Shown here piece by piece: positions 1 to 64,000 of a DNA stretch of 64,000 nucleotides. Location of the stretch: NCBI GenBank assembly GCA_030739585.1, contig JASLYX010000001.1, positions 372,452-436,451 on the forward strand, written 5' to 3'. The notes below the pieces were generated by a model. It worked only from the letters and a program-made list of their open reading frames with translations, did no database searches and was not told where the DNA came from. Within the stretch, counting starts at the first letter, position 1, and each line of letters opens with the position of its first letter. The stretch is from Candidatus Bathyarchaeota archaeon. Lineage in GTDB: Archaea; Thermoproteota; Bathyarchaeia; TCS64. A program made the translations under genes and the position numbers.

Positions 1-1329
1 CCATAAGATAGTGTGTAAAACTCTTTATTTAAGAAGTTAATATCTGCTTTTACATCATTTCTCTTTAAAATAACGGTAATTTCCTTTATCCTCTTCAACT
101 TATTGATATGTTCTGTACATTGGGATCTTAATGGAATGATAATGTTATTTTTTATCTTAATTTTATTCTTTTTTTTCCTATTATTGGTCGAGGCCAAAAA
201 AGTTGCATTGCTTAGTATTTTGGCTGATTCCCATATGTTATCTTTAGAGAGTTTTGAACCAAAATCTGTCTTCATTTCCGGATGACTACCTGACAGAATC
301 ACTAAACCTGTTCCAAAATATCCCTGGGCTATAGCGGTTTTTTTTCTCTTACAAGCTTTATGAATGCCTGTTTTCTTTATTTTTAAGTCATCTGCTATTT
401 CATTGGTTTTAAAATATTCCGATGGTGTAAATTTCTCTGGTGAAACATTTTCAAATTCTACTAAAGATTCTGGTGATGAGGCATTTTCTACTGCACTCTC
501 TATAAGATTCCATATAGGTCCATTCCAATGGACGCACTCAAAGAATTTTGGCATCCCAAACATAATTGGATTATTGGGTGCTGCGTTCTTAGCAACATAG
601 GTTCCCATACCCGGTGACTTAAATCCACTATCCGAGTTTTCATTGATATGCCAGTCTTCGACGTTTAACAATGTCATGTATTTTTTTGCTGGATGCCACC
701 ATTTCATGAATCTATCTCTGACAACTGAAGCAATATATGAACCCCCACAACATCCAAAGTAGGCTCCTCCTTCTCTAACAAATTTTGTAATATTTTTTGC
801 GCCTTCCACCCCCATACTGGCAAGAAGCAAATTTTCTCTGTTTATGTTTGCTTTTTTGGCACCTCCCCCACCCCCCGACATAAAAATGTCATAACTATCT
901 AAGGCTCCAACAGCCACATCCATGCCTGAAATCCAATTAACATCAAAACCAGATGTTGAGATTCCTAAAGCGTGATTAAAACCGCCCGAATCTTGATATA
1001 ATGCAACGTTAGCAGGTTTTAATTTGAATACATTAATGGATTTCGAAATCTCTATTTTTTCATAGCTCACATTTTCAATATGTAAAAACTTTATTATGCT
1101 TTTTTCTGTAAGTTTTGTGTATGATTGTATTGAGCCTCTATTATTCCAATCTTCTAATATGTTTTCTAGGGGGATTAAAAAGTCTCCCTGATTAATCTCT
1201 AATCCCTCTTGTGCTACTGATTCTTGACTCCAGAGAATATTAACCCCATAACTAAGTAAATTGTTGATGGCTCTGTAGGTCTTTAGCCAGTTTTTTCTTC
1301 CATTAAAAACAAGTATAGCCTTCATCATT
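1..1329 (-). CDS. Partial (runs off window start) class I glutamine-amidotransferase-like / BPL_N-type domain protein
   Basis: Manual reverse-strand translation from ATG at 1327-1329 (MMKAILVFNGRKNWLK...) stays open through position 1, consistent with no stop being found by the ORF track. Contains FGCCGGSY (G-x-C-x-G nucleophile-elbow-like) and a SGGGGGAKK stretch. AT-rich codon usage. Confidence 0.4.
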
Positions 1330-1465
1330 AACATTTAATTTCTATTTTAAAGATAATTCTTTCCATCTGGCAGTCTTCGTTAATTTAACTTTCATCCATT
1401 ATTGAAGAGGCCAAACAGTTATATTCTCTTTGCACCATTCATAAAAAATAAATTCTAAAAAAAAA

Positions 1466-2467
1466 TTAACAATTAATAAGGCCTAGGAGTTTTTCAGGAT
1501 TCGTTTTAACCATCTTAGTGAGATCGTCATTTGTGATTCCAAAATCCATCAAACATGCAATAAACTCTCTTAATCCCTCTAATGGCGTTGGTAGGGTATA
1601 AACACCAAAATCGGTTGAAAGTATACAATGCTGTGCTCCTAATTCTTCTATCTGCTCAGCAACATGTTTAACTCCCCCAGATACCTCTCCGCTCATCCCT
1701 TCATCAATAGATGCATACTCTCTTTCAACGTAATAATGTGTTTTAGGTATGGTTGTTGTATGTGTGTAGGCGGCAAGAGTATATTCGATGAATGCATTTT
1801 TTTCCGTTATATATTGAAGTTCATCCATTGTGGCCTCTTTAACGACAGCGCTGGATACTATGACCTTTTCAATTCCATATTCTTCAGCGAGGTCTACCAG
1901 TCTAATCGATTCATCAACCGAGGTATGACCGGTTATCATGTAAACGTGAGGCTTCGCAGCAATCAACCTTAATATTTCATCAAGGTTCTCCCCAGGTTTT
2001 TTTTCTAATGGGATCTCAATGCACATGTCAAGTTCTTTTTTAAATTCTGGGTATAATTTACTTAGAGGTACATATTCACCATCGACAACTCTGCCTTCTC
2101 TCGCGGCCTGGAAGTATGTACTATGTGCTCCAAAACTTACGTATTTAGCACCATCACCATAGTAAAGTGCCGTTTTCACTGCTCTTGGATTCATTCCACC
2201 ATAGACAGTATTTAATATCAAGCCACCATACGTCTGAAAATCAGGTATTTGTCTATTTACTAACCAAGCAGTTCCGTTGCTCATTTCAAATACATCCATA
2301 TAGACTATTGCTTGCATACCCGCGTCCCTTGCTTCAATGGCTGCTTGGAATGGGTCCACTCTCCGAGGACTGCTGAAAATATGAGGACCTGCATGAAGGT
2401 GTATATCTATTGCTCCTTTGAGCAGTTCCTTTGATTTTTCAAATGATCTTCCTTCAGGTAATATCAT
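1466..2467 (-). CDS. Metal-dependent hydrolase, amidohydrolase/TIM-barrel superfamily
   Basis: 333 aa with N-terminal IDIHLHAGPH (HxH metal-ligand motif typical of amidohydrolase-fold enzymes); AT-rich island gene. Confidence 0.5.
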   Translation of the reverse strand: MILPEGRSFEKSKELLKGAIDIHLHAGPHIFSSPRRVDPFQAAIEARDAGMQAIVYMDVFEMSNGTAWLVNRQIPDFQTYGGLILNTVYGGMNPRAVKTALYYGDGAKYVSFGAHSTYFQAAREGRVVDGEYVPLSKLYPEFKKELDMCIEIPLEKKPGENLDEILRLIAAKPHVYMITGHTSVDESIRLVDLAEEYGIEKVIVSSAVVKEATMDELQYITEKNAFIEYTLAAYTHTTTIPKTHYYVEREYASIDEGMSGEVSGGVKHVAEQIEELGAQHCILSTDFGVYTLPTPLEGLREFIACLMDFGITNDDLTKMVKTNPEKLLGLINC

Positions 2468-2595
2468 GATTAATCAACCTATGTTCCACAAACATAAATC
2501 TTCATGTTATAGAAAATAGGTAGTTGAAAATATTTTATCGAAGCCTTAAAACTCTCAACTCTAAATATTTGATGATATATTAAAAACGGATAATG

Positions 2596-2603
2596 TTTTA
2601 TAT
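2596..2603 (+). promoter_or_regulatory. TATA-like box (TTTTATAT) about 25-30 bp upstream of the SBP start codon
   Basis: Archaeal promoter-like AT element at the appropriate distance from ATG 2628; the gene is probably leaderless. Confidence 0.3.
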
Positions 2604-2627
2604 CGAGTAAAACTTATTTGTCCTTTA

Positions 2628-4454
2628 ATGAAAATGAAGAAAATTCGTAAAATTGACATCTTATTACCTGTATTAGTAGCGCTATTAATGACATCTACAG
2701 TAGTAGTTTTTCCTGGATTAGCAAAAGAAGAAAACTATTTCTTTGAAATAACTATGATGTTGGATCCAGCTAATATTGATGCTGCTGAAATCATGAAAAG
2801 AGGCTGGGAGGAAATCGGGATCAAGGTAAATATTGTTACTCTTGAGTTCTCCACAATGTTGAACCGATACTTATACGGAGAGTCCTATCCCGGAGCTACA
2901 TATGATGAAGGCGGTCTTGATATTGCGCTAACTGGGTGGGGAACTATGATTCCCGATAGTTACGGAAATTACCATTCTCACTCAAGAATCGGTATAGGTA
3001 AATTTCCAAATTACAACATGATGATGTTTGCTCATGGAGAGGTTGATGATCTATTAGAAGAAGGCTTAAAAACACTAGATAGAGACAAAAGTATCGAAAT
3101 CTACAGACGAGTAGAAGAAATCGTAAATGATGAACTGCCAATAATATACATATTCAGAGATAATCGAATTGTAGGTCAAGCCAGTACATTGGAATTAGGA
3201 GATTATGTGCAGCTTGGAAGCACTTCAGCCAACCTAAGGTCCTGGGATTTCCATTATACTGACAAAAAAGGTGGGGAGATGGTCTTTATTGGAGACCAAA
3301 ACCCTCCCGGTCTCAGCGCTATGTATTCCATTACAACAGTAGGTGTGAACAATGCTTACCTCATCCAAGAACCATTGGTGGCCTTTGGCCTACCTGTGGG
3401 AACGTTTGAAGGTATACTGGCCGAAAGTTGGGACATTTCAGAGGACGGAAAAACCTACACGTTCAACTTGCGAGAGAACGTAAAATGGCAAGACGGAGAG
3501 GCTTTTGATGCTGATGACGTAATGTTTACTTGGGATCTATTCATGAATCCTGAAGCAGGTTTTAGTGGACATGGATTCTTTGCTAAGAATGTAAAGGAAG
3601 TAAGAAAGGTAGATGAGCATACCCTCGAAATGGTGCTTAACGACATATATACGTCTGCCATATATCGTCTGGCTACACGAGTAATGCTTCCAGAGCACAT
3701 CTTGGGGGATGTAAGTCCATCTGAACTTAAAACACACGGGTTCAACAAGGAACCTATTGGTACAGGACCATGGAAAGTTGCTAAATGGGTTGATGATGAA
3801 TACATCCAATACGAGCGATTTGATGGTTACTGGCGAGGGACTCCTAAACTAGACAGTATAAAATTCAGAGTAATGCCTGACAAAGCAACAGGAATAGCAG
3901 CTTTACAAGCTGGAGAAATCCAGTGTATATTCCAACAAATTTACCGTACTGCCTTGATTCAAAACTTTGAGACACTTGAAAAAAATCCGGATGTAAAATT
4001 GATAGAGTATCCACCTACTGGAACTAATTATGCAATCATTAACTTAGAACACCCAAATCTGAACAATAAATTCGTAAGACAAGCAATGGCCCAAGCCATT
4101 GATTACGAAGGAATAGTTGAGGGTGTCTACAATGGTCATGCATCAAGAACATCGCAGTGGTATTCCAAGTTAATGGAGGGTTATTTCAACCCCGACTTGG
4201 AATGGAAATATGATATTCCAGCAGCTAAAGAAAAAATGGAAATGGCAGGCTACAAGTACACTTGGCTAGAGGCACCAACGGAAGTTACAAAAACAGTTAC
4301 AAAAGAAGTCAAAGTACCTGGAGAAACAGTTACAGTACCTGGAGAAACAGTCATAGTGAAACAAACTGACACTATACAACTAATTGCTAGTATAGTGGCC
4401 GGAGCCGTCATAGGCGGACTTGTCGTAAAATTTGCCTTTAAAAAAGAAACCTAA
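2628..4454 (+). CDS. ABC-transporter substrate-binding protein, family 5 (oligopeptide/dipeptide/nickel type), membrane-anchored
   Basis: N-terminal signal/TM segment. Family-5 SBP signature block GTGPWKVAKWVDDEYIQYERFDGYWRGTPKLDSIKFRVMPD. Thr-rich linker with tandem VPGETVTVPGETV repeat, then a C-terminal hydrophobic anchor (IASIVAGAVIGGLVVKFAF), typical of archaeal SBPs. Confidence 0.75.
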   Translation: MKMKKIRKIDILLPVLVALLMTSTVVVFPGLAKEENYFFEITMMLDPANIDAAEIMKRGWEEIGIKVNIVTLEFSTMLNRYLYGESYPGATYDEGGLDIALTGWGTMIPDSYGNYHSHSRIGIGKFPNYNMMMFAHGEVDDLLEEGLKTLDRDKSIEIYRRVEEIVNDELPIIYIFRDNRIVGQASTLELGDYVQLGSTSANLRSWDFHYTDKKGGEMVFIGDQNPPGLSAMYSITTVGVNNAYLIQEPLVAFGLPVGTFEGILAESWDISEDGKTYTFNLRENVKWQDGEAFDADDVMFTWDLFMNPEAGFSGHGFFAKNVKEVRKVDEHTLEMVLNDIYTSAIYRLATRVMLPEHILGDVSPSELKTHGFNKEPIGTGPWKVAKWVDDEYIQYERFDGYWRGTPKLDSIKFRVMPDKATGIAALQAGEIQCIFQQIYRTALIQNFETLEKNPDVKLIEYPPTGTNYAIINLEHPNLNNKFVRQAMAQAIDYEGIVEGVYNGHASRTSQWYSKLMEGYFNPDLEWKYDIPAAKEKMEMAGYKYTWLEAPTEVTKTVTKEVKVPGETVTVPGETVIVKQTDTIQLIASIVAGAVIGGLVVKFAFKKET

Positions 4455-4586
4455 TAAATCCTCCTCGTTTTCTTTTTTTTATCCCTTGATTGTTAATGTT
4501 GCATCTATAACTGGTTTTTCGAGTTTCTACGTGTTATCATCTAAGATTTGTAAAAATAAACTGTATCATGAGGTCAAAAAACTAGA

Positions 4587-4919
4587 TTGAATATTTCGTT
4601 AAAAGTGCCTGGTGGGTCGGGAGCTATCTTCAGAGCTTTTTATCTTGGGAGAACTGTATCCATTTGCAGGAGCATAAAATTGATGCAAACCGATTCAGCT
4701 AGGAAATATTTAGCAATTATAATTCTTCTTTTTACATACCTTATTTTACCAATTTTATCAATGTTGTTGATAATATTCTTTTTTTATGTAATGCATCAGT
4801 GGATCAGCATGTTTCCATCTATTAACCTTAATGATGTCGTAATCAATCTCTTTCTTACCATACTTCTATTTTCATTTTTATATCTTTTCAGAAAATTAAT
4901 TCTTTGGCTTAGAGATTAA
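4587..4919 (+). CDS. Hypothetical small membrane protein
   Basis: 110-aa ORF, highly hydrophobic, AT-rich; no recognisable motif. Confidence 0.3.
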   Translation: MNISLKVPGGSGAIFRAFYLGRTVSICRSIKLMQTDSARKYLAIIILLFTYLILPILSMLLIIFFFYVMHQWISMFPSINLNDVVINLFLTILLFSFLYLFRKLILWLRD

Positions 4920-4952
4920 ATACTTAAGGACAAATGGTACATATATCTAACC

Positions 4953-6554
4953 ATGTATGACCTCATAATAAAAGACTCGAAAATTCTCGATGGAACCGGT
5001 ATCCCAAGTTTTAGAGCAGACATTGGGATAAAAGGAGAAAAAATTGTTGAGGTATCCAAGGCTCAATTATCTGAAGAGTCTGAAACAATCATTGATGGCA
5101 ACGGATTATTTGCCGCTCCAGGTTTTGTAGATATGCATACTCATGCAGATATCTCTATATTTACGAATCCACTTGGGAAAAGCCTCATAATGCAAGGAGT
5201 GACACTTGTGTTGACTGGAAATTGTGGTTCAAGCCCTGCACCGCTTGACGATGATATTAAAAAAGGATGGCTTTTGAGAGGTGGTGGATATAAACCTGAT
5301 TGGGATGATTTTCCTGGATATCTGGATGCAATTGAACGTGCAAAATTTAGTTCAAATATAGCCACTCAAATTGGACACAACTCCATAAGAGCTTATGTTA
5401 TGGGAGAATACGCTGCTCATGCATCAAATAAAACTGAGTTAGATGAAATGTCAGAAATACTGGAAGTTGCAATGGATGCAGGGGCCATAGGTTTTTCATC
5501 TGGTCTAATGTATAGGCCTGGTATTTGGTCTGAAACAGAGGAATTAATTGAGTTATGCAAGGTCGTGGAGAAAAGTGGTGGCGTTTATACATCCCACATG
5601 CGTGGTGAAGCTAATGAAGTTTTACAATCAGTTTCTGAGCTAGTGAAAATCACTGAAGAATCAGGAGTTTCCGCACATATAGGTCATCACAGGGCCGAAT
5701 GCCGAGTTAATTGGGGCTTGATTAAACATACTCTGGGAATGATGATGCAGGCTAATCTCAAAGGTTGCAATATTACGTGTGATTTTTTTCCTTATGAAGC
5801 ATGTGGTGTGGGTGGTGGAATACCATTACCAAGATGGGCAAGTCCGCTATATATGCCTAAGAAAGATGCAGAAAAAATGATACATGACTCTCAAACCCGT
5901 GAAAAAATAAAGGATGAAATAAGAAAAGGAACTGAACTTGGACCAGACAAACGGTCTTATGAACCAATAGATAGTACGGATGATGTCGTAATCACAATTT
6001 ACCCAGATGAACCCGAACTTCAGGGTAAAACAGTCACAGAGTTATCAAGAATTAAAGGTTATACCGATCCTTTGGATTTTTTTTTATATACTGTTACTAG
6101 TGACAAACCCTTTGGTGTGGTGGCTTTCAATGTATGGGAGAAAGATCTTGACAAATTAGTAAAATCTCCGTTAGCTATGATTGGTACTGATTCAGGCTTT
6201 GTCGATAATATTGGTGTTCCCAATAGACATCCCAGAGCTTATGGTTCTTATCCAAAGATTCTTGGAGAATATGTCCGAGAAAAAAAACTTATTTCTTGGG
6301 AGGAAGCAGTGATGAAATTTAGTACAAGGCCACACTCAAAGCTTGGGATCAAGGATAGAGGAGTTATTAGGCCCGGGTTCTTTGCGGATTTGGTGTTTTT
6401 TAACCCAGATACCGTTGGTACAAAAGTGGATTATTCAGGAGTAGCAAGGTATCCTATAGGCATTGAACACGTGGTTATTAATGGACAATTAGTTGTGGAA
6501 AACTCAATACATACTGGAAAGAAATCCGGAAAACTCATAAGAAAACTGGGTTAA
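4953..6554 (+). CDS. Amidohydrolase-3 family, N-acyl-D-amino-acid deacylase (D-aminoacylase)-like
   Basis: 533 aa. N-terminal beta-sandwich then GFVDMHTHADISIF (D-aminoacylase-type HxH). Overall length and architecture match the D-aminoacylase family. Confidence 0.65.
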   Translation: MYDLIIKDSKILDGTGIPSFRADIGIKGEKIVEVSKAQLSEESETIIDGNGLFAAPGFVDMHTHADISIFTNPLGKSLIMQGVTLVLTGNCGSSPAPLDDDIKKGWLLRGGGYKPDWDDFPGYLDAIERAKFSSNIATQIGHNSIRAYVMGEYAAHASNKTELDEMSEILEVAMDAGAIGFSSGLMYRPGIWSETEELIELCKVVEKSGGVYTSHMRGEANEVLQSVSELVKITEESGVSAHIGHHRAECRVNWGLIKHTLGMMMQANLKGCNITCDFFPYEACGVGGGIPLPRWASPLYMPKKDAEKMIHDSQTREKIKDEIRKGTELGPDKRSYEPIDSTDDVVITIYPDEPELQGKTVTELSRIKGYTDPLDFFLYTVTSDKPFGVVAFNVWEKDLDKLVKSPLAMIGTDSGFVDNIGVPNRHPRAYGSYPKILGEYVREKKLISWEEAVMKFSTRPHSKLGIKDRGVIRPGFFADLVFFNPDTVGTKVDYSGVARYPIGIEHVVINGQLVVENSIHTGKKSGKLIRKLG

Positions 6555-6601
6555 ACTACAAAAGCATTTATTTTTCTTTAATCGTTTTAATCTATCCTAC
6601 G

Positions 6602-7033
6602 TTGAAACAATACAAGTTAGATTTAATCGGTGCATTACTTGTGTTGATAGGTTTAAGTGGATTACCCTGGTATATTATTAAAATCAGAGTGTCTCGGGAT
6701 TTATGGTATAATTTTTCTTATTCTCCTTTTAAATTAATTATTGAAATGGGGGATGTTGTTGATGCTGATTTATTTTATAGATTTGATTCAACTATTGTTG
6801 GCATTATCCTATTATTAATGTTGTTATTAAGATTAATTAAAACAGACATCTTAAAAATGAAATATTTAGCTCCATTAATCATGGGATTAATACTAATATT
6901 TTTTACATCATTTCTTCCTATACATGTAACAACAGCATCAAGGCTAGTTATTGGGGATGGGGCTTATTTTATTCTCTTTGGATCTGCCCTACTAATCATA
7001 TCAAGTATTATAAATCAACTTTATTCTCAATGA
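6602..7033 (+). CDS. Hypothetical membrane protein
   Basis: 143-aa hydrophobic ORF (TTG start in the track); AT-rich. Confidence 0.35.
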   Translation: MKQYKLDLIGALLVLIGLSGLPWYIIKIRVSRDLWYNFSYSPFKLIIEMGDVVDADLFYRFDSTIVGIILLLMLLLRLIKTDILKMKYLAPLIMGLILIFFTSFLPIHVTTASRLVIGDGAYFILFGSALLIISSIINQLYSQ

Positions 7034-7264
7034 ATTTCATGATAAATAACTTATTAAATATTCCGCGCACACTCTAGTGCTCTTATTTAAGTCTTCTAAA
7101 TATTCTATCATCACTGTAATAGAAGTAGCCCATAATCTTCTTTTTAACTCAATGTTCCCCAAACGTTCTTTCTTACGTTCAAATAAAGTTACTGAAAAGA
7201 TTCTGGCGGTCAATTCAACGGTAACAAAACTTCAATTTAGATATTCTATTTAGAAAAACTAATC

Positions 7265-7528
7265 GTGAAATTGGACAAACCTCCACAACCTGATGGCAAG
7301 AAAAGGGGGACTTTCAAGGAGGCAGACATAAAGGGGACACGGGCGACTGCCAACTTTAGGAGGCGGATCCCCCCTTTGGTGTTGGATCTGGAGAAGCTAC
7401 TTTCCAAAGTAAGGACTGCTATGGTAGAGGAGTACGCCCATGTCTACAGTATGAGAAGGGTGTACTGTGAAAAATCCCCCTTCTGTTCTGCCATTAGAGG
7501 CTTATATCTGATTAGAGGACAAGTCTAG
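7265..7528 (+). CDS. Hypothetical protein; possibly the N-terminal part of a disrupted gene continuing in 7556-7933 (same frame)
   Basis: 87-aa ORF in the same reading frame as the downstream HExxH ORF, separated from it by two in-frame stops (TAG at 7526-7528, TAA at 7553-7555). Confidence 0.3.
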   Translation: MKLDKPPQPDGKKRGTFKEADIKGTRATANFRRRIPPLVLDLEKLLSKVRTAMVEEYAHVYSMRRVYCEKSPFCSAIRGLYLIRGQV

Positions 7529-7555
7529 TTTATACTGAATGGAGGACGTTTCTAA

Positions 7556-7933
7556 TTGATCCACTACTTCCCTGCTCCTGATGTAAAGAGGAGCATTGAG
7601 GAGATGGTGGGCCTCCTTAGGTTCGATCACATTGACTTGGGCAATATATATTGCGTCAGAAGCAGAGGCTCTAAGGCGAAAAGTACTATTGCTAGGATCC
7701 ACGGCAGGAGCAAGGTTTGGCAGGCTGTTGGTCTTGAGCCCTCATACGTTATCGAGATAATAGCGGAGCGATTTGATAGACTATCTCCAGAGGATCAGGC
7801 TAGGATCTTGATCCACGAGCTTCTCCATATCCCCCACGGGTTTAAGGGAGGCTTTCGACATCACAAAGACTATGTCAACGACGAGACGGTCGATACCTGG
7901 TATAAGAGGTATTGCGAGAAGAAAGACGCTTAA
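7556..7933 (+). CDS. Putative zinc metallopeptidase-fold protein (HExxH; SprT-like/predicted-metallopeptidase type)
   Basis: ILIHELLHIPHGFKGGFRHH contains a HELLH zincin motif plus downstream His. The track start is a TTG; the first ATG is at MVGLL. Confidence 0.45.
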   Translation: MIHYFPAPDVKRSIEEMVGLLRFDHIDLGNIYCVRSRGSKAKSTIARIHGRSKVWQAVGLEPSYVIEIIAERFDRLSPEDQARILIHELLHIPHGFKGGFRHHKDYVNDETVDTWYKRYCEKKDA

Positions 7934-8482
7934 ACTTGTAGAGAAGCCCGTTTTCCATATCTGGATTGGTTTTTGTATTTTAGGGTAATACTGGTGTTTT
8001 TAACTATTTTTTTTAGACTAAATATTCTTTCCACTGGCATAACTCTACACTTCTATTTTCCCACATCCAAGATGAGGACCTTAAAGGGGCCCGTGGAGGT
8101 TCATGATAACGCGCGGCTATCTTGAAGGAACCCATACTCCCTCGTCTGAAACATGGAAATCCAGTCCCTCTGAAACGGTTCTATATAGGCCTTTATCCCA
8201 GCTCTCACGCTCATCATCAAGGGGTTCCCGTAGGTCATGTTAAAAAAAATCTATTGTCTATCATGGGGAACTTGGTCCCCCCACTTGATCTCCTCGAGAA
8301 CCATGCAAACTTTCTGAATGAGACATCAAAACGGATGAACCTCCTTATAGAACTAAAGTTAAATCATATACCCAGAAAAAGCTTAATCACACCTAGAACA
8401 GGCCAACCTTACAATGCACCCTATATTCTCAACAAGTTAGCCTCCAGTTCATTAGTAAAATGTACTAACACGTAAGGGCGAT

Positions 8483-9451
8483 CTAGCTCTCTACGGAGCG
8501 CTTGATGATCTCATGGTTGATCTTGCCACATGTGAAGGAGGACCCAGTCTTGGAACTAGTCAAGGTCACCACAGCCGGCGCGAAGAGGGCCGGATCGATC
8601 TTGATGAAGTCGAAGTTGACCGCTTTGTAGATCTCATAGCTTGACTTTCCGTAGTCGCTGCAGTTGCTAGAGGGCGCGCTTAACGCGATCTCCTTGAGAA
8701 CCTCCTCCTCCTCGTCAACTATATAGGTGGTTACCCCTCCATAAGTTAGGGCGTCCTCGGCCCGCCCCATAGCCTTCCCCTTATCTGGATGTACTGGCAT
8801 GATTGGGGCGTAACCCGCCCCATACCGAACCTTCTTGAGGTCGAGGCCCAGAAGGTCTAGCCTGAAGAGCCCCGTCTCCACGATTCTCCCTGAAATCTGG
8901 ACCATCCCCGCCATGGATGTCCCTGTCGTGAGGAGCATATAGACGTTCTCGGGCTTCACTTTACACGCCTCAGCAATGAAGTAGGCAGCCGAGTCCGGGG
9001 GCATTTCTTCTGTTTCTAAGACGATCACTGCGACGTCCGCCTCGTCTTGATATTCGATTTTCCTGAACACCTTCTTTGGTTTCAAGGCAAGCGCCCGGGC
9101 GGGTCCTGAACCGTCGGCGGTGTATCCTTCCGGTTTTATCCGCCAACCCGCAAGCTGGGCCCCAAATAGGGCCACTGCAGGGTGATCCGTTGAGATGACT
9201 ACCGTGGGCAGAGTGAGCCCCCCAAAATCAGCGTAGCCGAGCTCTGCAGTCCCAGCCCCCCCCATAGCTATCCTGGTCGTCATTAAACCGGCCTCATAGC
9301 CCCCGTGGGCCTTGATCCCAGTATCTATAACTGTCGCCCCGGATGGCAGCATCTTGACTCCCACGCGATAGTACTCCGGGTTGGTCAGGATCTCCCTAAT
9401 GAGCTCATAGGCCAGCTTGTTTATGCTTAGCATATCTTTTCGTGAACACAT
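8483..9451 (-). CDS. mch: N5,N10-methenyltetrahydromethanopterin cyclohydrolase
   Basis: Strong colinear similarity to Mch as recalled from memory: ATVIDTGI..GGYEAGL, GSGPARALALKP, DEADVAVIVLE, QISGRIVETG, KVRYGAGYAP, GKAMGRAEDA, FAPAVV. Confidence 0.85.
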   Translation of the reverse strand: MCSRKDMLSINKLAYELIREILTNPEYYRVGVKMLPSGATVIDTGIKAHGGYEAGLMTTRIAMGGAGTAELGYADFGGLTLPTVVISTDHPAVALFGAQLAGWRIKPEGYTADGSGPARALALKPKKVFRKIEYQDEADVAVIVLETEEMPPDSAAYFIAEACKVKPENVYMLLTTGTSMAGMVQISGRIVETGLFRLDLLGLDLKKVRYGAGYAPIMPVHPDKGKAMGRAEDALTYGGVTTYIVDEEEEVLKEIALSAPSSNCSDYGKSSYEIYKAVNFDFIKIDPALFAPAVVTLTSSKTGSSFTCGKINHEIIKRSVES

Positions 9452-9571
9452 TCTATGATTCCTTTATATCCTTAGTGAGCAATTTCCACAATCGATTTAT
9501 GGCGTTAAGGCAGGATCTCGCCATCGCGTACGCGTGGAGCCTTTACACACACTTCAGGGGTCTACTATCGA

Positions 9572-10270
9572 TCAAAGGATGATCCGGGCATCCACGACCA
9601 TAGCGCCCTCTTCATAGACGAGAACAGGATTCATATCCAGTTCAGATATCTCGGGACAATCAACAAGCATCTCTGATGTTTTCAGCAGTATTTCGACGAT
9701 GACCTTGGTGTCTGAGGGGGGCTTCCCCCGAACCCCTTCGAGGATCTTGTAAGCCTTGATCTTTTTCACCATCTCCTCAGCGTCTGACCGGACTATCGGA
9801 ACGAGCCTGAAGCTGACGTCTTTCAAGATCTCGACGAAAATCCCTCCGAGCCCAAACATCAGGGTTGTGCCGAAGGTAGGGTCCTTGGTGGATCCGACGA
9901 TGACCTCGGTCCCCCAAGGGGCCATCTTTTGGATCAGGATACCGGTAATCTCAGCCTCTGGAACGTAAGCTTTGATATTCTTCAGGATAGTCTTGTACCC
10001 CTGTCTGACCCCCATTTCGTCCTTAATGTCGATAAGGACACCACCGACATCAGATTTGTGGATGACCTGGGGAGATACTATCTTGAGGACCACGGGAAAA
10101 CCGAGTTTCTTGGCGGCATCAACGACGTCTTCCTCGGTCTCCCCGACAGTAATCTTGGTTACCGGGAGACCATAAAGGACACAAAGGTTCTTAGCCTCGT
10201 GCTCGAAGAGGAAATCCCTGCCCTCGGCCTCGGCGGTTTTGAAGATCTCGTTGACTGCTTTATCTCTCAT
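9572..10270 (-). CDS. acdB: Acetate--CoA ligase (ADP-forming) beta subunit (ATP-grasp)
   Basis: 232 aa; near-colinear match to Pyrococcus ACD beta: KIVSPQVIHKSDVGGV, FGLGGIFVEILKDVSFR, ELDMNPV...VDARIIL. Confidence 0.85.
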   Translation of the reverse strand: MRDKAVNEIFKTAEAEGRDFLFEHEAKNLCVLYGLPVTKITVGETEEDVVDAAKKLGFPVVLKIVSPQVIHKSDVGGVLIDIKDEMGVRQGYKTILKNIKAYVPEAEITGILIQKMAPWGTEVIVGSTKDPTFGTTLMFGLGGIFVEILKDVSFRLVPIVRSDAEEMVKKIKAYKILEGVRGKPPSDTKVIVEILLKTSEMLVDCPEISELDMNPVLVYEEGAMVVDARIIL

Positions 10271-10393
10271 CCTTGGACACTCCGAATTAGATCCTTACTG
10301 CATTAACCCGTGATTTTTAAAAATATCGTACGATTCCCCCGCGCGTTGAATCTCGGAATATAATAAACATGTATATCTCTCGCCAGTTATGCA

Positions 10394-11047
10394 TCAGAAT
10401 CGCTGGCTATACCTCTGCTCCGTCCAGGGGTCTGCTTCATTGTGGTAGCCGTTCCTCTCCCAGAAACCAGGGCGATCACGATCCTTAAACTCAAGCCCTC
10501 TGAGCCATTTTCCTCCCTTCCAGAGGTAAGTGGTCTTCGCCTCACTCCTGTCTGGAAAAGAGCCGATAACCCCCCTAAGAGGATATCCGTGATCTGGAGT
10601 GAGGGGTTCCCCCGCATAATGGGTAGCAAGGAGGAAGTTGTCAGCCATGACTAGATCGATGGGAAGATTTTCAGTGAAGTTATGCTCACAATGCTGGATG
10701 ACAAATTTGGCTTCGGGTTTGGGCTTAATTATGCCCTCCTCGACGAGGTCCCTAATGAAGACACCCTCCCACTCCGTATCTAGTTTTGACCACCAGGTTA
10801 CACAATGTATGTCCAGGATGATCTTCCTCTGTGGGAGATCATTGAACTCCTCCCACGTTAAGATGACTTCCTCCTCAACAAGACCGAAAACCCTAAAGTC
10901 CCAATCTGATAGGTTGACTTTAGGGATTGATCCGTAGTGGAGGATGGGGAACTTCTCAGTGAGGGACTGCCCGGGGGGGAGACGTCTGAGTTCTTCCCCA
11001 TCGCCCTTCTTGAAACGAGATAAGAAGCCACTCAAAACAAGCGCCAA
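10394..11047 (-). CDS. Molybdopterin-dependent oxidoreductase, sulfite-oxidase/YedY(MsrP)-like catalytic subunit
   Basis: 217 aa; oxidoreductase molybdopterin-binding fold hallmarks (LPPGQ, KFPILHYG, conserved Cys in HCVTWWS). Confidence 0.6.
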   Translation of the reverse strand: MALVLSGFLSRFKKGDGEELRRLPPGQSLTEKFPILHYGSIPKVNLSDWDFRVFGLVEEEVILTWEEFNDLPQRKIILDIHCVTWWSKLDTEWEGVFIRDLVEEGIIKPKPEAKFVIQHCEHNFTENLPIDLVMADNFLLATHYAGEPLTPDHGYPLRGVIGSFPDRSEAKTTYLWKGGKWLRGLEFKDRDRPGFWERNGYHNEADPWTEQRYSQRF

Positions 11048-11190
11048 GATGAAGAAACAAACAGCAGTTTATCAAGGTATGTAAAAATCTGTTTATTCCC
11101 GGCGGATAAATAGGTGGCATTCATATTTCTCCGAAGTTGTCTGCTTCGACGATTTCTTTAAGGATCAAAGGCTATCTATCTTTAATCATC

Positions 11191-12336
11191 ATGGATTTTG
11201 AAGGAAGGCTGAGTCGAGCAAGAGAGGAGATGCGGAAAATGGGCGTTGATTTGATGTACCTCCGCCGGGGAGCTAAGCTATGGTACTTGGCTGGTATTCG
11301 GAGGCGAGGGCCTGAGATGACTGATCATAACACCTATGGGGACTATATTCAGGGTGCTTACGTAGGGGCTGAGGAGGGCTTCGTCCTAGTGGGACCCCGG
11401 ATGGGTAGCGCAGCATGGGTATACGAGGCCAAGGGAAAACCCTGGATCAATGAATTGAGGATCATTGATGAGTCTGAGACCCCGGAGAAGGTCCTAGAGG
11501 AGGTCCTCAAGGGATTCGATGTTAAGGGCGATGTCATGGTTGACGAGCGAGCCTGGGCTCAGGGAGGGCTTCTAATTCAGAAAAATCTCCCGCGATCAGG
11601 CTTGAGACTTGCTTCGGAGATCATCGATCCAATGAAGATGATTAAGGACAAAAACGAGATCGCCCTTATGAAAAAGGTGGGCGAGATTACTGATAAGGTA
11701 TATGGCGAGGTAGTAAATCACCTCAAGGTGGGTCTGAAGGAGGAGGAGGTGGCCCATGAGGTGGACTACCAGTTCACCAAACACAACTCAGATCAAACCT
11801 CCTTCGTTACCGGGGTGAGGTTCAGCAGCCCCAAGAGACCTAGGAGGCTTCACGCGTCTCGGTCGACATCTAGGAGCCTGCATGAGGGAGATACTATCAC
11901 GTTTGACTTTGGTGGAGTCTACCAAGGTTACTGCTCCGACTTCGGGAGGACGGTCTACGTGGGGGATCCCCCGGCAAAGGTAAAGGAGATCCATAATGCC
12001 GTGATGGATGCACAGGCTGCAGCCATACAGGTGATGGTGAGTGATACGATAACAGCGCAGGGGCTGGATAGGATAGCCCGGGGCCTCATCACAGACAGGG
12101 GATACGGCGAGTGCTTCGGCCACAGACTAGGACATGGGATAGGGGTCACCGTGCACGAGCCACCTTTTCTCTACATCCCCGACGACACGATGCTCCAGAC
12201 CGGGATGACATTCACTGTGGAGCCCAGCATCCGGCTTCCAAACAGCTGGTCGGTTAGGGTAGAGGACGTCGTGATGGTCACTGAAGAGGGAGGACTCCCT
12301 TTCACTAACTATCATAAAGAGCTAATCACCATATGA
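11191..12336 (+). CDS. M24 family Xaa-Pro aminopeptidase/prolidase
   Basis: Creatinase-type N-domain plus pita-bread domain: DFGGVYQGYCSDFGRT, HRLGHGIGVTVHEPP, TVEP. Start taken at the first ATG (MDFEGRLSRAREEMRKMG), which matches the family N-terminus. Confidence 0.75.
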   Translation: MDFEGRLSRAREEMRKMGVDLMYLRRGAKLWYLAGIRRRGPEMTDHNTYGDYIQGAYVGAEEGFVLVGPRMGSAAWVYEAKGKPWINELRIIDESETPEKVLEEVLKGFDVKGDVMVDERAWAQGGLLIQKNLPRSGLRLASEIIDPMKMIKDKNEIALMKKVGEITDKVYGEVVNHLKVGLKEEEVAHEVDYQFTKHNSDQTSFVTGVRFSSPKRPRRLHASRSTSRSLHEGDTITFDFGGVYQGYCSDFGRTVYVGDPPAKVKEIHNAVMDAQAAAIQVMVSDTITAQGLDRIARGLITDRGYGECFGHRLGHGIGVTVHEPPFLYIPDDTMLQTGMTFTVEPSIRLPNSWSVRVEDVVMVTEEGGLPFTNYHKELITI

Positions 12337-12668
12337 CCGACACGCAATCACGTGTACCGTTGTCAGGTTTTTTTAAGGGTCTTCTCCAGGATGTCGAGAC
12401 CCTTCTCGAGGAGATCGTCATTTATGCTTAGTGGTGAATGCAAATGGATGCAGTTGTCATAGAGGCCTGCCTTGAACGTCAGCAGTCCCGAGGAAAGTGT
12501 AGCCTTCATCACCCTGGATGAAGCCTCCGGGTTTGGCTTTTTTTTGAGCTGCGGTCATCACCATCTCAATGACAAGCATGGGTCCCTTACCACTGTCCTC
12601 TTCAATGGTCTCGAATGTATCGAACTAGATCTTGATTATGTGGGACCCACTCCTTCAGGGAACTCTGC

Positions 12669-12730
12669 CTTCAGGAAACGAAGGTAGGAGGGTTTATCCC
12701 AAAGTGCGGGTGGTTGGATTCCCACCCAGA
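12669..12730. repeat. Direct-repeat copy A: degenerate tRNA-Leu 3' fragment plus ~35 bp of flank
   Basis: 12669-12710 matches 17102-17143 with 2 mismatches in ~42 bp. It continues as the degraded tRNA 3' end TGGTTGGATTCCCACCCAGA (versus GGGTGGGATTCGAACCCACGG in the intact tRNA). Confidence 0.65.
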
Positions 12731-13230
12731 TTTACTAGTAAAATTGAAACATAATCGATGATTTTATCCTCACATCCCCTCAACTCTATGATATAGCCGA
12801 CCCATTGCTTGGTATCGAAGTGATGAAAAATGATTGACATAACACATCGATTTCAAACAGACTTTAATGGGAAAGACCCCGACAAATATTAGCAGATTAG
12901 GAACCCGATCTAGTAGAAGACTTACTAGACTACGCCCAAGAATCTATGAGAACCCGAACAAATAAAGATTCAGCGAAGAAATCGAGAGTTCTTTGTCAAT
13001 TGATAAGCGACGATAATTGTATAGGCGGGAAAGTAGAGCGCAAGATCTGAATGCTATGTCAATGTTCGTGCGCTTGATCGATTATGCGCGTGCAGGCCCT
13101 CATCGACAAGAATTTCTTGCGTAAAACACGGGATTTCTGGTAGATGAACCATGGGTGTTGTCACGATACTAATCATAGCCTACCCTAGAGAGTCTAGAAA
13201 CAAGAAAATGATTTTAATTCTAACATATTC

Positions 13231-14490
13231 TCAATCTAATGTTATTATCCCATCTATCATACAGAACTTTATTTTCCTTAAATCGCTGATGTCTTTTTCT
13301 GGGTTGCCCTCCACGGATATGATATCTGCTTTCACCCCCACTTTAATTGTCCCAAAGATGTCTCCCATCCTGTATGCCTCTGCCGCGGTACCCGTTGCCG
13401 AGGATATGACTTCTAGAGGTGACATACCTGCGTCCACCATCATCTCCATAGCCCTCAGCAGACGCGTCGAGTTCCCGAGTCCCGTAGCGTCTGACCCCGC
13501 GACAACCTTAACCCCCATTTTTCTCATCCTAGAGAGGTTTTCGAATTTCCTTTGGAACTTATAATTCAGTTCCTCCCAAGCTCTTTCTTCGTCATCAGCC
13601 AGCACCTGCCCCTCTTTCGTTATAGCCCCGAGTGAATCATATCTATCAGACCCGGTCTGCAGAGTGGGGCAATAGTAAAGACCCTTCTCGGTCATGGTTT
13701 TCACGGCGTCCTCGTCGAATCCTCTGGACCCATCCGGGGTCAAGAAGCCACAGTGACAGAGGATGTCCACGCCAGCCCGGGCCGCGTTCCCCACGGAGTC
13801 ATACGCCTCACAATGGGCTGTTATCACGCGTCCTAACCTGTGAGACGCTTCCACCGCCGAACGCATCTCTCCCTCGCTGAAGGTGACCTGGCTCGCCGTT
13901 GGGCCTCCGAGGGATCCGATGTTAACTGAGCCTCCACCTGATGCCATAATCTTGACAAAGTCCACATCCTCCTTGACGAACTGCCCTACCCTCGCGACCA
14001 CCTGGTCAACTCCATTTGCCTCGTTGTCGTTGCAGAAGTGGAAATGTCCGCCAGTACTGGTGAGAGGTCTACCAGCGACGAGAAGCCTTGGGCCCTCCAC
14101 TATTCCTAGTTTGATTCCCTGCCTCAGGCTCTGGGCCACTAGGTTTCTGGCCCCTGCATCCATCATGGTGGTTATTCCTGCTCGTAAGGCCGCTCTGACG
14201 TTTGATACTCCAGCCATCAAGTGGATGGAGTCAGACTCTCTGCTGATCTTGCTGTATCCCCCATAAGTCCCTAATGTGAGGTGTATGTGTGTGTCCACCA
14301 GACCTGGGAGCACTGTCTGTTCCCCTAGGTTCACCTCCCTGACCCCGGTACCTTGCGGTATTTCATCTTGACCGTCCTCGTCTATGAGGTGTATTTGGTT
14401 GTCTTTGACAACAATCACAGGATCATTAACTGGTTTATTTCCAGTTCCGTCAATCATGCGCTTGGCGCGAATAACCGTGTATTCACTCAT
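13231..14490 (-). CDS. Amidohydrolase family protein (imidazolonepropionase/Xaa-Pro dipeptidase-like, COG1228 type)
   Basis: 419 aa: VDTHIHL metal-binding motif, HCE..., GSDA; typical amidohydrolase-1 architecture. Confidence 0.7.
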   Translation of the reverse strand: MSEYTVIRAKRMIDGTGNKPVNDPVIVVKDNQIHLIDEDGQDEIPQGTGVREVNLGEQTVLPGLVDTHIHLTLGTYGGYSKISRESDSIHLMAGVSNVRAALRAGITTMMDAGARNLVAQSLRQGIKLGIVEGPRLLVAGRPLTSTGGHFHFCNDNEANGVDQVVARVGQFVKEDVDFVKIMASGGGSVNIGSLGGPTASQVTFSEGEMRSAVEASHRLGRVITAHCEAYDSVGNAARAGVDILCHCGFLTPDGSRGFDEDAVKTMTEKGLYYCPTLQTGSDRYDSLGAITKEGQVLADDEERAWEELNYKFQRKFENLSRMRKMGVKVVAGSDATGLGNSTRLLRAMEMMVDAGMSPLEVISSATGTAAEAYRMGDIFGTIKVGVKADIISVEGNPEKDISDLRKIKFCMIDGIITLD

Positions 14491-14576
14491 AGTAAGTGAA
14501 TACTATGGTTGGTATATTGTTTTAACTCGGTGGGTCTGAGAAACAATTTTAACAATTTGCGTCAGATATTTAGAAA

Positions 14577-15308
14577 ATGCATATCAATATCGCCGATGTC
14601 GAAGGATTGGAGATTACTCAGGGAGTTGTGGAGAGGACTTTACTCCGACCTGAGCAAACAGAGACTAGTGACCTGACCGTAAAACACCACGTCCTTACCG
14701 GGGGGGAGATAATGTTCGTGGAGGATGGCGTAGAATATCAGCATTATATCATCTCCGGGTGTGCCCTTATGAAGGGCCGCCTACTGCACGGCGATTCGGG
14801 TGTCTTCGTCCCTGGCAGCAGCCGGTTCGGTGAGCCCCATAAACACGGCTTTGCCCATACGGGGGAAGGAAAGCTGCGGATACTTACGGTGATATATAAG
14901 ACGCCTCGTCCAAACTTCAGGTGGGCCAAGACTAGGATCAAGAACCTGAGCCAAGTCGAGGGCCGCCTCGGGGGCATGTTTGCCCAACAAATATTCACGG
15001 AGGAGGAGCATGCGCTTATGGGGGCTCTTAGAATGCATTCTCTTGATGTTCAGACTCATGCGCCTGGCGTCGTTCTGCCCGTTCACCGAAACCCTGAGGA
15101 GTTTGCGTATATTCTAAGGGGGACGGGCGAGGTAATGTCCGGAGACAATAGGGTAAGGGTGAGACCCGGTTCTTTGGTGTACACCGAAGAGGCCGTTCCG
15201 CATGCAGTAAAAAATACTAGCGAAGACCTTCCTCTTCAGTATGTTGCATTCGAGTTCACGAGACAGGACGAGAGCTGGACCGAGATGGGGTACAATGAAA
15301 AAACGTGA
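14577..15308 (+). CDS. Bicupin domain protein (paralog 1)
   Basis: 243 aa with two cupin-like His-containing motifs (HHVLTGGEIMFVEDG; HRNPEEFAYILRGTGEV...PHAV). Shares SSRFGEPHKH, NFRWAK and EEEHALMGAL motifs with the adjacent paralog. Confidence 0.55.
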   Translation: MHINIADVEGLEITQGVVERTLLRPEQTETSDLTVKHHVLTGGEIMFVEDGVEYQHYIISGCALMKGRLLHGDSGVFVPGSSRFGEPHKHGFAHTGEGKLRILTVIYKTPRPNFRWAKTRIKNLSQVEGRLGGMFAQQIFTEEEHALMGALRMHSLDVQTHAPGVVLPVHRNPEEFAYILRGTGEVMSGDNRVRVRPGSLVYTEEAVPHAVKNTSEDLPLQYVAFEFTRQDESWTEMGYNEKT

Positions 15309-15379
15309 GCGCATAATATCGTTTTTAGCGAGCGATGTCCGCGTATTTATTGGTGGATAAAAGGATTCTGTGATGAATA

Positions 15380-16105
15380 ATGCACGTTAATATTGACAGC
15401 GTAAAAGAGAAAGAAATATCACCCGGGGTAATTGGGAGGGTTCTCCTGGCGGAAGGCCAGTCATCTCCGGGAGGCTTGACGGTATTTCACCACACCCTTA
15501 CGGATGGTGAAGTTGTTTTTGATCAGCAGGGAGCCGAGTTCCAGCACTATATCGTCCAAGGATGTGCCAGGATAGGAGGAAAGTTCGTCCACTCCGAGAC
15601 CGCGATATTCGTGCCAGGTAGCTCAAGGTTCGGTGATCCCCATAAACATAGGATAGCCCACGACGGGGAGGGGGAGCTCCGAATAGTCACCGCCATCTAC
15701 AAAACGGATCGACCGAATTTCAGGTGGGCCAAGTCTCGCAGCAGAAACCTCTACCAGGCGTTGCCGAGCGTCTCAACCATCATAAATCAGCAGCTCATAA
15801 CCGAAGAGGAGCACGCCCTCATGGGGGCGCTCAAAATGCATGCACTTGACATCCAAACCCATGCGCCCCTCACGGGTAACCCCGAGCATAAGAACCCCGA
15901 AGAGGTCATGTACGTTTTAAGAGGAACGGGAGAGGCGGTATGTGGCGAAGAAAAGTATCATGTGAAGCCTGGAGCGCTCATCTACTCAAAGGAAGGAGAG
16001 GTCCATGGTATCTATAACCGTGACGACAAGCTGCCACTGCAGTACTTTGTCCTCGAGTTCATTGATCACGACAAGATGTGGACGGAGAGAGGCTACAGGG
16101 TCTAA
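15380..16105 (+). CDS. Bicupin domain protein (paralog 2, tandem duplicate)
   Basis: 241 aa, colinear with 14577-15308 (MHVNIDSV.., SSRFGDPHKH, NFRWAK, EEEHALMGALKMH). Confidence 0.55.
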   Translation: MHVNIDSVKEKEISPGVIGRVLLAEGQSSPGGLTVFHHTLTDGEVVFDQQGAEFQHYIVQGCARIGGKFVHSETAIFVPGSSRFGDPHKHRIAHDGEGELRIVTAIYKTDRPNFRWAKSRSRNLYQALPSVSTIINQQLITEEEHALMGALKMHALDIQTHAPLTGNPEHKNPEEVMYVLRGTGEAVCGEEKYHVKPGALIYSKEGEVHGIYNRDDKLPLQYFVLEFIDHDKMWTERGYRV

Positions 16106-16462
16106 ACTCATTATCTCTGTTTTTTGAGCCACAGGCACAGACGAGACTCTTTTCAGAGTTCTTTGTCAACTCTGACTCGCCCACCACATAATTGAATTAT
16201 GTTTCATGGCCGAGTAAAGATTTCTTCAATCAAATACATTTATCTGGTTAGATAGAATAAAAGCAAACCCGCTAGTTTTCTAGGCTTTAGAGTCCCTAGC
16301 TGGATTACGCCCCTATATGGCACTTGATTCCGTCCACGCCTTCCTCGAGGAGAGAACGGTCATTAGGCTCCACGAGTTCGACGAGCTCCTGAAGAGCGTC
16401 GAAAGATAGCCTCCGGAGGTTCCCGGACCCCATTTAAATAAGCCCCGCCGTTAGGATGAACC

Positions 16463-17041
16463 ATGTCATTCACACTCCATATAGGAGAAAAAGCACCGGA
16501 CTTCGAGCTCCCCGCCACCGACGGCAACACCTACAGCCTCGGCGACCTCGACGATGAGACCCTCGTGGTCTTCTTCACATGTAACCACTGCCCCTACGTC
16601 ATCGGATCAGACGAGGCGACCCGGGGGACAGTGGAGAAGTTCTCGCTCAAGGGCGTCAGGTTCGTGGGGATTAACTCCAACAGCATCAAGACCGTGCCCG
16701 GGGACGGATTCCCCCAGATGGTGGAACGCATGAAGGAGCACGGGTTCCCCTGGCTCTACCTCAGGGACAAATCCCAGGAGGTCGCCAAGGAATACGGCGC
16801 CCTGAGGACGCCACACTTTTACGTCTTCGACAGGGAGCGCAAGCTGGTCTACACGGGACGCGCCATCGACAACCCCCGAGAGTCCTCGAAATCGACGGTG
16901 TTCGACCTGGACAGGGCCCTCGAGGAGCACACCTCGGGGAAGCCGGTGAGCGTCCCCCTCACTAACCCCATCGGGTGCAACGTAAAGTGGGAAGGGCAGG
17001 ACGCCCACTGGATGCCCCCCGAGGCTTGCGACCTCGTCTAG
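16463..17041 (+). CDS. Thioredoxin-fold protein (AhpC/TSA/redoxin family thiol-disulfide oxidoreductase)
   Basis: 192 aa with CNHCP (CxxC) redox motif in a thioredoxin-like context ([10 protein letters not shown]). Confidence 0.6.
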
Positions 17042-17101
17042 CGACGGACTAACTGCTGAAATACTGCTTCAAAGGGGCCACGGCTTTTCACCATTGAGAG
17101 A

Positions 17102-17163
17102 CTTCCGGAAACGAAGGTAGGAGGGTTTATCCAAAAGTGCGGGGGGTGGGATTCGAACCCACG
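17102..17163. repeat. Direct-repeat copy B: 3' end of the intact tRNA-Leu plus adjacent ~35 bp
   Basis: Matches 12669-12730 (see copy A). Confidence 0.65.
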
Positions 17164-17224
17164 GAGGACTAGTCCATCAGGTCCTAAGCCTGACCCCTTT
17201 GGCCACTCGGGAACCCCCGCTGGT
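17137..17224 (-). tRNA. tRNA-Leu (anticodon UAG), class II with long variable arm; CCA not encoded
   Basis: Minus-strand read GCGGGGGTTCCCGAGTGGCCAAAGGGGTCAGGCTTAGGACCTGATGGACTAGTCCTCCGTGGGTTCGAATCCCACCCCCCGCA. 7-bp acceptor stem; anticodon stem TCAGG/CCTGA with loop CUUAGGA; long variable arm; T-arm GTGGG-TTCGAAT-CCCAC. Confidence 0.8.
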
Positions 17225-17297
17225 AATCATATCAATCTCCTGAACCGGATTAAAGCATTACCTGACACCAAGGCTCCATCGCACGCGAGCCATCTTG

Positions 17298-18104
17298 CTA
17301 AAGAAGATAACGGGGTTCTCCTTTAATGGATTCCACTAACTCTAAGGCCGTCTTAACCTTCTGCTCTATCCCATCTAGGATGAGCCGGACCGAGCCCTCG
17401 GCTCCTGCTATCCCCCCGGCAGCATATAGATGCGCATCCACCCCGGTCAGGAGCCGGAGCGCCTCTATTTCAGTGATAATCGTCCCCATGAGGGGCCAGA
17501 GGGTCATTCCCTTGGAATCTTCTTGGGCGGCGAGCCGGTGCAGATTATCTATATTCTCGTAGACCTGCTTTTCTAGCCCAATCGGGATGACGAGATGGAT
17601 CTTCTTCCCTATGACGCTTCCTATGACTGATCCCACAGTGCCCCCTGTGGGGCTCGCAATTAGTACCCCCGCTTTACTTCTCAGATAATCCAGAGCATTA
17701 GCTCCTTTGAGGTAGACGTCCCCCTGCCCCATTTCCCCCACGGCGCTGAACCTATCTAGCTCCGGGGCCACCTTCCCTTTTCTGAACACTACGTCGGGAA
17801 TCCTTTCATCATGGGCCTCAGGATGCCTTTCTGGTTGCTTCGGCGTCGTGATACCGCTCCGATACCTCCTCTTATCGAACCGTTTTCCCCAGAGCTCCTC
17901 AAGAACATAGGCGTTCGTGGTCCCTGTCGCTACCACCACCATCCCTTCCTTCATAGCCCGTCTCACCTCAGGCATTGCAGCAACGCCCATGGCGATTAGT
18001 CTCTTGGACTCTGACACAGTCAGAACAACCTGTCGCTTCAAATCAGATCTTGATACCATTCGTTTAATTAGAATATTAGTTGAACCCTCAGTAACCAGGC
18101 TCAT
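17298..18104 (-). CDS. Conserved hypothetical protein (Gly-rich alpha/beta protein, unknown function)
   Basis: 268-aa ORF with protein-like composition between two tRNA genes (motifs VVVATGTTNAYVLEEL, ASPTGGTVGSVIG). No family recognised from memory. Confidence 0.4.
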   Translation of the reverse strand: MSLVTEGSTNILIKRMVSRSDLKRQVVLTVSESKRLIAMGVAAMPEVRRAMKEGMVVVATGTTNAYVLEELWGKRFDKRRYRSGITTPKQPERHPEAHDERIPDVVFRKGKVAPELDRFSAVGEMGQGDVYLKGANALDYLRSKAGVLIASPTGGTVGSVIGSVIGKKIHLVIPIGLEKQVYENIDNLHRLAAQEDSKGMTLWPLMGTIITEIEALRLLTGVDAHLYAAGGIAGAEGSVRLILDGIEQKVKTALELVESIKGEPRYLL

Positions 18105-18380
18105 CTGATTATAACTATGTAAATCTCAAGACTTCCAGAGGATTTCCGAAAGCTGCTGCCTATATAGACGTTCTTCGAGTGTTTCGCCTTGGACATTATG
18201 ACCATTAATAAAAAAGAATATCAAAGACTTCTGCACGAATAAGGAGACCTCCAGTTTCCGAGGGATTGAACATGGTTACCTAAAAGATAAAAGAGATCAT
18301 AGATGATCTCTAGACTCCATTTTTCCTATGAATCTCGTTTAAAACTGACATCTTTTCCATTTTAAGGATTACTAGTAAAT

Positions 18381-18456
18381 TGGTGCGGCCGCCGGGATTT
18401 GAACCCGGGACGTTGGCTTGGAAGGCCAAAATCATGCCAGACTTGACCACGGCCGC
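18381..18456 (-). tRNA. tRNA-Gly (anticodon UCC), CCA encoded
   Basis: Minus-strand read GCGGCCGTGGTCAAGTCTGGCATGATTTTGGCCTTCCAAGCCAACGTCCCGGGTTCAAATCCCGGCGGCCGCACCA. Anticodon stem TTGGC/GCCAA with loop CUUCCAA; T-arm CCGGG-TTCAAAT-CCCGG. Confidence 0.8.
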
Positions 18457-18493
18457 TTACCATCAAACATGTGCATGACCGTTAAAATGTTTC

Positions 18494-18946
18494 TCAACCA
18501 GCTAGGGGGATTATAATCTCGATGGTGAAATCTTGAGCATCTAAATCCTCAGGGATATACATGATCTCAATGCTATGGAATTCGTTTGATGTTTCGTGTC
18601 CTTGATTCTCGATATATTTCCGCAGGATTTTGTAACATTCCTCTTGAGAAGTATCCGTGTCCTTATAGACAAGAAAAGCCCCGCGGATCGAGGGGAAGAC
18701 CTTAGTTTCAAGCCCCACCACCGAACCATTGATTGGGACCATCAACTCCCTCCGAGTGTTTGTGTCTTTTGTAGGATCGTATTGGACTACCATTGAATGG
18801 ATATATTTGTCTACGTCGATAGAGTGCTGTCCGATGAGGAGACTCAAGAGCTGAGAAATAGCTGGCCCTTCAGATTCCCATGGCCTTAGCACTTTATACG
18901 CTACTTTGATGGGGTCGGTAGTTCTGATTCCTAAGTGTAGAATCAT
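18494..18946 (-). CDS. Hypothetical protein
   Basis: 150-aa ORF, protein-like composition; no motif recognised. Confidence 0.35.
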   Translation of the reverse strand: MILHLGIRTTDPIKVAYKVLRPWESEGPAISQLLSLLIGQHSIDVDKYIHSMVVQYDPTKDTNTRRELMVPINGSVVGLETKVFPSIRGAFLVYKDTDTSQEECYKILRKYIENQGHETSNEFHSIEIMYIPEDLDAQDFTIEIIIPLAG

Positions 18947-19165
18947 TTAGCGTTCACCTTAATTCCCGGCTCTTAGAGTTCCCTGAACTTTACACTCAAT
19001 ACATGTGAGCCATTAAAAGGCATATCTCTATGAAAAATGCCATCTCTGCCGAGTCAAAAGACGATAGGACTCTATGTTCTTATCTACTTGCTTGAAAAAT
19101 ATTGTGTATCTAGTGAAAACAACCCGTAGAAAAATATTTCAAAGACTTTAAACACTGTTCAAGAA

Positions 19166-19954
19166 ATGAACTGGTCTTTCTTTGTGCTCTACCTTGGAGG
19201 ATTAGGTCTTGCAAGTGGCCTTGTGATGAGCCTTATCGGGGCTAGCGCAGTAATGGTAATCGTACCTGGCATCACAATCGTCCTCAATTATCCAATGCAT
19301 AAAGCAATCGGCGTGAGCCTTCTAGTAGACGTTATTGCTTCTATGGCAGTCGGTTACGCATATTGGAGAAACGGGAATGTGGACCTGCGAGAGGGGCTCT
19401 GGATAGCTCTTGGCGCTATTGCCGGGGCTCAGTTTGGGGCTGGCATAACCGTTGAAATCCCCGGGACATTTTTGGCAATTGGCTACGGGGTTTGGATGAT
19501 TGGGGCTGGGGCCACTATCTGGAAAAAGGGTCTTGATAGGACTAAGATAGCTGACCGTTTCTATAAATACATCAGATTCAAGACCCGGACGTGGCAAATA
19601 GTATTATGCATCTTTCTGGGACTGCTGATCGGGCTCAATAGTGGCATTTTCGGGGCGGGGGGAGGGGTACTCATTATGCTTGTACTAATGTTCGTCCTAG
19701 ACTATCCCATCCACAGCGCCATAGGTACATCTACCGTAATTATGGCTATCACTGCAGCCTCCTCGACAACGGGCTACATGATGAGAGGAAACGTAGATGT
19801 CACCGCCAGTCTAATTGTGGCGGCGGGAACAGTAATTGGGGGTTTGTCTGGAGCCAAGTTCGTGAATTATGTTAGCGAAAGAAAACTCTCAAAAATAGTT
19901 GGGGGGATCTTCATGATTCTTGGGGTCGTAATGACGGTCCTTAGATTCTTCTAG
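19166..19954 (+). CDS. TauE/SafE (TSUP, DUF81) family membrane transporter
   Basis: 262 aa, polytopic, with internal duplication and Gly-rich helices (GIFGAGGGVL), typical of sulfite-exporter TauE/SafE family proteins. Confidence 0.6.
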   Translation: MNWSFFVLYLGGLGLASGLVMSLIGASAVMVIVPGITIVLNYPMHKAIGVSLLVDVIASMAVGYAYWRNGNVDLREGLWIALGAIAGAQFGAGITVEIPGTFLAIGYGVWMIGAGATIWKKGLDRTKIADRFYKYIRFKTRTWQIVLCIFLGLLIGLNSGIFGAGGGVLIMLVLMFVLDYPIHSAIGTSTVIMAITAASSTTGYMMRGNVDVTASLIVAAGTVIGGLSGAKFVNYVSERKLSKIVGGIFMILGVVMTVLRFF

Positions 19955-20916
19955 AAAAACTGAATCGCGTTTTCGAGCCTGCTGAGCAGAACAATAGAGC
20001 TCAAGGGTTGCTCATCTATTATATTGTAGCCGGACTCTTTTGATAGTTTTTTAGCGAAAGATCGGATGTCTTTGTGCCACGCCATCTCGTTATATCCAAA
20101 GCGTTTCCTGGCGTAGCCTACTGACATTGCTGCCTTTGTCTCGATATAGGTGGGGTAAGAGACTTTTGCTATCTTCGCGTAGCCAACGGGGTTATGCATA
20201 TTGAGCTTGGGAATAAGGGTGTGCCGGATTACAGTAGGGCAACTAAAGCTCCTGAGGAGTTCTAAAGTTTCGTTGAGCCTTTTCCATCCATCCGATATCA
20301 ACGGTCTACAGGTCCGATTATAAGTCTCCTCATCGGGAGCGCAAACGCTGACATAAAGTTGGGTCGGCTCTGTTGAAAGCTTTGAAATTGCATTAGGGTC
20401 AAGACCGTTGGTCACGATGAATACTGACTTGAAACCATTATCGTAGAATGCCTCGATAAGCTCCCCTAGCCTGGGATAGAGTGTAGGTTCACCCTCAAGG
20501 CTTATTGCTGCATGGTATGGCTCATTGGCCTGCCTCCACATTTCACTTGTAACTTTTGGATTTCCCCCGAATCCACTGATAGCCTTTCTATGGGCCTCAA
20601 GACACCCTTCCACAATTGTTTCAGGGTCGCCAGACTCAGCAGCGGGGAATCTGGATTGATCCCATATTGCGCCTATGGTTTCTGGGGTGGCCCTCCAGCA
20701 AAATAGGCAGCTCTGTGTGCACCGGCCAAGGCTAGGGGTCATCTGAAGACACCTATGGCTGGGTACACCATAGAACCTTTGCTTGTAACAATGTTCCCGA
20801 CCCCCGGTTCTGAGGCTCTTTTTTGCCCAATGGCATATTTTAACAGCACTGTGGTTTCCCACCAAGCGGTACCCCTGGTGCTGGTAAAGTTTCTTTAGTT
20901 CCAATGGGGCGCTCAA
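19951..20916 (-). CDS. taw1: tRNA 4-demethylwyosine synthase (radical SAM, TYW1/Taw1)
   Basis: N-terminus YQHQGYRLVGNHSAVKICHWAKKSL...CYKQRFYGVPSHRCLQMTPSLGRCTQSCLFCWR matches the archaeal Taw1 signature (HxAVKxCxW...CYKxxFYGIxxHRCxQxTPS..C...C.FCWR). Confidence 0.85.
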   Translation of the reverse strand: MSAPLELKKLYQHQGYRLVGNHSAVKICHWAKKSLRTGGREHCYKQRFYGVPSHRCLQMTPSLGRCTQSCLFCWRATPETIGAIWDQSRFPAAESGDPETIVEGCLEAHRKAISGFGGNPKVTSEMWRQANEPYHAAISLEGEPTLYPRLGELIEAFYDNGFKSVFIVTNGLDPNAISKLSTEPTQLYVSVCAPDEETYNRTCRPLISDGWKRLNETLELLRSFSCPTVIRHTLIPKLNMHNPVGYAKIAKVSYPTYIETKAAMSVGYARKRFGYNEMAWHKDIRSFAKKLSKESGYNIIDEQPLSSIVLLSRLENAIQFF

Positions 20917-21057
20917 ATCTACATCAGTATCCGCATAGATTCAAATCCTTTTCGTCGCCTGAGTAAGTGGGGTATTTCCTGTATCATTATCTCCCCTATT
21001 TAGCCCCCGTAGATGTTGCCTTTAGAGTGTCTGGGACGCAGCAAAAGGCGCGACCGC

Positions 21058-21089
21058 CCCAGAGGGTGCTCAGCATCAGACCCTCTGGG
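21058..21089 (-). terminator. Perfect 10-bp inverted repeat hairpin (CCCAGAGGGT-12 nt-ACCCTCTGGG) downstream of the fumarase operon
   Basis: Seen directly. On the minus-strand transcript it is followed by CCTTTTGCT (short T run). Lies between the fumA stop (21255) and the taw1 start (20916). Confidence 0.3.
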
Positions 21090-21254
21090 TTGCCTTGTAG
21101 CCTGACATCTATTATATTCATTGCACTTTTCACGCACGCGATTCGAATAATTTTCCTTAAGGCCTCCCTTGAGATCACTCATGACTATCAATCTTAGATG
21201 GGAGTTGTATATGTTTTTACTCTTTCCGAGTATAATAGCCCCCTTTTGCTGTCC

Positions 21255-22139
21255 TTATGCGATCTTATCTATATGGACCTTACCTTGAGCCGAAATCAAG
21301 GCTCTTGAGTGTCTAAGCGCCCAGCAACTTATAACCAATCCAACAGGGAGAGAGGCAGGATGTCTTGCAGCTATCTCGATGTGGAGGTCGAGGGCCGTCG
21401 GTCCTTCACCCAGTCCCATGACCCCTATTCCTAACTGGTTGACTTTTTCGAGGAGCTCATATTCTATTGCTGAAACATCGGGGTTCTCATTTCTCGATTT
21501 GAAAGGCTTCAGCAAAGCTTTTTTCGCTAGGGTCATGCAGAGGTCCTCTCCTCCCCCGATTCCTACACCGACAAAGTAGGGAGGGCAGGCTAGGGACCCT
21601 GCTTCTGCAAGGGCTTCTATAACGAACTGCTTGATCCCTCTCCATCCCTGACTAGGCTTGAGCATTCTATAAGCGGCTACATTGGTGCTTCCTCCGCCTT
21701 TAGGCATCACAATGATCTCTAAGTCTTCTCCAGGTACGAGGTCGATATAGATGATGGGCACGTGCCCATTGAGCCCGACGTTATCCCCTGTGTTTCCTTT
21801 GAATATGTCTACAGCGTTAGGTCGGAGGGGGACTATCTCCGTTGATCTACGAGTCGCTTTTATCAGCATCTCTTTTACCTTAGACCTGATGGGGAATCCA
21901 TCCCCCACATTGATTAGAAAAGCTATTATGCCCGTGTCTTGACACATCGGCTTGGATCTATCCTGGGCCAGAGTGATATTATCAAGGATGTTCATTATCT
22001 GGGCCCTTCCCACAGACCCAACCAAATCCTCCAGACCTTCCTTAATAGCCCTGATGTACTCAACTGGGAATTCGGTAGCCGCAATTCTTAGCAGCTCGAC
22101 AGTAGTATCCTCAACGATCTTTTCTAGAGCTAAACTCAT
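21255..22139 (-). CDS. fumA: Class I (Fe-S) fumarate hydratase / tartrate dehydratase, alpha (N-terminal) subunit
   Basis: 294 aa with the CQDTG motif characteristic of Fe-S hydro-lyase alpha subunits; 4-bp overlap with the upstream beta gene. Confidence 0.8.
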   Translation of the reverse strand: MSLALEKIVEDTTVELLRIAATEFPVEYIRAIKEGLEDLVGSVGRAQIMNILDNITLAQDRSKPMCQDTGIIAFLINVGDGFPIRSKVKEMLIKATRRSTEIVPLRPNAVDIFKGNTGDNVGLNGHVPIIYIDLVPGEDLEIIVMPKGGGSTNVAAYRMLKPSQGWRGIKQFVIEALAEAGSLACPPYFVGVGIGGGEDLCMTLAKKALLKPFKSRNENPDVSAIEYELLEKVNQLGIGVMGLGEGPTALDLHIEIAARHPASLPVGLVISCWALRHSRALISAQGKVHIDKIA

Positions 22140-22753
22140 TCCTTCATCTCAGCTAAAATCTTTTTCATTCTTTTAGTTACTTTGGCATTGATCTCTTTAG
22201 TCACGTTCCTCCCGTGGCTATCAATTGTTACTATCATTGGACCAAAATTATCAACGTCGTAGACCCATAAGCACTCTGGCATACCTAACTCGTCGAGCCA
22301 GAAAACATCCCTCACTTTCTTGATCCCTCTAACTGCTAAAAGGGCTGCTCCTCCAGTGAAAGCGCCGTACACACATCCATGCTCTTGACATGCCTTAGAT
22401 GTTCGATCTCCCATGCCTCCTTTCCCTATGATGATAGCAGGGCGAAACGCTTCGATGAAATTGTCTTGGAAGATCTCCATTCTAGCAGATGTAGTGGGGC
22501 CTGCCGCGATAACGGTCCATTCCCCCGCTACCTTCTTCATTATGGGGCCGCAATGGAAAATGCCGATCCCTTCGAAATTGACAGGCAATCTTTCTCCTTT
22601 TTCGTTGAGCTCTAGAGACTTAAGATGTGCCTCGTCCCTTGCCGTGATGATTGTTCCCGTTACATAAATGAGATCTCCTATTCTGAGCTTCCTGATCTCG
22701 TCCTCTCTCACCGGCGTCTTGAGGTGATACTCCATCTCTTGAACACTTTTCAA
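22136..22753 (-). CDS. fumB: Class I (Fe-S) fumarate hydratase / tartrate dehydratase, beta (C-terminal domain) subunit
   Basis: 205 aa with the fumarase C-terminal-domain motif IIIGKGGMGDRT and GGAALLA. Confidence 0.8.
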   Translation of the reverse strand: MKSVQEMEYHLKTPVREDEIRKLRIGDLIYVTGTIITARDEAHLKSLELNEKGERLPVNFEGIGIFHCGPIMKKVAGEWTVIAAGPTTSARMEIFQDNFIEAFRPAIIIGKGGMGDRTSKACQEHGCVYGAFTGGAALLAVRGIKKVRDVFWLDELGMPECLWVYDVDNFGPMIVTIDSHGRNVTKEINAKVTKRMKKILAEMKE

Positions 22754-23052
22754 TACTCGGATTAAATTAATTAAAAGTTCTAATAGGAGACCCTAGGCAT
22801 TTTTGTGTTATAGTAATAATTAAAATATTGCAGCAATTTACCTCTTAGGTATATGCCAGGCAAGTTGGAGCACTAAATCACGCGCGATGTTAACTGCATC
22901 ATCATGACTCAGCTAAGCTATATTTATACTTATAGGAAATTGAAGCGAATCTTCCAGATATTCCGCAAGATAGTTGAGGTTGAGAGCCTCCGATAAAATG
23001 AGGTCCGGAAAAACCTGAAAGAAGGTCTCGTTTCGAGCGCCAGTTCATAGTT

Positions 23053-23062
23053 CTTTTATATA
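23053..23062 (+). promoter_or_regulatory. TATA box (CTTTTATATA) with downstream GGAGGG Shine-Dalgarno-like element for the malic enzyme gene
   Basis: AT box 31-40 bp upstream of ATG 23093; GGAGGG at 23079-23084. Lies in the divergent spacer between fumB and the malic enzyme gene. Confidence 0.35.
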
Positions 23063-23092
23063 CATTTATCTTTGATCTGGAGGGATACTAAA

Positions 23093-24433
23093 ATGGAAGT
23101 CACAAAGGAAGATCTCATTACAAAAGCCTCCAAGTGGAGTAAGATCGCCCCGCCCTACCATGCATTCTACAGGGGAAAGGTTGAGGTTATGCCGAAGTGT
23201 GCTATCCGGAGCCTCCAAGACTTTTCTATCTGGTACACCCCGGGGGTCGCTCAGTCATGTAGGGATATTGAGAAAGATTTAGGGCAGGCCTTCGAGCAGA
23301 CAAGCAAATGGAACTACGTTGGAGTGGTTTCTGACGGGACACGGGTACTCGGACTCGGAGATATTGGGGCTCATGCAGGGATGCCTGTCATGGAGGGCAA
23401 GGCCCTCATCTTCAAATATCTTGGGGGAGTTGATGCTTTTCCCATCTGTCTCGCCACAAAGGACCCACAGGAGATCATCCAGGCCGTTAAGTGGCTGGAA
23501 CCCACCTTCGGCGGGATAAACCTTGAGGACTTTTCAAAGCCTAAGTGTTTCGACATTCTGGATACTCTCAGGAACGAGATGCCCATCCCTGTTTGGCATG
23601 ACGACCAGCAGGGAACCGCCGCCGTCGTCCTGGCAGGGGTAATCAATGCCTTGAAAGTCGTTGGAAAAAAGATGAGCAATGCCAAGTTTACCATCGTCGG
23701 CAGTGGAGCTGCTAATACTAGGTCCTTCTATATCCTAGAGTCCGCAGGAGTCAACCCTAAAAATGTAATCATTGTGGATAGCCGAGGAACGCTCCACCAT
23801 AACAGAGGAGATCTCAAAGGTACGTATAAATGGCCCATGACGCTCAAAACGAACCCTGACGGGATCGAGGGAGATAAAACGGAAGCAATGAAGGGAAGTG
23901 ATATCGTCATAGCCGCTTCTAGGCCTGGTCCAGGAGTCATCAAGCCTAATGAAGTAGCATTGATGGCCGACGACGCTATCGTTTTTGCCTGTGCTAACCC
24001 TATTCCAGAGATCTGGCCTTGGGAGGCTAAGGAATCAGGTGCTAAAGTCGTTGCAACGGGGCGTAGCGACTTCCCTAACCAAGTGAATAACAGCCTCGTT
24101 TTTCCCGCAATATTTAGAGGTGCTCTTGACGTTAGGGCAAAAACCATCTCAGACGAGATGTGCATTGCTTCAGCTATTGAGCTAGCCAAATATGCCGAGG
24201 ACAAAGGGATCAATGAAGAGTATATCCTCCCTACTATGAGTGAGTGGGAAATCTACCCCCGCCAGGCAGTAGAGACAGGTCTTACAGCCATCAAACAGGG
24301 ACTTGCAAAGAGAAAGTTAAGCAGGCAGGAACTCTATGAGCACGCTGATTATATTATTGGGAGAACCCATAAGATCGTTGAGCTCCTCATGAAACAGGGA
24401 TTCATCGAGGCTCCTCCCCCTGAGCCCGTGTGA
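23093..24433 (+). CDS. NAD(P)-dependent malic enzyme (malate dehydrogenase, decarboxylating)
   Basis: Small prokaryotic malic-enzyme architecture: YTPGVA, GTAAVVLAGVINALKVVGKK, FTIVGSGAANT, NPIPEIWP. The track start (TTG at 23072) is replaced by the first ATG (MEVTKEDL), which is preceded by an SD-like motif. Confidence 0.85.
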   Translation: MEVTKEDLITKASKWSKIAPPYHAFYRGKVEVMPKCAIRSLQDFSIWYTPGVAQSCRDIEKDLGQAFEQTSKWNYVGVVSDGTRVLGLGDIGAHAGMPVMEGKALIFKYLGGVDAFPICLATKDPQEIIQAVKWLEPTFGGINLEDFSKPKCFDILDTLRNEMPIPVWHDDQQGTAAVVLAGVINALKVVGKKMSNAKFTIVGSGAANTRSFYILESAGVNPKNVIIVDSRGTLHHNRGDLKGTYKWPMTLKTNPDGIEGDKTEAMKGSDIVIAASRPGPGVIKPNEVALMADDAIVFACANPIPEIWPWEAKESGAKVVATGRSDFPNQVNNSLVFPAIFRGALDVRAKTISDEMCIASAIELAKYAEDKGINEEYILPTMSEWEIYPRQAVETGLTAIKQGLAKRKLSRQELYEHADYIIGRTHKIVELLMKQGFIEAPPPEPV

Positions 24434-24470
24434 GCATGAATTTAAACACTAATATTTTTATCCTCCCCCT

Positions 24471-24704
24471 GTGGCATCTATTCGAATAAAGATGCCATCA
24501 TATTGTACTGACTGCGGTGGTGAACTTATCTGGGACCGGAAGCAGAGGATGCACAGTTGCAAGAGCTGCGGTACAATGTTCACAGAATCTGAGTTTTCTG
24601 AAGCTATGGATAAGCGCTTTGAGAGGCCTGAAGATGACGAAGACAAAAGACGCAAACGCCACAGTGATTATCTTGATTGGTGGACAAGCAGCAAAAAAAA
24701 GTAG
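24471..24704 (+). CDS. Small zinc-ribbon protein with basic C-terminal tail
   Basis: CTDCGG...CKSCG (two CxxC pairs) followed by an acidic then K/R-rich tail (DEDKRRKRH...SSKKK). Confidence 0.4.
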   Translation: MASIRIKMPSYCTDCGGELIWDRKQRMHSCKSCGTMFTESEFSEAMDKRFERPEDDEDKRRKRHSDYLDWWTSSKKK

Positions 24705-24831
24705 GATTTACCGTAAATTAAAAATCTGATCAACCCTGTATATTCTCTTTGTTCTAGAAAATATGGAAAGTTACCTCGAACGCTTAATAATCTGGATGAG
24801 AACTAGTTAATATATTACAGGTGTACAATAT

Positions 24832-25485
24832 TTGGTTTTCCCCGTAGAAAGTGAAGATAGAGCGCTCCGTAACATCCTTATGATCTGTCAGGATCACGCT
24901 AGACTTGTCGTTGAAATCTATCGCCGGGTCCTCGTGATGATAGATGGCCTAGTGAAACATAAGTATGGAGGCATAAAAGAGAGCGTTGATGGGGTTCAGA
25001 AGATACGATCTGAGGCAATAACTATTAAACTGGCCATCATAAAGGAGCTCCGCTCCTCAAGGACTCTCTTGTTTAACCGAGAGGATTTTTATCGCCTAGT
25101 TGTCAAACAGTCCGAGGTTATTGATCACGCAGAGTCAGTGGGGGTTCGCATTGGGGCAATAGGGGAGAATAACTGGAAGATCCCTTCCCAGATCGGTGTT
25201 AATCTCTTAGACCTAGCTGACGCCGCCTTCGATGCTCTTATCAAGCTCAGGGAAAGTCTCATTAGCCTTGGGTTCAACTCTGAGCGTTCCCTCATTCTAA
25301 CCAGCGAATTAGACGAACTAGAACGAAAGGTAGATGTGCTCTATAGAATCCTTGATCTCTCGATTATAACCAGTCAGGAAGAACTACCCCTTATATTTAC
25401 TCTCCGAGACGTTTCTATGAAGCTCGAAGAGATGATCGATGCTGCTGTCGAGGAGGCCGACCTCATCAGAATCCTCGCCCTCTGA
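24832..25485 (+). CDS. Hypothetical helical protein (possibly DUF47/PhoU-like)
   Basis: 217 aa, predicted all-alpha with heptad-like leucine spacing; the family assignment is a guess from length and composition. Confidence 0.3.
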   Translation: MVFPVESEDRALRNILMICQDHARLVVEIYRRVLVMIDGLVKHKYGGIKESVDGVQKIRSEAITIKLAIIKELRSSRTLLFNREDFYRLVVKQSEVIDHAESVGVRIGAIGENNWKIPSQIGVNLLDLADAAFDALIKLRESLISLGFNSERSLILTSELDELERKVDVLYRILDLSIITSQEELPLIFTLRDVSMKLEEMIDAAVEEADLIRILAL

Positions 25486-25486
25486 A

Positions 25487-26050
25487 ATGAATATCAAAAA
25501 TAACCTACTCGCCAGCGTAGAGGCCCTCATGGATGGTCGCTTGGTGGTATGGTCTCCACAAGAGAGCCGGAGTCTTTACGCCCACAATTTTTATGGTAAA
25601 CCATTGGGTATACCTAAACCTAAGGGAGACTTTAATGCACCTCTTATTCTTGATCCAATAGAAGGAATCTATCTCCTTGAAAGGATGATGATCTGCGTAT
25701 ATCGAGGAGATAGGGAAAACGAAGTAGGTTTAGATGAACTCATAAAGTCCGCATCTGGGATGCTTGATGGATTTAAAGAGAGATATCAGGTTTACAAAGT
25801 TTTGAGAGATAAGGGGTTCATTGTCACCCCTGGGATCAAGTACGGATGTGATTTTGCGGTGTACGAGAAGGGCCCAGGAATTGATCATGCTCCGTACATG
25901 ATCAAGGTAAAGCGAGAAGAGGAATGTCTTACAGCAGCCGAGATTGTAGAGGCAGGCAGGCTTGCAACCAGTGTCCGGAAAACGTTTATTATCGCTATGG
26001 TAGATGCTAGAGTAGTAAGATTTCTGAGCTTTAAATGGTGGCGACCTTGA
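25487..26050 (+). CDS. endA: tRNA-splicing endonuclease catalytic subunit
   Basis: Catalytic-domain block GIKYGCDFAVYEKGPGIDHAPYMIKV plus the upstream WSPQESRSLYAHNFYGKPLG substrate-binding region. Start moved to ATG 25487, immediately after the upstream stop; the track used an upstream non-ATG start. Confidence 0.8.
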   Translation: MNIKNNLLASVEALMDGRLVVWSPQESRSLYAHNFYGKPLGIPKPKGDFNAPLILDPIEGIYLLERMMICVYRGDRENEVGLDELIKSASGMLDGFKERYQVYKVLRDKGFIVTPGIKYGCDFAVYEKGPGIDHAPYMIKVKREEECLTAAEIVEAGRLATSVRKTFIIAMVDARVVRFLSFKWWRP

Positions 26051-26141
26051 TGGAATCGAGTATATGCTCTGAAATCTTTTGAAAAATCTTTTTCGTGGAT
26101 ATCTGAAAAGTTCTATAAACGAGGAAGGCAATCAGAATTAA

Positions 26142-26756
26142 ATGGGGTTAGAGATGTTAGATCGCTTCGAAGGAAGGATTAACGAACTCGATTCGGTTGT
26201 CCGGGGGTTAGCCATTGATATAACAACAGGAACTGTGGTTGATCGAATCCCCCAAAAAAAATTATGGAAAAAGACTGGAGGAAGGATCAAGGTCGTCAGG
26301 GAGCTCGTTAAAGAACTCTGGGAATACCTCTCAATCCTAAAGCCCGAAAAAGTCCCTTCGATCCAGCGAAGAGTAACAAGTATTTTCGAGCGTCTTGATC
26401 TTTTCAAGGAATCTCTCCTCCAAAATGGCAGCGAGGAAGGGAGCGCAAAGGCATCAATCAACGAACTGAGGAAAGCTCTTGAAGAGATTGCAGAGTTCAC
26501 TTCCCTCTGCAGATCTATTCTAGATGATCCCTCTGAGATAATCCAGACTATCTTGGAGCTGAGAGCGAACCAACAGACTAACCGGCCTCCTATAACTCCC
26601 ACAAAGATGATTCGTCTAGGAAATCTGGTGAAAAACGCTCGGGATTCCAATGGAGAGATAGCTGACCTCGTGACTCTACTCCATGGGAAGCTAACTGAGG
26701 TCAAGGAGGAATACGACGAACTCTATTTTAGCCTCAGTAGAAACAAGGAAGGCTAA
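26142..26756 (+). CDS. Hypothetical coiled-coil protein
   Basis: 204 aa with balanced composition. The overlapping minus-strand ORF (26138-26704) is Ser/Arg-rich and judged an antisense shadow. Confidence 0.4.
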   Translation: MGLEMLDRFEGRINELDSVVRGLAIDITTGTVVDRIPQKKLWKKTGGRIKVVRELVKELWEYLSILKPEKVPSIQRRVTSIFERLDLFKESLLQNGSEEGSAKASINELRKALEEIAEFTSLCRSILDDPSEIIQTILELRANQQTNRPPITPTKMIRLGNLVKNARDSNGEIADLVTLLHGKLTEVKEEYDELYFSLSRNKEG

Positions 26757-26837
26757 AAATAAAACATTCTTGTTTAGTCAATCCTTGAGTTAAACCTTGG
26801 AGAGCTATTTTTAGAGACGCATAGTATTCAACTTAAT

Positions 26838-28436
26838 TCACTTTTTCCATTTAGCGTTTTTTTTCTCATTAGAAAGCCATCTCTTGATATTTTTTATATC
26901 GGTCTCTGTCTCCTTTGTTATATTGTTTCTCATCTTTTTCATCTCACGTTGCTTATATTTTGAATAGTTTTCAAGGCTCACGAAATCCTTTGCCTTCTTT
27001 TTAAAGGACATGTGTTTCAGATTCTTGAGCTTATCATTCGGGGATTTAAGTATCCAGGTGGAAAGATCTTTGTACATCGCCTCATTGATTCTGATCATAT
27101 AACTGAGGAGGGGCAGTATCTCATTTCGCACTTTGCTTAACGATGAATGGGTCTTAACAGATAGTCGCTTCGTGACGCTAATCATCCGCCTCCTAGATTG
27201 GTATGTTCTAATAAAACGCCACTTAGCTTGTGGTTCCCGATAATATGGTAGCATCCAAATGTTCTTGCTGTAAATCCAGCTGGCGCCCAGTTCACGAAAG
27301 TTAGTGTTAAGTTTTGTCCATATTTCCTTACCTAGCCAGCGGTTTGGCTTGAGCATGATCCCCTCAGGGACGTTAGTCGTTTTTATAATACTTGGATTTA
27401 AACCAGCACCCATAATTGCAACATCAAGTTGATCTTTGTATCCCTCACCTTTGCTGTTTTTTCTTGCAAATGTGATGCCTCCAGTCATGAGGTCAAAAAA
27501 GTACTTGAGTAGTCTATAATCAGTTTTCCTGGCTCGTTTCTGGTAAATGTCCGCGCGTGACAAAGCTTGCAGTGCCGTTAATCGCTCATATGGGTTATCC
27601 AAAACGATTGGTACATTTTCATAAATCCATTCATAAAGATCATCGTATTTGATCATGCTCTGATTTATCGTTCTTCGTGCTTTGCGAAAGTCAAATGATG
27701 TAAATATCTTATTGAGAATGTTTGGAGTGTAGTCCTGTCTGTCACGGTGCCCCATAACATCCAAGTCCTCTTTAGTGATAGTCTTCTTTCCGCTTGCTAT
27801 TGCTTCAAGGTCGTTTGTAGCGGATCGGAGATCTCCTTTACTATTCATGGCTATTTCCATGAGGACCTCTGGATGCACCCGTATACCTTGATCCTCTGAA
27901 ATATATTCAAGTTTTAATACTATTTGAGCAGAGCTGACGGGTTTAAATTCTATGCTCTTCGCCTTCTTGAGTATGGACCTAAACCGGACCTGCATATTTT
28001 CCTCAATAGTATTCGCTATTAGGATCATCGGACTTGTAGTCTGTTCAATGATCTTGGAGACCGCAGAGACTCCGCCCCTGTCTTGCTGACCACTGAGCCC
28101 ATCCATCTCATCCAAAATGACCATCCTCTTCTGCCCAAAAAGCGTCACATTCTGTTTTACTGCCTTTCCGAGGGTCTCTGTTATGCTTCCTTTGTTTCTG
28201 GTGTCACTCGCGTTGATCTCCACTAACCTAAAGTCGTGCTCCATAGCCAAAACTTGGGCGACGGACGTCTTTCCTATACCAGGTGGACCATAAATAAAGG
28301 CGGCTCTTTTCTTTGGAGTCTTTCTCAGCCAGCTTCGTATCCATTTCTCTAGTTCATTAACTGCCTTCTCGTTACCTACAAAGTCCTCCCTCTTTTTGGG
28401 TCTATATAATCTAGTCCAGGGCTTTGGGGTGGTCAC
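26838..28436 (-). CDS. rfcL: Replication factor C large subunit
   Basis: PWTRLYRPKKREDFVGNEKAV...FIYGPPGIGKTS Walker A, DEMDG box, long C-terminal basic tail; 4-bp overlap with rfcS. Confidence 0.85.
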   Translation of the reverse strand: MTTPKPWTRLYRPKKREDFVGNEKAVNELEKWIRSWLRKTPKKRAAFIYGPPGIGKTSVAQVLAMEHDFRLVEINASDTRNKGSITETLGKAVKQNVTLFGQKRMVILDEMDGLSGQQDRGGVSAVSKIIEQTTSPMILIANTIEENMQVRFRSILKKAKSIEFKPVSSAQIVLKLEYISEDQGIRVHPEVLMEIAMNSKGDLRSATNDLEAIASGKKTITKEDLDVMGHRDRQDYTPNILNKIFTSFDFRKARRTINQSMIKYDDLYEWIYENVPIVLDNPYERLTALQALSRADIYQKRARKTDYRLLKYFFDLMTGGITFARKNSKGEGYKDQLDVAIMGAGLNPSIIKTTNVPEGIMLKPNRWLGKEIWTKLNTNFRELGASWIYSKNIWMLPYYREPQAKWRFIRTYQSRRRMISVTKRLSVKTHSSLSKVRNEILPLLSYMIRINEAMYKDLSTWILKSPNDKLKNLKHMSFKKKAKDFVSLENYSKYKQREMKKMRNNITKETETDIKNIKRWLSNEKKNAKWKK

Positions 28437-29401
28437 CTTGACTCGTCCCTGACGAGTGAGAGGTGTGCCAGGAGGGTTGATAGCTGGATCTCAGGTCTGG
28501 ATCCTTGGGTCAACCGGAAATCTACCTCACCGATAATGTCACTTAATCTTACCTTCATTTGTTCAGTTAGAGATTTATGCCTCATCACTTCGCGATATGT
28601 TATTCGAATAATGTCTTCAGGAGCCAACCCCTGATTGATGAGGATCTCTCTCAACGCTTCACGACTCTCTAAGAACTTTCCGTCCATTGCAAGCTGAATC
28701 ATGGTCTGCACACGGTCTGGTCTTAGTCTTCCAAGGAGGCTGTACACAGAGATATCATCTACGAGTTCTCCGTTAGCTGAAACAGCCTGAAGCATGTTTA
28801 TGGCTTTCCTGAGGTCGCCTTCACTAGCTTGAAATATTGCTGCTAACCCTTCATCTACAACTTGCAGGCTTTCTTTTTCGGCGATAAACATGAGGCGGTC
28901 TCTAATATCCGATTCGTCTAGTGGTCCATATCTGAAAACGCTACACCTGCTTTGTATGGGGTCTATAATATTTTCGCTGTAGTTCCCTATGAGGCAGAAT
29001 CGGGCAGTTTTCGTGTATACTTCCATAGTTCGCCGGAGGGCATGTTGTGCGTCTCCGGTGAGATGATCCGCTTCGTCCATGATGATTATTTTGAAGCTGA
29101 CAGGGCTCACCATGGCGGCGGTCCTTGCGTAATTCTTGACCTTGTCCCTAATTATGTTTATTCCTCTCTCGTCGCTCGCATTGAGCTCTAAGACATAGTT
29201 CTTGTAACCCGGACCATAGAGGTCCCGTGCGAGAGCAAGAATGCTCGTGGTCTTCCCTACCCCCGCCGGTCCGACCAAGAGTAGATGAGGGATATTTTTC
29301 TCAGAAACAAAGGTTTTGAGCCTGTTTACAATATCCCGTTGGTTCACTATTTCGTACAGTGTCTGGGGCCTATACTTTTCTGCCCACATGCCGCCACTCA
29401 T
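28433..29401 (-). CDS. rfcS: Replication factor C small subunit
   Basis: WAEKYRPQTLYEIVNQ, LLLVGPAGVGKTT, DEADHLT, SRC motif (QSRCSVFRY). The true start is probably at MSGGMWAEKYRP rather than the upstream track start at 29476. Confidence 0.85.
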   Translation of the reverse strand: MSGGMWAEKYRPQTLYEIVNQRDIVNRLKTFVSEKNIPHLLLVGPAGVGKTTSILALARDLYGPGYKNYVLELNASDERGINIIRDKVKNYARTAAMVSPVSFKIIIMDEADHLTGDAQHALRRTMEVYTKTARFCLIGNYSENIIDPIQSRCSVFRYGPLDESDIRDRLMFIAEKESLQVVDEGLAAIFQASEGDLRKAINMLQAVSANGELVDDISVYSLLGRLRPDRVQTMIQLAMDGKFLESREALREILINQGLAPEDIIRITYREVMRHKSLTEQMKVRLSDIIGEVDFRLTQGSRPEIQLSTLLAHLSLVRDESR

Positions 29402-29943
29402 GATAAAGCTCCCATCTAAAAAGGGAGCCCTAATGTATAAATCGTTTTTTTGTGAAAAGTATCCTTCCGACCTCAAATCTAAAGGCGTATCCCCTTTTCT
29501 GAATAGTGATTTCTTCCTAATTGAACTGGCTCACTAATTCCTTAGAGTTTGCTCTTTACTATCTTTTTGACCGTATCTGCTCGAGTAAAAGTTGCAATTG
29601 TCTTGATTTCCCCAATATTAACTGAGCCTTAGATGGTTTACTGGGTTACTCTCGTGCAAATGATGCCTTTCCTAGTCCTTTCAACTATTTCTTATGAGTC
29701 TAACCGCTGAGCTTTCAGGCCAAAAAGTAGATGCTCTCCATCTTGGCTTTTTCTCTAGTGCTTTCAATATTAGCTTGACAATCCTCTCCGGGACCCTCTC
29801 TCTAAGATTCATATTTTTCCCAAGAATCTTGAAGACTAATTCTCTGAATATTAACCTGTAGTTAAGATTTAACGCTCTTTAAAAAAATATATTGATTTTC
29901 AGATCGAAATATAATGGTAAATAGCTGTCACACGGAAGCGTTT

Positions 29944-30135
29944 TTATCGACTTATATAGGATTTTGTCCACTTTAACTTCCGGGGATCACGCCCAAGCTT
30001 TAAAGTGTTCCTTTTGCACTTACTCGAACAGAATCTTAGGACTCTGCCATCTCTCCGTACAAAGTTGATACCTGTCCCTGGAGCAATGTCGTAGCCGCAA
30101 AATGAGCATTTATAAACCTGGGGCATTTTGTCCAC
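29944..30135 (-). CDS. rpl24e: 50S ribosomal protein L24e
   Basis: [13 protein letters not shown]...[15 protein letters not shown]...PRKLKWT, canonical L24e zinc-ribbon. Confidence 0.85.
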
Positions 30136-30348
30136 CTATCTAATCTTCCGGGCTTCCCGCTCCGTGTCCCTGAGGAGTAATATATCATCTATCCTCACGG
30201 GGCCTTTTACATTCCGAGTGATGATGCGCCCCTTATCCCTACCTTCCTCCACCCTAACTCTAACCTGCATAACCTCTCCAGTAAGACCTGTGCGACCTAG
30301 TATCTGGATCACCGTAGCGGGGAATAGGGCGTCGGTTTGGCGAGACAT
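30136..30348 (-). CDS. rps28e: 30S ribosomal protein S28e
   Basis: [27 protein letters not shown]...[26 protein letters not shown] matches S28e. Confidence 0.85.
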
Positions 30349-30350
30349 CC

Positions 30351-30743
30351 CTACTTAACTATCTCCTTAAGATTTTTGAGGATCTCATCCAAAAGTTCGC
30401 TGCCTTCCCCCGGGTCCTCGATAGCAGCCGCAGCAGAGCCGACCAATAATCCTGCGGACAGACCTAGTCTTTGCTTCTCAGGAACATATATGTAAGGCGC
30501 TTTTCGCTCCTCACATAGCATTGGGATGTGGGCAACTATTTCGGGGGGCTCGACATTTTCGGCTAAAATTACTAATCGTGCCCTTCCTCTCTCAATTGAC
30601 TTTGTAGCCTCATTTGTTCCCTTTCGAATTTTTCCTGATTCTAAAGCGATTTTTAGCATCTCATATGATGCTTCAGCTACTTCTTTTGGTACTTCGAACC
30701 TTACGTAGAAAGGCTTCGAAGGATCTACATCCGTTGTAGACAT
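30351..30743 (-). CDS. rpl7ae: 50S ribosomal protein L7Ae (K-turn binding)
   Basis: [58 protein letters not shown] is the L7Ae signature. Confidence 0.9.
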
Positions 30744-31440
30744 GTCATTTCCTTCCAGTATTGATACGTCTTTACTAGACCTCTATTCTTAAACATTGTT
30801 ATTGGTGAAGTTTTTTCACCTAAAATGAATGTCATACTTTTCTCCTCCAGTAAACCGTGGATGCTCCAGTAGGACGTTATTTTCAAACATTGTTTTCTTG
30901 GCAACATATATGGGAGGCGGATTTACCTTGTGACTCTTAGAATATATAGGTGTACAAGGAAAAGGGAGAACCCATCTAAATTTAGAGATTAACCGGGTAT
31001 TTTGTGATAATTCTCCTCGCCATATAACGCGATAATTTGCGCATGTCTGGGGATTCTATTTAATCACTCGTGCAAAACATATCGCCATAAGAAATAATGT
31101 TTTCCTGCAATGGAGACGCCATACCTATGAAATGGCTCTCCACAACATATGTACATTTAGTTGTGACATTCAATAACGGAGTTCTTCACAATCCGAGGTT
31201 ATCTGAGTTTTTGTTAATCAGGAAGAAAAATGGCATGATTTTCATCATTCTTCCTTTTTTAAACTAATATCTCAACTCTGATATTTTGGTAACTCTATTT
31301 GACCAAGATCAAAAAAACTCCCTATGTTTGCGCGCGCCTATCGAGTTCATGATTAAATTCGCGCGACTCAAAGATATAACCGTAATTCAAGAAAAAGATT
31401 CCTCTTTTGCTTATCCCGCGCGTTAAAGTATCGTCAGTTC

Positions 31441-33171
31441 TTATCTATGCGCATAATACGCGACAAACGGAGACTTGCTGTCTACCCGGACGAAGCCGTA
31501 CCTCTCGAATTGAATCATCGAATCCACCTCAAGATTGCTACAACCTGTCTCAGCTAACCCTTGTGCAGTTGATGCGTCGGGCATCACGACCTGTGCTTTT
31601 ATTCCAACTCCTAATGGGAGCCAGTGCACAAATGGAAAATCAAATTTCCTAGCCTCTTGGTGACTCTTGGAGTGAAAGCGTGCTTGGATCTTGTCAGAGC
31701 CAAAATGTGTGGTCTCGATGTTGAAAAGCCCCATTAAACGGGCGAATACGTCGCTCCGCATCATTTTCGCGTCTTTATTAGAGATTATAAATATGGATTC
31801 ACCTTTTTCTGGCTTTACCAAGTAATCTCGGCTTCCCCATTCTGGATGATCAGGGTGGCTAGGAAGCCTCACTTTATGCTCATCTGGTATGCCTGTTACT
31901 TTGAGGTTAACGGGATCTCTAACGAAAGTAAACCTTCGCGCTCTTGGATCAACAAGCTTTCGATTTACTGATGCGAGGTGGTCCCAGCTCAAGGTTGAGT
32001 TAATGGGTTTTGGGCCGATCTGGATCATTACTTCCCTGATAGCCTCGGGCTGTAGTCCCCTTCTTTTAAGGGACCTCAGAGTTCCAACGCGAGGGTCGTC
32101 CCATCCCGTAAAGCTTCCGTCCTCTATGCCGCTCCTTATCTTAGATTTGCTGAGGACGCCAACCTCTAGTCCCAAGCGACCTATGTTAATGATTTCTGGA
32201 AACTCCCAGCCAAGATGATCTGATAGATATCGCTGTCTAGTGGTGTTGACCTCGTGCTCTTTTCCCCTGATGATATGGGAAACTTTCATCTCGTGGTCGT
32301 CAATGGCGCAACTGAAATTGTACAAAGGCCAAACCCTAAACTTATTTCCTTGTCGTGGGTGGGCACTCTCAGCAATCCTGAGGGCAGGCCAGTCCCTGAC
32401 CGCAGGATTTGGGTGTTCCAGATCGGTCTTAATGCGAACTACGGCGTCTCCTTTTGCATATGTCCCGTCCTTCATCTTCATCCAACGCTTGAGGTTTACT
32501 TCGATCGAGTTTGATCTGCAGGGACAAGCTTTTTTTGCCATATAAATCTCCTTGAACGCTGAGGAGGTACAAGTGCAGATATATGCAGAACACCTCTCAA
32601 GGAGCCTGACAGCATACTTGTAATAGATATTAATTCTGTCAGATTGCACATACTTTTCATCAACCTTGACCCCTAGCCATTCGAGATCCATCTCTATCCA
32701 TTTATAAATCTCATTTAGAGGGGTTTTCACATCGGGGCTTGTATCCTCAAATCTCAAGATGAACTTTCCTTTGTACCTCTTCGCGTATTCGTCACAGAAT
32801 ATGATTGGTTCAGCGCTACCTAGGTGAAGAGCTCCGTCTGGGTTTGGTGCAAATCGCGTCCTAACAATCTCGAATCTCTTGACGTTCTGGAGAGGCGGTA
32901 AGGTTTTAACCTTCTCAATATTTTTTTTTCTCTCAAGAAGCTCCGGCCATTTCTCCTTTAGAACCGTGACCTGTTTTTCCCGGGACCACGAGTTCACCTC
33001 AGATACTATTCGGCTTACGATGTCGTTAACCTCCTTAGCTTTTCCCCGTCTCTCTATAAACCCTGCCATAATTCTTCCAACCACGGGCCCGGATTGGGCT
33101 TTTCCCTCGTGGGTCACAGCATTATGAACGGCGTGTCTTAACGCCACTTTTTTGATCTCCTCGCCGCTCAT
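31441..33171 (-). CDS. gltX: Glutamyl-tRNA synthetase, archaeal type
   Basis: 576 aa; class I HIGH region RFAPNPDGALHLGSA, KMSKS-like VLSKSK, and overall archaeal GluRS length. Confidence 0.85.
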   Translation of the reverse strand: MSGEEIKKVALRHAVHNAVTHEGKAQSGPVVGRIMAGFIERRGKAKEVNDIVSRIVSEVNSWSREKQVTVLKEKWPELLERKKNIEKVKTLPPLQNVKRFEIVRTRFAPNPDGALHLGSAEPIIFCDEYAKRYKGKFILRFEDTSPDVKTPLNEIYKWIEMDLEWLGVKVDEKYVQSDRINIYYKYAVRLLERCSAYICTCTSSAFKEIYMAKKACPCRSNSIEVNLKRWMKMKDGTYAKGDAVVRIKTDLEHPNPAVRDWPALRIAESAHPRQGNKFRVWPLYNFSCAIDDHEMKVSHIIRGKEHEVNTTRQRYLSDHLGWEFPEIINIGRLGLEVGVLSKSKIRSGIEDGSFTGWDDPRVGTLRSLKRRGLQPEAIREVMIQIGPKPINSTLSWDHLASVNRKLVDPRARRFTFVRDPVNLKVTGIPDEHKVRLPSHPDHPEWGSRDYLVKPEKGESIFIISNKDAKMMRSDVFARLMGLFNIETTHFGSDKIQARFHSKSHQEARKFDFPFVHWLPLGVGIKAQVVMPDASTAQGLAETGCSNLEVDSMIQFERYGFVRVDSKSPFVAYYAHR

Positions 33172-33346
33172 GTTCTAAATACTCCTTAGTGAGATGTCCA
33201 ATTGTTTAATCAATGATTCATTTATGCTTAGTGGATTAACTTATGCGCGTAGGGGATATTATACAGTATTTCTTAGAGCAAACCGGCCCTTTGGCCCCTA
33301 AACGTTTTAGATTGGACGACTCATGTGAGAATCAAAGGTAATCTAG

Positions 33347-34177
33347 ATGAGAGTATACATCAAGCCGGATTTGGAGGGCATTACTGGTGTTGTCTTAGAG
33401 CCCCTACAGACCAGCAGGACTGAGCAGTACTACCAGGAAGCCCGGAGGCTCATGACTGCTGACGTTAATGCAGTATCAAAGGGGGCAGTGAGGGCGGGAG
33501 CCAATGAGGTTTACGTGGAGGCCGGCCACGCGAGCTGGGGTCACAACATGATCTTCGATGAGTTTATCGATGAGGTCAGGTACATGGATGGTCGTTCTGC
33601 AAGCAGACCCATATCAGTGATGGCGGAGGTCTACGAAAGGAGCGACGCATTCTTCATCGTGGGACAGCACCCAATGAGAGGAGTCCGCAGAGGGGTTATA
33701 GAGCACACATTTTTGCCACCAATCAACGAGCTCAGGGTCAACGGCCGCCCCATGGGGGAGATGGGAATGAAGGCAGCAGTGGCGGGCTACTATAATGTGC
33801 CTATTGCATTTGTAAGTGGTTGCGATCAAGCGGTGGCCGAGGCCCAAGAACTTTTCGGGGACATAGAGGCAGTCTCTGTAAAAAAGGGGCTTGGAAGGCA
33901 GTCGGCGATCCTACTCCCCTCTAGAATTACCCTGCCTATGCTAGAGGAAGGGGCATTCCGAGCTGTGGAGCGACTCAGTGAGTTCAAACCCTTCAAGGTA
34001 ATCGAGCCAACTAAAATAGAAGTGGAGTTCCAACATACTGGAATGGCTGACGCCGCAGAGATGACTCCTTATGTCAAGAGGGCTGACGGGCTTTCCCTTG
34101 TCTTCGAGGGGCCCTTTCTGGAGGCGTTAAGAGCACTCCGATCCATGATCCGTCACGCTGTAAGCCAGAGACGTTGA
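33347..34177 (+). CDS. M55 family D-aminopeptidase (DppA-like)
   Basis: Colinear with B. subtilis DppA as recalled: N-terminal MRVYIKPDLEGITGV; VNGRPMGEMGMKAAVAGYYNVPIAFVSGCD versus INDRPVGELGLNAYVAGYYDVPVLMVAGD. Confidence 0.8.
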   Translation: MRVYIKPDLEGITGVVLEPLQTSRTEQYYQEARRLMTADVNAVSKGAVRAGANEVYVEAGHASWGHNMIFDEFIDEVRYMDGRSASRPISVMAEVYERSDAFFIVGQHPMRGVRRGVIEHTFLPPINELRVNGRPMGEMGMKAAVAGYYNVPIAFVSGCDQAVAEAQELFGDIEAVSVKKGLGRQSAILLPSRITLPMLEEGAFRAVERLSEFKPFKVIEPTKIEVEFQHTGMADAAEMTPYVKRADGLSLVFEGPFLEALRALRSMIRHAVSQRR

Positions 34178-34417
34178 AATGGGTTACGCAGCTCACCTGA
34201 TATAAGGTTCCGCTTTTACTCTTTTATATCCTAATCGACATCTCCGTCAGGAGCGCGCTTACAACCCTTTAATTATCCTTCTTTTCAAGGCTTTTATGTT
34301 TTTCAAAGTCTCTTTAAATTACCTTGTTTCATGGTTTTTTCTATAGAAGCAGTTTTTTCAAAAGACAGCAGAGCTGTTAGAAAGAGATAAACCCCACTCC
34401 TCGAATTTCTAACTGAA

Positions 34418-34684
34418 ATGACCCTCAAAAAAATACACCTTGACATACTCCAGCTGTTATTGGACAATACACTCCAAGACCCCTATGACACAGGGAATGT
34501 CTCTCGAAAAATATTGTTTAAATCTGTGAACTATAAGCCGAGACAGATTAAGAAGGCATGCACTGAACTCGAGACTAGGGGACTAGTCCAACTCCACACT
34601 GGGTTCTACAAAAATGAATGGATGTCCATTTCCTTAACCGACCAGGGAATAACCATTATAGAACTCGATGAAGATGGGGTCTAA
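34418..34684 (+). CDS. Small putative winged-helix DNA-binding protein
   Basis: 88 aa; helix-turn-helix-like segment (RQIKKACTELETRGLV) followed by a beta hairpin; low-confidence call. Confidence 0.3.
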   Translation: MTLKKIHLDILQLLLDNTLQDPYDTGNVSRKILFKSVNYKPRQIKKACTELETRGLVQLHTGFYKNEWMSISLTDQGITIIELDEDGV

Positions 34685-35507
34685 ACTCAAAAATCCTTTT
34701 TGTGTAGGGCGACCAATAGACCGTTAGCCCCGCCAACATTATTGCTTTCGAGTCCCCAATATTATAATTATACTTATGACTTTTTCCCACAGTCTAGGAC
34801 CAGAAACAATGGGGCTGTAGGTCCCAACATTAAGGAAATCAGAATCAGCTTTCTCAATAATTGAAATCCCAGTGAGTGGTTTAACTGCTCCAAAGAATCG
34901 TTCACGTGTGAAACATGAGAAAATAGGACATCAAAACCAAATGGGGAAAAAGAGGCGGGTAACTTTTCTCAGCAGACTAATGACTACGATCTTGTAAGAG
35001 CCATAGGTTTGGGCTCGGTGATGGGGTCTTAATCCTATGAGGATGATTCCCCCCCTTGCCGTTCCTCGCTACAACCATTGCCGCCTTCCTCATGAGCTTC
35101 CTCTCTTTAACATACCACCCGCTCTCTAAGACGTTCCGCTCAGGATAATTCGTTATGACCGCGTACCTTTCGTTTTTCCACTACGGGAGTATCTCAAAGA
35201 CTTTACTATTCCTAAAAAAGGCGAGAGCATTATTAGGCATGTCACGTGCTGTTGAATGGAATGCGTTGATGGGTGCTCGGAGGATGAAGCAGGCCAATAG
35301 AACTCCTCATGGATCTTGGGTTAATTCGATAAAACCCATAAGGTGTGGTTATTTCTCTAAAAAAATGGTGAATAAGAAGAGTTTGTAGGTACTTTGGCTG
35401 AGCCTGCCGAGCCAATACCCAACTCAGATCATCCTTGTCCAAATTCTAGCTGTGGATTTATTAATAATAATGGATTGCCTTATGAAATAGAGAATGGATG
35501 TTATATG

Positions 35508-36020
35508 CTAGATAAAGAGTGTGACATCAGCCTCTCCGGCCATGTCGATGAATGTAGTGGCTCCTATAATATCATTGCACTCAGGGATAAGGTCATCCTT
35601 GGTGATCCCTGAAAGTTCCATCGTGGGGGAGCAAGCGTGGAATTTTACCCCGGCTTGTTTGGCCATCTTTATGAGATGATCTATGCTGGGCATACCAGTC
35701 TCCTTCATCTTTTTCTTCATCATGTAGGTTGCCATCGTAGTCATTCCAGGGATGACGCTCAGGATGTTGGGTATTCCCATCGATGGGTTCCCTAGAGGGG
35801 ATATTTTCAGGCTCTTAGCATTCGTGACGATATCCATACCCCAGAACGTGAAGTATAGGTGGACCTCCCAGTCTAAGGCTGCAGCTGATGTCGCCATCAT
35901 AAACGGTGGAAAGGCCATGTCCAGTGTCCCTTTGGAGCATACGATGAGGAGCTTTTTTTTCTCTTCTGACTGGGAGATGAACCCTATTTCCCGCCCTTGA
36001 TCCGTGCTAGTATCTATCAT
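35508..36020 (-). CDS. DsrE/DsrF-like (sulfur-relay/peroxiredoxin-like) family protein
   Basis: 170 aa; LLIVCSKGTLD Rossmann-like start with conserved Cys and MELSGI near the C-terminus, typical of DsrE-like proteins. Confidence 0.5.
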   Translation of the reverse strand: MIDTSTDQGREIGFISQSEEKKKLLIVCSKGTLDMAFPPFMMATSAAALDWEVHLYFTFWGMDIVTNAKSLKISPLGNPSMGIPNILSVIPGMTTMATYMMKKKMKETGMPSIDHLIKMAKQAGVKFHACSPTMELSGITKDDLIPECNDIIGATTFIDMAGEADVTLFI

Positions 36021-36314
36021 ATTTTACACATCACCATTCAAAGGAGTGGTGAACTATTAACGGCGTTAACTAATTTAAGGGTTTTGAAACCGGATTTGGA
36101 GGTTTTCAAGATTATTTTTCCTTGACTACTGTGAGGAATAATAGTTAAATGACCCTCATTAATTAGATGAATTCACACTGACAAATCTCGACTAATTGGA
36201 AACAACCAAGGAAACATGCGTGCGCGAGTGCAGTCCGGGACTTGTTAACATTTAAATAGCCATAATGAGGTAACAACTCGAAACATTACTGATAGGAGAC
36301 AGGAGAACTCAGAT

Positions 36315-37019
36315 TTGTTCATGCCGCGAGCCTACGACCGCGCAATAACCATATTTTCACCCGAAGGGCGCCTCTACCAAGTAGAATATGCCTTGGAATT
36401 AGTAAACCAGGGCGCACCTATAGTAGGTGTATCCTCTCCCGAAGGCGTGGCTCTAGCAGCTAACGAGACACCGGAGAGCAGGCTAGAAGATCCACGATTC
36501 TTCATGAAGATCTTCCAGCTCGATGATCACGTGGGAACAGCCGTAGCAGGCCTGATCTCTGATGCAAGAGTCCTCATCGAACAGTCTAGGGTATACTGCC
36601 AAAATAATCGGCTATTATATGATGAGCCGGTGGATCTTGAGAGCCTCGCCAAGAGGATCGGGGACCAAGCTCAGGTTTACACACAGCACGCAGGCGTGCG
36701 TCCTTACGGAGTTAGCATGATCCTCGCTGGGATAGATACAACTGGGAGCCGGGTCTTCATGGTTAACCCTAGCGGATCATATCGGGGGTACAAGGCGGTT
36801 GCAGTCGGACGTAAAAACAAAGTGGGCAACAAGCTGCTGGAGGACGAATATAATCCAGAGTTCACTCTTGACGAGGCTATATCCCTCTCAGTTCAAGCTG
36901 TAAAGGCGGCCTCAGATGAGAACGTTACAGCAAAGATCGTGAAGGTCGCCGTCATCCCTGCTGATACCAAAATCTTCAGAAAGCTCTCCGAGTCAGATGT
37001 GGAAAGATACCTCACGTAG
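36315..37019 (+). CDS. psmA: Proteasome subunit alpha
   Basis: YDRAITIFSPEGRLYQVEYALE signature of 20S alpha subunits. Confidence 0.9.
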   Translation: MFMPRAYDRAITIFSPEGRLYQVEYALELVNQGAPIVGVSSPEGVALAANETPESRLEDPRFFMKIFQLDDHVGTAVAGLISDARVLIEQSRVYCQNNRLLYDEPVDLESLAKRIGDQAQVYTQHAGVRPYGVSMILAGIDTTGSRVFMVNPSGSYRGYKAVAVGRKNKVGNKLLEDEYNPEFTLDEAISLSVQAVKAASDENVTAKIVKVAVIPADTKIFRKLSESDVERYLT

Positions 37020-37028
37020 AAGGCTCGA

Positions 37029-37721
37029 GTGATGAGCGTTAAATATACCATGGTCAGGTACACCCACCAAGGGTCGAAATTTGAGATTCTAGTGGACCCT
37101 GCCAAAGGATTGGCCTACAAGAATGGGGAAAGGGCCGACCTTGCTAACGTTCTAATGATCGACACAATCTTCACGGATGCAAATAAAGGTACCAAACCTT
37201 CGGAGTCTAAACTCAAGGCTGTTTTTGGGACAGAAGACCCTATAGCGATAGCTGAGCTCATATTCGAGAAAGGGGTTTTCCAGCTCACTTCTCAGCAGAG
37301 AAAGAATATGACCGATCAGACTCTCCGGCAGATAATCACCCTAATCTCCAAGAATTATGTCAACCCTGCCACGAAACTCCCCCATCCACCCCTTCGGGTT
37401 GAGAACGCTCTTGGAGAGATCAAATTAAGTATCGACCCCTTCAAGGATGCCGAGGAGCAGCTGAAGGAAATTGTTAATGCTCTTCGTCCTATCCTCCCAA
37501 TGAGCATGGAGAGTGTTGAAATCGCAATAAAGATCCCCGCAGAGTACTCTTCCAAATCTTATGGGATAGTGAAGGAACTCGCTGATATAACGAGGGACGA
37601 ATGGACCGATGATGGTTCATGGGTAGCGGTGGTTGCTATTTCGGCAGCTATGCAGGGAGAACTACTTGACAGACTTGGAAAGGCTACGCAGGGAAACCTC
37701 CAAACCAATTTAATGAAATGA
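37029..37721 (+). CDS. Ribosome maturation protein SBDS/SDO1
   Basis: N-terminal FYSH domain (VRYTHQGSKFEILVDPAKGLAYKNGE...) and conserved position immediately after psmA in the archaeal exosome superoperon. Confidence 0.85.
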   Translation: MMSVKYTMVRYTHQGSKFEILVDPAKGLAYKNGERADLANVLMIDTIFTDANKGTKPSESKLKAVFGTEDPIAIAELIFEKGVFQLTSQQRKNMTDQTLRQIITLISKNYVNPATKLPHPPLRVENALGEIKLSIDPFKDAEEQLKEIVNALRPILPMSMESVEIAIKIPAEYSSKSYGIVKELADITRDEWTDDGSWVAVVAISAAMQGELLDRLGKATQGNLQTNLMK

Positions 37722-37734
37722 TAGTTGATTTAAA

Positions 37735-38427
37735 ATGTCAGAGCTGTTTGAGACCAGAGATCTCGTTATTCCGGGAGACGTCCTCTTTGAAGGTAGGGTT
37801 AAGACCGGAGACAACACCCACAGAGCCGATGGGAAGGTGTTTGCTAGTCGCATCGGTCTTGTCACCTACAATCGTGGCATGGTCTCGGTGATCGCCTTGG
37901 AGGCAGGCTTCAACCCCCTCACAGGAGACCAGGTAATCGGTCAAGTAAAGGATATACGGATCGGAAGGTGGATGGTGGACATTGATGCTGCTGAGGATGG
38001 CGCTTTAAACGTCATCGACGCGATAGACGCTCAATTCCGTACAGACTTCGATATGACCCGGGTTCTCGACATCGGAGATACGGTTGTTGCCAAAATCGTC
38101 GATATAGACCGAAGGCGGACACCCATTCTCTCGATCCTCGGCAGAGACTTGGGGAGGGTCAACGAAGGCTTCATCATGAGGTTTACCCCCTCGAAGATCC
38201 CGCGCCTGATCGGCAAAAAGGGATCAATGATCAATATGATTTTTAACCAGACCGGATCAAACGTTGTTATCGGTCAGAACGGGAGAATTCTCATTCACGG
38301 AAGGACTCGAGAGCAGGAGAAGATGGCAGTCAAGGTCATCACAAAGGTGGAAAACGAAGCCCATATTTCGGGTCTTACAAGTAGGGTAAAAGAATATTTG
38401 AGACTGTTAAAGGAGGAAAATAGATGA
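37735..38427 (+). CDS. rrp4: Exosome complex RNA-binding protein Rrp4 (S1+KH)
   Basis: N-terminal plus S1 (VIPGDVLF...GDQVIGQVKD...RWMVDI) and KH (GKKGSMINMIF..TGSNVVIGQNGRILIHG) domains; gene-order context. Confidence 0.85.
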   Translation: MSELFETRDLVIPGDVLFEGRVKTGDNTHRADGKVFASRIGLVTYNRGMVSVIALEAGFNPLTGDQVIGQVKDIRIGRWMVDIDAAEDGALNVIDAIDAQFRTDFDMTRVLDIGDTVVAKIVDIDRRRTPILSILGRDLGRVNEGFIMRFTPSKIPRLIGKKGSMINMIFNQTGSNVVIGQNGRILIHGRTREQEKMAVKVITKVENEAHISGLTSRVKEYLRLLKEENR

Positions 38428-39167
38428 GTAAAACGAAGAAAATCAGGAAGAAAAAGAAGTCAAAGGCGAAAACAAGATATGACGGGAGAAAGGCCAATGA
38501 GATGCGGCCTACTACCATTGAGAGCGGAGTCCTACCAAACGCAGACGGCTCAGCATATATTGAAATGGGGAGAAACAAAATCCTCGTCGGGGTTTTCGGT
38601 CCTAGAGAGATGCACCCTAGACGCTTAGCAAAGCCAAATGAGGCAACAGTGAGATGCAGGTACCATATGTCCCCGTTCTCCGTCAGTCCACGGAGATCAC
38701 CAGCCCCCTCAAGGAGGGACATGGAGATAGGTATGGTGATGAGCTGGGCGATTCAACCCGCCATCTTTCTCGATAAATATCCGAGATCCGTTATCGATGT
38801 CTACACTGAGATTTTAGAGGCCGACGGAGGGACCCGCACGGCATGCATTAACGCGTCAACTGTTGCCTTGGTAGACGCAGGGATCCCCATGAGAGATCTC
38901 GTTTCTTCCTGTGCTGCTGGCGTGATTGACGGCGAAATAGTTCTTGACCTCGGAGACTATGAGGATAAGGAGGGGCAAGCTGATGTCCCGGTGGCTTACA
39001 TGCCAACGCTGGGACAGATCACCCTCCTCCAAATGGACGGAGTACTACCGACAAAGACCTTTAAGGGATGCGTGGACCTCGCAATCGAGGGATGTCTACA
39101 GGTAAATGAGATTCAGAAAAATGCACTGAGAAAAAAGTATGGTATTTTTGGGGAGGCTGAAGAGTAA
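38424..39167 (+). CDS. rrp41: Exosome complex exonuclease Rrp41 (RNase PH)
   Basis: DGRKANEMRPTTIESGVLPNADGSAYIEMGRNKILVGVFGP; RNase PH fold; start overlaps the rrp4 stop. Confidence 0.9.
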   Translation: MSKTKKIRKKKKSKAKTRYDGRKANEMRPTTIESGVLPNADGSAYIEMGRNKILVGVFGPREMHPRRLAKPNEATVRCRYHMSPFSVSPRRSPAPSRRDMEIGMVMSWAIQPAIFLDKYPRSVIDVYTEILEADGGTRTACINASTVALVDAGIPMRDLVSSCAAGVIDGEIVLDLGDYEDKEGQADVPVAYMPTLGQITLLQMDGVLPTKTFKGCVDLAIEGCLQVNEIQKNALRKKYGIFGEAEE

Positions 39168-39961
39168 TGGCGAGCAAATCTGGCATAGTCTCACGGCTCA
39201 GGCGGAGAAAGATCCAAGAGGTCCTCAAAACGGGGAATCGGATGGACGGGAGGGCCCTAGATGAGTACAGGGAGATCATCTTAAAGACGAGCCCGCTGGA
39301 GAAGACCTCGGGCTCTGCTGAGGTAACTATTGGTAAGAGCAGGGTGCTCGTTGGCGTTAAGGTACAGATAGGTAGGCCCTTCGAGGACACCCCCGGGAGG
39401 GGGGTCCTGATGTGTAACGCCGAATTCACCCCCATAGCCCACCCTACGTTCGAGCCAGGTCGCCCAAGGGAGAATGCTATTGAGCTTGCTAGAGTGATCG
39501 ACAGGGGTCTACGCTCCGCGGAGATTCTCGACTTCGATAAACTCAGCCTCATTGACGGAAAATCGGTCTACATGGTGTTCGTCGACATCTACGTGTTGAG
39601 CTACGACGGAAATCTCTTTGATGCCGCTTCGCTTGCCGCGATGGCGGCGCTAAACACTACCAAGGGGCCAGTGCACACGGTTAAGAACGGCGTCATCGAG
39701 TTGACCAAGAAGACCAAGGCCCTAAAGATCCTCAAAAGTCCCCTAGCGGTTACTCTTGTGAAGATTGGGGACAATTTACTGGTTGATCCGACAGCTGACG
39801 AGGAGGAGGTCCTGGATGCGAGGCTTACGATAACCTTCGATGAGGACAACAACTTGTGCACAGTCCAGAAGGGTGGCTCAGGCGGCATTACGACTGAGGA
39901 GCTCCATGCGGCCCTGGACCTAGCCCAGGCTAAGGCTGTGGAGCTTAGGAAGCACCTTTAG
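39167..39961 (+). CDS. rrp42: Exosome complex component Rrp42 (inactive RNase PH)
   Basis: RMDGRALDEYREIILKTSPLEKTSGSAEVTIGKSRVLVGVK; start overlaps the rrp41 stop. Confidence 0.85.
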   Translation: MASKSGIVSRLRRRKIQEVLKTGNRMDGRALDEYREIILKTSPLEKTSGSAEVTIGKSRVLVGVKVQIGRPFEDTPGRGVLMCNAEFTPIAHPTFEPGRPRENAIELARVIDRGLRSAEILDFDKLSLIDGKSVYMVFVDIYVLSYDGNLFDAASLAAMAALNTTKGPVHTVKNGVIELTKKTKALKILKSPLAVTLVKIGDNLLVDPTADEEEVLDARLTITFDEDNNLCTVQKGGSGGITTEELHAALDLAQAKAVELRKHL

Positions 39962-39969
39962 GGGGTCGA

Positions 39970-40221
39970 TTGATGCCAAGGAAGAAGAAGACTTACGGTC
40001 TTAGGCTTAGGACCCGGGGTGGGATGTCAGTTCGGAAGCAGTGGACCCGGATAACCCAGACTAAGAGGGAAGCCAGCAGGTGTCCAAGCTGCGCGAGTCT
40101 CTCGGTGAAGAGAGACACGGTAGGAGTCTGGGACTGCAGCAAGTGCGGTTACCGATTTGCTGGTGGAGCTTACGTCCCTGCCACGAGGGTGGGTCAGGCT
40201 TCCCACAGGATTAGGTCATAG
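39970..40221 (+). CDS. rpl37ae: 50S ribosomal protein L37ae
   Basis: CPSC...VKRDTVGVWDCSKCGYRFAGGAY zinc-ribbon of L37ae; canonical position after rrp42. Confidence 0.85.
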   Translation: MMPRKKKTYGLRLRTRGGMSVRKQWTRITQTKREASRCPSCASLSVKRDTVGVWDCSKCGYRFAGGAYVPATRVGQASHRIRS

Positions 40222-40265
40222 GGGGACCTAATTTCCCCGTTTTATTATCTCCTTTTTGACTCCTA

Positions 40266-40529
40266 GTGAGAAGTATGGTCGGCACGGGGATGGTGATCGC
40301 CAAGGTTTGGGTCAATGTGCCTGATGGGATGTCTAGTCTCATTGAGGGTTCATTATCTCCCGAGGTGGAGCATCCAACCTCGGAGCGGTCCAGGGTAAAA
40401 GTTTCTGCGGTAGAGGGAAGGGTGGTTATATCCTTAGAGGCCTCTGATGTGGTAGCCTTGAGGGCGGCCCTGAACAGTTATTTGCGCTGGGTGGGGACTA
40501 TTTTGGATGTAGTGGACGTTGTCAGTTGA
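40266..40529 (+). CDS. pcc1: KEOPS complex Pcc1-like subunit
   Basis: 87 aa with the Pcc1-family C-terminal motif EASDVVALRAALNSYLRWVGT and membership in the exosome superoperon. Confidence 0.6.
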   Translation: MRSMVGTGMVIAKVWVNVPDGMSSLIEGSLSPEVEHPTSERSRVKVSAVEGRVVISLEASDVVALRAALNSYLRWVGTILDVVDVVS

Positions 40530-40651
40530 GGATCCGGGGCATATTTCTGGCCTTACTCCATGCACGCGGTGGGGTTAACTTGTTCCATTCACGGCAGCTA
40601 TGTCGTAAAGTATTAAACGATCCCCCTGCTCAGCCTATGCGTTGAACCAAT

Positions 40652-42142
40652 ATGAGCCTCTTCAGGTCTAGACTGGCAAAGGAGTTCACCGATAGGAGTG
40701 CCCGGTTCCACACCTCCGTCATCGAGGACCTCCGCATTCTAGATGATGATATCAACGGCACTGAGGCCCATAATATAATGCTTTACGAGCAGGGAATAAT
40801 CCCTCGAAAAGCTCTCTCTAAGATCCTTACGGCCCTTGAGGAGATCAGGAGTCAATGGAGCGCAGGGACTGTAGAGATTGGGGCCGAGTACGAGGACATC
40901 CACGAATATATCGAGGCGAAGGTCGTCGAGAAGGTCGGTTTACACGTGGGTGGCATGATCCATACAGGCAGGAGCAGGAACGACCAAGTTGTCGTAGATA
41001 TGCGCCTCAGGACCAGGGAGGAGCTCCTCGCGATAAACACCCAGCTTATTGGCCTTATCAAGGCCCTTCTCGGACTGGCAGAGGATAATGTAGAAACACT
41101 TATGATGCTCTACACTCACGGTCAGCACGCTCAGGTGGGTACCTTCGCTCATTACCTCGTCTCCTACGCTGACGCCTTCCTCAGAGACTCACTGCGCCTC
41201 TCAGAATGTTATAGCAGAGTTAATCTAAATCCCTTGGGATCTGGCCCTATCGGGGGGACCAGTATCAACGTTGACCGCAGGAAAACCATGGAACTCCTAG
41301 GATTCGATGGACTCATCGAGAACAGCATCGACGCCACTAGCAGCAGGGACTGGGCTGTTGAGACGGCCTCCGTCTGCGCAATTCTTATGGGGAACCTGAG
41401 CAGGTCTGCCGCTGACCTCCTAGAGTGGTCCAGCGTCGAGTTCTCCTATGTTGAACTCTCAGATGAGTACTCCTCCTCAAGTAGCATCATGCCCCAGAAA
41501 AAGAATCCCAGCACATTGGAGCTGATAAGGGGTAAGTCCTCAGAAGTCTACGGCTGCCTATGTGAGCTCCTCACCATGGTGAAGGGGGTGAACAGCGGAT
41601 ACTACCAGGACCTTCAGCAGACCAAAATACCTCTCTGGCGTTGCCTTGACACCACTAAGACAAGCCTCGATGTGATGACCGGCATCATATTAACACTTAC
41701 AGTGAACAAGGTGAAAATGCGGGAACGCCTAAAAGGGAGCCTTATAGTCGCAGTAGAGCTCGCAGAGACCTTTGTCACCGAAGCTGGTCTCAGCTTCAGA
41801 GAATCCTATCAGACAGCCGCCGCCCTAGTCAGAAAGGTTATCGACGAAGGAAGAAACCTCTCAGACCTTACACCCTCAGAAATCAACGCCGTTGCCATGA
41901 AGGTCTTGGGGAAGGGAGCCCAGATCAGCCAAGAGCATCTCAACCAGGCTACTGACCCTGAGGCATGTCTCATGAAGCGGAAGTCTGAGGGAAGTCCCCA
42001 CCCGGACCACGTGAATGCAATGCTCAATAAGAGGGCAATACTTGTGGAATCAATCTGGAATGGCCTCTTAGTTAAGAGCCAAAAGATCTCTGGGGCGCTT
42101 GATTCTTTAAAAATAAAAGTTGAAAGCTATATTGAGGGATGA
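40652..42142 (+). CDS. argH: Argininosuccinate lyase
   Basis: Fumarate-lyase family signature SSIMPQKKNP and ArgH-type HTGRSRNDQVVVD; N-terminus RFHTSVIEDLRIL resembles ArgH. Confidence 0.8.
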   Translation: MSLFRSRLAKEFTDRSARFHTSVIEDLRILDDDINGTEAHNIMLYEQGIIPRKALSKILTALEEIRSQWSAGTVEIGAEYEDIHEYIEAKVVEKVGLHVGGMIHTGRSRNDQVVVDMRLRTREELLAINTQLIGLIKALLGLAEDNVETLMMLYTHGQHAQVGTFAHYLVSYADAFLRDSLRLSECYSRVNLNPLGSGPIGGTSINVDRRKTMELLGFDGLIENSIDATSSRDWAVETASVCAILMGNLSRSAADLLEWSSVEFSYVELSDEYSSSSSIMPQKKNPSTLELIRGKSSEVYGCLCELLTMVKGVNSGYYQDLQQTKIPLWRCLDTTKTSLDVMTGIILTLTVNKVKMRERLKGSLIVAVELAETFVTEAGLSFRESYQTAAALVRKVIDEGRNLSDLTPSEINAVAMKVLGKGAQISQEHLNQATDPEACLMKRKSEGSPHPDHVNAMLNKRAILVESIWNGLLVKSQKISGALDSLKIKVESYIEG

Positions 42143-42393
42143 TCCCTCTAGAAAACCAAAGTGGCATCCATTATTTTTAGATGTCATGTATCTGTATTAA
42201 GTCCTTAGAAAGTATATTTGAGAAAAACCCAAGTTATGTATATGTGTTTGCCAGTCCCGCATTTATACATGCAAAATCATCACCACGCTGGCAAGCCTAT
42301 GGGTCTTACCCAAGGGCTTTTCCCTCTCTTCAATATCCAATAATTTTAAAAATTAGGCCCCCCCACGTTCTTCTTCAGGATGTTCCAAATTTA

Positions 42394-42714
42394 ATGGATG
42401 AAGTTGCTACAAGGGTTGAGGTCCTAAACGACATGGTTGAGTATCAGCATGGAGCTGTTGTGAGCAGGACAATCGTGGACAAGCCCCAGGGTTCGGTCTC
42501 CATCTTCGCATTCTCTAAGGGTGAGGGGCTTAGCGAACATACGACGCCGTACGACGCCTTAGTCCAGGTCATTGATGGCGAGGTGGAGATAACTATAGGG
42601 GGCAAGTCTTTCCACCTGAAAGAAGGTGAGGTAATCGTTATGCCGGCTAACATACCTCATGCACTAAGGGCGATAGGCCAGTTCAAAATGCTCCTCGTCA
42701 TGGTAAAGACCTAA
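42394..42714 (+). CDS. Cupin domain protein
   Basis: Single cupin barrel (SEHTTPYDALVQVIDGEVEITIGGKSFHLKEGEVIVMPANIPHAL). The first ATG inside the longer track ORF was chosen. Confidence 0.5.
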   Translation: MDEVATRVEVLNDMVEYQHGAVVSRTIVDKPQGSVSIFAFSKGEGLSEHTTPYDALVQVIDGEVEITIGGKSFHLKEGEVIVMPANIPHALRAIGQFKMLLVMVKT

Positions 42715-43172
42715 CCAAAACTAGAAAATGGTCTATTAGATCAACCTAATAAAACGTGCGCATAGGTTGTGCCTTGGCAGAGGCGCGTCTCGAGGTGCAC
42801 CTCCTCCGACTCATAAAGCTGGTTTGCACCATAAATGACCCCTCTTTCTAATGATATATAGCATCTTGGGGCTATGATACTATTTTTCTGATCTCTGTTG
42901 ATAACTGAGAAGATATAATTGAGTACCTTCTGGTCATCTCCTAAAACAGGATCGGTGAATCCCTTGGCTTCAAGCTTCGATGCATAACTTGAAGTTAGAT
43001 CCACAAGCTAACTCTTCTTTAGCAGTTCTCCAAGCTTATCTGGGTTGTATTTTTTGAGTCTCATTCAATTCACAAAAAATTGTATCATTTTTTATCTAAA
43101 CAGTGAGGATCTTCATCCCCATAGTTATGTTACTTTTATATCTTGAGGCGTGAGGAGTGATACCGTGATTGC

Positions 43173-43967
43173 ATGCCTATAATCACCCTCCTAACGGACT
43201 ATGGTATCAAGGACTCCTACGTCGCCGAGATAAAAGGAACCATCCTTAGAATCCTTCCCAATGCTACTATCGTCGACATCAGCCACGACATTGGGAACTT
43301 CAGCATCGATGAGGGTGCATTTCATTTAGCACGGAGCGTCCCCCACTTTCCTGAGAATACCGTCCATGTCGGTGTTGTCGACCCCGGAGTCGGGAGTAGT
43401 CGAAAGGGAATATTCATCAAGACAAAGGGGGCATGGCTCGTTGGCCCCGACAACGGCCTTCTTGCCCCTGCTGCTGAGCGCCTCGGCGTCGAGAATATCT
43501 ACGAGATCTCATACAGAGAGCTCCTTCCCGAAAAGATCTCGGACGTTTTCGATGGTCGGGACACATTTGGTCCCACAGGAGCCCTCCTCGCAAAAGGGGT
43601 GGACCCTGGACTGATCGGCCCCGAGATCAAAGACTATATCCGGATCCCCATGTACGTGCCGACCATAACGGATGACGGAGTCGAGGCTACCATCATCCAC
43701 GTGGATGGATTTGGCAATATGGTGACAAACATTACGTATGATGTGCTGAACCGAATGGGAGTCAACGTTGACTCTGTCTTCGATGTTGAGATCTCGGGAA
43801 AAAAGTTAAAATTACCTTATGTGCGGAGATTCTCAGCAGTACCTGAGGGAGAGCTTCTGACCGTTGTTGCTGGAGGCGGTTACATGGAGTTTGCCGTCAA
43901 TCAGGGTAACGCCCATAACCAGCTCGGCGTTGGGAAGGGCGAGAAGGTCCGTATCACCCTGAGGTAG
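43173..43967 (+). CDS. SAM hydroxide adenosyltransferase family protein (DUF62; fluorinase/chlorinase-like SAM hydrolase)
   Basis: MPIITLLTDYGIKDSYVAEIKG...VDISHDI...VHVGVVDPGVGSSRK matches the N-terminal signature of the family. Confidence 0.7.
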   Translation: MPIITLLTDYGIKDSYVAEIKGTILRILPNATIVDISHDIGNFSIDEGAFHLARSVPHFPENTVHVGVVDPGVGSSRKGIFIKTKGAWLVGPDNGLLAPAAERLGVENIYEISYRELLPEKISDVFDGRDTFGPTGALLAKGVDPGLIGPEIKDYIRIPMYVPTITDDGVEATIIHVDGFGNMVTNITYDVLNRMGVNVDSVFDVEISGKKLKLPYVRRFSAVPEGELLTVVAGGGYMEFAVNQGNAHNQLGVGKGEKVRITLR

Positions 43968-44452
43968 GCTCTTTAGATTGGATCGTTTCCCTCGGCTTTA
44001 TTCTTCCATTTTTCCAATGATAAATCCGAGACATTTTAGACTGCAGAGCCCCTCGCCTCGTTCTTAACAAATATTCTGGCGATTCCAAGGTTCTCTTTTA
44101 GATAATCGACTGGGAATAACGAAGCTGTGGAGATCTATAAGGATCATCTTCAGGTTTACTGTAGTCCTATTGACACGTGCTGAATGAAATAGTCTTACCT
44201 TGGCCAATATCTTAATGATAATCCTCCGAACGCGTTGTTGTATTTTTTTAGTCATAATGATTTATTCGAGAACAATAGTTTTGCACCTTAATATCTCATT
44301 AAAACGACGAAGCCTTGATTTTTTACACTCTAATGTAAATTTTTAAAGAATAATTTGTTACAAATGTCCTTATTACGATAAAGTCTTGGATAAAGTTTGA
44401 TTTCTTAGAAATACCTACTAACTGTTCGGGAACCGTAAACCCCAAGATCAAA

Positions 44453-44800
44453 GTGTTAGTGAATACCTCTATGCCAAACGGTCTCAATCATCGACAAGAC
44501 GGAGGAAATCTCGGGAACTCCGAGAATGGGTGTAGTGAGGATTTAGATCCACTAGATGAATTATTCCAACTGGACAATATAATGTGTACAGCATTAGAAA
44601 AGGAGGCTCTGGTGCTTCTAACCCAACTGTTCCAAAATATAGAGGAATATTACGCGCTGCGGGGGCAGATCAATGATGTTATGGTAAAGGACCATGTCTT
44701 GAAGGATAGGATAAAAGGCCTCTTGGACTCCCTCATAAAGGGGCTGCTTATGGAGCAAATCTACCTGGGAAAAGAGTTTACTGGTGTTACCACCCTGTGA
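44453..44800 (+). CDS. Hypothetical protein
   Basis: 115-aa ORF after an AT-rich spacer; no motif recognised. Confidence 0.3.
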   Translation: MLVNTSMPNGLNHRQDGGNLGNSENGCSEDLDPLDELFQLDNIMCTALEKEALVLLTQLFQNIEEYYALRGQINDVMVKDHVLKDRIKGLLDSLIKGLLMEQIYLGKEFTGVTTL

Positions 44801-45158
44801 ACCTAGATATTTCGCGCGTTATCACCATTCTTGGCTAACTTATGTCTTCTGAGTACCTCACCTTGGTCCTTCCCATGGGCTGACACTTTACGTAGCTGGG
44901 AGAGGTCTTCCTCAGCACTGGACTTTCAATGCGTTACCTCTTCTGAAGACAAAACATCGAGTGTAAAATAGCGTGAGAGAGAATCCTATAATCCTTATTG
45001 TTGGATGAATCTATCTTGATTTGTGAACTTGGAGTCCATCTCAATGAAGCCTTTTTTATTTAGACCTCTTGATGTAACCTATCTATTTCATTGAATAGAG
45101 TTATCGATTCTCGATAAATATGTTTACTGAGATTGATGAAGGGTGTCTTTAAACTCTC

Positions 45159-45977
45159 TCATCCCTCGCTATCGTGGCCGTACAACGATTTGGAGTCGTG
45201 TGTTCCTTGGAAGGAGTAGTGTCCTGACATTAACCCTCCGTCTACAAGGAAAATTTGCCCAGTGATCCATTCTGCTTCACTTGTGCATAGAAAAAGAACC
45301 ATGTTGGCGATATCAGATGGGACCCCGATGCGCCCTAGTGGCACCTGTTCCAAATAGCTGGTTCTGTATGCCTCGGACAGATTGATCTCTCCTCTTTGCA
45401 CGGGGACATCGATCAGCCCCGGAGCAACGGCATTGACATTAATCCCATGCTTGGCCAATTCCAAAGCTGCCACCTTTGTTAGCATATTCAAGCCTCCTTT
45501 GGATGAGCAATGGGGACCCGCTTTGAGTCTACCCATCACTGATGCAGCGGAGGATATGTTCACAATCTTACCCCCTCCCGTTTGAGCTATCATCCGTCGT
45601 CCGACGTGTTTGATAGTAAGAAACGGACCGGTGAGCTGGACCTCAATCTGCCTGTCCCAAGCCTCCCGCTCCATTTCAACAAGCAATTTGTGGACGCTAA
45701 TACCTGCGTTGTTTATCAAGATATCAATCCGTCCAAAATGATTCTGAACCTTCTCCACCAAGGTTCTTACTTGGTCTTCCTCTGTTACATCGGCGTTTAT
45801 CGATAGAGCCGTCCCCCCTGAGTTTACTATTTTATCTGCTGTTCTTTTTCCGGCCGAGTCGTTGATATCTGCGATTACCACCTTAGCCCCTTCAGCGGCG
45901 AATCTATTTGCTATGACTAATCCTATGCCGTTGCCCCCACCGGTCACAATGACTACTTTTCCGTTAAAGCGTTCCAT
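45159..45977 (-). CDS. SDR family NAD(P)-dependent oxidoreductase
   Basis: TGGGNGIG Rossmann motif, NNAG, catalytic S...YxxxK (SSKGGLN) pattern. Confidence 0.8.
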   Translation of the reverse strand: MERFNGKVVIVTGGGNGIGLVIANRFAAEGAKVVIADINDSAGKRTADKIVNSGGTALSINADVTEEDQVRTLVEKVQNHFGRIDILINNAGISVHKLLVEMEREAWDRQIEVQLTGPFLTIKHVGRRMIAQTGGGKIVNISSAASVMGRLKAGPHCSSKGGLNMLTKVAALELAKHGINVNAVAPGLIDVPVQRGEINLSEAYRTSYLEQVPLGRIGVPSDIANMVLFLCTSEAEWITGQIFLVDGGLMSGHYSFQGTHDSKSLYGHDSEG

Positions 45978-46192
45978 CCAGATTCATCCTTATATTTGCT
46001 GGAGTTTTTTTATAACATTATTGCGTACGCAAAATGGTTGTTCCACATAATTCAATAATTCCTCATTCGCTCAACACGGATGACGTGCAGGGTGTTCACA
46101 CGCACGCGAGCATGTAAAACATTGCACGCTATAATTAGATGTGATTTAAACTCAATTCTTATTTGTTCCTTCAATGAATACTATTGATCCTT

Positions 46193-46312
46193 ATGAGCCC
46201 TCGTACGGTCAGCTGCCCCGCGTGCGGCTATACTGCCAATATCCTGACCCGGCAGGGGAAGACTGAGCTCCGATGCCCTAAATGCAACAAGGATTTCTCA
46301 GTCTGGCAATGA
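46193..46312 (+). CDS. Small zinc-ribbon protein (39 aa), not in the ORF track because it is below the length cutoff
   Basis: Manual translation MSPRTVSCPACGYTANILTRQGKTELRCPKCNKDFSVWQ with two CxxC pairs; convergent with the downstream amidohydrolase. Confidence 0.4.
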   Translation: MSPRTVSCPACGYTANILTRQGKTELRCPKCNKDFSVWQ

Positions 46313-46324
46313 AGAAATTGGGGG

Positions 46325-48121
46325 CTATATACTCCTTTTCACTACTTTTCCCGATGCTAAGCCCGTATACTCGCCTTTCTTCACTGCAGCGGTGCCGTTG
46401 ACATAGACGTGCTCTATTCCCTCTGGGTATCGGCGAGTCTCAACAGGGTCTCCGGTGACCTTTAGACGGTCCCAGTCGAAAAGGACTATGTCGGCATAGC
46501 TTCCCGGCGTTAGTGTACCCCTCCCCTTAAGGCAGTGCTGCCTCGCTGCAGTGGTGGACATCTTGTCAATTGCCTCTTCGAGGCTGAGAAGTTTGGTCTC
46601 CTTGACATAATGGATAAGAAACCCTGGGAAGCCACTGAAAGCGTTTATTCCAGGCATCCTATAGGGTGGCATCTCCTGCGTTCTTGTGTGATCAACGAGT
46701 CTTTGGTCAAGGCTTAGGCATCCTGCGGGATGTTTGAAAAAGAGGGCCCTGTAGGGCTTCCACGGAAAGTTGCCGCTTTCTGCAACCCCTACTGCTACTC
46801 CTCGAGCGTGTGGATCCTCGCATACGAGGTCAAAGTAGGTTTGCAGCTTGGGTTTTTGGAGCTCCTCAGCTATGGTTCCCACTGTCTTGTTATTGTAATC
46901 TCTGTTCTTGTGTTTTACGACCCAGAGGTTCTCTGCCCACTGGGGGTTGGTGTTGGGGTTATAGGCGAGGCGGATAAACCACTTTCCCCCTGAGATGGCG
47001 TCAATAACCTCCTTCCGGTAATCAGGGACCTTGAGCCACTCAGCAAAGGCCTCTCGGCTTCCCTGCTCCCTGAGCCACGGGGTGAGCAGGCTGCTGAGAT
47101 AGGGCATGACCCCAAAGCCTGCAAAGATAAACCAGGGCATTGCGTCATAGGTAAGGTTGAGTCCCTCCTCCCTGGCGTCGTCGATGAACTGAAGGGTGGC
47201 CCTTATATTCATCTCCTCCATCATGTCGTTCCCCTCTGGGATAAGCCTCCACCCCGGAGTTAGGTGGGCAAGGTGGGTTGGGACACCGGTAATACGACAG
47301 GTCTCTATGCTTTCAAGGATGCCATCCACCTTGTTACTCCGGGTATCACCAAATTTGACGTCCCGGCGCCTCCCCGTCCTCCTCCAGTGGGGGCAGTAAA
47401 CAGAACCATCATACTCGTTGAGAACCTCTACGCAGGCGTTGATCTCATCTATATGGGCGTAGACGCTGGGATCGTAGTCAAGGCCACTGCTCATCCCAAT
47501 ACAGCCCTCGTCCATGGCATCCCGGATGAGCTTTTTCATCTCCCCAAGTTCCTCCTCGGTGCTGTGGCGCTTGTAGTCCTCTCCCATAACCCTGATCCTA
47601 ACGGTGCCCTGACCTACTAGTGGAGCCATATTTAAGCTAATTCCGATCGACTCAATCCTTTCGAACCACTCCCCCATTGTGTTCCAGTCCACGGTCCAGC
47701 CGTATTTCTCAGCCATGATCTCGTTAACCTTGTCCCGAGAGTAGAGCTGCTTCTCCGGGTAGTACTTATGGGGCTCGATCTTTTGGATGTGATCTCTGGC
47801 GAGGCCAGGGAGGCCGATCATGTTCCCGATTGGGGCAGCGGAGCCCCCGCACTGGCCCCCAACGAAGGTGGTAATACCCTGCATAATGTAGCTGTTCAGC
47901 CTCGGATAAAACAAGATGGTGTGATCGCTGTGGCTATGGGCGTCGATCCATCCCGGGGAGGCGATGAGTCCCTCAGCATTAACTACCTCTGCAGCATCCC
48001 CCTTCACCTCTCCAAGCGAAGTGATCCTGTCGCCCATGACCCCAATGGAACCAGTGTAGCTTTCCCTCCCGGTCCCGTCGACAATACGGGCGTTCTCGAT
48101 CAGAATATCATGATCAGACAT
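46325..48121 (-). CDS. Amidohydrolase-3 family, N-acyl-D-amino-acid deacylase (D-aminoacylase)-like, GC-rich paralog
   Basis: 598 aa; WIDAHSHSDHTILF HxH motif after an N-terminal beta-sandwich, as in 4953-6554 but with host-like composition. Confidence 0.7.
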   Translation of the reverse strand: MSDHDILIENARIVDGTGRESYTGSIGVMGDRITSLGEVKGDAAEVVNAEGLIASPGWIDAHSHSDHTILFYPRLNSYIMQGITTFVGGQCGGSAAPIGNMIGLPGLARDHIQKIEPHKYYPEKQLYSRDKVNEIMAEKYGWTVDWNTMGEWFERIESIGISLNMAPLVGQGTVRIRVMGEDYKRHSTEEELGEMKKLIRDAMDEGCIGMSSGLDYDPSVYAHIDEINACVEVLNEYDGSVYCPHWRRTGRRRDVKFGDTRSNKVDGILESIETCRITGVPTHLAHLTPGWRLIPEGNDMMEEMNIRATLQFIDDAREEGLNLTYDAMPWFIFAGFGVMPYLSSLLTPWLREQGSREAFAEWLKVPDYRKEVIDAISGGKWFIRLAYNPNTNPQWAENLWVVKHKNRDYNNKTVGTIAEELQKPKLQTYFDLVCEDPHARGVAVGVAESGNFPWKPYRALFFKHPAGCLSLDQRLVDHTRTQEMPPYRMPGINAFSGFPGFLIHYVKETKLLSLEEAIDKMSTTAARQHCLKGRGTLTPGSYADIVLFDWDRLKVTGDPVETRRYPEGIEHVYVNGTAAVKKGEYTGLASGKVVKRSI

Positions 48122-48690
48122 GTTGATGGAAATTGTTTCACCCGATATTTATTACTAGGTGTCTTGAATATCCCATCCCCAACAACGTACTTGTGGAAAA
48201 TGTTTTCTACTCAACTAGCATCTCTTGATAGGGACTGTTATATTGGATCTACTCCCCTTCTGAGGCACTGTGTTCCAAATTGGTAAAGTTGTACAGATTA
48301 GCGATTGGGTCTTTCCGGTCGATAACGATTGCATCAAAGACATAAGCAAGATAATAAAACTCAATGCGAAAACCTCAACATACAGAGTCATTGACGCCTA
48401 GAACAAGATAGTGATGCCAGGCCTATGAGACGAGAACCGCCACGCTGACTATGCCCTCCTCTGGAGCCTAGGATACTACAACATGCACTTAGACCAGCTC
48501 ACAACACATCTATGCTGAAGGCTCAACTGAGTGGTTGTGGCCTACCGGGGTAATCCTCACGGCTCTGTAGCGCCTTATGTTTAGGATAACTTGAAACCAC
48601 GCGTGCGAAGGTATGGGGGTTTGCGCGCGATTGAACCTCCCCAGAAAGTTATTTGAAGCTTAAAAACATCCTTATCAACAAGGATATTAA

Positions 48691-49836
48691 ATGAACTTCG
48701 AACTCACAGAGGAGCAAGAAGAGATCAAGCAGGCTGTCAGGGAGTTCGCTGAGAAGGAGTTCACTCCCGAGCTGGCCCGGGAGTACGACCGGAAGGAGGA
48801 GTTCCCTATGGAACTCTACAGGAAGGCAGCCCAGCTTGGATTCATCGGTCTCCACTTTGACGAAGAATACGGGGGCCAGGGCTACGGCCTTACTGAGCTT
48901 TGCCTTTGTATCGAGGAGCTCTGTCGGGCTGACTCTACCCTTGGCACCTCGATCCTCATCGGCTCCTTTGGGAGCGACATGATCCATATGTTTGGCACCG
49001 AATGGCAGATGCGAAAGTACCTTCCAAAGGTTATTTCCGGAGATTGGATATCCTCCGGGGCATTCACCGAGCCAGCCCGGGGCAGCGATATCACCATGGT
49101 CGATACTACGGCGGCTAAAGATGAAGATGGATATGTTGTCAACGGTTCCAAGACCCTCATAAGCAATGCCCCCATCGCCGACTTTGGGGTCATCCTCTGC
49201 CAGACCGACCCCGGGGTTCAGCATCGGGGGAGTAGCCTCCTTGTTTTAGACAAAGGGATCCCTGGCTTCGACAGTAATCCGATCCACGGCAAGATGGGAA
49301 TAAGGGCATCCCTAATAGGGGAGTACTCATTCAGCGATGTCAGGGTGCCTACCGAGGCCCTCGTCGGTGTCGAGAACATGGGATTTTACCACACCCTCGA
49401 GTTTCTCGATGTGGGGAGAGTCGCCGTCTCTGCCCAGGTCGTAGGGATGGCCCAGGGAGCCCTGGACAGGGCCCTCGCCTACGCCAAGGAGAGGAGGCAG
49501 TTCGACCGCCCCCTCACCGATTTCCAAGCCATCCAACATAAGATCGCCGATATTGCTACTAACATCGAGGCCGCCCGGTTAATGACCTACAAGGCCGCCT
49601 GGCACATTGACAAGGGGAGAATCATCCCAAAGTGGAGCTGCATGGCCAAGAACTTTGCAACAGTAGCCGCTGGCCGCAGCGTTTCCGAAGCCCTCCAAAT
49701 TTTCGGCGGATACGGCTACATATCGGAGTATGACATAGAGCGCATCTATAGGGATGTCAGGGTTACCGAAATCTACGAAGGCACCACAGAGATCCAAAAG
49801 AACATGGTCGCAAGATTCCTAATACGGGGAGAATGA
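48691..49836 (+). CDS. Acyl-CoA dehydrogenase
   Basis: MNFELTEEQEEIKQAVREFAEKEF start, ACAD middle/C-terminal domains, YEGTTEIQ near the C-terminus. Confidence 0.85.
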   Translation: MNFELTEEQEEIKQAVREFAEKEFTPELAREYDRKEEFPMELYRKAAQLGFIGLHFDEEYGGQGYGLTELCLCIEELCRADSTLGTSILIGSFGSDMIHMFGTEWQMRKYLPKVISGDWISSGAFTEPARGSDITMVDTTAAKDEDGYVVNGSKTLISNAPIADFGVILCQTDPGVQHRGSSLLVLDKGIPGFDSNPIHGKMGIRASLIGEYSFSDVRVPTEALVGVENMGFYHTLEFLDVGRVAVSAQVVGMAQGALDRALAYAKERRQFDRPLTDFQAIQHKIADIATNIEAARLMTYKAAWHIDKGRIIPKWSCMAKNFATVAAGRSVSEALQIFGGYGYISEYDIERIYRDVRVTEIYEGTTEIQKNMVARFLIRGE

Positions 49837-49874
49837 TCCCTTATCCCCTTCTTTCATATAAAAAAAAGAAAAAG

Positions 49875-50669
49875 TTACTTTCCCTTAAACTTGGGCTTCC
49901 GCCTTTCGAAGAAAGCTGAAATCCCCTCAATGATGTCCTCGGTCTCAGCCAGGGTCCCGAAGGAGGCAGCTTCCATCTTGAGGCCCTTTTCGAGCGAGAG
50001 CTGACTCCCTAAGTTCATCACTCGCTTCGCGACCTTCAAGGCAACTGGAGGCCCTGCAGCCAGTCTTTTCGCAAGGGCCTCTGCCTCCTCGTAGAGGTTG
50101 TCCAGAGGCACCACCTTGTGGACGAGACCAATCCTAAAAGCATTTTCCGCGGACATCCTGTCACCGAGGAATACCATCTCCTTCGCCCTCCCGAGCCCAA
50201 TCAACCTGCTAAGCCTTTGAGTTCCACCCCAACCCGGGATAATCCCCAAGTTCACTTCGGGGCTCCCCAACTGCGCTGACTCTGACACCACCCTAAAGTC
50301 ACAGGCTAGGACGATCTCGAGGGCCCCGCCAAGACAGAAGCCGTGAATGGCCGCAATGAACGGCTTGGGGGACGCCTCGATCCTGTCCATGAGTCTCTGC
50401 CCCCTTTCTGAGGTTGCAATAGCTCCCTCTGGGCTCAGATCCGAAAAGATGGTGAGATCTGCACCCGCGCTAAAGCCCCTGTCTCCATCACCCTTAAGGA
50501 TAATGCACCTTACCTCATCATCAGCGTCGACCTTTTCGACAGCTGCTGAGACCTCGTCAATCATCTCGAGGTTGAAGGCATTCATTCGTCCAGGACGATT
50601 TAGGGTGATCCAAAAGATCCTGTCCTTTTTCTCAGTTAGTATCGTATCGTAACGGGATTTCTTAGCCAT
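49875..50669 (-). CDS. Enoyl-CoA hydratase (crotonase family)
   Basis: ILKGDGDRGFSAGADL and GGALEI crotonase-fold motifs. Confidence 0.85.
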   Translation of the reverse strand: MAKKSRYDTILTEKKDRIFWITLNRPGRMNAFNLEMIDEVSAAVEKVDADDEVRCIILKGDGDRGFSAGADLTIFSDLSPEGAIATSERGQRLMDRIEASPKPFIAAIHGFCLGGALEIVLACDFRVVSESAQLGSPEVNLGIIPGWGGTQRLSRLIGLGRAKEMVFLGDRMSAENAFRIGLVHKVVPLDNLYEEAEALAKRLAAGPPVALKVAKRVMNLGSQLSLEKGLKMEAASFGTLAETEDIIEGISAFFERRKPKFKGK

Positions 50670-51840
50670 ATTCGTAGAACCCTTTCCCTGAGGCTTTGCC
50701 GGTCCAGCCCTTTGCCACGCAGTCTTTTAGAAACGGGCATGGTGCATAGACCTCCTTTTCGTATTTGGCGTACAGCTCCTTTAGTTTCCCTAGATGCCTG
50801 TCCAGCCCCTGCTTATCCGCTTGCTCGCAGGGACCCATTGGCCATCCTGTGCCCAGCTTCATCCCCACGTCGATGTCCTCGGGCCCCGCCACGTCCTCGT
50901 GAATGAGTCGGGCGGCTTCGTTTGTGGCCACTGCGTAGAGTCTCTGAACATCAAACTTCCCTGACAACTTAAACGGGATTCTGGGGCGCCCCACCTTCCA
51001 GTCGTAGAAGCCCTTCCCTGTCTTTTGGCCCAGGTTTCCCTCCTCAACAAGCTTTGCGAGCATGGGGCTTGACTTTGCGACGTCTCCATATGCCGTCTCC
51101 ATGATCTGCCCCACCTCGTACATCACGTCAAGGCCAATCATGTCCGCGAGCTCGAAGGCGCCCAAGGGAAAGCCTGCCTTGTATTTCACAGCTGCGTCTA
51201 CCTCCTCTATCGTTGCCTCGCCGTTCTCGACAACCCAGAACGCCTCGTTCATCACGGCCCCGATAACACGATTCACAATAAATCCACGAACGTCCTTCCG
51301 TACCACGACGGGGGTCTTCCCCAGTTTCTCCACCAGCTTGACGATCGCATCTGTGGTCTCATCGTCGGTTTCCTCTCCTCTCACTACTTCTACGAGGGCC
51401 ATTAGCATCGGGGGATTGAAAAAGTGCATTCCCACTACCTTCTCGGGCCTCCCCGTCTGCTCAGCCATTTCGGTGATGCTGAGGCTCGAGGTATTGCTTG
51501 CAAGGATCGCGTGCCCGGGAGCTGCTTCGTCCAGTTTCTTATATATGATCTTCTTTAGCTCCATCACCTCAGGGACAGCCTCAACAACAAGGTCGGCGTT
51601 TACAACGGCCTCCTCGAGGTTGGTATTGGTCTTGATCCTCTCGAGGGCTGCCTTTGCATCCTCCTCTCTAATGCGTCTCCTCTCAACAAATTTGCCAAGG
51701 CTCCAAGTGATGTTCTCCACTGCCTTCTTGAGGAGCTCTTCGTTGATGTCTACAATGGTGACCTCAACACCAGCGAGGGCTAGAAGCTCGGCTATGCCGT
51801 GACCCATGATACCGGCTCCGATTACCGTTGATTTCTTCAT
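50662..51840 (-). CDS. 3-hydroxyacyl-CoA dehydrogenase (NAD-binding plus duplicated C-terminal domain)
   Basis: VIGAGIMGHGIA Rossmann motif and 3HCDH C-terminal domains; overlaps the crotonase gene by 8 bp. Confidence 0.85.
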   Translation of the reverse strand: MKKSTVIGAGIMGHGIAELLALAGVEVTIVDINEELLKKAVENITWSLGKFVERRRIREEDAKAALERIKTNTNLEEAVVNADLVVEAVPEVMELKKIIYKKLDEAAPGHAILASNTSSLSITEMAEQTGRPEKVVGMHFFNPPMLMALVEVVRGEETDDETTDAIVKLVEKLGKTPVVVRKDVRGFIVNRVIGAVMNEAFWVVENGEATIEEVDAAVKYKAGFPLGAFELADMIGLDVMYEVGQIMETAYGDVAKSSPMLAKLVEEGNLGQKTGKGFYDWKVGRPRIPFKLSGKFDVQRLYAVATNEAARLIHEDVAGPEDIDVGMKLGTGWPMGPCEQADKQGLDRHLGKLKELYAKYEKEVYAPCPFLKDCVAKGWTGKASGKGFYEYG

Positions 51841-52214
51841 TTATCCTCACTGGATAATTACTGGAGCCGGTGAAAAGACTTTTGAAACGTCAGATGGGGG
51901 TGAACGTGTGCACCTGCCTTCCTATGCGAAAGAGACGAAGTCGATTTCCTTTAGGATAATCAAGGCGTCATAGCGGGCAGGTCTCGCCGCCTTGAAAGTG
52001 AGGCCGAAGAGGTTTATGTCCTTCTGAACACCGTACTTTCCCTAGCTAAAACGACTACTTTCCTCAAGATTGAAACTTGCATTCAGCGGATCCATGAACG
52101 ATACTAACTTTTCCGACGAAGGTTGCATGAGTTAGCCTGGGAGCACTCCAGATTAGTTCCCGGCGATTAATCTATATAGTAATTACATACAGATTTTACC
52201 TGTGAGCGTTTTAT

Positions 52215-53861
52215 ATGGATATTCCCAAGAATTGGCCTGACTATGTTCCCCATACCATTGATTACCCTGATATCCCGCTCTTCAGACTCCTCGACGACTC
52301 TGCTGAAAAGCATCCTGAGGCCACGGCGACTATCTACAAGGGCGGTCGGCTGACATATAGGGAGTTGAAGGAGCAGGTCGACAGGTTCGCGACAGCTCTC
52401 CAGAGACTTGGTGTAACAAGAGAGGACAAAATCGCCCTGTTCCTCCCTAACATCCCCCAGTTCGTGATAGCGTACTATGGCTCCCTTAAAGCTGGTGCCA
52501 TCGTTACGGCGATCAGCCCTCTTTACAAAGAGAGAGAGATAAAACACCAGATTCAAGATTCACAAGCAGAAACCTTAGTGGTTCTAGATCTACTCTACCC
52601 TATCCTAAAGAAAGTCAAATCAGAGACAGGGCTAAAGAGGATCATCGTGACAGGCGTTGGTGAATACCTCCCTTCCGTCAAGAGAATCTTGGGCTCTCTC
52701 CTTGGAAAGATTCCAACCCATAAAGTGGACCTAGAGGCTGGGATGTACCGTTTTCAAGACCTAATCAAGGAATACCCGCCAACCCCAGCTCCTGTAAAGG
52801 TAGACTCGAAGGAAGACCTTGCCTTACTCCAATACACAGGAGGCACAACAGGGCTCCCAAAAGGTGCTATGCTCACCCACTATAACCTAGTATCAAACGC
52901 CTTTATGTGTAATGCTTGGTCCAAAACGGAAGAGGGAAAAGAGGTCCAAGTCAACGTTCTTCCTCTCTACCATATCTATGGCATGTCGGTTACGATGAAT
53001 AATGCCATCGCATCCGCTAGCACAATGGTGTTGATCCCTCGCCCTGACTTAAAGGAGGTGCTCAGTTCCATCCAGAAATACAAGGCCACTTTATTCGGTG
53101 GCGTCCCAACCCTCTACGGAGCGCTCATAACCCATCCCAACATCTCAGACTATGACCTCTCCTCGATAAAGTTCTGTATTTCAGGTGCCTCTCCTCTCCC
53201 TCCCAAAGTCCAGAAAAAGTTCATGGAACTCACCGGCGGTGTTCTGGTTGAGGGATACGGACTTACTGAGGCTTCACCTGTTACTCATGGAAACCCCTTA
53301 GACCCCACATTGGAGACTGTGAAAATCGGCTCTGTCGGCCTTTCATGGCCAGACACCGAGGCGAGGATAATGAGCGAGGACAGTGATGTGGAGCTCCCTG
53401 TCGGCATGGTTGGAGAGATGGCAATAAGAGGTCCCCAAGTCATGAAGGGTTATTGGAATGACCCTGAAGGGACAGCTGCAGTCCTTAGAGATGGGTGGCT
53501 CTTTACCGGTGACTATGCTAAGCGAGATGAGGAGGGCTATTTTTACATTGTTGACCGGAAGAAGGATATGATAAAATACAAGGGATACAGCGTCTTTCCT
53601 CGGGAGGTCGAGGATGTTCTCTATGAGCATCCAGCGGTTAAGGTCGTAGCCATAGTGGGTATACCTGATGAAATAAGCGGTGAGATGCCGAAGGCTTTCA
53701 TAGTCCTCAAGGACGGTGCTGAGGCTACAGAAGAGGAATTGGTTGAATTCGTGAAGGAACGGGTAGCCTCTTATAAGAGGATCAGAGCAGTGGAATTCAG
53801 AGATAAACTTCCGATGACGCTGGTGGGTAAGGTTCTTAAAAAAGATCTGAGAGAAGCCTAA
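52215..53861 (+). CDS. Long-chain/medium-chain fatty-acid--CoA ligase (AMP-binding)
   Basis: YTGGTTGLPKGAMLTH AMP-binding motif, GYGLTE, and the C-terminal lysine region. Confidence 0.85.
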   Translation: MDIPKNWPDYVPHTIDYPDIPLFRLLDDSAEKHPEATATIYKGGRLTYRELKEQVDRFATALQRLGVTREDKIALFLPNIPQFVIAYYGSLKAGAIVTAISPLYKEREIKHQIQDSQAETLVVLDLLYPILKKVKSETGLKRIIVTGVGEYLPSVKRILGSLLGKIPTHKVDLEAGMYRFQDLIKEYPPTPAPVKVDSKEDLALLQYTGGTTGLPKGAMLTHYNLVSNAFMCNAWSKTEEGKEVQVNVLPLYHIYGMSVTMNNAIASASTMVLIPRPDLKEVLSSIQKYKATLFGGVPTLYGALITHPNISDYDLSSIKFCISGASPLPPKVQKKFMELTGGVLVEGYGLTEASPVTHGNPLDPTLETVKIGSVGLSWPDTEARIMSEDSDVELPVGMVGEMAIRGPQVMKGYWNDPEGTAAVLRDGWLFTGDYAKRDEEGYFYIVDRKKDMIKYKGYSVFPREVEDVLYEHPAVKVVAIVGIPDEISGEMPKAFIVLKDGAEATEEELVEFVKERVASYKRIRAVEFRDKLPMTLVGKVLKKDLREA

Positions 53862-54367
53862 ATATTTCTTGTAATCACTGTTCTCCTTTTTCCCTATTGA
53901 GGATTTGTATTAACTTTTTTTTGCTATACAAGCTGTATTTTTTTACTCATACCCTGCATAGAATGGATTGAAACCGTTAATCACACCGCTTCATCCATTA
54001 AGGACCCAATATAGCCCCTCCATCAAAGCCTTCCAGTACCCTGAATGGCCCAACCACTTGACCCCATACGCCTCAACCCTGTTCCTAGTGGATAATTGAC
54101 AGCTTCAGATTTCAACCTACATATATGGTAATCCACTGAAGAAGGTAAAACAAAAACATGCAAAACCATCTTCACTTGAAACTAAGGCAACGTTGTCGCT
54201 AATATGTAATCCAAACCAAACACCCACTCAAACACCAAGAACGTCCTTCCCTGGGAGCCCCATTTCTGTTGTTGCTGTCATCCTTCAACCCTATCTAGGC
54301 GGAGTATGGACCTTTTGAATTTGAAGCACATTAAACATTGGCTAACTCAAAGTAGTGTAATTAAAAT

Positions 54368-55237
54368 TTAATAGGTAGAAAAAATATCGCCTGTAAACCC
54401 CCATTGCTTTATGATGTTTTCTGCGTTTTTTATAATCTCATCAATAAACTCCTGAACTGTCACGATTTTGTTGATAACACCAACTGTCATCGAACCTACC
54501 CCCGAATCTTTTAACTGGTGATGATAGATTTTTGGATATAAATCAGGATCAAAAGAAGACTGCTCAACAAATTTTTGTTTGATCTTATCTGGAATCGGGC
54601 ATTCTTTTGTCGCCATAAATCCTGTCCCAATATATAATGCCTGAGCACCCATTGCTAAAGCTGACAGAAATCCCCGAGCATCTCCAATTCCTCCAGCTGC
54701 AACAAAGGGCACCCTTAGCATTCGATCTGCCATCACCATATTGATCATGGTCGTATTTTGGAGCGGGTTCTTGTATCCAGTTCCCTCAAGTCCAACAATG
54801 ATCACGGCGTCTGCACCATGCCTTTCTGCAGCCAGTGCATGTTTCATCGTTACGACTTTGTGGACCCACTTTAGCCCAGCTGCATGGATCCTATCACCAA
54901 TTTTTTTTGCCTTGTAAGCGGAGGTAAAAACAGTTCCTATCCCTTCATCGATGGCAACTTCTACCATCTCCTCGTAAAAATCCTCTGTTAATCGTGGTGG
55001 AATAATAGTAAAATTTACGCCGAAAGGTTTTTCAGTCATTGATTTTGCTTTTTGTATATCCTCTCTTAATTTTCTCGCATCTCTAAAGGCATGAGCAGTA
55101 ATGATCCCAAATCCTCCTGCTTCGGAGACTGGGGCTGCTATATCCGATTTTCCAAATCCGGCAAAAGCACCCTGTATGATTGGGTATGTGCATCCTAACA
55201 TTTCTGTTATCTTTGTTTTCCATATCATTTTCTTCAC
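54368..55237 (-). CDS. Nitronate monooxygenase / FabK-like enoyl reductase family (NMO, FMN TIM barrel)
   Basis: YPIIQGAFAGFG N-terminus and GIGDARGFLSALAMGA near the C-terminus. The gene is visibly AT-rich relative to its neighbours. Confidence 0.7.
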   Translation of the reverse strand: MKKMIWKTKITEMLGCTYPIIQGAFAGFGKSDIAAPVSEAGGFGIITAHAFRDARKLREDIQKAKSMTEKPFGVNFTIIPPRLTEDFYEEMVEVAIDEGIGTVFTSAYKAKKIGDRIHAAGLKWVHKVVTMKHALAAERHGADAVIIVGLEGTGYKNPLQNTTMINMVMADRMLRVPFVAAGGIGDARGFLSALAMGAQALYIGTGFMATKECPIPDKIKQKFVEQSSFDPDLYPKIYHHQLKDSGVGSMTVGVINKIVTVQEFIDEIIKNAENIIKQWGFTGDIFSTY

Positions 55238-55600
55238 AAGGGATCACTCATTTTTTTTTATATTTAAGTAGGGTACGTGGTTTAATCACTTGTTTTTTGG
55301 ACTCCTTCTTTTTCGCGCGTGATAATGGAAACAACTTTAACGGTGAATTAATACGCCCCATAGCCGTATGCATCTTGGAGAATCAATCTCGTTTCATTCA
55401 ATAGTCTGGACAGTTTTAATCAAATCATGGATATAAAAACAGCCAATGAACCTAGGGGGATAGCAGCATCAATAGGACCTTCGAGCAGGCTGCGAGTCTT
55501 GTACGCGTTCTTGACGGAGGGGATCACCACTCTTTGATACATGGAACCCTCACTACCCTAGTTTACACTCTCGCCTAAAAAAATACAGTATAGGACCACG

Positions 55601-56671
55601 TCAACAGAAGCACCAATATTCTCGGAGTTGTCTCTTGACGTCGCCAATAATTCTCTCGGCCTCCTTTAACACGACCTCAGAGCTCCTCGGACTAAAAGCC
55701 AATTCCACAATTGGGTTCTTCTCACCCATCACTCCAGTGAGGAGCGAGAGCCACCCTTCGGCGACTGTCTCTGGATTGTAGCCGCTGCAGCAGAGGTCGA
55801 CTACGCCGCAACCGGCCTCCTCAGCGACCTTAGACACGGCCATTCCTATGTCCCAGAGCCCTTGAAATGTCAGGTTAAGCCTCCCTAGACCGTCTGAAAA
55901 GTGGGGGTCTGTACCACCGTTCCTTATTATCACCTGGGGCTTGAACTCCTTTGCAAGGGGTTTGAAGACTTCCTCAAGGAACATGGCCATGCAGCGGTCA
56001 TCAGCACCTGGAGGGAGAGGCACATTTACCGTGAATCCAGCACCATCCGCTTCCCCAATCTGGTTGATGAAACCCGTTCCAGGAAAGATGGTAAGGGGAT
56101 TCTGGTGCACCGAGATGTATAGGAACCGGGGGTCTTCATAGAAAATATCCATGGTGCCGTTCCCCGCGTGGACATCGGAGTCGAGGATGAGCACCCTCTC
56201 TAGGCCGAGGCGCTCGACGAGGCTCTGAGCGCAAACAGCGACGTCGTTGAAGACACAGAATCCCCCCCCGTATTTCCGTCCGGCGTGGTGGAGCCCCCCG
56301 CCGACGCCCTCCCCTATCTTAGCGGCTCCCGTGGCGACTAGTTCCCCCGCCAGCACGGATGTCCCGACGATGAGTCGCGTTGCATCTACTATGGATGGGC
56401 TGAGGGGGGTATCACCTGACAGCGGGATGTATTTTTCACTTCGCCTCTCAACTTCCCTGATGTAGGATTCCGGATGGATCAATTTTAGGATCTCATCGCC
56501 AGCGGGTTCTGGCTCTATGACGGAGACCCTAGGATGGTTTAGTAAACCGTGAGCCTCAATCAGATCCATAAATTTCGGGAACCTATCGCCCCTGAAGGGA
56601 TGGCCTGGGCCAAAGTCGTATCTGGAAATCCCTTCATGGTAGACCAGGACAACCGGTTCCATAGCGTTCAA
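55601..56671 (-). CDS. Histone deacetylase-family protein (AcuC/acetoin-utilisation/acetylpolyamine amidohydrolase-like)
   Basis: HDAC signatures GFCVFNDVAV, DSDVHAGNGT, HHA... Confidence 0.75.
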   Translation of the reverse strand: MNAMEPVVLVYHEGISRYDFGPGHPFRGDRFPKFMDLIEAHGLLNHPRVSVIEPEPAGDEILKLIHPESYIREVERRSEKYIPLSGDTPLSPSIVDATRLIVGTSVLAGELVATGAAKIGEGVGGGLHHAGRKYGGGFCVFNDVAVCAQSLVERLGLERVLILDSDVHAGNGTMDIFYEDPRFLYISVHQNPLTIFPGTGFINQIGEADGAGFTVNVPLPPGADDRCMAMFLEEVFKPLAKEFKPQVIIRNGGTDPHFSDGLGRLNLTFQGLWDIGMAVSKVAEEAGCGVVDLCCSGYNPETVAEGWLSLLTGVMGEKNPIVELAFSPRSSEVVLKEAERIIGDVKRQLREYWCFC

Positions 56672-56832
56672 CCTGATACATGTTTACTACCGATCGGAAA
56701 AGATAAGGGGATATCCTCAATTGCTCTGATCGCACTTGATGCGAGCTTTAAATGATGATAGATTCCCTGCTCAGATACTTGTTTTATTAGTTAGAACGTA
56801 GCCACAATAAGTTTTAACGACTGGTCTAAAGA

Positions 56833-57681
56833 GTGGTAATATTACCATCCTATGTTTCTATATATCCTGAAGAAGAAATGAGTCTGAAAAGGAAATACAT
56901 CTACGTCTTAGCGATCTGCCTCTCGATCATAGTCGCCGGAGCAATTATCGCCTATAACCCGTTCCGAGAGAAGATGGATGAGACCATATTCAAGTTCCCA
57001 GCTGGGATACCGCCCTCTCTGGGAATTGGATATGCTACCTCCTTAGGTGATGCCGACGTCAATTCTATCCAAGTGTCTGGACAAGGGAGTGTCTCCGCTA
57101 AAGCAACCCAGGCTACACTTACACTTGGGGCATGGACAGATAATCCCGTCGCAGCTAAGGCGGTGGAGGAAAACGCTCTTCTTATGACCTCGGTAATAGA
57201 TGCCATCACAGGACTGGGCATAGCGGAAGACAAGGTCAAGACTGTAACCTACAGTGTAAACACCAACTATGACTGGGAAACCAGATCCGTCAAAGGCTAT
57301 CAAGTCACTAACATGATCCAAATTACTGTTGAGGATATTAACATGGTGGGGGAGGTCATTGATCTTACAGCTGCAGCCGGCGCCAATAATATCCAAGGAA
57401 TCAGTTTCGGAATCTCCGATCAAGAAGCCAAGGACTTAGCAAATAATGCCTACGTTTTGGCTCTCCAGAATGCACGGGAAAAAGCTGAACTAATCGCCAA
57501 CACTTTGGATCTAGAGATAACTGACGTCCTTTACGTAAGCGAGAGCTCTTTTGCTCCCTACTCCCCTTATAGGGGAAACGTAGAGATGGCAATGGACAGT
57601 AGATCCTCCGTGCCTACTCCCATCATCGAAGGGAGCTTGAGCGTCTCTGTCAACGTCCAGATTGCGTTCAGCATCCAGTAG
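56833..57681 (+). CDS. SIMPL/DUF541 domain protein (YggE-like), membrane-anchored
   Basis: N-terminal TM segment and SIMPL-domain repeats (...GYQVTNMIQITVEDINMVGEVIDLTAAAGANNIQGISFGISD...). Confidence 0.65.
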   Translation: MVILPSYVSIYPEEEMSLKRKYIYVLAICLSIIVAGAIIAYNPFREKMDETIFKFPAGIPPSLGIGYATSLGDADVNSIQVSGQGSVSAKATQATLTLGAWTDNPVAAKAVEENALLMTSVIDAITGLGIAEDKVKTVTYSVNTNYDWETRSVKGYQVTNMIQITVEDINMVGEVIDLTAAAGANNIQGISFGISDQEAKDLANNAYVLALQNAREKAELIANTLDLEITDVLYVSESSFAPYSPYRGNVEMAMDSRSSVPTPIIEGSLSVSVNVQIAFSIQ

Positions 57682-58054
57682 ATTGCGACATCAAACCATT
57701 TTTTTTATTTTTCAACATATTCCTAATCTGAACTAGGCGAATGAGATTTTACTAGATAGTTTTCACGATGATCAATGTCAATTCGCCTATGAGTATCTAC
57801 GGTGAGCCCATTCTAATGTCCGGTCCCTGTGCAACTCCATACTATAGGCGATAAGATCCCGATTACTATAATCGCGAGCGAGGCGTTCGGCATGTACCAC
57901 ATCCACGTTCCACCGACCGATGTTTTCATCAATGACCCCGTTTGCGATTAACCTTTTTTCAAATCTCGCTCAACATTTCCCGTCATCCTCTGTAATCTAT
58001 CTATCATTAATCCCCCTTCCAAAATTCCATGAAACTTTGCTCACCATTTTGAAA

Positions 58055-58630
58055 TCATTTCCTGAACAGTTTAATTCCCATCGAAATAGTCCACAAAGCC
58101 AAGACTATTGCCTCGACGATCTCCGGAATCGCAAGTCCCACATAGAAACTAGACAACCCAAAGATCCCCCCCAAAGCTAAAACACCCGATAAAACTGTGA
58201 AAACTCCATAATTCCCGTCGATTCTACGGAGAGAAAATCCTAGTAAAATCAAAGCTACTGGGAAAAGGACGAAGTAACCCATTGCGACAAGATTATGGAT
58301 CACTGGAGACTCCTCGGTGAATACCCCAACTAGCCCAAGTGACGCACCCCCTAAAAGAAGTATAATGATGCCAACTTTCGAAAATTTATCTTGACCAAAA
58401 ATACGTTTCACCCCCAGAGCAAAGAAGAAATTCAAAATGCCTGCAAAGATTACTGCGGAGTTAAAGAGATAGGATACTTCGCTCACTCCCAGATCGCTGA
58501 GGGAGTTATTCGTCCAAGAAAACCATTGTGCTTGATTGATGGCGAGAAATATCAGGAATAGAGCAGATATAGGTCCTATTATTCCACATAAACCCGAAAG
58601 TTTAGTGAACTTCATCTTAATAATAGACAT
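58055..58630 (-). CDS. Hypothetical polytopic membrane protein
   Basis: 191 aa, multiple hydrophobic helices; no motif recognised. Confidence 0.4.
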   Translation of the reverse strand: MSIIKMKFTKLSGLCGIIGPISALFLIFLAINQAQWFSWTNNSLSDLGVSEVSYLFNSAVIFAGILNFFFALGVKRIFGQDKFSKVGIIILLLGGASLGLVGVFTEESPVIHNLVAMGYFVLFPVALILLGFSLRRIDGNYGVFTVLSGVLALGGIFGLSSFYVGLAIPEIVEAIVLALWTISMGIKLFRK

Positions 58631-58865
58631 GAGGAAACTAGTAATATGATAAGAATGTAATAATTAATGCTTTGGGGATTGAGCGCGACCCACATCTTGG
58701 TATTTATTAATCAGAGCTCTCGTCTCCATAAGCTCTTTTCCAGCTTGTTCAATGGAACCCCTCATGTCCTCTATCCGTTCTTTCACTGAAAAGACAGTCC
58801 CTCAATTAGAAAAGTTCAATTAGATTATTGACATGAAACGATCCAGTTAACCCTTATCTACCTTA

Positions 58866-59384
58866 ATGCTAAAACTCAAGCATACAATGGCGCTAGATGG
58901 TAAACGTCCAAACCGATTATGGCGACTATTCTTTCGAATTCCACTTTACCTTTACAACCTGAGAATATTAGGATGGGAGCGAATAATTGGAGCCCAATTC
59001 ATCAAGATCACAACCAAAGGTAGGAGAACCGGAAAGTCTCACTCTGTGCTCGTTGATGTGCTAGAACATGATTTGGAGAAAGATGTCTACTATGTCTCCT
59101 CTGCGTATGGGGCTGGAGCTGATTGGGTAAAGAACATTAAGGTCAATCCTGTTTTCAACGTTCAAATAGGTAGACGACGGTTTAAAGCTAAATCTGAACA
59201 AGTATCAGGTCAAAATGGCAGTAAGTTGTTATTTAGGTACATTGATGAACATAGAGACTATATGAAAGGTCTCTACAAGATGATGGGTATCGATCTAGAC
59301 GTTCTCTCAACGGAAGAGCTTATGGAAGTGCTAACAAAAGAGATGGTTCTGGCAATTACTCCATCAATGAAAAGAGAGAAGTGA
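58866..59384 (+). CDS. Deazaflavin(F420)-dependent nitroreductase family protein (DUF385, PNPOx-like split barrel)
   Basis: KITTKGRRTGKSHSVLVDV...YYVSSAYGAGADWVKNIKVNP motif set typical of the DUF385 F420H2-dependent reductase family. Confidence 0.65.
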   Translation: MLKLKHTMALDGKRPNRLWRLFFRIPLYLYNLRILGWERIIGAQFIKITTKGRRTGKSHSVLVDVLEHDLEKDVYYVSSAYGAGADWVKNIKVNPVFNVQIGRRRFKAKSEQVSGQNGSKLLFRYIDEHRDYMKGLYKMMGIDLDVLSTEELMEVLTKEMVLAITPSMKREK

Positions 59385-59459
59385 TGGAAGCGCACTCATA
59401 ACCATTATAAGATTTCCCCGTGGGTTAGCTAGATAACGCGAAGAAAGACAGTTGGTTTT

Positions 59460-60755
59460 ATGGGGGAACATCTAGGGATCCAAAATCGTTTCAGCTTTAT
59501 GACCGGGAATATTGCAGTCCTCACTATGACCCAAGTCCTAGGCAGGTTCTTCAGGAGCATGGTGTTCCCATACGCCAGCCTGTATGTCCTTGCTCTAGGC
59601 GGGGGGTCCTCCCAGATCGGGATAATCAACTCCCTACGCCCTCTTGCCGGCCTAGTTATGTTCCCCCTGGCAGGTTACTTCACTGATAGGGCCGGGAGAA
59701 AGATTCTCATCGCCCTAGCAGGGTACCTTTCAGCTGCGACAATGATGCTTTACGTCTTCGCGCCAAGCTGGGAGTGGATTGCACTAGGCGCTTTCCTCCA
59801 GGGCTTCATGGTGTTCCAGTTCCCTCCCACCTCCGCGATAATTGCGGACTCTTTGGCCCCTGAGAATAGGGGGATCGGCGTCGCGACCATGACCACCATA
59901 GCCTCGGTCCTAGGGATGTTTAGCCCTTACATCGCGGCCCTCGTGCTCCAGATCTATGATACCGCTCCAGGGATGAGGATCCTTTATGCGCTCCTAGCTG
60001 GGGCTGGCGCCGCGGGGGCCACTATCAATCTCCGATTCCTCGATGAGACCGCCAGGGAAGTCGAAATGGGCCCTCGCTTGAGCGTCTCCCAGATCTTTAG
60101 GGATGTCTATGGAGGGATACCCTTGATGCTGCGACAGCTTCCCGCCCCCTTAAAGGCTCTGGGGGTAGTGATGGTCCTCGGGTTTATGGCCAACGGTGTC
60201 GCGTCAAGCTTTTGGGTGGTGTACGTTGTGGAGGAGATCGGACTTTCCACAGTGGATTGGGGGCTGATCCTTTTCATCGAGGGCGCCCTTAAGGTCGTCT
60301 TTTACATCCCCGCCGGCGTATTGGTGGACAAGTATGGTAGGGCCAGGTCCCTAATGGCTTCACTCCTTTTTTCTATTATATCTATTCCTATGTTCGTCTT
60401 CGCCCGAGGCTTTTACCAGGTGCTGGCGATCCGCCTCGCCGTTGGGGTTTCCAACGTACTTTTCATCCCCGCCTGTTCAGCACTCATGGCAGATTATGTT
60501 CCCCGAGACATCCGTGGGAGAGTGATGGCTGCCTTAGGGAGGGGCACGGTTATCGTTGGGGCTACAGGGGGAGGGACTGGGGGGCCAGGGGTGGGGTTCC
60601 TAATAACCATCCCCTTAATGGTCGCCTCAGTCGCAGGGGGGATACTCTACGCTGTGAACCCCATATATCCTTGGCTTTTCCTTGTCTTCACCATCCTGAT
60701 GTCCTTAGCCGTAACAGGGCTCTACATTCGTGACCCTAAAATCGCCGAGATCTGA
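59460..60755 (+). CDS. MFS transporter
   Basis: 431 aa, 12-TM-like; MFS loop motif GYFTDRAGRK between TM2 and TM3 and its repeat in the second half (VDKYGRAR). Confidence 0.7.
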   Translation: MGEHLGIQNRFSFMTGNIAVLTMTQVLGRFFRSMVFPYASLYVLALGGGSSQIGIINSLRPLAGLVMFPLAGYFTDRAGRKILIALAGYLSAATMMLYVFAPSWEWIALGAFLQGFMVFQFPPTSAIIADSLAPENRGIGVATMTTIASVLGMFSPYIAALVLQIYDTAPGMRILYALLAGAGAAGATINLRFLDETAREVEMGPRLSVSQIFRDVYGGIPLMLRQLPAPLKALGVVMVLGFMANGVASSFWVVYVVEEIGLSTVDWGLILFIEGALKVVFYIPAGVLVDKYGRARSLMASLLFSIISIPMFVFARGFYQVLAIRLAVGVSNVLFIPACSALMADYVPRDIRGRVMAALGRGTVIVGATGGGTGGPGVGFLITIPLMVASVAGGILYAVNPIYPWLFLVFTILMSLAVTGLYIRDPKIAEI

Positions 60756-61140
60756 CAAAGACCCGGCGCGCGCCTCTTACGAGAAAGATTGTAAAGGTCT
60801 TAAAAAAGATAATTTTTTCTTCTAAATGTTAGTGTACGCAGGGAGTTTTTGTTAAAATGCGGAGTTAGACCTTAGATTAAATACCCTGGCTTTAAGAGAT
60901 AAATCATGTGATGTATTTTTACACGTTATAGTGACAAATTACACCATCGCGCGCAATAGTTTTTTTTAGGAACTTTTTTCCATTATAAGCTCAAAGCTCG
61001 TACTTTGAGGGATCATAGACGCCTATATTAACGAGGTGCTCAATCTTGATGAAGTTAATGCTGGAGATGGTAGGGGAGCATTCATAAAAAGAGGGGGTAT
61101 TTGAAGTTTAACGACCGTTAAAATATCAGGTTTTACAAAA

Positions 61141-62028
61141 GTCATTATCCTGGGAGCTGGGGCTATAGGCAGTTATTACGGCTACATGCTCTCACGGAAA
61201 ATGGACGTCCTCCTCATAGGCAGGCAGAGACATATTGATGCCATTAAGTCCCGGGGCTTGGAACTTACTGGGGCGATCGATGGGGTCTTTGACTTAGACG
61301 TCTCAACTGAGATCAGAGGCAACCTAGGGGACTCATTAATAATTCTCACAACTAAGGCCTATGACATAGAGAAAACAATTAATAAAATCAGGGGAGTCCT
61401 TAGGTCCAATACAACAATCTTGGTTTTGCAGAACGGTCTTGGTAATGAGGACCTGGTTCAAGCTTTAGTTGGCCCGGAGGTTGATGTGATAAGGGGGCTT
61501 GTCTCAACTGGGGTGGAGTTTCTATCCCCTGGGCGGATCGAGGTTAAGTTGGTCAGAGACACCGTGCTTCCCAAGACAGCCAAAAGTGAAAAGATAGAGC
61601 GGCTTTTCACTTCGTGCGGCCTTCAGGTCCGGCTATCAGAGCGGATGGACACAGAGATTTGGAGGAAACTAACTATGAATTGCGTTATCAATCCCCTCAG
61701 CGCCCTGTTCTGTATGCCCAGCACGGAGATAGCGGTCGATGGTCTGAGGGAGGTCAGGAAGAGCATCGTGGATGAGTGTATAAGGGTCGCCGAAAGGGAA
61801 GGAGTCAACCTCGATGGTGATTTAGAGGGGGAGATCTCAAGGGCTGCAGCCTCTTACTCTAATCTCTCATCGATGTGCCAGGACATCATGAAGGGACGGA
61901 AGACCGAGATAGATTTCCTAAACGGAAAGATAAGCGAACTGGGACGGAGACATAAAGTGCCTACGCCTGTCAACGATGTCTTCATCTTACTGATTCAGTT
62001 CATGCGCGCGCGTTATATAGCAATGTAG
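61141..62028 (+). CDS. panE: 2-dehydropantoate 2-reductase (ketopantoate reductase); N-terminal boundary uncertain
   Basis: VIILGAGAIGSYYGYML Rossmann start lies upstream of the track ATG in the same frame (no canonical start found upstream). ApbA C-terminal domain EIDFLNGKISELGRRHKVPTPVNDVF. Confidence 0.65.
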   Translation, partial: VIILGAGAIGSYYGYMLSRKMDVLLIGRQRHIDAIKSRGLELTGAIDGVFDLDVSTEIRGNLGDSLIILTTKAYDIEKTINKIRGVLRSNTTILVLQNGLGNEDLVQALVGPEVDVIRGLVSTGVEFLSPGRIEVKLVRDTVLPKTAKSEKIERLFTSCGLQVRLSERMDTEIWRKLTMNCVINPLSALFCMPSTEIAVDGLREVRKSIVDECIRVAEREGVNLDGDLEGEISRAAASYSNLSSMCQDIMKGRKTEIDFLNGKISELGRRHKVPTPVNDVFILLIQFMRARYIAM

Positions 62029-62425
62029 ACCCGAACAAGGTGGGCCTGTGGCGCGCACGCGACCTACTTGGCGCAGGTCACAAGCCTGTTTTAGGGTATC
62101 TTAATATAGTCTCAAAAATGATGCGCACCCGATAAAGTCAAACTATAAGTCCTATTGACCTCCAGAAGTGGCACGTGGCCCTCCATCCCGCTCCTAGACC
62201 ATGTGCGACGCAGAACATTTTGAAATTCAACCTCAAGGTTCTAACGTTTAAACACAAAAAGAGGCTTAAAAGCAACCACTTTTTCGAATAAATCAATCTA
62301 ATTCAAAGAACCTATATACATATTAGAGAGAATAAACGCGTGTGATAAAAAACTCAAACACACACAATAACGACTAAAGTCTTGTGAGATAATACACAAT
62401 ATTCTAAAACCCTCAAGTTTGATGT

Positions 62426-62776
62426 GTGATACTGATGAAGGATGAGCTCAAAAAAGACTTAGAGGAGTCGAAAAGGGTTCTCGAGAGCTATAAATGGTAC
62501 GGACAGATGGTCACTGACGCCATTAATGCCTTGGAAGAAGTAGAGCGATATCTAATCTATCCCTCAGAGGAAAGACAAGTGCAAGTCAAGGAGATCTTAG
62601 TTCAGATGAAAAACCAGATAGGTCCATACAAAGACTTTGTGCCGCAGGTTGTAAGAACTGTTGATAAAGTTCTCGAATGGTTGAGTACCCCTAAGAACTC
62701 TCTAGAGAAAGCAGGCGTTACGCTTGATTCACACGAGCGAGATATAGATAAAAAAGATAAAAACACGGAGATTTAG
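62426..62776 (+). CDS. Hypothetical protein
   Basis: 116-aa ORF preceded by an AT-rich spacer; charged/helical composition. Confidence 0.35.
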   Translation: MILMKDELKKDLEESKRVLESYKWYGQMVTDAINALEEVERYLIYPSEERQVQVKEILVQMKNQIGPYKDFVPQVVRTVDKVLEWLSTPKNSLEKAGVTLDSHERDIDKKDKNTEI

Positions 62777-62966
62777 TCTCTTCACGGCAAGAATTTATTT
62801 TATCTGTTCTTTTTCTTTTACCAGTCTACTGAAATGTACAGAACCTTTTTGGGTTATGTTTTACTAATTTTATAAAGTTTGTTTGGATTGGGGATTCTTG
62901 AGCACTAAGCCTGTTTTTCGCGCGCGTCCAATAAACTAAAAAAAGCTTGTAAAGTGAACTTGAGGA

Positions 62967-63044
62967 GTGGTGGGCCCGATGAGATTTGAACTCATGATCT
63001 TTCGATTATCAGTCGAACGCTTTAACCATCCTAAGCCACGGGCC
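62967..63044 (-). tRNA. tRNA-Ile (anticodon GAU), CCA encoded
   Basis: Minus-strand read GGGCCCGTGGCTTAGGATGGTTAAAGCGTTCGACTGATAATCGAAAGATCATGAGTTCAAATCTCATCGGGCCCACCA. Anticodon stem TTCGA/TCGAA with loop CUGAUAA. Confidence 0.8.
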
Positions 63045-63126
63045 CAGCCGTACAACCATTGATATCAATCCCCTTTTTAAATTATTATCCGACTAGGCGG
63101 GATCGGGGCCATCTGGAAAACTTGCC

Positions 63127-64000
63127 TCAGTTTGACTGAGGCAAGTTGCTGCTATAGAAATCGGTGCTTAGATACTTCATCCCGTCATCGGGAAGTATAG
63201 CGACTATTTTCTTTCCCTTTCCTAGACTTTTCGCCTTTTGCAGCGCAATGTGGAGAATTGCTGCTGCGCTCATCCCCACCAGTAAGCCCTCTTCCTTTGC
63301 AGCTCCCCTTGCTACGGCTTTCACAGCGGGGTGGTCATCATCAGAAAGACTTACGATCTCGTCGAATCCTTCTGGCCGGAATAGCTGGGTCGGGTTAGGC
63401 TCGTTGGGATTCCGCAGCCCTGGGATGGAGCTGCCCTTTTTGGATGTGACTCCTATTACTTGGATGGATCGTTTGAATCCTTTTACTCTCAAGGAGATCC
63501 CCGCGCCGGTTCCCCCAGTGCCTATGCCGGTGACGACCATGTTAAAATCCCCGCCTGTCTGTTTGATTATCTCCTGCCCCGTGGTCTGGTAGTGGGCCAG
63601 GATGTTAGCGGGGTCCCTGAATTGGTTGATGTCTATATATTTTTCTGGGTTCTCCTCCAAAAGGCTTCGCTTCATCTCAATGGCCCCCCCCGTCCCCCTC
63701 TCTGCTGGGCTGAGTACCAGGTCGGCCCCATATGCCCTAATGAGCTTCCTTCTTTCTTCGCTAGTCCTCTTGGACATCACGATTGTTATCTTGTATCCCT
63801 TAGCCGCGGCGATCATGGCTAGGGCGATGCCCGTATTTCCCGAGGTCGCCTCGAGAATTGTCTTATCCTTGTCGAGGGATCCAGCAGCTTCAGCGTATTC
63901 GATGAGGTACTTTGCAATCCTGTCCTTGATAGAGCCGCCGGCGTTGAAGCTTTCTAGCTTGACTATGACCTCTGCATCGCAGGGTCCCGTAAGCCCGTTG
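63127..64000 (-). CDS. cysK: Cysteine synthase / O-acetylserine sulfhydrylase (PLP-dependent); N-terminus beyond the window end
   Basis: Reverse translation of 63820-64000 gives ...ESFNAGGSIKDRIA...EATSGNTGIALAMIAAAKGYK. Downstream: TGIGTGGTGAGIS and PLP-fold motifs. Confidence 0.8.
   Translation of the reverse strand, partial: NGLTGPCDAEVIVKLESFNAGGSIKDRIAKYLIEYAEAAGSLDKDKTILEATSGNTGIALAMIAAAKGYKITIVMSKRTSEERRKLIRAYGADLVLSPAERGTGGAIEMKRSLLEENPEKYIDINQFRDPANILAHYQTTGQEIIKQTGGDFNMVVTGIGTGGTGAGISLRVKGFKRSIQVIGVTSKKGSSIPGLRNPNEPNPTQLFRPEGFDEIVSLSDDDHPAVKAVARGAAKEEGLLVGMSAAAILHIALQKAKSLGKGKKIVAILPDDGMKYLSTDFYSSNLPQSN

Follow-up and report, generated by a model that had tools for sequence, protein, structure and literature searches.

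Direct-repeat footprint at an integration hotspot in tRNA-Leu(UAG) of a pelagic Bathyarchaeon: candidate att relics of successive integrase elements

We find that a tRNA-Leu gene is a live integration hotspot in one marine Bathyarchaeia population, and that the direct repeat bounding a 4.4-kb block beside this gene is well supported as the att-type trace of a site-specific recombination that targeted the tRNA’s 3’ part. We consider it somewhat probable that the two repeat copies are att relics of tyrosine-integrase elements targeting the region from the T-loop to the 3’ end of tRNA-Leu(UAG), that the arm extending beyond the tRNA was borne by these elements, and that the insertions were successive.

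A repeat search of the window (the whole 64-kb stretch of DNA analysed) returned a single direct-repeat family, consisting of copies A and B (Table 1). These are 60 nt long and identical at 54 of 60 positions (90%), with two mismatches in the first 42 nt and four in the last 18 nt, and their similarity ends at both limits of the repeat (alignment A1). The uneven distribution of mismatches confirms the earlier note on this DNA, which had described a repeat of about 62 bp with 42 nt containing two mismatches followed by more diverged sequence. The 26-mer GGAAACGAAGGTAGGAGGGTTTATCC is common to both copies and occurs nowhere else in the window, the number expected from shuffles being 0.00. Copy B comprises the last 25 nt of tRNA-Leu(UAG) and 35 nt downstream, as had been proposed, with both ARAGORN and Rfam placing the tRNA there; Rfam applied to positions 11000-19000 detected nothing besides two tRNAs.

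Copy A carries a version of the same tRNA 3’ end that is non-functional and has the same orientation as copy B. On both counts the earlier description of a degraded tRNA end holds, but one of the mismatches attributed to decay is a population SNP: at the G to T change in the acceptor part, 13 of the fetched loci have the tRNA-identical base and 7 have the base of the window. In its ancestral form the fragment is identical to the tRNA at 21 of 24 positions. Two T-loop positions differ between copies A and B, and the flank differs too. All three T-arm differences of copy A change toward the opposite-strand T-arm, and a palindrome adjoins them. An origin of these differences in an inverted XerD-type insertion was considered and rejected, because it over-reads a T-arm that is naturally near-palindromic and needs two extra deletions.

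Table 1. Positions of the repeat copies, the tRNA, the enclosed genes and the flanking genes in the window.
Feature	Position	Strand	Basis or detail
M24 Xaa-Pro peptidase, conserved chromosomal flank on copy A side	11191-12336	+	
75-codon open frame ending ..TPSGNSAFRKRR-stop, possible first-element integrase relic	12463-12687	+	
Copy A, putative displaced att relic	12669-12728	-	repeat search, alignments
Copy A arm	12669-12703		FRKRR-stop on plus strand: codons 12670-12684, TAG 12685-12687, then 16-nt spacer
Copy A tRNA-Leu 3’-end-like fragment	12704-12728		tRNA sense is minus strand
AT-rich gene-free stretch, block side of copy A	12729-13230		GC 0.39-0.43
Palindrome TTTACTAGTAAA, start region of AT-rich stretch	12731-12742		
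Amidohydrolase, weakly similar to prolidases; first gene of native-like module	13231-14490	-	
Bicupin 1	14577-15308	+	Pfam
Bicupin 2, tandem paralogue, 54% identical to bicupin 1	15380-16105	+	Pfam
Redoxin / AhpC-TSA family protein	16463-17041	+	Pfam, composition
Copy B	17102-17161	-	repeat search, alignments
Copy B homologous arm	17102-17136		FRKRR-stop on plus strand: codons 17103-17117, TAG 17118-17120, then 16-nt spacer
Copy B tRNA part, the functional tRNA-Leu 3’ end	17137-17161		
Intact tRNA-Leu(UAG), attB target	17137-17220	-	ARAGORN tRNA-Leu(tag); Rfam 55.5 bits
Conserved 268-aa protein, tRNA-side chromosomal flank	17298-18104	-	

Contigs having an identical 268-aa neighbour show the tRNA-Leu site in four states. 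Loci L001-L010 and L091-L100 derive from TARA and FUCH22 samples. Nine distinct contigs are arranged as in the window, with the tRNA followed by the arm and then the redoxin gene. In L002 and L008 CTTTTTTACTAGTAAAAT.. comes next to the tRNA, then a 171-aa gene and the gene for a 323-aa XerD-like integrase. A single contig (L007) has a SNP-bearing tRNA and then a different flank. The fourth state, found in L092, L130, L131 and L137, is an attR in which the redoxin gene and the arm lead to a 23-nt tRNA fragment and then to foreign DNA that encodes an RNase III. The tRNA-Leu(UAG) in the window is itself unoccupied by present-day elements, and the XerD-like element occupies tRNA-Leu(CAA) as well (at least 98% nucleotide identity). 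XerD-like elements L112-L115 were followed for more than 9.3 kb without reaching attR; a 165-aa protein of L113 is unrelated to the RNase III of L092, and neither integrase nor either of two att-based DNA patterns had a match in the viral collection. The tRNA-like part of copy A stops no more than 1 nt from the end of the attR fragment in L092 (alignment A2), L130 and L137. This near coincidence of an old and a present-day limit, together with the other inserted DNA found at the tRNA in the population, bears out the suggestion of site-specific recombination at the tRNA 3’ end.

The 35 nt past the tRNA probably combine an integrase gene’s 3’ tail with a 16-nt spacer and so represent element DNA, not host flank. 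In L122, which comes from a sister species with a 79% identical 268-aa protein, tRNA-Leu is followed by a homologous flank. This flank includes the stop and last codons (..STPEDFMVFRKRK-stop) of a tyrosine recombinase gene that lies on the minus strand, points toward the tRNA and matches Pfam Phage_integrase with E=1e-15. The integrases of the homologous flanks end ..FRKRK-stop in L122 and ..FRKQK-stop in the population variant L007, where the frame reads ..DDHMIFRKQK and its stop abuts the tRNA. In the window the copy A frame ends ..TPSGNSAFRKRR-stop and the copy B frame ..DFRKRR-stop, FRKRR-stop being in frame in both, and CTTC(A/C)GGAAAC recurs without change in every one of the five sequences that make up alignment A2. 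From the stop to the tRNA-like core there are 16-17 nt in the window copies and in L122, and none in L007. At the variable flank positions copy A agrees with L122 at both (CTTTGG, CCTGAAG) and copy B agrees with L007 at CCGGAAG; because these positions sort with different relatives, they point to two members of a family and not to one decayed duplicate. Given the integrase tail in the flanks of L122 and L007, which are the two independent homologous flanks available to this argument, and FRKRR-stop in both window copies, the repeat is most simply read as two element-borne att arms. The earlier note had seen here a duplicated core extending unusually far beyond the tRNA, a view that we replace with that of an integrase tail and spacer present in both copies.

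Under the favoured reading of successive insertions, each copy would be built of three parts, namely the tRNA 3’ end (about 24 nt), the 16-nt spacer and the final five codons of an integrase gene with their stop (FRKRR-stop), so that the repeat would be the integrase-proximal attP arm carried by the elements and not a duplicated host flank. A first element, E1, would have entered the tRNA beside the M24 side. A related element, E2, would then have entered the regenerated tRNA, leaving its own arm there as copy B and displacing a 24-nt tRNA fragment plus the E1 integrase tail, now copy A, by 4.4 kb. Deletions would have removed both integrases and most of the element DNA, the interval would have become fixed, and the regenerated tRNA would be the one in use today by other elements. 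We infer this order of events from the sequence comparisons, and likewise the entry of the whole 4.4 kb as E2 and the route of the enclosed module into the block; a search for an intact relative of E2, in which an integrase would adjoin this cargo, found none.

Two successive insertions would place any integrase relic belonging to copy A outside the 4.4-kb block, on the M24 side, and the 75-codon open frame that ends within copy A may be such a relic of the first element’s integrase. When this frame is compared with the C-terminus of the L122 integrase, only the last 24 codons align, and FRKR alone is robust: the co-terminal 24-aa alignment has E=6e-4 and a score that 2 of 2000 shuffles reached, and without FRKRR the alignment is not significant (score reached by 529 of 2000 shuffles). 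Upstream of the last ~24 codons integrase similarity is undetectable. Pfam gave no match for the frame, and phmmer, run against 1.8 billion representative proteins, recovered only copies of the frame itself and spurious matches to repeat proteins, with no integrase. What is present in the window is two fragment-plus-arm units, each with a FRKRR-stop tail only, and a longer copy A frame that is not recognisable as integrase.

The 4.4-kb block between the copies is a mosaic of a redoxin gene of foreign composition, a native-like three-gene module and AT-rich non-coding DNA. The redoxin gene is a compositional outlier (GC 0.61, GC3 0.855, and a codon-usage distance that exceeds the window mean by more than 3 SD) and is likely foreign cargo. 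The amidohydrolase and two-bicupin module has codon usage typical of the genome, and in four relatives it belongs to an ordinary cluster on the chromosome that also contains two Amidohydro_2 genes but neither a tRNA nor an integrase; DDE transposase genes adjoin it in L119 and L139. Three of the four block genes thus form a native-like chromosomal module and are not obviously foreign cargo, and for this reason their presence in an element remnant needs an extra step of capture or rearrangement. The AT-rich stretch next to copy A is presumed to be the far-end arm or a remnant of the inserted element. That the block lacks an integrase, as first noticed from its open reading frames, is upheld by three kinds of search: Pfam found no integrase domain in the block ORFs, the L008 integrase, its 171-aa neighbour and the L092 RNase III, used as tblastn queries on the window, had matches at chance level only, and the spacers 12337-13230 and 16106-16462, compared with every fetched locus by tblastx and blastn, matched only the window’s own population.

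Every one of the 15 distinct contigs that extend to the block contains it. No empty site came from exact-protein look-ups of the 268-aa gene, the M24 gene and the redoxin gene, a scan of the genome collection found only 80% relatives that are not syntenic, and of the three loci from a metagenome scan none added information beyond L101. The comparison with empty sites that had been proposed therefore revealed no presence/absence polymorphism. Neither excision of the block nor a second location was seen: the contigs included no empty site and no copy of the block elsewhere, and the viral collection had no match. Of the two origins offered in the earlier note, a decayed element or a cargo-only islet mobilised in trans, the lack of a functional integrase stands, and continuing mobilisation in trans finds no support since every one of the 15 contigs has the block. 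In the nearest other species there is no synteny at the tRNA-Leu locus. The M24 gene of L101 is followed by a different, OTC-like ORF, to which nothing in the window showed similarity when a remnant was sought, and in L011, L014, L122 and L124 an isopropylmalate-dehydrogenase-like gene lies between the 268-aa gene and the tRNA.

A single insertion, in which attP and attB share about 60 nt (25 nt from the tRNA and 35 nt from genuine host sequence downstream) and the block is the element minus its integrase, is in our view unlikely. The geometry agrees with it, the direct repeat having the intact tRNA on one side and a displaced fragment on the far side; att sites of 29-69 bp have been recorded in archaea (PMC6563490), and the 35-nt flank, found also 3’ of the orthologous tRNA in L122, could be old host sequence. 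That same L122 flank, however, contains the end of an integrase ORF, last codons and stop included, and L007 has this tail at another spacing. FRKRR-stop stays in frame in both window copies, and the two variable flank positions group with different relatives, unlike random decay.

Less likely again, we think, is that the block is not an element at all, and that recombination between dispersed att relics or elements, integrase-mediated or homologous, rearranged the chromosome and left the native module and a foreign redoxin gene between scars. A displaced direct 24-nt fragment with non-tRNA DNA 5’ of it would still need at least one site-specific insertion at the core, although the exact break of synteny with the nearest relatives at both block ends (L101; L011, L014, L122, L124) speaks for a rearrangement, as do a module that is native-like and chromosomal elsewhere, att sites dispersed by one element type at two tRNA-Leu genes, and DDE transposase genes beside the module in L119 and L139. 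We give a still slimmer chance to the proposal that an element with an FRKR-tail integrase took the native catabolic module from a closely related Bathyarchaeon and delivered it, with the foreign redoxin gene, to tRNA-Leu as an islet that might still be excisable in trans by an L007-type integrase. Hardly at all probable is a local duplication of 60 nt by replication slippage or repair, unrelated to integrases: only the bare existence of a two-copy repeat speaks for it, and against it the repeat begins at the tRNA position of the present-day attR, lies at a demonstrated hotspot and carries an integrase tail.

‘Partitioning’ integrases of the SSV1 type, and gene capture in Sulfolobus, were reportedly described by She and colleagues in 2001 and 2004 (cited in PMC8371274). 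SSV1-type systems have their integrase gene in physical contact with the att core, and their elements are trapped beside tRNA genes and decay there, which the window resembles. In SSV1-type partitioning, attP is inside the ORF and the gene is split, whereas here the core lies 0-17 nt past the stop and the integrase is unsplit. The SSV1-type integrase box is KXXR (PMC8371274), and in the L122 integrase this K-x-x-R box is KSLR. The pNOB8-type signature is R...YXXR...Y (PMC8371274), from which L122 differs in having KSLR at that box; the window is without a catalytic domain.

Tandem integration at one site and integrase loss are documented in general for the tRNA islands collected by Islander (PMC4383910), and tandem integration at one site and integrase loss after integration for archaeal elements (PMC8371274, PMC6563490). 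Like the Islander islands, the window pairs an intact tRNA with a displaced direct 3’ fragment at the opposite boundary, the fragment starts in the T-stem/loop, and one tRNA is reused by several elements. Unlike them, its interval has no integrase gene, so that the Islander filter would reject it, and no empty site; only the last five integrase codons survive in each copy. Decay to a ‘cryptic’ islet is shared with integrase-less archaeal elements (PMC8371274; Thaumarchaeota survey PMC6563490), and successive related and unrelated elements at one tRNA with archaeal tandem integrations (same sources). The differences from those archaeal elements are that the host is a pelagic Bathyarchaeon and that three of the four enclosed genes look native chromosomal.

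The repeat is best taken as a leftover pair of att sites, an ordinary kind of genomic-island scar that reveals no new mechanism. A direct repeat that runs past a tRNA end need not be a long host core but can be element DNA, here probably the 3’ end of an integrase gene, a caution relevant to island-finding software and to the reading of gene gain in streamlined archaeal genomes. If the module was delivered by an element, core metabolic genes would be subject to integrase-driven shuffling within pelagic Bathyarchaeia. The locus documents an active tRNA-Leu hotspot in an uncultured marine Bathyarchaeia population, used by at least two integrase families and holding older insertions that have decayed.

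A repeat search of the window returned a direct repeat of 60 nt at 90% identity, unique in that the 26-mer common to copies A and B has no other site in the window (0.00 expected from shuffles). The copies differ at repeat positions 5, 32, 43, 47 and 54-55, the first two of these being the two mismatches that the earlier note had counted in its first ~42 bp, and their likeness ends abruptly at both edges when they are aligned. Given the position of the minus-strand tRNA-Leu(UAG), copy B spans the last 25 nt of the tRNA together with 35 nt downstream, while copy A carries a tRNA-like fragment in the same orientation, both as that note had read them. Ancestral copy A departs from the tRNA sequence at three positions only; a fourth difference in the window is a population SNP.

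Features of the repeat pair, the interval between its copies, and the surrounding window.
Feature	Position or length	Strand	Remark
Low-GC stretch	1466-7933		GC 0.28-0.40, GC3 0.20-0.34
‘Putative phage metallopeptidase’ ORF	7556-7933		PF18894
M24 (Xaa-Pro peptidase) gene	11191-12336	+	flank, copy A side
Copy A	12669-12728
tRNA-like fragment of copy A	12704-12728
Palindrome (T/A)TTACTAGTAAA	12731-12742		2 nt from copy A tRNA fragment
Non-coding AT-rich DNA	500 bp		first between copies, copy A side
Amidohydrolase gene	13231-14490	-	second between copies
Bicupin genes 1 and 2, tandem	14577-15308 and 15380-16105	+	third between copies
Spacer	357 bp		between bicupins and redoxin gene
Redoxin gene	16463-17041		last between copies
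Copy B	17102-17161
tRNA-Leu(UAG)	17137-17220	-	Rfam 55.5 bits
268-aa gene	17298-18104	-	flank, tRNA side
Palindrome (T/A)TTACTAGTAAA	18368-18379		1 nt past CCA of tRNA-Gly(UCC)

The interval between the copies is a mosaic, and no integrase was found in it, as the earlier note had stated. The redoxin gene stands out strongly in composition (GC 0.61, GC3 0.855, against about 0.58-0.62 GC3 in its neighbours) with a codon-usage distance more than 3 SD over the mean, a composition that suggests recent foreign origin. The other three genes, those for the amidohydrolase and the bicupins, match what is typical of the window. The bicupins are tandem paralogues with 54% protein identity and a 143-nt stretch at 71% nucleotide identity, and are kept as a pair in all relatives examined. 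Elsewhere in the window, upstream of the MCH gene, the low-GC stretch, which looks like another acquired region, holds genes for DUF6282, a family-5 solute-binding protein, an Amidohydro_3 protein and a 143-aa orphan, followed by the metallopeptidase ORF.

In four relatives (amidohydrolase identities 85%, 77%, 75% and 74%) the amidohydrolase and two bicupins belong to an ordinary chromosomal cluster that also contains two Amidohydro_2 genes and further catabolic genes, and neither a tRNA nor an integrase occurs at that cluster. Nucleotide similarity to one related locus (L116) is confined to window positions 13233-16107, and the identity of this three-gene module to the sister lineage (~85%) is comparable to that of flanking core genes (79-87%). 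Either an element took the module from a close relative, or a later rearrangement put it between attachment-site scars; a DDE transposase gene directly adjoins the amidohydrolase in two relatives (L119 8890-9825; L139 2935-4059), which hints that its neighbourhood is rearrangement-prone.

By its neighbouring 268-aa protein the window belongs to the Bathyarchaeia; the closest species representative for that protein is only 80% identical. Exact-protein look-ups yielded many contigs of this marine population (samples from TARA, FUCH22 and elsewhere). The earlier note had proposed looking for an empty site; none was found by these look-ups, and the block is present in all 15 distinct contigs that reach it, so there is no sign that it still moves, nor any evidence of present movement for the cargo-only islet mobilised in trans which that note had offered. 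Synteny with the nearest relatives is lost at both ends of the region. Relatives have an isopropylmalate/isocitrate-dehydrogenase-like gene between the 268-aa gene and tRNA-Leu (L011 10880-11866; L014 3737-4795; L122 3022-4101; L124 9065-10144), and in L101 a different ORF starts after M24 (11200-11316). Both are missing in the window, which makes the region a breakpoint of synteny in this lineage.

The tRNA-Leu(UAG) gene itself is an active integration hotspot. Among contigs whose 268-aa gene is identical, pattern counts distinguish four states of this tRNA: (a) the arrangement of the window (nine distinct contigs); (b) the tRNA, then CTTTTTTACTAGTAAAAT.., a 171-aa gene and a 323-aa XerD-like integrase (L002 and L008); (c) a tRNA with a 3’ SNP, then TCATTTCTGTTTCCGGAAGATCATATG.. 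(L007); and (d), seen from the other side in L092, L130, L131 and L137, the redoxin gene, the same 35 nt and a 23-nt tRNA fragment (GGGTTTGAATCCCACCCCCCGCA, one SNP), beyond which lies foreign DNA with an RNase III gene. State (d) is an attR junction. In alignment, the end of the tRNA-like part of copy A and the end of this attR fragment lie no more than one base apart, and copy A is thus built like a displaced att fragment.

A large Bathyarchaeota integrase family includes the XerD-like element, which also occurs, at no less than 98% nucleotide identity, at tRNA-Leu(CAA), adjoining an amino-acid kinase gene; the two tRNA-Leu genes it occupies (CAA in L104, L106 and L109; TAG in L008, L105 and L108) have common 3’ ends. 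SNPs are present within the 3’ end of the tRNA at some of its attL junctions, those of L105 and L108 being element-derived, as would be expected if this portion of the gene came from the element. The palindrome listed in the table recurs 5-6 nt past tRNA-Leu in every XerD-like attL (L008 1641-1650; L104-L115) and at L122 311-320. Its 10-mer TTACTAGTAA is confined to these contexts among 129 loci and does not follow tRNA-Gly in L011 or L014, both from related species; the palindrome may represent an arm site for an integrase, or else an old scar at tRNA-Gly. In a 72%-related Bathyarchaeon (L012), three decayed tRNA-Leu-like sequences (10022-10047, 11859-11904, 13668-13720; no ARAGORN calls) alternate with two small gene pairs (10122-10844 and 11086-11764) that by eye look like antitoxin/PIN toxin pairs, and this locus may be another integrase-less islet array at tRNA-Leu.

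The earlier note had called the extension of the duplicated core beyond the tRNA unusual, and a mundane explanation is at hand: the 35 nt probably hold the 3’ tail of an integrase gene, as in L122 and L007. In L122, which derives from a sister species (268-aa protein 79% identical) and shares its sample with L116, CTTTGGCTGAACCCACCGCTATTTACGTTTCCTGAAG comes next after the orthologous tRNA-Leu, and then directly a tyrosine recombinase gene encoded on the other strand (Pfam Phage_integrase, E=1e-15; frameshifted further upstream), whose last codons, ..STPEDFMVFRKRK plus stop, fall within the flank. On the same strand the flanks read ..TTSDDHMIFRKQK* in L007, where the stop abuts the tRNA, ..TPSGNSAFRKRR* in copy A and ..DFRKRR* in copy B, and CTTC(A/C)GGAAAC is unchanged in all five aligned sequences. 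The copy A-side frame matches the L122 integrase over 24 co-terminal residues (E=6e-4, a score reached by 2 of 2000 shuffles). Without FRKRR the score is not significant, and phmmer found no integrase homologue among 1.8 billion proteins, so only the tail is secure. At the two variable positions of the 35 nt copy A agrees with L122 (CTTTGG, CCTGAAG) and copy B with L007 (CCGGAAG), a pattern that sorts by relative and does not look like random decay.

We lean, by a modest degree, towards reading the copies as element-borne attP arms from two successive insertions, later decayed. Each repeat unit would comprise a tRNA-like core, a spacer and an integrase 3’ end, and the two directly oriented units would stem from related elements entering the same regenerated tRNA in turn. 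The first insertion would have left 350 bp or less beside M24; the second would be the 4.4-kb interval, its integrase deleted to a few codons. The block falls outside the Islander definition of an island, which requires an internal integrase. Its integrase stop codon is not within the core, so it is no SSV1-type partitioning system, and the single related integrase at hand shows no pNOB8-type signature. The literature records both tandem integration and loss of the integrase for archaeal elements (PMC8371274; PMC6563490), as it does for tRNA islands in general (PMC4383910). The region is a tRNA-associated island in decay, probably what is left of a tandem array, and its site is still in use.
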